A DNA stretch of 26,203 nucleotides from Octopus sinensis (lineage: Eukaryota), in the NCBI RefSeq assembly GCF_006345805.1, contig NW_021835636.1, positions 1 to 26,203 on the forward strand, read 5' to 3'. Positions 1-26,203 of the stretch are shown piece after piece. Position 1 is the first letter of the stretch, and each line of letters starts with the position of its first letter. The position numbers and the translations under genes were made by a program. The notes beneath the pieces were generated by a model. It searched no databases and had not been told where the DNA came from. It was given only the letters and a program-made list of their open reading frames with translations.

Positions 1-52
1 TTTGTGAGTGGCTTTGGTAGACAGAAACAGAAAGAAGTCCATCATGTATATA
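1..52 (+). mobile_element. SINE family A fragment (truncated by the window start)
   Basis: ttgtgagtgg..ttggtagac.gaaac.gaaagaag matches the middle of the full copies at 3887 and 25567. Confidence 0.75.
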
Positions 53-75
53 TGAGTGTTGTGTGTGTATATGTG

Positions 76-107
<32 letters not shown>

Positions 108-439
108 ATAAATATATGAGTGCAATTATGAAGGTGTTTAATCTGTACTAGTGCATGTGTGTGTATATATATGTATATATATATATATATATACATATAT
201 ATTACATTATATAAAAGGGCTTAGTAAAATAAATTACTTTGCCGCATACTGAACTCATTAGGATTAGCAGCCAAAAAACTTTTCCAAAGCTATTTCTAAT
301 ACTTAAAGAAAATCTCTCTCATATATAGTGTTTGCTTAATTCAACTCACAAAAGTTTGGGGGTAAGGACATCGAAAAATCAAATGCTAAGGTTATTTGAG
401 AACGTACGTTTCAATAATTAATTTTGCCCTCAATTGTTG

Positions 440-443
<4 letters not shown>

Positions 444-509
<66 letters not shown>
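444..509. repeat. (TA)n(GATA)n microsatellite
   Basis: Direct reading. Confidence 0.95.
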
Positions 510-513
<4 letters not shown>

Positions 514-613
514 TAAATGCGGGTTTTGTTCAAATTCTTTTACTTCCTGGTACCTGTTTATGTATTTTTCCATGTTAATTGTTAACAAGGAAAAATACAC
601 ATTCATTTATATA

Positions 614-889
614 TTGCCAGCCCCGCCTGGCCCCCGTGCCGGTGGCACGTAAAAAGCACCATGCGTCCGTGGCCGTTTGCCAGCTCCGTCTGGCACCTGT
701 GCGGGTGGCACATAAAAAGCACCCACTACACTCACGGAGTGGCTGGCGTTAGGAAGGTCATCCAGCCGTAGAAACACTGGCAGATCAGACTGGGCCTGAT
801 GCAGCCTTCTGGCTTCACAGACCCCAGTTGAACCGTCCAACCCATGCTAGCATGGAAACCGGACGCTAAACGATGATGATGATGATGAT
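614..889 (+). mobile_element. SINE family B with (GAT)n 3' tail
   Basis: Core ggcgttaggaagg.catccagccgtagaaac...ccaacccatgctagcatggaa...taaacgatgatgat. Internal 63-bp tandem unit (614-660 and 677-724) also present in the inverted copy at 6774-7075. Confidence 0.85.
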
Positions 890-911
890 TGTGCATCTGT
901 GACTTTCCACC

Positions 912-1100
912 CTCACCATCGTTTGAGAACCAATGTTGCTGTGTTTACACCCCTATAACTTAGCAGTTCAGCAAAAAAGACCAATAGAAAATCTACTAAG
1001 ATTACAAAGAATAAGTCCTCGGATCGATTTCTTCTACTAAAGGTGGTGCTCCAGCATGACCACATTCAAATTAGTGAAACAAGTAAAGGAATAATAGAAT
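912..1100 (+). mobile_element. SINE family A, 3' half
   Basis: Diverged match to acttagc.gttc.gcaaaa...aaagaataagtcc...ctaaagg.ggtgctccagcatg...gaaacaagtaaa. Confidence 0.8.
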
Positions 1101-1454
1101 ACATATACATACGTGCACACATACATATAAGTTAGTTCCTGGTAGATTATTTCCAGAGAAACCCAACCTGAGCTCTGGGCTGTTGGATTCCAGACCAATA
1201 CCAAAATTCTTCAAGCATAAGAAATGCCGGTTTCACAACAGTAACACCATAGTTATGTTACTATCATACACAAACATGTATATATATATATACATACATG
1301 TGTATATATAAACATGTGAGTGTGTGTGTATGTGTTTATATATACACACATATATATATATATACATACGTATATAAAAATAAGCATATCTATATATATG
1401 TGTGTATTTATGAGAAGGTTGTATGTTATTTCAGGAAAATTTCTTTATTATTTC

Positions 1455-1766
1455 TAACAAGACTATGGCTATGCTGGAGCACTGCCTTTAATTGAGCTAA
1501 TCGACCCCAGGACTTTTCCTTTGTAAGCCTAGTACTTATTCTATCAGTCTCTTTTGCTAAACTGCTAAGCTAGGGGGGACATATACACACGCATACATAT
1601 ATATAGAGAATGGGCTTCTTTCAGTTTCCATCTACCAAATCTACTTACAAGGCTTTGGTTGGCCCCAGGCTATAGTAGAAGTCACTTGTGCAAGGTGCCA
1701 CACAGTGGGACTGAACCCAGAGCCATGTGGTTGGTAAGCAATCTACTTACTACACAGCTGCTCCCA
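1455..1766 (-). mobile_element. SINE family A, near full length
   Basis: Reverse complement of family A: atgctggagcactgccttta...agtacttattctatc...gggactgaaccc...atgtggttggtaagc. Confidence 0.85.
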
Positions 1767-3137
1767 CACCTATACACACATAGAAATGTATATACACACA
1801 GACATGTATGTATGTGTATATCCATCTATATATACATACATAAAGATGTATACACACACACACACTCATGAGGAGGCAATGCCTACTACTCCCGGATATA
1901 TTATAAGTATCCTCTTAACTGTTGCCATATCTTCATTGCTGTTCGAGCGAAGCAGACTCACAGAATATTTCTGAGACAGAAAGACTTCAAGCCAGTATCA
2001 AAACCCAATAACCAACCCTGGTAAATAATATTCTTCTCCTATTTATTTAACACACAATTTACCACCACATTTACATTGCTAAACATTCATTAGACTTATT
2101 TCAAACATAAATATACTGTTATATAGATATTGTTTTATTTTCACACACCATCTTATAGACTAGACGTTGTTTAGACATTTTACATTGTCACATCACAAGT
2201 AAAACCTTTCATTTCCAGAATATAATATAAAATATGGTTGTGTTATAACTATGTCAAAACTATTTGATGGAAATGTTCATCTAAGGATACATCATTTTAC
2301 GTAGTTTAAAGTGGATTTCTAAGTCTCAAGTGAAATTTAAAATTTGCAAATTAATTTCATGGCAGATAAATTAATTGGTTATTTTTCATAAACTTAATTT
2401 TTTAAAAGCTTAGTTTATATATATATTTTCTCTCTCAGCACATCTTTATCCTACATCAACATTTTAATGTGCAATGCATTAAATATGTTTTCTCACCATC
2501 TTCGATATTATTTATCAGATGGATGGCTTCTGAGAATTACTTCACATTGTCTGCAATAATTATAAACTCTATTACAAACCAACAACAAAGTCTCCCCAAA
2601 ATGCCCTTAAAAACATATTAGATAATAACACATTGGTGAGGTCATGGCTAGAATGTCTGACTATAGGGTGACTAGATAACAATTAACTTTCATCAACAGA
2701 AGCCATAATTTTAATTGATTTTAAACAAATATATTTGTTACATTTCAAATGTAATGTTTATAAAAATAATTTTAATATTTCAACTTTATAAATTGTATTC
2801 TGACATTATAAAAGTTAAACATCCTATTAAATTTTAAAAGATTATAGTTTTGATATATTTTTATAAATTACATTTAAATATTGTATTTGAAGGAATAATC
2901 TATGTTATAATTTGGTAAATTTAGAAATATTCTTGGAGATTTCTGTGGAATTATCAGCTTGGTTGAGAAATAGAATAGTGATGGTTTTTTTTTTAAGTGT
3001 AGATTTATGGATGAGAAAGACATGAATAATAATTGAAGAGAGGGTGTGTCATTTATAGAGATAGGTTAACAGACTAAATGGTGGTGGTCGTGGTGAAGTA
3101 GAGATTCCAAGTTATGTATGTAATGTGTGGCTGATGT

Positions 3138-3190
3138 GTTTTACTCCTTTAGTTCATTGAACCATGGCCATGCTGGAGCATTGCCTTTAT
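3138..3190 (-). mobile_element. SINE family A 3'-end fragment
   Basis: catggccatgctggagcattgccttta matches the family A 3' end. Confidence 0.6.
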
Positions 3191-3660
3191 GTATTTAACT
3201 GATCGTATTAGCACCACAATTTCTTTTTAAGTCCGGTAAATATTTTAACCGAATCTATTTGTGGATCAGCTAAATTAGGAAATGGAGTTGATATTTTAAT
3301 TAAACAGCAAGTACTAATGATTAAATGATGGAAAGAATATATATATATATAAAGTGAGAGAGAGAGAGAGATACACACTTGTATACATACATATATACAC
3401 ACACTCTTCACATTTGTGCTAATTTCCTCCAACCATTTTATAAACTATAAAAAATGTGTCCAGGATTTCAAATACTTTTACAAGAAGAGAAAGTTTATAT
3501 TTTTTTGAACAATTTCAAAAATATTTGATGAATTCTAAAGAAAGAAAATGTAAATTATATTTAATGACAAAAGGTTTTAGATTTTGTTTCATGGAAAATT
3601 CAAAATTTCTAAATCAATTTTACAGAAATATAAGCTAAGAAATCAAATAGGTACGTAATT

Positions 3661-3868
3661 GTGTCTTTATTTTTGTCCCACCAACAGTGCTTGACAACCG
3701 ATGTTGGTGTGTTTACATCCCTGTAACTTAAAAGTTCAGCAAAAGACAACAATAGAATAAGTACTAGGCTTATAAAGAATAAGTCCTGGGTTCGATTTGC
3801 TCGACTAAAGGTGGTGCTCCAGTATGGCCACAGTCAAATGACTGAAACAAGTATAAGAATAAAAGAAT
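3661..3868 (+). mobile_element. SINE family A, 3' half
   Basis: gcttgacaaccgatgttggtgtgtttac...gaataagtactaggctt...ggtgctccag...actgaaacaagta. Confidence 0.85.
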
Positions 3869-3886
3869 ATATATATATATACATAC

Positions 3887-4262
3887 AGGCGCTGGAGTGG
3901 CTGTGTGGTAAGTAGCTTGCTTACCACCCACATGGTTCCGGGTTCAGTGGCATCTTGGGCAAGTGTCTTCTACTATAGCCTCGGGCTGACCAAAGCCTTG
4001 TGAGTGGATTCGGCAGACGGAAACTCAAAGAAGCCTGTCGTATATATATGTATGTATGTATGTTTGTTTGTCCTCCTAGCATTGCTTGACAACCGATGCT
4101 GGTGTGTTTACGTCCCCGTCACTTATCGGTTCAGCAAAATACATCAATAGAATAAGTACTAGGCATACAAAGAATAAGTCCCAGGGTCGATTTGCTTGAC
4201 TAAAGGCAGTGCTCCAGCATGACCGCAGTCAAATGACAGAAACAAGTAAAAGAGTAAAAGAG
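3887..4262 (+). mobile_element. SINE family A, full length (tRNA-derived head)
   Basis: A-box-like tggctgtgtgg and B-box-like ggttcagt head, central TA/TG microsatellite, (aagagta) tail. Head-to-tail with the preceding half copy. Confidence 0.9.
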
Positions 4263-4372
4263 AGAGTATATACATGTACACTATATAAATACACACACAC
4301 ACATAATATATACATGTTTATGTAAAAGGGAAATAAAATGTTGAAGTTGATATTGAAAAGGAGAGAGGGAAT

Positions 4373-4403
<31 letters not shown>

Positions 4404-4493
4404 GAAAGTAAAAGAAGAGAAGGACATATGAAGGATATAAAATAAGAAAGGGAGGGTTGTTATCATTATTATTAATTACTATTACTATTGTTT

Positions 4494-4699
4494 GGGTGGT
4501 GAGCTGGCAGAATCGTTAGCATGCTGGGCAAAATGCTAGGCAGCTATTTGTTTGCCTTTACATTCTGAGTTCAAATTTTGCAGACATCAACCTTCATCCT
4601 TTCAGGGTCAATAAAATAAGTACCTTTTGAGTTCTGGGGTCGATGCAATCAATTTACCTGCTCTCCAGAACAAGCTGGCCTTCTGTTAAAATTTGAAGC

Positions 4700-4747
<48 letters not shown>
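4494..4747 (+). mobile_element. SINE family C (CORE-like), array copy 1, (ATT)n tail
   Basis: gagctggcagaatcgttagc...ttctgagttcaaatt...ttcatcctttcagggtcaataaaataagtacc. The central block resembles the CORE domain as I recall it. Confidence 0.85.
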
Positions 4748-4907
4748 GACTCATCTGCGACTACATTCTGAGTTCAAATTCCACCAAGGTCACCTTTGCC
4801 TTTCATCCTTTTGGGGTCGATTCAATAAGTTCCAGCTATGCACTGGAGGCGATGTAATTTACTAGTCCCCTCACCCCAAATTTCAGGCCTTGTGCCTATA
4901 GTAAGAG

Positions 4908-4976
<69 letters not shown>

Positions 4977-4978
4977 AT
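4748..4978 (+). mobile_element. SINE family C, array copy 2 (5'-truncated), long (ATT)n tail
   Basis: cattctgagttcaaattccaccaagg...tttcatcctttggggtcga...aaatttcaggccttgtgcctatagta then about 22 ATT units. Confidence 0.85.
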
Positions 4979-4980
4979 TA

Positions 4981-5205
4981 CTGTGACGTGCTGGCAGAAT
5001 TGTGAGGATGCAAAGCAAAATGTTGAGCGGCATTTTGTCCATCTTTACATTCTGAGTTCAAATTCCACCAAGGTTGACTTAGCCTCTCATCCTTTTCGGA
5101 TCGATAAATTAAGTACTAGTTGAGTACTGGGGTCAGTGTAATAGACTGGACCCTTCCTTGAACTTGCTGGCCTTGTGCCAAAACTTGAAATCATTTTTAT
5201 TTTAT
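4981..5205 (+). mobile_element. SINE family C, array copy 3
   Basis: gctggcagaatt...cattctgagttcaaattccaccaaggttgactt...cggatcgataaattaagtactagttgagtactgggg. Confidence 0.85.
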
Positions 5206-5214
5206 TAAAAAAAA

Positions 5215-5337
5215 AAAATCATTGCTGTCATTGTTGTTGTTCTTGCTGCTGCTGCTAATATTATTATTATTGATGTTGTTATTGTTATAGTTATTGATAT
5301 TCTTCTTCTTCTTCTTCTTATTATTATTATTATTATT
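5215..5337. repeat. Compound (GTT/GCT/ATT/CTT)n microsatellite inside the SINE C array
   Basis: Direct reading. Confidence 0.9.
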
Positions 5338-5577
5338 AATGTGATGAACAAGCAGAACTGTTACAAAATGCCAGACAAAATACTTTGCATCATTTCTTCC
5401 AAGTTTACATTTTGAGGTCAAATTCCACCAAGGTTGATTTTGCCCCTCGTCCTTTTGGGATTGATAAAATAAGAACCAGTTAGGGGCTGGGGGGTGATGT
5501 AATCAATTAGTGCCCACACCCAAAATTTCAGGCCGTATGCCTATAGTAGAAAGGATTATTATTATTATTATTATTAT
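5338..5577 (+). mobile_element. SINE family C, array copy 4, (ATT)n tail
   Basis: Diverged copy: gaggtcaaattccaccaaggttgattttgcc...gataaaataagaaccagtt...aaatttcaggcc...tatagtagaaaggattatt. Confidence 0.8.
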
Positions 5578-5603
5578 CTTCAAAATATTACCAAAAAAAT
5601 TTG

Positions 5604-5815
5604 GGGGCATGGCTGTATGGTTAAGAAATTCACTTCAGAACCTTGTGGTCTCAGGTTCAGTCCTACTTCGCAGCACCTTAAAGAATTAACTTCTTCTAAT
5701 GTTCCAGGTTGACTCAAGCCTTGTGAATGGGTTTCGTACATGGAACTGATAAAGTCTATGGTATATATATGTGGGTGTATATTCATGTATGCACATCTAC
5801 ATTTGTTCTTGTATG

Positions 5816-5850
<35 letters not shown>

Positions 5851-6090
5851 ATATGTCTGCACATGTCTCCTTGTCTTGACATCTGCTGCGAATTATAAAC
5901 AAATGTCACGTCACACAAACAGTGTTGTTTGTTTGCAGTGTTCCACCAGAAAACATATCCAACCATTCTGCTGTTCATGTTGGAAGAACTTGGGGAAATA
6001 TTCTCTTGCTTGAAACCAGCTGAAGATTGGTGACCCTCATTGAGTGCAGTCATAGACTTGACTGAGTGGGACTCACAAGAACCTGGCAAG
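5604..6090 (+). mobile_element. Diverged tRNA-headed SINE; family A-like 5' half with a different 3' half
   Basis: gcatggctgtatggttaag...caggttcagtcc...aagccttgtga head, then a (GT)n core, then a 3' part unlike family A. Confidence 0.6.
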
Positions 6091-6129
6091 AAACAAAACA
6101 AAATTATTAGAAGGAAAATACAAAAAAGA

Positions 6130-6290
6130 AAATACATCATCTGATGTATTATAAAGGTTTTGACATCCATTTTCCCTAACTGGCATGGGTAGGACAGTTG
6201 ACGAGGAAGCAGTGAACCAGAGGACATTGCTGAGCTCCAATGAAAGATTTGGCAAGATTTCTACAGCTGGATAATCTTCTTAACACCAGA
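6130..6290 (-). mobile_element. SINE family B, degraded fragment
   Basis: tggcatgggtaggacagttgac...ttggcaagatttctacagctggat matches family B. Confidence 0.6.
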
Positions 6291-6773
6291 TGCACACATA
6301 CACGTGTGTGTATGTGTTTATGCATTCATAAGAGTATATGAATGAATAAACATGGGTTTACTGATGTTTGATTGCACATCTGATTTTGTATGCTAGCATG
6401 GGTTAGGTGAATATATTATTGTAGCCTTGTTTTACAGACAGACAGCCTTCCTATTGCTCACCCAAAACCATTTTGCAAGAACAAAAGTTCTTATTTCCCA
6501 TGTCTTCCAAGGTGGGGGTGATTGGTTGACAGATGTTTCTGCTTGGAGCAACTTAAAAGAGATTGCAAACATAAATAAATGCATAGACACCAACACGCAC
6601 ACACACTCAGCTCGAGTTCACTGCTTCCTGTAGCAGAAACAGCTGGAAGCTAATGAAGGTGTCTACGTAACTCTTGTTCTTTTGTCATTCATTGATTCAT
6701 ATCTATAAACATACATAGACACAAATATTTATACATGGGTATGTGAAGTTATATATATACATATATATATATA

Positions 6774-7075
6774 TCATCATCATCATTTACCATCCGCTTT
6801 CCATACTAGCATGGGTTGGACGGTTCAACTGGGGTCTGGGAAGCCAGAATGCTGCACCAGGCCCAGTCTGATCTGGCAAAATTTCTACGGCTGGACGCCC
6901 TTCCTAACGCCAACCACTCCATGAGTGTAGTGGGTGATTTTTACATGCCACCGACACATGTGCCAGATGAGGCTGCCAAACGGCCACAATCAGATGGTGC
7001 TTTTTACGTGCCACCGGCACTGGTATCACAGCTACAATTTCCATTGATGTTGATCAACTTGGATTTTGATTTTGA
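6774..7075 (-). mobile_element. SINE family B
   Basis: Inverted close relative of 614-889. The listed ORFs 607-840 and 6816-7088 translate to near-identical peptides for this reason. Confidence 0.9.
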
Positions 7076-7159
7076 TTTATATATATAAATATTCAGCAGA
7101 AGTAACAAAGTGACCCAAGATCCGAAAGTTTCATTTATTAGCAGTTATCAAACAGGTTC

Positions 7160-7470
7160 TTTGGAGGTATATTCCCAGACCTCCAAAAACCACTTTGATG
7201 AGTGTAATCTCTCGGACCTTGAGTCCCTACTGTCACGCCCCTATCACCCCTACCTCTATCTTTCCTCTCTCAATCACTCTCTCTTCTTCTTTTTACTCTA
7301 CTATCTTACTGCTGTGACAAAGATTGGCAGTAAATCTCTTCTCTTCACCATTCTTCCAATGAAACTAGGGATGTTACTGGACCTACCTGAGTCTCTCCCC
7401 AACACTCAGCCACTCCTTTTCATATATTTATTACCCTAGATCTCTCACACATTCCAAGGTATATGTGAAA
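7160..7470 (+). mobile_element. Possible degraded LINE ORF2 3' end
   Basis: Pyrimidine-rich block whose broken translation (...DECNLSDLESLLSR...SLFF(L)FY..YY..CC...) loosely resembles the C-terminal region of CR1/Jockey-group RTs. Weak, judged by eye. Confidence 0.3.
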
Positions 7471-7499
7471 CCCAGAGATTGAGGGGAACCTTTAGTTTT

Positions 7500-7690
7500 G
7501 TCAAGGACATGGCGAGCGTCTCTAGCGATGGGGCCATAAGATGCACCCAGTGCACATTGTGCAGTGGTTGGTGTCAGGAAGAGCATCCAGCTGCAGAAAG
7601 AAAACCAGAAAATGTAACTTCAGGCAAGATATTCTTTGAACCATCCAACCCATTCCAGCATGGAAAGTGGGGGTAAATGATGATCATCAT
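7500..7690 (+). mobile_element. SINE family B, diverged
   Basis: gtggttggtgtcaggaagagcatccagctg...gaaccatccaacccattccagcatggaaag...aaatgatgat. Confidence 0.8.
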
Positions 7691-8554
7691 ACATACATAC
7701 AGACGTATGGATGTATAAATATACATATGTGCATCCTTGTGTATATATTATACACATTCATTCTATCATATATACATATATATGTATGTGTATCCTGAAG
7801 AAGGTCTCTTTTATTTTTCATTCCTCCTGGGGTCAATAGAGTAACAGTCATTATTTCATAGACCAAGGAGGCGGTGGAGGATCATTCTGATGATGATGGG
7901 TCACCAGAATGTCATTAAACACCCCCACCAATATTTCCTAATCCACCTCATTAAACCCCCAATACTTCATAATAAACTACACCAAGTTATAACTCCTCAC
8001 CTAACACAAAACAAAACACACTTCACCTGCCAAACCCCTTTTTCATACAAACACACCTTTCTCATTGCTACCCAAACATTGTCCCTTATATTAAAGATAA
8101 TTAAGATGAACCTAACTTTCATTAATTGGGCTTATTCATTAACCAATCTTTATGATCTCAATCAGCAACAAATAATAACGATCCTCTCAACATGCTGTCT
8201 ATCAGTGTGATTATATGAAAGCCCATCTTTGGATAAGCTTTCCGAGTTAATCAATGTTGTGTATGATAATTGTGCGGACTAAATTGAAATGTCAAGAGAT
8301 TTACAGCATTTGTCAGGTTAAGAACAGTTTCATCTCCAGCTTTATTGGTATCTGTTAATCCAGGTAAATATCACGGAAACCAAGCCAACCATGACTGTCA
8401 CATCATTTCCAGTGCATATAATTATTAATAATACTTATATTCCTGATTTGTAGGGACATGGTATTTCATTATGCAACCATAAATTCCTGTAAAATATATT
8501 AAATCGTTTTAGAAGTCAACACCACATTCTACTTTGTTAGCAGTGTTTTTCACA

Positions 8555-8784
8555 TTATTCTATTGATATTCCATAGAAATTATAGTTGGCTCTGATTTTT
8601 TGCTAAAACCTTTCCTATCGAGATGTCAGATGTAAACAAACAATGAGATAAACAATGAGAACAAACAACAGATGTTTTTCTCTTTGATCTCATTGTTTGT
8701 TTCCGTCTGACATTTCGATATGAAATGTTGTAGCAGGAAATCAGTCCTGGCTATAATTTCTACCGATAATATCTGTAGAAATAA
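8555..8784 (+). repeat. Long imperfect inverted repeat / hairpin
   Basis: 8574-8649 pairs with 8687-8762 without indels: 63 Watson-Crick, 7 G.T and 6 other mismatches. Pairing continues outward to about 8555/8784 and inward to a ~5-nt loop. Confidence 0.9.
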
Positions 8785-9180
8785 CCTCAACAAAATATTT
8801 ATATTCCTTCTTACTACAACACTTTTCACCATCACTTATATTCAGTCAATAAAGATAATGGTGTATTTATATCTTCAAGTTTTATTTCTAATGATTATTC
8901 CATTGGAAACAGTTTAAATGTTTAACTTCACTGTCAAATAAACAATTTGTTTAATATATTTAATGAAATGTGTGTTTTCCTTGAAATTCTTTGAATGAAT
9001 CAAGTAAATATTATTTTATCAAAAGCTTTTCACAAAACTAATAAAGTTTTCATTTTATTTCAGCTTTCATGTAAAAATTAGTGAATTTTGAAGAGATAAA
9101 TTGTATTCGAAAGGAAGAAAACAAAATCCACAGAAAAGAATATATTTAACAGAAAAAGATAATAATTCTATATTCATAAA

Positions 9181-10658
9181 ATGGAGAAGATTAATGAAGA
9201 AAACAAAATGTTGGCTCTCATTCCTGCCACAGTCTGTGATACAACAGCAATTTATAAGGAAACTACACCAATTCTTCCCCAAATATTACATACACAAAAC
9301 ACAAAGAAAACAGAAGAACAGGAAAGAAAGACACAAAGAAATCTAAAGAACAGGAAAAGTCCATGTTACCAAGTTTCCTTCATATTGTGACATGTTACCG
9401 AACACTAATCAAAACAGACCACATCAATACGTTTATAGATTATGTAAAGGTTAAATGTAATCACATGGACTCTCTGGGTTTAGATGGATCTCGAATTTTA
9501 CGTAATATCAAATGTAAAATGCCAAGATTTCTGGAAATTGCAGAACAAAATAATGATTTTGTTCACCAAAACCTTGATTGGTTTCAACAAAGACTCTTTG
9601 ACATTTATGTCACCTGTAACCCATACAACCACAAGACCATTGAACCACCAAAAGTAATCACAAAATTTCGTCCTCTTCGGCCAGTTGTGACCAGAGAAGT
9701 AGAGATTGAGGAATCTGGTGAAGACTTAAGCAACCCAATATCCAATATTGTTGTCATACAAGGGGGTATTGTAACATTCCCACTACTGTATGACAATATG
9801 TTGTATAACAAGAGTCGGCAACAGAAATGAAGTTCATTGCTCATCTTCTGTCACTGATTTTACCAGAATCAGTCAAGACACAGTCCTGGCCACCCTCCCA
9901 TTTCGAAAAATGATTCTTATTATCAACCCTTTAAGTTTTGAAATCAAAAGAATTCAGCTAGGATTAATCTTGGTTTCTTATTTGGAACATTCCACGCTTA
10001 TAGGTGTAGAAATGTTTGGTCAGACCATATACATCATTGACTGGGAAGAGAATAGAATAAAATACGAATTCATAACGAAAGAAACCCTTCAGATATTGCT
10101 GTAGGAGCACAAAATAAACTCTTAGTATCCTTTTCCAATATTAACAGGGTTACCTGTTACAATGTGGATGGCCAGCAGTTATTTGAGGTGGATACCAATT
10201 CCCTGGACATTCCAAGCCACATCTCTGTGTACCAAAACCATTTTTATGTCCTTCAGGGACATATTATTTATCGGATTTCAGGTACAGGTGCTGTGACAAC
10301 AAGAGAAATTGGCATGAAATGCCGCCATATTTCTGTTGGCAAAGAAAACATTTTTGTAACCGATTATTTTGATGTCCTTCATATCATTGGAACAAATGAA
10401 GACTTTTGGCCCAGGCAGTCACATAACCCCCAGCTATGGACCCCAACATTGAACAACTATATTTATATTGAGGATTGCTACAACATTACAAATATTCTAC
10501 CTATGTCTACATCTTCTATATTAATAATTTACAAAAACAAGAAAGCTAAATTATTCACTGAACGGGGAAATAATTAACCAAAATAATTCAGTTTTCCTTG
10601 AGCTTCCTTCTTCTGTTGTAGAATAAACGCAAACAGGTTCCTGGTATTTTATCCTGAA
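9181..10658 (+). pseudogene. Frameshifted 5' portion of the same propeller gene (assembly error or true disruption)
   Basis: ORFs 9181-9390, 9363-9830, 9790-10104 and 10164-10577 join in frame after restoring 1 nt at 9327-9329, 2 nt at 9804-9807, 1 nt at 10082-10084, 2 nt at 10561-10562 and 1 nt at 10616-10617. The repaired junctions give blade motifs: NMLYITRVGN (cf. CLLYISEEGD), ENPSDIAVGAQNKLLVSFSNINRVTCYNVDGQQLF, KLFTENGEII (cf. KIFDEDGQLL), LPSSVCRINANRFLVFYP (cf. LPSTATHICRWDSNHIGVILP). Confidence 0.75.
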
Positions 10659-13600
10659 ATGAAAGGGTTTCAGTATATCACCTGTCCAGAACTAAGAAAA
10701 GGCCCTTTAATAAAGGTGCAAACTGGTTACATGAAAATATGTCATATTGTATCAAATAAGTGTCTGGCTGTGACCACCACTGAAAACAAAAGCGAGGTCC
10801 ATATCCTATTGATCAATGAAGATAAAGTTGACATTATAGAAAGAATTTCTCTGGGACATCATAATGTCAGCATTGCTGCAACTCCAATTAATTTTGTAGT
10901 CGTAGATGGAAACGAAAATAAAATGGTATTTTATTCCACATGTGGTGAAGAACTTTTTCAAAAATACCTTCCATTCTATGGCTACCCTCGTCACATCTAC
11001 TCTGATAATGTTTATTTCTATGTCCTCTTCAGGAGACACTCTATTCTCAGATGTTACGATCTATATGGACAAATGAAATGGCAGTGGGAACTGCCTTTCC
11101 CTGTTCACCCTCACATTGCTGTTTTCCAAGGAACTCTTTATGTCCCGGACACTCAACTCAACAGGGTTCTTCTTTACAAGTATCAAGACCGGTCGTCTGG
11201 CTGCCGTTTACCCACGAAAAGTCCTTATATCAGAAATCTAAATCTACGACTCAAAGAAAAGGAGAATGATCAAAAACTTGTCATTGGCGAAATATGTAAT
11301 CTGGCCAATGGACAGTTGGTGGTGTCTGACATCAACCATGATTGCTTGTTGTACATTTCTGAGGAAGGAGACATTGTGTCCAGATTATCTCTGCCGTCTA
11401 CAGCCACACATATATGTCGATGGGATTCTAATCATATAGGAGTCATATTACCCCTACAGAAACAATTAAGGGTCATTGGAAACATATCAAAGACAGTGAG
11501 AAGTGTATCATTAAGGCAGCCTTATGTACGGGTGTGTAAGATGGGTGAATGTGAAATTGTTTGTTATTGTGATAAACCATCACATTTAGACATTTTAGCC
11601 ATCAATTATTATAATCAAGTCGAAGTAATTAAGACAATTAATATCCCTGTGTTTGTGAAATCATTATCAATAGACAAGAAAACAGAAAAGCTATTAATTG
11701 TTACTAGGGGAAAAGCTTTTCAGTACAACACTAGAATAGGTGGTGGTAGTCATGGCAGTGCACGTCGTCAGAGTGGTGGAAGTGATGGTAGTATTAGTAG
11801 TAGTGGTGGTAGTATTAGTAGTGGTGATGGTAGTATTAGTAGTAGTGATGGTATGGTTTCCAGTGATTCAGAGTCCGAAACAGAAGCTTTCTTCAAGGAC
11901 ATTAGTGGTGGTGGTCATGGCGGTCGTCAGATGGTCCCCAGTGTTTTAATGTCCCAAGTGAAACGTCCCCTCAGTCTCCAAGGTGGATCTATTGACCAAA
12001 CGTCTGTTTATCTGATAGACAGAAGCCGTATGTTTGCCATAAACGATCAGAATTTGTTGGTTAATGATCTCGTTACTAATAATCAACTTAATTATTATAT
12101 CGACCTGGTGGATGTATTTTCCAGACACATTTCTCTCAGTGAAATGCTGTCTTCCACTTTATATCTACAGGACCTGACAGTTTCTGATAAAGCCAGACAT
12201 ATTCCTCTCCCTAAACATTTGGGAGACAAAGAACCAGCGAGGATTGATTCTTTGGTTCTTACTGAAAATAATCTGATTGCAGGATGTGACGAGGAGAATG
12301 GAAACATTAAGATATTCACATTGGATGGTCACGTATTGGATTCAATCAAAGTGAATGTTTATAATTGTATTAAAATGTGTCGATGGCAGTCAAACACACT
12401 GGTCATTACGAATTGGGATGATGAAGATGATAAACACCAACTGTTGACATTAAAAGTGGAATTTTTATTGTCGTTGGTAATTTACAAAACGAGAAATAAT
12501 TATAAATGTGTGGCTTCTTTATCGAACAATCAACTGGTTTTTAGTGAATCGAGGGATGTAAGACATTTGTATTTTGTTGATATTGATGAAATACATTCGA
12601 GTGTGAAGGAAATAAAAGAAATAGACATACCTGAACCATTAATAGAGAGAAGAGAAGATGGAAATTTTCCTGATATAATCCTGGATATTAAAGTTACTGA
12701 TGAAGATGTCATCATTGTCTTCAACAGGAGATTCATCATTTTCTTTAACAGTGGTGGTCAGTATTTACATTCAGTCAGACACTACATGAAGAATTATTTT
12801 GCTGATGTTTATGACAGGATGACAATTGATGACAGTTTTTTGTACATTCATGGTCAGTGGGAGAAATGTTTAGGTTCAACTGAATATGGAAACATTTTGT
12901 GTTTGACCCAGAATGGGGAATACAAGAGAATATTTTTAAATGAAAGAATTTATAAAGATAAAGTAGATTTCTCCAGTATAGACTGTAAAGGACCAAGGTT
13001 TGTTGGAAGCCCCAGGAGGGGAAGGAATGAATTGTATGTTGAAGGGTTGTTTATGGTGAATCGAGACAGCTTCCCGGTTGCTCGTTTACAAACAGACGAA
13101 TGTCCTGTTCAAGTAAAAGATTTTGATGTCTCTGAGGAAGGAAAGACAGTTGTGTGTGAAAAAGCCAATAATGGAAATGTTAAAATATTCGATGAAGACG
13201 GCCAGTTGCTATGTCACAGAAATGCTGCAAGTTTAGTTGGTGGTGTGTGTTTTACACAAGAATCACACATAATGGCCACGGTTCCTAAAAGGAAAGAAAT
13301 ATTTCTACTGAATGGAGAAGATTTGCAGACATCTCAAGTTTGGTCGAGTCTCATCCCTTATGGTGTAATATGGAGAAAAGTGGCGGGTATTTACTGGTGT
13401 GTACATAATGAATTGATTGAATGTCATTGCATAAAGATTGATGGGGACCAAGTGAACATTCTGGAATCTGTGTCGTCATTAAATCTTGATTCTGGTCTTC
13501 GTTTCCCTTCCATTACATCTGAAACGAACAAGGAAATATTCAGTAATGAATTAATTAATAAATTGGAATACAGAGGAGGAGATGGAGATGGAGGAGGAAG

Positions 13601-14735
13601 AAGAAGAGGTAAATCAGGTGAAATAATTGGTAATGGTAGATTAAAGGTGAGATGTGGTAATTACATAGCGGAGATTAATAATTCAGGAATTGATGAAATA
13701 TCAGTGAGGAGACTTCCATATAGGACAGCAATGGTCCCTTTTTCCATTCCTGCATTCGAAGAACCTGTTGATTATGATTTGAGGGACATTAGGGACCGGA
13801 ACAGTAAACTAATTAAGTTAGATGAGAATGTGAGTGTGTTGATGTTTCGAGAAAGTGTCACATTAATCAGAACAACAACAACAGTGGACATACTTCAACA
13901 TGAACAACAACAACGACCACCACTGGACATTTGTCGGTGGACAGAGGAATGTTTCATTGTCGCCTTTGGGAGAGAAATGAGGGTCTTCGACAGGGATCTC
14001 CGTCGTTTAAAAACCATCATAACTGAGAAATACTACAACAGGATTTATAAATACAACGACAATCAACTCGTGTGTGGTGGTCATTATATTAGAGACATAA
14101 CTCAAGAAGAGAGAGACAAGAAATACCAAAGAAGATGGGAGAACAACAAGGATTTCTGTTATTGCGATGACCCCAACATCTTTGACCCTTATTATGTGGA
14201 TGTGGTTGATTTTGAAGATGGGAAATGTAAAGATGAAGTGCGTCGTGGGAAGATGAGGAGATTTAGAAGGTTGGAGGGAGACGAAGGGGTGGATGATGTG
14301 GGAGTCACATCTTTTGGTGATGTTGTTCTTGTGAGGAGGGAGATGAAGGAGGAGGGGTTTGGATATTGGGAAGTTTTGTGTTTTGTGGAATGGTTCAGGG
14401 AAAAGTCTTTGGTGAGGAGGATAAGAATAGAAGAAACAATATTTTCTCTTCTGGGATATTATATTCCAAGACCTCATCTGACCATAATTGGTGAATGTGT
14501 TTATATAACAGATTTAGAGAACAATATTTACGAAATACCTCGACATATTGAAGAGGAAACATCTGAAGATGATGAAATCCTGGGATTAAAATATAATCCA
14601 AAATATTTACTCCTCAGAGAGGATGATAATGAAGTCTATGAAGTTCTTGGTTTGGATGTTTCAGACAATTCTTTGATGGTTTTTGGAATTATTCCTGGAC
14701 GTCAATCTTTTGCTTTCTTTTATTTTGACAAATAA
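10659..14735 (+). CDS. Large intronless multi-beta-propeller (NHL-repeat-like) protein; 1358-aa intact 3' portion
   Basis: 4077-bp stop-free frame. Recurrent NHL-like blades: HPHIAVFQGTLYVPDTQLNRVLLY, SIAATPINFVVVDGNENKMVFYSTCGEELF, IGEICNLANGQLVVSDINHDCLLYISEEGDIV, IAGCDEENGNIKIFTLDGHVL, VVCEKANNGNVKIFDEDGQLL. The frame is open upstream of the ATG to 10602, so 10659 is probably not the real start. AATAAA (14731-14736) overlaps the stop codon. Confidence 0.85.
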   Translation: MKGFQYITCPELRKGPLIKVQTGYMKICHIVSNKCLAVTTTENKSEVHILLINEDKVDIIERISLGHHNVSIAATPINFVVVDGNENKMVFYSTCGEELFQKYLPFYGYPRHIYSDNVYFYVLFRRHSILRCYDLYGQMKWQWELPFPVHPHIAVFQGTLYVPDTQLNRVLLYKYQDRSSGCRLPTKSPYIRNLNLRLKEKENDQKLVIGEICNLANGQLVVSDINHDCLLYISEEGDIVSRLSLPSTATHICRWDSNHIGVILPLQKQLRVIGNISKTVRSVSLRQPYVRVCKMGECEIVCYCDKPSHLDILAINYYNQVEVIKTINIPVFVKSLSIDKKTEKLLIVTRGKAFQYNTRIGGGSHGSARRQSGGSDGSISSSGGSISSGDGSISSSDGMVSSDSESETEAFFKDISGGGHGGRQMVPSVLMSQVKRPLSLQGGSIDQTSVYLIDRSRMFAINDQNLLVNDLVTNNQLNYYIDLVDVFSRHISLSEMLSSTLYLQDLTVSDKARHIPLPKHLGDKEPARIDSLVLTENNLIAGCDEENGNIKIFTLDGHVLDSIKVNVYNCIKMCRWQSNTLVITNWDDEDDKHQLLTLKVEFLLSLVIYKTRNNYKCVASLSNNQLVFSESRDVRHLYFVDIDEIHSSVKEIKEIDIPEPLIERREDGNFPDIILDIKVTDEDVIIVFNRRFIIFFNSGGQYLHSVRHYMKNYFADVYDRMTIDDSFLYIHGQWEKCLGSTEYGNILCLTQNGEYKRIFLNERIYKDKVDFSSIDCKGPRFVGSPRRGRNELYVEGLFMVNRDSFPVARLQTDECPVQVKDFDVSEEGKTVVCEKANNGNVKIFDEDGQLLCHRNAASLVGGVCFTQESHIMATVPKRKEIFLLNGEDLQTSQVWSSLIPYGVIWRKVAGIYWCVHNELIECHCIKIDGDQVNILESVSSLNLDSGLRFPSITSETNKEIFSNELINKLEYRGGDGDGGGRRRGKSGEIIGNGRLKVRCGNYIAEINNSGIDEISVRRLPYRTAMVPFSIPAFEEPVDYDLRDIRDRNSKLIKLDENVSVLMFRESVTLIRTTTTVDILQHEQQQRPPLDICRWTEECFIVAFGREMRVFDRDLRRLKTIITEKYYNRIYKYNDNQLVCGGHYIRDITQEERDKKYQRRWENNKDFCYCDDPNIFDPYYVDVVDFEDGKCKDEVRRGKMRRFRRLEGDEGVDDVGVTSFGDVVLVRREMKEEGFGYWEVLCFVEWFREKSLVRRIRIEETIFSLLGYYIPRPHLTIIGECVYITDLENNIYEIPRHIEEETSEDDEILGLKYNPKYLLLREDDNEVYEVLGLDVSDNSLMVFGIIPGRQSFAFFYFDK
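11784..11852 (+). repeat. In-frame 21-bp coding minisatellite (DGSISSS x3)
   Basis: gatggtagtattagtagtagt / ggtggtagtattagtagtggt / gatggtagtattagtagtagt / gatggt. Confidence 0.9.
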
Positions 14736-14788
14736 ATATTTCTAGAAATATTAAACTTCAATCTTCTTCTTCTTCTTCTTCTTGTAAA

Positions 14789-14840
14789 TGGCTTCGCCGG
14801 GAATCGAACCTGCATCGCATACATCGCATTCTACACACTT
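14789..14840 (-). ncRNA. tRNA-derived fragment or SINE-head remnant; not an intact tRNA
   Basis: Minus strand reads gtgtgtagaat...gcaggttcgattcccggcgaagcca: a perfect B-box (GGTTCGATTCC), an acceptor-like 3' strand, then an (AAG)n tract at 14762-14783. No 5' acceptor strand or anticodon arm found. Confidence 0.45.
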
Positions 14841-14979
14841 ATTGTTGTAACATTCCTCAACACTCTCTCTTTGTGCGTGTGTGTATATTTATATACAGTA
14901 TATGTACATGTGTTTATATATATATACACACATATTTAGGCATGTATGTATAGAAATAAGGCTATAAGTATGTATGTTG

Positions 14980-15027
<48 letters not shown>

Positions 15028-15102
15028 GCATGCATGTATGTATTGGAATGTCTGGTCCGAAAGCAGAGACTTTCATAATCATTGATTCTCCATTAAAAGC
15101 AG

Positions 15103-15147
15103 ACGACCACCGCCGTCGTCGTGGTCGTGGTCGTCGTCGTCATCATC

Positions 15148-15179
<32 letters not shown>

Positions 15180-15560
15180 CGTCGTCGTCATCATCACCAT
15201 CATCGTCATCATCGTCGTCGTCATCATCATCACCATCATCGTCATCATCATCATCGTCGTCGTCGTCATCATCATCATCATCATCGTCATCATCATCATC
15301 GTCGTCGTCGTCGTCGTCATCATCATCATCATCAGCATCGTCGTCGTCATCATCATCATATCGTCGTCATCATCATCATCGTCGCCATCATCACCATCGT
15401 CATCATCGTCATCATCATCATCGTCGTCGTGGTCGTCGTCTCCGCCGTCGTCGTCGTCATCATCATCATCATCATCATCACCATCATCATCGTCATCATC
15501 ATCATCATCGTCGTCATCATCATCATCATAATCATCGTCATCATCATCATCGTCGTCATC
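15103..15560. repeat. Compound (CAT)n/(CGT)n trinucleotide array
   Basis: About 150 triplets of CAT and CGT with occasional CAC/CGC/GGT. One phase slip near 15360. Confidence 0.95.
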
Positions 15561-15719
15561 AGCGTTGTGTGTGCGTGTGTGCAGTCTGCATCTGACAGTT
15601 TTTAACGTTTAATAAGAATAGATTGTTGTTGTTGTTGTTGTTGTTGAGTGACATTCCACTGCACACACGCACAAACATTGCCTTTCGTCCTCGTAGGGTT
15701 GTTGTTGTTGTTGTGGGGG

Positions 15720-16095
15720 TTCATACAAAGAGAAGGACACTTTAAGAAGCATTCAGTAAAAGCTTTCCCATAGCTGGTCATTTTTCATGCTAGAAATAGA
15801 AACCACTTTACTTTTCATATAAAATTTGAAGGACACTTAAGAAGCATTCATAAATAAAATTGACCTGTATATGGTCTCATTTCATGCTAGAAAGAGCCAC
15901 AAAAACCTTCACATTTTTGTTTCATCACAAATAAAAATCGAAGGACAATTTATAAAGCATCCATGTCAAATATTGTCCTATAGATGGCCTAACAGTATGC
16001 TAGAAATAACAGCCAAATACTCTGAAATTTGTATCGTTTTTCATAAAAAAAGTGAAGGACACTTTAAGAAGCAACTCTAAAAATATTGTCCTGTG
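15720..16095 (+). repeat. Degenerate tandem repeat, 4 units of 96-114 bp
   Basis: gaaggacact(t)taagaagca anchors at 15732, 15828, 15940 and 16054. (c)atgctagaaa is present in the first three units. Confidence 0.85.
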
Positions 16096-17689
16096 GTGGT
16101 TTAAGTGTAAAATATTATAAAAGTATGCATCTATGAGTTTTATGTGTTTAAAAAACATAGCAAAGACGTGTGTATATGTAGGTATATACATGTGTATAAA
16201 GGTATTTTTGCATAAAAAAGGGTATTTTTGAATGAAATTTGGTAGAAATAACTTTCAAACGATGCAGATTACGATTAAAAAGAAATTTGTAGGCAAAATG
16301 TTTTGTAAGGGTTCGAGGGAAAAAGTGTGTGATTTAAGGGAGATTTGGCTGTTGTTTCTAGCACACCACCCTCCTTGTCTTCTTTTTTTTTTCTCATTTT
16401 TTCCCTCAGAAACCCATTTATGTTATAAAAAAACAAAAAGAATATTTTAAAAATCTATGATTATTTTTAGCCCCACCTCCTGGCCCCCGATTCTTTCTCT
16501 TTATATAATTGTAAAATATTGGAGAGACTGAGAAGATTCTTGCTGGGATTTATCCACAGGGATTTAAATAAGAGCCTTGTAAAAGAGGATTTCTTTTGAG
16601 AGCATCCTTTTCTCTTAGAAAATGAAAGCGGAAGTTTCATTAAAAATATCCATTTTCCTGGAAGTTATGAGGAAACAAAGTCGATGGGATGTTCATCTGT
16701 AGTTATGCCAAAGGATATATATATATAACTGTAGAAATGTAGGTGTGTATATATATATTATATGTATGTGTGTTTGTGTATACATTTATTCATGTATATG
16801 TACAAGTTTAAAAAAGAAATATCAAAAGATGTTGGAATATTTGAGATATTGGATAATTTCCGACTCTATTGTATAGGATTGCCGATACATTTATATAGGA
16901 ATATAAATATAGGAATATAAATATACATCATAATTATACCCACAGTAAAGCAGAATATTATACATACATACATATTCATATATAAACTCAGATATATATA
17001 TACACCTACAGATATATATACATATAATTATACATTATTATACGTAGACTTCTTGCACACACATAGAAAAGACGACAGGTAAATCCATTTGTGACCATCC
17101 ATACTTAAGGGTATCTGGTGATATTTCGGGTCTGGTATCATACAAACCGCCCAGTCTGGAGTCTCTCTATAACTTCTGCTGTCTCCCGTTCAATTGTTTC
17201 TATTTGTTTCTTAGCAACGCTAATTTGAATGACAAAAAACGTGGAGAAAAAGGCGGGAAATTTAGACAAAAGTTTGTCTAAATTATTTATTTAAAATCAA
17301 AGAGACATTGTCAGCATTTTTATGAATTAAATAATGTAAAATGACATTAAGGTCTCACAATTAAGTCATTAATTAGGAATTATAATTAATTTGGACGCGA
17401 AAAAGAAAGGAAAACTAACGGATGTGTGTATATGTATGTATTTATGTATGTACATAAGCAGGTAAATATTTATATATGTAAGTGTGTATGAATATTTACA
17501 TACGTCTATAGAGAGAGGGGGGGGGAGAGAGAGGGGGGAGTATTACACATGTATACACATAAGACGAATGATGTCTGGGGGTGTGTATCGGTGTGTCTGT
17601 GTGTGTGTATACAGGCCTGTTTATGTTTCTGCGTGTGTGTGTATTTATGTGTGATGTTGTGTGTGTGTGTATCCGGGAACGTCACTTTC

Positions 17690-17763
17690 TGCCTCTCTCT
17701 CTCTATCTGACTGTCTATCTATCTATCTATCTATCTATCTATATCTATCTATCTATATCTATC

Positions 17764-17808
<45 letters not shown>

Positions 17809-17900
17809 TTGACTCTCTCCCCTATCTATCTAGCCATCTCTCTCTCTATATGTCTATTTTTATGTATATATCATTTATGTATATATATATATATTATATA
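17690..17900. repeat. Compound (CT)/(TCTA)n/(TA)n microsatellite
   Basis: Direct reading. Confidence 0.9.
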
Positions 17901-17907
17901 TTATATC

Positions 17908-18289
17908 CTTTTACTCTTTTACTTGTTTCAGTCATTTGGCTGCGGCCAGCTGGAGCACCGCCTTTAATCGAGCAACTCGATCCCGGGACTTTTTCTTTTG
18001 TAAGCCTAGTACTTATTCTATCGGTCTGTTTTGCCGAACGCTAAGTAACGGGGACGTAAACATCGGTTGTCAAGCAATGCTAGGGGGACAAACACAGACA
18101 CACTCATATATATATATAAATATATACGACGGGCTTCTTTCAGTTTCCATCAAACAAATCCACTCACAGGGCTTTGGTCGGCCCGAGGCAATAGTAGAAG
18201 ACACTTGCCCAAGATGCCACGCAGTGGGACTGTACCCGGAACCATGTGGTTGGTAAACAAGCTACTTACCACACAGCCACTCTGCGCCT
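17908..18289 (-). mobile_element. SINE family A, full length
   Basis: Near-complete reverse complement of 25567-25970. Confidence 0.9.
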
Positions 18290-18296
18290 ACAGCCA

Positions 18297-18297
18297 T

Positions 18298-18330
<33 letters not shown>

Positions 18331-18462
18331 TATATATATATATATATATATAATATATATAATATATATTATATATATATTATATATATATATATATATA
18401 TAATATAATATATATATAGATTTATATATAATATGTATGTATATGTATATATAATATAATAT
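18297..18462. repeat. (CA)n(TA)n microsatellite
   Basis: Direct reading. Confidence 0.95.
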
Positions 18463-18542
18463 TAATTAAGGGGAAAATTGATATTTATCAATTAAAACCA
18501 GTGGTCTAGCATATTAAAAAAGAATCCGAAGGTTAAAATATT

Positions 18543-18757
18543 TATATATACCAATTGAGGACTGAACACGAAAAGTGGACAGTCAACATGCTAGATATAG
18601 ACGTCAAATCGCCATTCTCCAAAAAGATTATGTTCTCAGATTAAACTCACCAAGTTTGATCTGAGAACATAATCTTTTGTGGAGAATGGCGATTTGACGT
18701 CTATATCTAGCATGCTGACTGTCCACTTTTTGTTCAGTCCTCAATTGGTATATATAT
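18543..18757. mobile_element. Near-perfect palindromic (foldback/MITE-like) element
   Basis: Arms of about 105 bp (ccaattgaggactgaac...gttctcagat and atctgagaac...gttcagtcctcaattgg) with 3-4 differences and a 5-nt loop (cacca), flanked by TA runs. Confidence 0.8.
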
Positions 18758-19259
18758 ATATACATATCTGTCTGTATTTAACTCTCTCACTTTGTCTTTA
18801 TCTACAACAATCTCCACTCTGTACCAGTGTCTGGGGTTTGGTTGTTTATGGAAGTGGTATGTTTAACAAGGAGTGTTTCAGCCTCCCATTCTACCACTGA
18901 GTCCTCAAGACACACACACACACACACATACACACATGCAAACAATCCAACACATACACACCCACGTCGTTCAGTGATGGAAAGGGACATCCGTCCTATT
19001 TGTGCAGATGTGTAGGTGAGAGGCAATCCTTTTACTCAATATAGAAAGAGAAATAAGGAAATAGATTTCCTTCTCTACCTCTGCCTTGTCATGGATTTGA
19101 ACGCGAATCCACAGGAAACCAACTCGCAGAATTATAACACGCGTTTTATACATACATTCACCCATATAAACACATGCAGCCACAAGTACACAGTCATATA
19201 CAAAACATGTGTGTACGTCTCTCTGCTTGTGGCCATATTACGTGTATATCTATGAGATA

Positions 19260-19509
19260 TTGAGTTGGTGTATAATTATTGCGGCTATTTTTCAACAAAT
19301 TTTATTCAACAAAAACAATAACAATATTTAACAAAAACATCTTTGAATGACGGTCTGACCGTCTGCCAAGCAAATGGGAAGCAGTAATTGAAGGAGATGG
19401 TGAATATGCTCCGGAATAATCATTTAAAGATGTTTTTATTGCATGTTGTTATTGTTTTTGTTGAATGAAATTTGTTGAAAAAAGCCGCAATAATTATGCA
19501 CCAAGCCAA
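19260..19509 (+). mobile_element. Mariner-derived MITE
   Basis: TA target sites at 19258-19259 and 19510-19511. About 90-bp TIRs starting ttgagttggtgtataattattgcgg (mariner-type TIR). The interior encodes LPSKWEAVIEGDGEYAPE*, matching the mariner transposase C-terminus (LP.RW..V....G.Y). Confidence 0.85.
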
Positions 19510-19671
19510 TATGTATATAACAAGGTAGAATGAACAGAACATTTTCGGCCTCTATTCTAGGACTCAACCAAGTAGAAACACACACTGATCGATCGATAGG
19601 TAGACAGATAGAGAGAAAGAGAGGGAGAGAGGGAGAGATGGATAGACAGACAGAAGACAGATACATAGATA

Positions 19672-19830
19672 GACGCAGGAGTGGCTGTGTGGTACGTAGC
19701 GTGCTTACGAACCACATGCCTCCGGGTTCAGTCCTGCTGCGTGGCACATCTGTAGCCTTGGGCCGACCAAAGCCTTGTGAGTGGATTTGGTAGACGGAAA
19801 CAGAAAGAAGCCCGTCGTATATATATATAT
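19672..19830 (+). mobile_element. SINE family A, 5' half
   Basis: gcaggagtggctgtgtggta...ccgggttcagtcc...aaagccttgtgagtggatttggtagacggaaac. Confidence 0.85.
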
Positions 19831-21390
19831 GTATACATAGACAAACACACGTGTAAGCATACGCACGCACGCACACACACACGTAAGTTTATGCAAGTAT
19901 TATATACTTGCATACACCTGTATAATTATGGCTCTGGTAACATCCTCACAATGAGATTCATAGAAATGTTGTCGCTAAATCCTGTGCATCACAGGCTGCA
20001 ACAGTTACCATTCTCTCACTCCACACGACAGACATGTCTCACCTGCACACTTCATCCTATCAACAACTTCCAACAGAAAATGCCTTCCTTTTATGCGTTG
20101 CATCTCTCCTGAATTCTTACATGTGCAACCAGTAAACATTTAAAAAGTTTAGTCAGCATTTAAATCTAGTCTTGTCGACTGCAGTTTTTGTGCCTCTAGC
20201 AACAAACAGCTCTCCTAAGAGATTTCCTATTCCACTTACGAGAGGCGATTCAAGTCTTTCAGAACCAGCTCCCCTGCAATTCTTGACTTCGTCCCTTGAG
20301 GCAGAGGTTAGGACTCACCTAAAAGACACAAGTGAACGTCTGGAAACAGCAGTCTATATCTGACCAACTCAGACTGGTTTGCCAGCTCCAAAAGGCAACG
20401 AAAAATGCTCATTTTCTAAGAATTCACCCAACAGTGAATCAATATTCTTTACTTAATATCGTCACCTATTTCTTAACGTCTCCATTTTCCTGGTGTATAT
20501 ATTTTATCGCCTGCCGTCTTCTTTCTATCGTTTAAACACAGCAGACACGGCAGAATCGTATCGAAACTGTTCAGAAGTATTTCAGGAGGAAAAAGAAAGC
20601 AAAGCCACCTCAGTGATCAAAAGCAAAATCTATTCAAACAAACCTAAAACATACAAGTCACCATACGACATTATGTGATGTAATATAGTTTTGTGTATAG
20701 AAAGTATTAGATTTGATGTGAACCTTGTTGTTAATGTCAACCAGTGTGTTATGTATTCTTTTGGTTCGAGGTGAGATAATAAACAACTCACTGAAGGCAT
20801 TTTTATGATTCTACCCGTTTCTTTACTTGGCATGTTCACAAACTGTAAATGTACAGCGGAGTGATACACACTGTGCGTATCCGCCTTAGACACAGTTCAT
20901 ACTGTTTACTAATAGTACTAATAGTGGGGATGTATTCATATATACGTATATCTACGCATACACATAGATATGAACGTGTAACATTAATAAACACCCACAT
21001 TACAATTATCTAAAGTGTGTATACATTCGCGTGGGGGACACCCTGTATATATACATGTACAACATGCTACTTTCAGTTTCTAAGAAGTTATAATAGAAAA
21101 TACTTGTTTGTGGTGTGAAGCTGTGAAACGCCTGCACCCGTGTGTGTGTGTGTTAAATAGTGTCCTTCCTTTTATAAAAAGAATTGACGGATTTCGGAAA
21201 TACGTGACTGCTATTTCTAAACATTTGTTTGTCCACATACAAACATTCTTAGGTAGTTCCGCGTAACTTTATCAGATGAGGGGGAAATACTCTGGTTTTC
21301 CACGTGATTTCTATCCCTTGACTAATTCCAATTTGACCGTTTTTTTTTGTCTTTCTTGAAATATTTTCCATTCGTACATTTGACAGTCTA

Positions 21391-21458
21391 CATCATCATC
21401 ATCATCATCACCACCACAATCATCATCATCATCACCCACCACCACCACTACCATCATC
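21391..21458. repeat. (CAT/CAC)n microsatellite
   Basis: Direct reading. Confidence 0.9.
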
Positions 21459-21544
21459 GTACTTTAGGTTCATTTCTTTCGTTGCAAAACTCGTGGCTTA
21501 TTTTTATTCCTGTTTTTGTTGTTTTATCATTATTCTCTAAGTCA

Positions 21545-21765
21545 AGGAGGTGAGCTGGCAGAATCATTAGCATTCTGGACAAAAAGCTTAGCGATATTTC
21601 GCTCATCGCTACGTTCTGAGTTCAAATTTCACTGAGGTCGACTTTACCTTTCATTATTTTGGGGTTGATAAATTAAGTACCAGTTGAGTACTGGAGGTCA
21701 ATGTAATCGACTATGCCCCTCCCACAAATTTCAGGCTTTGTGCCTATAATAGACAGGATCATTAT
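21545..21765 (+). mobile_element. SINE family C (CORE-like), solo copy
   Basis: ggtgagctggcagaatcattagc...gttctgagttcaaatt...gataaattaagtaccagttgagtactgg...aaatttcaggctttgtgcctata. Confidence 0.85.
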
Positions 21766-22244
21766 TCACTAAGTCCTACAGGAAACACAGTTTTATCATC
21801 ATTAAAATAGAAAGAAGTTTGAAAGAATGCATTTACAATGCTAAGTACAGAAGAATTTATTGTAAAAAATCTTTAGCCAACATCTTAAAGGTATTTAAAA
21901 ATGGGAAAATAAACTAAAAAGTAACCTAAAGTAATCTCCGTTTAGGTCGTGGATCCCATGCCAGAGTAACACCAGGCAGGCTTTAAAGGCTGTTTGATAT
22001 CACTGAACGATATCACACAGCAGTGTAAAAAGAACGGTTGCAAAAATTGATACGTCAAACCAAATGCTAAAGCATGAAGTCTGTAACATCCTTCGGTTCC
22101 TGCAACTGACTCTTCAATAAACATTCGCTTTCTGTTGACCTCTCGTTTGAACCCAGGTGCGTAGGACTAGCCTACCTAAGCCAACACAAGAAAACAAACA
22201 TTCTCTATACTATAAACAATAATGTATGGCCCGGGTAACTATGT

Positions 22245-22692
22245 ACCTCCTCTACTGAAACAAACCTGTTTCCGTCTCAGTGTAAGCTTTCATCATCTGA
22301 CACAAGATCATCTCCTCCAATGTCCCCTCCCTTCTCAAAGGACCTTTGTCTTTCAAGTCACTTGGTGGCCCTGCTAGCGCTGGTGCCATGTGAAAAGCAT
22401 TCAGTCCACACTGTGTAGTGGTTGGCATTTGGAAAGGCATCAAACTGTGAGAACCTTGCCAAAACTGACCTCGCCTGTGCTTGTGCCATGTAAAAAAAGG
22501 TCCACTCTGCTGGGTGATTGGTTTTAGGAAGGGCATCCAGCCATAAAAACCCTGATAAAAGAGATTAGAGAAGTCTGGTGCCAGCTGCTGCCTAGCCAAC
22601 TCCTGTCAAACCGTCCAACCCATGCCAGCATGGAAGGCAGATGTTCAATGATTATGATAATCATGATGATGACGCCGATGGTGATGATGATG
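22245..22692 (+). mobile_element. SINE family B variant with (GAT)n tail
   Basis: ttaggaagggcatccagcc...aaaccgtccaacccatgccagcatggaa...gatgatg, with a duplicated internal gccatgt(g/a)aaa unit. Confidence 0.8.
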
Positions 22693-23269
22693 GTTTCCTT
22701 TAAACTTGAAATGAAGTGTGACCTGAAGTGCAACCTTAAAACAAATTGTGATTGGTACACCATTTCACGTCTTGAAGGCTATGTTATTTTGGGGGATTTT
22801 TTTTTTATATTTGTGACCCAAGAGCAGGAGAAAGCTATGGAGTATCTAATGAACAGATGAGACAGTGAAACCCTTAAATTGCCAACCAAGATACACAACA
22901 GTAAATGTTGACCGTGCAATAACACATGTGATCATCAGCTGCCTGAATGTCACCGAGGGGCTTCTCCCCCCCACTGTCACATGATGTTTTGGCTACAGCA
23001 AGATACAATACCAACCTCAGCAAAGACTGCCGCAGGATAAATATATTCAACACCTCTGCTAAGAAATACACACACCGACACACATACATATCTTTACATA
23101 CACAGACAGACAGATAACTAGAGATACACGTACATATAGATATATATATATATATATACATATATACATCTGTAATACAATCAGTGGGAAGGTGAACATT
23201 TATGGGTAACTGCTTTGAAACCTAAAGTTCCTCTACGTTGATTATAAATCCATATTAATTCCAATTATT

Positions 23270-24000
23270 ACTGACATTTTCAGGCATGCTTCAGTGTGCC
23301 CCATTCCAAATAAAGGCAGCTCGTTTAACCCAATCAAGTATCACGCTATGGCTCTCACCTCAAACATCTCCCAGATAATGAAAACAATGACCTTCTCCAA
23401 CACGTTGAATCCCTCTCTCAGCCCAGTGACCATTAGCACATCTTGTGTTGAGCCAGATCCATTGGGGACCGACGGTTTCTTGTCATTCACCAGCCGGATG
23501 ACATTTCTGAGATATTCAGTAAAAGCCACGTTGTTACCCCAAGACAACAAGAAAACTTTTGTCCCTGTCTGGGATGTGAATCTCCTACAAAAAAAGAAAA
23601 GAAAATCCCACGTATGGTTTCTACCCATTTCGCACCTCTTCAGTCAGTAGCTTCCAATCAGATCACACCATTGCAACTTATGTTGATGGAGCTCATTCCA
23701 TCTCATTCAAAATTAACTCTCGTGTACTTCCAGGGTTTGGTTCTGTCACATCTTCTCTTCCTTCCATAAGCCAATCACCTGCTTATTGCTAAATCCAACA
23801 ATGACCATCCTCATGGAGTCAATATGAACCTTCATTCCTCACCAATCAGCCTCAACCATTCACCCTGGACCACGTCCAAATAAGGGCTGCTCAACTGATT
23901 GGCATTAAACCCCTATAGAACAGACTCTTTACTCTCCGGCATGTTTCCATCATGCCTGTGAAGGTCGCTGTTCATGTCCCTCTCCCATTCAGCAACCACA
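23270..24000 (+). mobile_element. Degraded non-LTR retrotransposon (CR1/Jockey-like) reverse transcriptase remnant
   Basis: Frame-broken RT motifs: HASVCPIPNKGSSFNPIKYHAMALTSNISQIM (cf. A.V.PIPKKGD...NYRPIALTS.ISK), ARSIGD, YGFYP, IATYVDGAHSISFKINS.V.QG.VLS (cf. GVPQGSVLS), LDHVQIRAAQLI. Confidence 0.85.
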
Positions 24001-24394
24001 GATCCGCTCCTCTCTCTCACCTCTCTCAAATCCAAACTTCAGTCCTGGTCTGACCAATCCACGCCGTCCTTCTTTCCTCCCTGAAACATCGACCCACCAT
24101 AATTGTCTTCTCCCTGCTCATATCTTTCTTGCAGGGGTTAGACCAGAACATTAATGACATGAAACTCAATGGTGTTGGAGGGTCTGCAGAGGCCATGGGC
24201 TCTGCCCCGCCTTCCAGACTAAGCAAATAAAAACACATACATACATGCATGATGTATACACACATATACTTGTATATACATACAGCATCTTTCCATAAAT
24301 GCACACTTTCAGCATCCATTAATACAAATACACATCTACACATACATACACACGTAAAAACGTATATAGAGTCTAATACACACACACACACACA

Positions 24395-25100
24395 TCTTCT
24401 ATATTTATAAAATTGAGTTTGTGTGTGTGTGTGTCTGTGTGTCAGTGTGTCTGTAGCCATTTATGTTTTTTATAGAAATCCACATTCAATGGTCCGATTG
24501 ACCTCAAATTTTATACACATGCTCCACAAGGTCAGAGTTAGATCATGGAGAGGAAATCACCCCCGTGACCTGCATGCATGATCGGGGGGCATACACATAA
24601 AATGACCTTATGCGCACATGTGTTGCTGAACTTTTGTTCACGCCTGAATTGCTCCATTTTACACGTTAATGTGTTATTTTGCGGGGAGAGAGCAAAAAGG
24701 ATCATGCACCAACACGTTTTGCACCTCTAGCTACCCTTTTGACACATGTTTTGGCCCAATAAATGAAGCACTTACCCTTTCTTTGCCAGGGTTCAATGTA
24801 ATGCTACCTTAAAAAAGCCAGTTGCCGAACGTTTAGTCATTCCATTGCTACACGTTTTACTTTGAAGAAAGACAGCAAAAGAACCCATGTTCCATACTCT
24901 TTGCAAGTTCCAATGTGTAACATTGAGCAATAGGCGTCTTAGTCGAGGGCCATAGCGGTGGTTCATTGTAAAAAAATCACGTCAAAGCTTTTGAAGCCCT
25001 ATTACTGCTTGCAATAGCTTCTCCGTTAACCATACCCATGCCTTACTTGCTGCGTATGGTGCTACTTAGGGAGTAGAGAAAACAAATTGGCACTCAAGAT
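24395..25100 (+). mobile_element. Possible non-autonomous Helitron-like element
   Basis: A|TC start (tcttctatatttataaaattgag), then a (GT/GTCT) microsatellite and ccgattgacctcaaattttatacac, a layout I recall from non-autonomous Helitron/HINE elements. No convincing CTRR 3' end found, so the end coordinate is approximate. Confidence 0.35.
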
Positions 25101-25224
25101 TTTCTCATGTAAATTTTAATAAATTAGAAAGTTCTGTTGTTCAGTTAAATGTTTATTTCTAGAATTTATCTCTATAGAAATGATGAATCTGTATTTTTTA
25201 AGTAGCCTCTCTATCTTACACTGT

Positions 25225-25243
25225 TGTTTCTTTATTATTTCAG
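25225..25243 (+). other. Candidate splice acceptor for the exon carrying the zinc-finger ORF
   Basis: Pyrimidine tract and AG (gttgtttctttattatttcag), about 765 bp upstream of the ZNF ATG. Motif only. Confidence 0.3.
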
Positions 25244-25566
25244 AATATCAGATGACATTGGCATAACTGAAGATACATTCTCATTATTTATCATCTTTTA
25301 AAGACCAAAATGGAAATATTGTACAGAACAGATATATAAGATTGTTTCTATAAATCTATGGCAGAATTCCTCTGATATATTTACTCTGAAATGTGTTATT
25401 AGCAAACCTTCTGGACATCACTGGCTGGAGTGTCTACAAGATGAGCCTATTTTCAGATTAAATGTGGATAAATTTAGTTGTTTTGTGACAAGGGTAACAC
25501 TGGATAGAAATACAGTAATCTAAATATTTGGAAACAAAAGACTATAGAAGCAAAATGAAAATATAT

Positions 25567-25738
25567 AGGGGCAGGAGTGGCTGTGTGGTAAGTAGCTTGC
25601 TAACCAACCACATAGTTCTGGGTTCAGTCCCACTGCGTGGCATCTTGGGCAAGTGTCTTCTGCTATAGCTCCGGGCCAACCAATGCCTTGTGAGTGGATT
25701 TGGTAGACGGAAAATGAAAGAAGCCTGTCATATATATG

Positions 25739-25769
<31 letters not shown>

Positions 25770-25970
25770 TTGTGTGTCTCTGTTTGTCCCCCTAGCATTG
25801 CTTGACAACCGATGCTGGCGTGTTTACGTCCCTGTCACTTAGCAGTTCGGCAAAAAGAGACCAATAGAATAAGTACTGGTCTTACAAAGAATAAGTCCCG
25901 GGGTCGATTTGCTCAACTAAAGGCAGTGCTCCAGCATGGCCGCAGTCAAATGACTGAAACAAGTAAAAGA
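25567..25970 (+). mobile_element. SINE family A, full length
   Basis: Complete head (A/B-box-like), central microsatellite and 3' tail. Ends about 38 bp before the ZNF ATG. Confidence 0.9.
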
Positions 25971-25981
25971 AAAAAATATAA

Positions 25982-26203
<222 letters not shown>

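What the first reader, a model, noticed from the sequence alone, without database searches (positions are those of the whole stretch)
9181..14735. Giant single-exon protein built from about six tandem, highly diverged NHL-type beta-propellers
Seen: a shared module-opening blade recurs at about 9732 (NPISNIVVIQGG...LYITRVGN), 10480 (ITNILPMSTSSILII...KLFTENGEII), 11274 (LVIGEICNLANGQLVVSD...LYISEEGDI), 12231 (PARIDSLVLTENNLIAGCDEENGNIKIFTLDG), 13101 (PVQVKDFDVSEEGKTVVCEKANNGNVKIFDEDG) and about 13770. Spacing is roughly 220-320 aa. In most modules the next blade has a '(I/V)CRW/CF...V.LP.+K.I' pattern, and modules are joined by Pro-rich linkers. Established: NHL proteins (TRIM2/3, TRIM71/LIN-41, Brat, PAM lyase) normally carry one six-bladed propeller, and the Brat and TRIM71 propellers bind RNA. 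Inference: this is a serially amplified, multivalent propeller receptor or scaffold, possibly from the mollusc TRIM-like expansion, with very low inter-module identity as expected for a fast-evolving recognition (immune or RNA-sensing) protein. I do not know a characterised protein with this architecture, but I cannot check novelty.
Basis: partly seen in the sequence, partly recalled or inferred. Interest (0 to 1): 0.8.

Follow-up and report, generated by a model that had tools for sequence, protein, structure and literature searches.

The report
Octopus six-propeller gene family, broken copy
This stretch is a frameshifted copy of an uncharacterised, octopus-only gene family whose ~1,800-residue proteins are chains of six related NHL-like beta-propellers; two of the six vary fast between copies, as binding surfaces of recognition proteins often do.

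Summary
The recurring modules are real. AlphaFold2 models are almost all beta-strand and match multi-propeller proteins. A profile of the module-opening blades finds the NHL domains of TRIM2, TRIM3, TRIM71, Thin, Mei-P26 and Brat in the PDB. No Pfam model, NHL included, reaches its cut-off.

The window does not hold an intact 1853-residue ORF. Five small frameshifting indels lie at 9318-10610, and only 10602-14732 is open. Intact single-exon paralogues of 1,780-1,875 codons exist in Octopus vulgaris. The window is almost certainly an Octopus sinensis unplaced scaffold, where RefSeq annotates only a chimeric 511-residue model.

The family appears restricted to octopods (three Octopus species and Argonauta). 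It lies in clusters among C2H2 zinc-finger genes and has no characterised member. There is no RING, B-box, signal peptide or transmembrane segment.

Between close paralogues, modules A-C give pN/pS of 0.15-0.6. Module D and the second half of F give 1.4-2.3, with changes concentrated in periodic loops. Module E is near-invariant.

Best reading: a cytoplasmic multivalent propeller scaffold with two diversifying recognition modules. The function is inferred, not shown.

The parts
9181..14735 (+). Whole gene-like locus: a frameshifted copy of the octopod six-propeller family. ATG at 9181, stop TAA at 14733-14735.
   Evidence: tblastn of the intact paralogue P0002 covers residues 1-1870 across 9181-14732 in two frames. 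93% nucleotide identity to the P0002 locus over 7220-15452.
9318..10610 (+). Cluster of five frameshifting indels (about 9318-9326, 9775, 10084, 10560, 10610) that break the reading frame.
   Evidence: Pairwise alignments to L001 and L002, three-frame views and the in-frame stop list. No indels in the 1.4 kb upstream flank or in 10611-11755.
10602..14732 (+). The only long open stretch: 1377 codons, or 1358 residues from the ATG at 10659. It covers the end of module B through module F.
   Evidence: All six indels against P0002 in this part are multiples of three.
9181..9719 (+). N-terminal non-propeller region: a disordered Lys/Glu-rich start, then predicted helices (about 9369-9617) and a linker.
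   Evidence: The AF2 model of paralogue P0054 has helices at residues 64-146 with pLDDT about 55. No hhalign similarity to any module. No Pfam hit.
9720..10421 (+). Module A (propeller 1), frameshifted in this copy.
   Evidence: AF2 all-beta domain at residues 189-405, 21 strands, pLDDT about 80. hhalign A-B 80%. dN/dS 0.12-0.31 for 21 of 22 computable pairs, 0.58 for P0005-P0006; WIN3p rows excluded.
10422..11243 (+). Module B (propeller 2). Two frameshifts lie near its start.
   Evidence: AF2 all-beta domain at residues 428-669, 24 strands, pLDDT about 80. hhalign B-C 90% and B-D 93%.
11244..12179 (+). Module C (propeller 3). It is interrupted by a variable Gly/Ser-rich low-complexity insertion (11739-11930) that contains a 21-nt tandem repeat (11781-11853).
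   Evidence: AF2 strands at residues 704-852 plus post-linker strands at 868-901. The post-linker strands reach pLDDT 62-81 only when modelled together with module C and are below 50 when modelled without it. Tandem repeat. hhalign C-F 95.5%. The match to bivalve TRIM-like P0077 falls here.
12180..13058 (+). Module D (propeller 4), hypervariable between paralogues (12180-13028).
   Evidence: AF2 residues 89-371 of the C-part model, 23 strands, pLDDT 70-93. dN/dS 1.0-2.3 among close paralogues. Variable sites concentrate in periodic loops: 1.64 extra residue types per site in loops against 0.67 in strands.
13059..13763 (+). Module E (propeller 5, probably partial), the most conserved part of the family. 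It includes a Gly/Arg-rich spacer at about 13551-13628.
   Evidence: hhalign D-E 93%. It holds many invariant columns. Both dN (0.002-0.04) and dS (0.007-0.08) are very low even between paralogues with dS of 0.3-0.5 in modules D and F. AF2 confidence here is poor, pLDDT 25-70.
13764..14732 (+). Module F (propeller 6) and an acidic C-terminal tail. The second half (14073-14642) is hypervariable.
   Evidence: AF2 residues 572-934, 28 strands, pLDDT 60-94. hhalign C-F 95.5% and D-F 94%. pN/pS 1.4-3.1 in sliding windows over P0002 residues 1650-1830.
7220..9180 (+). Upstream flank shared with paralogous loci. It is part of the duplicated unit and is the presumed promoter and 5' UTR.
   Evidence: 93% identity to L001 from 7220. 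97.5% identity to L002 from 7792.

Best explanation
The locus is one copy of an octopod-restricted, tandemly expanded gene family. The window is most probably from Octopus sinensis. As assembled, the copy is disabled by five frameshifts in its first 1.4 kb.

Intact members encode soluble cytoplasmic proteins of about 1,800 residues from a single coding exon. Each has a short disordered and helical N-terminus followed by six homologous NHL-like beta-propeller modules, A to F. These arose by old internal duplication.

Shown:
- the six-module homology;
- the beta-propeller-type fold;
- the NHL-like blade signature;
- the restriction to octopods and the clustering of the gene copies;
- the split selective regime. 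Modules A-C and E are conserved. Module D and the second half of F are hypervariable in loops, with pN/pS above 1 between young paralogues.

Inferred mechanism: the protein is a multivalent scaffold. The conserved propellers, E above all, would make constant contacts, such as self-assembly or binding an effector partner. The two diversifying propellers would present paralogue-specific binding surfaces for varied ligands. That would make the family a diversified intracellular recognition repertoire. A role in innate immunity, antiviral defence or defence against transposable elements is the leading guess, with RNA as one possible ligand by analogy with TRIM-NHL proteins.

I cannot tell whether this copy's frameshifts are real (a young pseudogene) or local assembly errors.
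For: Architecture:
- AF2 models of both halves are almost entirely beta-strand, in units of 21-28 strands.
- Foldseek top hits are all multi-propeller proteins: IFT-A, LRP4/LRP2, DDB1, SF3B3, Utp21 and Apaf-1, at E = 1e-11 to 1e-21.
- The module-versus-module hhalign network scores 80-95.5%, with a negative control at 1.3% or less.

NHL-like blades:
- The blade profile A5 finds TRIM2 (2e-18), TRIM3 (6e-16), TRIM71 (5e-12), Thin (4e-11), Mei-P26 (1e-9) and Brat (1e-5).
- There are sub-threshold Pfam hits to NHL and SGL.
- The family links to the bivalve RING/B-box/propeller protein P0077. A blade of P0077 matches teneurin NHL repeats at E = 1e-6.

Family and intactness:
- 59 hits, all from Octopus.
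- An exhaustive profile search of 1.84 billion representatives gave only 26 hits. These were Octopus species and Argonauta hians, plus two marginal outsiders.
- Seven O. vulgaris paralogues each have one open exon of 1,778-1,875 codons.

Selection:
- Per-module dN/dS and sliding windows.
- Hypervariable versus conserved regions differ in the ratio of non-synonymous to synonymous changes at p = 2e-5 to 8e-4. pN exceeds pS at p = 0.001-0.09.
- Variation is biased to loops and is periodic.
- All six indels in the 3' part are in frame.

Localisation: no signal peptide or transmembrane segment.

Frameshifts.
Against: - No Pfam propeller family reaches its gathering score in any of 27 members.
- Blade number per module was inferred from strand counts, not from coordinates.
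- AF2 confidence is only moderate (mean pLDDT 64-67). It is poor for module E and for the arrangement of domains in the N-terminal half (pTM 0.36).
- The blade profile also hits one repetitive cyanobacterial WD40 protein (2ymu) more strongly than it hits NHL proteins. The motif is therefore not exclusive to NHL.
- The hypervariable boundaries were chosen from the same data used to test them.
- Pairwise comparisons are not independent. Recombination among paralogues is evident and can bias dN/dS.
- A more divergent pair (P0016-P0017) shows no excess.
- I have no expression, localisation or ligand data, so the recognition function is only an analogy.
- The frameshifts mean that this particular copy may do nothing.
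Confidence: 0.6

Rival explanations
1. The window copy is an intact, functional gene. The five frameshifts are local assembly or polishing errors in a short unplaced scaffold of a multicopy family.
For: - The window matches a 26,203-bp unplaced O. sinensis scaffold.
- Three of the five indels lie in or next to short homopolymer runs: CCC(C), TT(T) and AAG(G).
- The shifted segments contain no nonsense substitutions.
- The remaining 4.1 kb is open, and its indels are all in frame.
- The 5' half is 97.5% identical to an intact O. vulgaris gene.
Against: - Random long-read errors should also appear in the AT-rich flanks and in the 3' 4.1 kb. None is seen there.
- Two of the indels are 2-nt events, which are not typical homopolymer errors.
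- RefSeq did not rescue a full-length model here.
Confidence: 0.4
2. The family consists of RNA-binding post-transcriptional regulators that work like TRIM-NHL proteins (Brat, LIN-41/TRIM71). Several propellers would each bind RNA motifs.
For: The nearest sequence relatives of the blades are the RNA-binding NHL domains of TRIM71, Brat, Mei-P26 and TRIM2/3. The protein is predicted to be cytoplasmic. Arg/Gly-rich and Lys-rich low-complexity spacers are present.
Against: - Similarity is limited to a generic blade motif. No RNA-contacting residues could be compared.
- There is no RING, B-box or filamin domain.
- Conserved regulators are usually single-copy and under purifying selection. They are not found as dozens of paralogues with hypervariable propellers.
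Confidence: 0.15
3. The family is cargo of, or derived from, a mobile or selfish element. Its copy number would reflect transposition rather than host function.
For: - There are many near-identical single-exon copies.
- One gene model is fused to a DUF4371 domain, which is associated with hAT transposases (P0007).
- Interspersed repeats surround the copies.
Against: - No transposase, reverse transcriptase or integrase domain is found in the ORF.
- Homology between loci extends kilobases into both flanks without sharp common ends.
- The copies are clustered on one chromosome.
- ORFs of about 1,800 codons are kept open in four octopod species including Argonauta, with purifying selection on modules A-C and E.
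Confidence: 0.05
4. The family is a structural or scaffolding protein, for example of sperm, cilia or cytoskeleton. The variable regions would simply be under relaxed constraint, not positive selection.
For: - Foldseek's best matches are structural multi-propeller scaffolds such as IFT-A, axonemal WD proteins and DDB1.
- pN/pS in modules D and F is only modestly above 1, and many single-pair tests are not significant.
- Distant pairs give 0.5-0.9.
Against: - pN/pS is at or above 1 in every close pair for modules D and F, 20 of 20 comparisons.
- pN is 3-10 times higher there while pS is similar to the rest of the gene.
- The changes are periodic and biased to loops.
- Housekeeping scaffolds are rarely lineage-restricted with dozens of paralogues.
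Confidence: 0.2

Closest known systems
TRIM-NHL proteins (TRIM2, TRIM3, TRIM71/LIN-41, Brat, Mei-P26, Thin/TRIM32)
   Same: Their blades are the nearest recognisable sequence relatives of this family's blades. The blade profile finds their NHL domains at E = 2e-18 to 1e-5. Both are cytoplasmic. The closest non-octopod hit is a bivalve protein with RING, B-box and propeller.
   Different: This family has no RING, B-box or filamin domain. It has six propeller modules per chain, not one. The Pfam NHL model is not reached. It occurs as dozens of lineage-specific paralogues with hypervariable modules.
Multi-propeller scaffolds: DDB1/SF3B3/CPSF160 (three propellers), IFT-A subunits, WDR90, EML tandem atypical propeller (TAPE) domains, Apaf-1
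   Same: They carry several beta-propellers in one cytoplasmic polypeptide. They are the top Foldseek matches over 700-1000 aligned columns.
   Different: Those are WD40-type or DDB1-type, conserved across eukaryotes and mostly single-copy. There is no detectable sequence relationship. TM-scores are low (0.12-0.23), so the arrangement of domains is not shared.
LDL-receptor family (LRP1, LRP2, LRP4, LRP5/6) with tandem YWTD six-bladed propellers
   Same: They carry four to eight six-bladed propellers in a row on one chain. They rank high in Foldseek for the N-terminal half.
   Different: The LRPs are secreted or membrane proteins with EGF and LDL-A modules between propellers. This family has no signal peptide, transmembrane segment or EGF module and no Ldl_recept_b hit.
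Hypervariable repeat-domain recognition proteins: fungal HET-E/NWD WD40 STAND proteins, TRIM5alpha SPRY, NLR LRRs (recalled from general knowledge)
   Same: All are paralogue-rich and clustered. They show gene conversion or mosaicism, a conserved framework, and surface loops with dN/dS above 1.
   Different: No NACHT/NB-ARC, SPRY or LRR domain is present. An immune role is not shown. The resemblance is only in the mode of evolution.

Membership tests
NHL repeat / six-bladed NHL propeller (Pfam PF01436, clan Beta_propeller) | Pfam NHL model matched at or above its gathering score | tested here: not met
   No hit in the window ORF. The best hit among 27 members is 18.5 bits against a cut-off of 20, in the divergent paralogue P0067 only.
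NHL repeat / six-bladed NHL propeller | Blade sequence signature shared with bona fide NHL domains (reverse profile search) | tested here: met
   The profile of the two opening blades of modules C-F (A5) finds TRIM2, TRIM3, TRIM71, Thin, Mei-P26 and Brat NHL structures at E = 2e-18 to 1e-5, with 1-4 matched blades each. Caveat: the repetitive WD40 protein 2ymu scores higher.
NHL repeat / six-bladed NHL propeller | Closed propeller of six four-stranded blades, about 270-300 residues | tested here: inconclusive
   The modules are 217-363 residues with 21-28 predicted strands. Foldseek says propeller. Module E is poorly modelled.
TRIM (tripartite motif) proteins | N-terminal RING, B-box and coiled coil | tested here: not met
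   No RING or B-box hit in any member. The N-terminal 180 residues have no Cys/His zinc-binding pattern. Only a short helical region is predicted.
WD40 repeat proteins | Pfam WD40 or WD40-like model matched | tested here: not met
   Only sub-threshold hits, such as the WDR90 fourth propeller at 12.9 bits against a cut-off of 50.
LDL-receptor class B (YWTD) propeller arrays | YWTD repeats with EGF spacers on a secreted or membrane protein | tested here: not met
   No Ldl_recept_b or EGF hit. No signal peptide or transmembrane segment. The resemblance is in fold only.
Octopod six-propeller family (unnamed; e.g. O. bimaculoides LOC106868082, O. sinensis LOC118768466, O. vulgaris CAI97xxxxx proteins) | Colinear similarity over the whole length to family members | tested here: met
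   tblastn of P0002 covers residues 1-1870 at 82.6% identity over the main high-scoring pair (residues 25-1870), once frames are followed. In the hit table the top hit (P0001) is 91% identical and values reach 97% for P0056. Nucleotide identity to paralogous loci, flanks included, is 93-97.5%.
Octopod six-propeller family | One uninterrupted coding exon of about 1,800 codons | tested here: not met
   Five frameshifts and eight in-frame stops in 9318-10610. Seven O. vulgaris paralogues are intact.

The most novel reading that the evidence does not exclude
Octopods have evolved their own intracellular recognition repertoire. It would be a clustered family of six-propeller proteins in which two NHL-like propellers diversify under positive selection while gene conversion keeps a constant core. 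This would be analogous in function to TRIM5/NLR or fungal HET-type hypervariable sensors, but built from a different domain. It would act against viruses, transposons or other non-self nucleic acids or proteins.
Probability: 0.2. Interest if true: 0.8.

Novelty: new variant of a known kind. Interest (0 to 1): 0.55.

Why it matters
Cephalopod innate immunity and lineage-specific gene novelty are poorly understood. The well-known octopus expansions are protocadherins, C2H2 zinc fingers and GPCRs. This would add an unstudied, octopod-only family of dozens of genes. Its architecture, six NHL-like propellers in one cytoplasmic chain, has no characterised counterpart. It also shows a clear split between conserved and diversifying modules.

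That makes it a concrete, testable candidate for a recognition system. It is also a natural example of how propeller domains are serially duplicated and then specialised.

For genome annotation, the family is mis-modelled in current annotations. Models are chimeric, truncated or fused to zinc-finger or MIB2-like genes.

This particular locus adds little, because it is a broken copy.

Tried and rejected
- **Alternative genetic code or short introns as the cause of the in-frame stops.** Rejected. The stops are a mix of TGA, TAA and TAG. The homologous protein sequence continues in another frame across each break.
- **Single-sequence Pfam and PDB searches of the ORF.** Nothing significant.
- **Whole-family profile against the PDB.** Only non-significant TRIM71, TRIM3 and TRIM2 hits at E = 0.28-3. 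This was superseded by the blade profile.
- **Building an NHL outgroup profile from the propeller of bivalve P0077.** The search returned only P0077 itself.
- **Full-family profile search for non-octopod relatives with names.** Octopus only.
- **Literature searches** by gene identifiers and by topic. Nothing on this family.
- **Precomputed Pfam PF23381 flagged on P0040.** Not reproduced on rescanning.
- **ORF 14946-15605 with a weak Promethin hit.** Rejected as an artefact of a (TCA)141 microsatellite.
- **tRNA-derived SINE check.** No tRNA-like sequence found.
- **Identity of the window with an annotated O. vulgaris gene.** Rejected, because no protein matches at 100%. The O. sinensis model P0066 does map exon by exon.


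Full report
**1. What is in the window**

In the frame that carries most of the similarity, the sequence is open at 9258-9827, 10056-10574 and 10602-14732. The stop TAA is at 14733. Between these stretches lie eight in-frame stops of mixed type: TGA, TAG and TAA.

Comparison with an intact paralogue explains the stops. The paralogue is P0002 of Octopus vulgaris, 1870 residues. Its protein sequence continues in a different frame across each break. Five small indels shift the frame, at about 9318-9326, 9775, 10084, 10560 and 10610.

As assembled, the ATG at 9181 cannot reach the long ORF. The longest real ORF is 10659-14735, 1358 residues.

In the 3' 4.1 kb, all six indels relative to P0002 are multiples of three. 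Against the closest locus, L002, identity is 97.5% over 7792-11777. There are 88 substitutions, and the five frameshifting indels all fall inside 9318-10610. None occurs in the 1.4 kb upstream flank.

This clustering is odd both for random decay and for random sequencing error. I cannot decide between a young pseudogene and a local assembly fault.

**2. Where the window comes from**

P0066 is XP_036355930.1, LOC118761868 of Octopus sinensis, 511 residues. It sits on a contig of exactly 26,203 bp, the length of the window. It maps in four pieces:

| Window coordinates | Identity |
|---|---|
| 11073-11924 | 94.7% over 284 columns; this alignment runs across a 15-residue stretch that the model skips |
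| 12693-12998 | 99.0% |
| 23282-23611 | 100% |
| 24132-24227 | 96.9% |

The window is thus almost certainly an unplaced O. sinensis scaffold. RefSeq annotates only a chimeric spliced model there.

**3. The family**

- A search with the open 1377-residue stretch gave 59 hits. All are from O. vulgaris, O. sinensis or O. bimaculoides, and all are 'uncharacterized' or 'hypothetical'. Their lengths run up to about 1,900 residues.
- An exhaustive HMM search of 1.84 billion cluster representatives used a 961-position profile of the N-terminal half. It found only 26 proteins. They are Octopus species, Argonauta hians (1913 and 1925 residues), a divergent paralogue on another chromosome (LOC106882419), and two marginal outsiders. 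The outsiders are the bivalve protein P0077 (E = 2e-5) and a bacterial PQQ-propeller kinase (E = 7e-5).
- A full-length family profile search again returned only Octopus.
- Seven O. vulgaris members were fetched. Each has one open exon of 1,778-1,875 codons. Some have 2-30 extra residues from an upstream exon.
- They lie at 9.58, 9.80, 10.31, 21.88-22.04 and 22.66 Mb of the 29-Mb chromosome record OX597841.1. C2H2 zinc-finger genes are interspersed among them. The window also ends in a zinc-finger array, at 26057-26203.
- Homology between loci extends for kilobases into both flanks. The copies therefore arose by segmental or tandem duplication, not by transposition of the ORF.

**4. Fold**

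AlphaFold2 was run on two halves, each with a 35-sequence family alignment.

| Half | Sequence modelled | Mean pLDDT | pTM |
|---|---|---|---|
| C-terminal | window 11931-14732 | 64.5 | 0.66 |
| N-terminal | paralogue P0054 | 67.0 | 0.36 |

After a disordered start and helices at residues 64-146, everything is beta-strand. The strands fall into these units:

| Module | Residues | Strands | pLDDT |
|---|---|---|---|
| A | 189-405 (N-terminal model) | 21 | about 80 |
| B | 428-669 (N-terminal model) | 24 | about 80 |
| C | 704-852, plus 868-901 after a Gly-rich insertion (N-terminal model) | 19 | 64-83 by 10-residue block over 704-850; 62-81 after the insertion |
| D | 89-371 (C-terminal model) | 23 | 70-93 |
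| E | 416-515 (C-terminal model) | 10 | 25-70 |
| F | 572-934 (C-terminal model) | 28 | 60-94 |

The post-linker strands of module C are confident only when modelled together with C. From this I infer that the Gly/Ser-rich stretch is an insertion inside propeller 3, not a spacer between domains.

Foldseek against the PDB returned only multi-propeller proteins at the top: IFT-A subunits, LRP4/LRP2, DDB1, SF3B3, Utp21, Apaf-1 and axonemal WD proteins. E-values ran from 1e-11 to 1e-21 over 700-1000 columns. TM-scores are low, as expected when only the domains match and not their arrangement.

Tandem propellers are supported. The exact blade number per module is not established.

**5. Are the modules homologous, and are they NHL-type?**

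Profile-profile comparison used a 27-sequence alignment that includes Argonauta and the divergent paralogue. It links all six modules:

| Pair | hhalign probability |
|---|---|
| A-B | 80% |
| B-C | 90% |
| B-D | 93% |
| C-D | 89% |
| C-F | 95.5% |
| D-E | 93% |
| D-F | 94% |

The alignments span 83-195 columns. The N-terminal region scores at most 1.3% against every module.

Pfam gives nothing above threshold in 27 members:

| Pfam model | Result |
|---|---|
| NHL | 18.5 bits against a cut-off of 20, in one member |
| SGL | 17 bits, in the window ORF |
| DUF4934 | sub-threshold in 11 members |

A 70-position profile of the two opening blades gives a clearer answer. It finds the NHL domains of these proteins:

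| PDB protein | E-value |
|---|---|
| TRIM2 | 2e-18 |
| TRIM3 | 6e-16 |
| TRIM71 | 5e-12 |
| Thin | 4e-11 |
| Mei-P26 | 1e-9 |
| Brat | 1e-5 |

Among the thousands of WD40 chains in the PDB, only one highly repetitive cyanobacterial protein (2ymu) and its engineered derivatives score. They score higher, because 12-14 identical repeats add up.

The only animal relative outside octopods is P0077 from the mussel Potamilus. It has a RING, a B-box and a propeller. One of its blades matches teneurin NHL repeats at E = 1e-6. Its first two blades align to the start of module C at 83% probability and 37% identity.

I conclude that the blades are NHL-like. Descent from a mollusc TRIM-NHL-type propeller is plausible but thinly supported. 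The family is not a TRIM protein, because it has no RING or B-box.

**6. Selection**

Codon alignments covered seven O. vulgaris paralogues and the window's open part.

- Modules A, B and C give dN/dS of 0.12-0.8 across all pairs.
- Among the five closely related copies, module D (P0002 residues 1021-1300; window 12180-13028) gives pN/pS of about 1.4-2.3. So does the second half of F (residues 1650-1840; window 14073-14642).
- In those regions pN is 3-10 times higher than elsewhere, while pS is similar.
- The ratio of non-synonymous to synonymous changes differs between hypervariable and conserved parts at p = 2e-5 to 8e-4. pN exceeds pS at p = 0.001-0.09 per pair.

Caveats apply. The region boundaries were chosen from the same data. 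The pairs are not independent. Recombination is evident. A more distant pair shows no excess.

In module D the variable positions cluster in inter-strand loops, with a spacing of roughly one or two clusters per blade. Loops carry 1.64 extra residue types per site, against 0.67 in strands.

Module E is the opposite. It holds many of the invariant columns. Both dN and dS are very low, even between paralogues whose neighbouring modules have dS of 0.3-0.5. This implies homogenisation by gene conversion, very strong constraint, or both.

Module A and the N-terminus fall into two deep sequence types, with dS of about 0.03-0.12 against 0.73-0.80. These types are shuffled among the paralogues. The family therefore evolves as a mosaic.

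**7. Likely mechanism**

The proteins have no signal peptide or hydrophobic segment. They should be soluble and intracellular.

The most economical reading is a multivalent scaffold. Conserved propellers, E above all, would make constant contacts. Two propellers would expose paralogue-specific loop surfaces for ligand recognition.

This mode of evolution resembles hypervariable recognition families. An immune, antiviral or anti-transposon role is therefore the leading hypothesis, and RNA is one candidate ligand by analogy with TRIM-NHL proteins. None of this was tested. I give the recognition-repertoire reading about 0.2-0.3 and the architectural description about 0.8.

**8. Novelty**

Tandem propellers, NHL propellers and diversifying paralogue families are all known kinds. 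Against that:

- A chain of six NHL-like propellers without any other recognisable domain has no characterised counterpart that I could find.
- The family is restricted to octopods.
- I found no literature on it.

I rate it a new variant of a known kind, of moderate interest. The specific locus in the window is a damaged copy.

Noticed in passing
window 26057-26203 (+); L001 19390-22767: The window ends in the start of a C2H2 zinc-finger array. In O. vulgaris the family's copies are interleaved with C2H2 zinc-finger genes on chromosome record OX597841.1, and some gene models fuse the two (P0008).
   Followed up: partly
window 3867-4261, 17893-18371 and 25561-25983; also 885-1107, 3659-3876 and 19662-19839: An interspersed repeat of about 420 bp occurs several times in the window, in both orientations. 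It also occurs many times in every paralogous locus (up to 8 copies in L005). ARAGORN finds no tRNA-like part.
   Followed up: partly
window 15140-15561 (ORF 14946-15605): A (TCA)141 microsatellite creates a spurious 219-residue ORF with a weak sub-threshold Promethin hit.
   Followed up: yes
window 11073-11924, 12693-12998, 23282-23611, 24132-24227: The RefSeq model LOC118761868 (511 residues) splices two pieces of the propeller ORF onto two downstream exons with no recognisable domain. It looks like a chimeric prediction caused by the broken frame.
   Followed up: partly
window 13059-13763 (module E): Synonymous divergence between paralogues collapses here (dS 0.007-0.08, against 0.3-0.5 in the neighbouring modules). 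The cause is gene conversion or constraint at the nucleotide level. This most conserved module is also the one AlphaFold2 models worst (pLDDT 25-70).
   Followed up: partly
P0002 residues 1-415 (window 9181-10421) across paralogues: The N-terminus and module A exist as two deeply diverged sequence types (dS about 0.05-0.1 within a type, 0.7-1.0 between types). The types are distributed independently of the relatedness of the rest of the gene, so the copies are recombinant mosaics.
   Followed up: partly
window 7792-11777 compared with 11905-15561: The 5' half is 97.5% identical to the O. vulgaris P0001 locus, which looks like orthologue-level divergence. The 3' half is only 91% identical to it and is closest to a different paralogue (L003, 94.5%). 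The window copy is itself a mosaic.
   Followed up: partly
L001 20137-22589: A second, partial family copy lies about 4.5 kb downstream of the intact P0002 gene. It matches window 10977-14107 at 75-96% identity and sits inside the range of a model annotated as a zinc-finger gene.
   Followed up: no
P0042 and P0047 C-termini; P0061 module F: Lineage-specific low-complexity expansions occur in three members. P0042 and P0047 have acidic 'ESEDQIS' tandem repeats before the last blade. The Argonauta protein P0061 has a long 'TPPLQQ(H)Y' repeat insertion in the first blades of module F.
   Followed up: no
P0070 and P0087 (O. vulgaris 'MIB2-like' models): These gene models carry ankyrin repeats and a RING, and P0070 ends in a fragment of this family's N-terminal region (E = 1.7e-52). 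This is probably an annotation fusion, but it is worth checking as a possible RING-linked relative.
   Followed up: partly
window 2001-3000: A very AT-rich kilobase (GC 25%, against 33-44% elsewhere). TA-rich and ATT/TAT microsatellites are scattered elsewhere in the window (164-509, 4701-4980).
   Followed up: no
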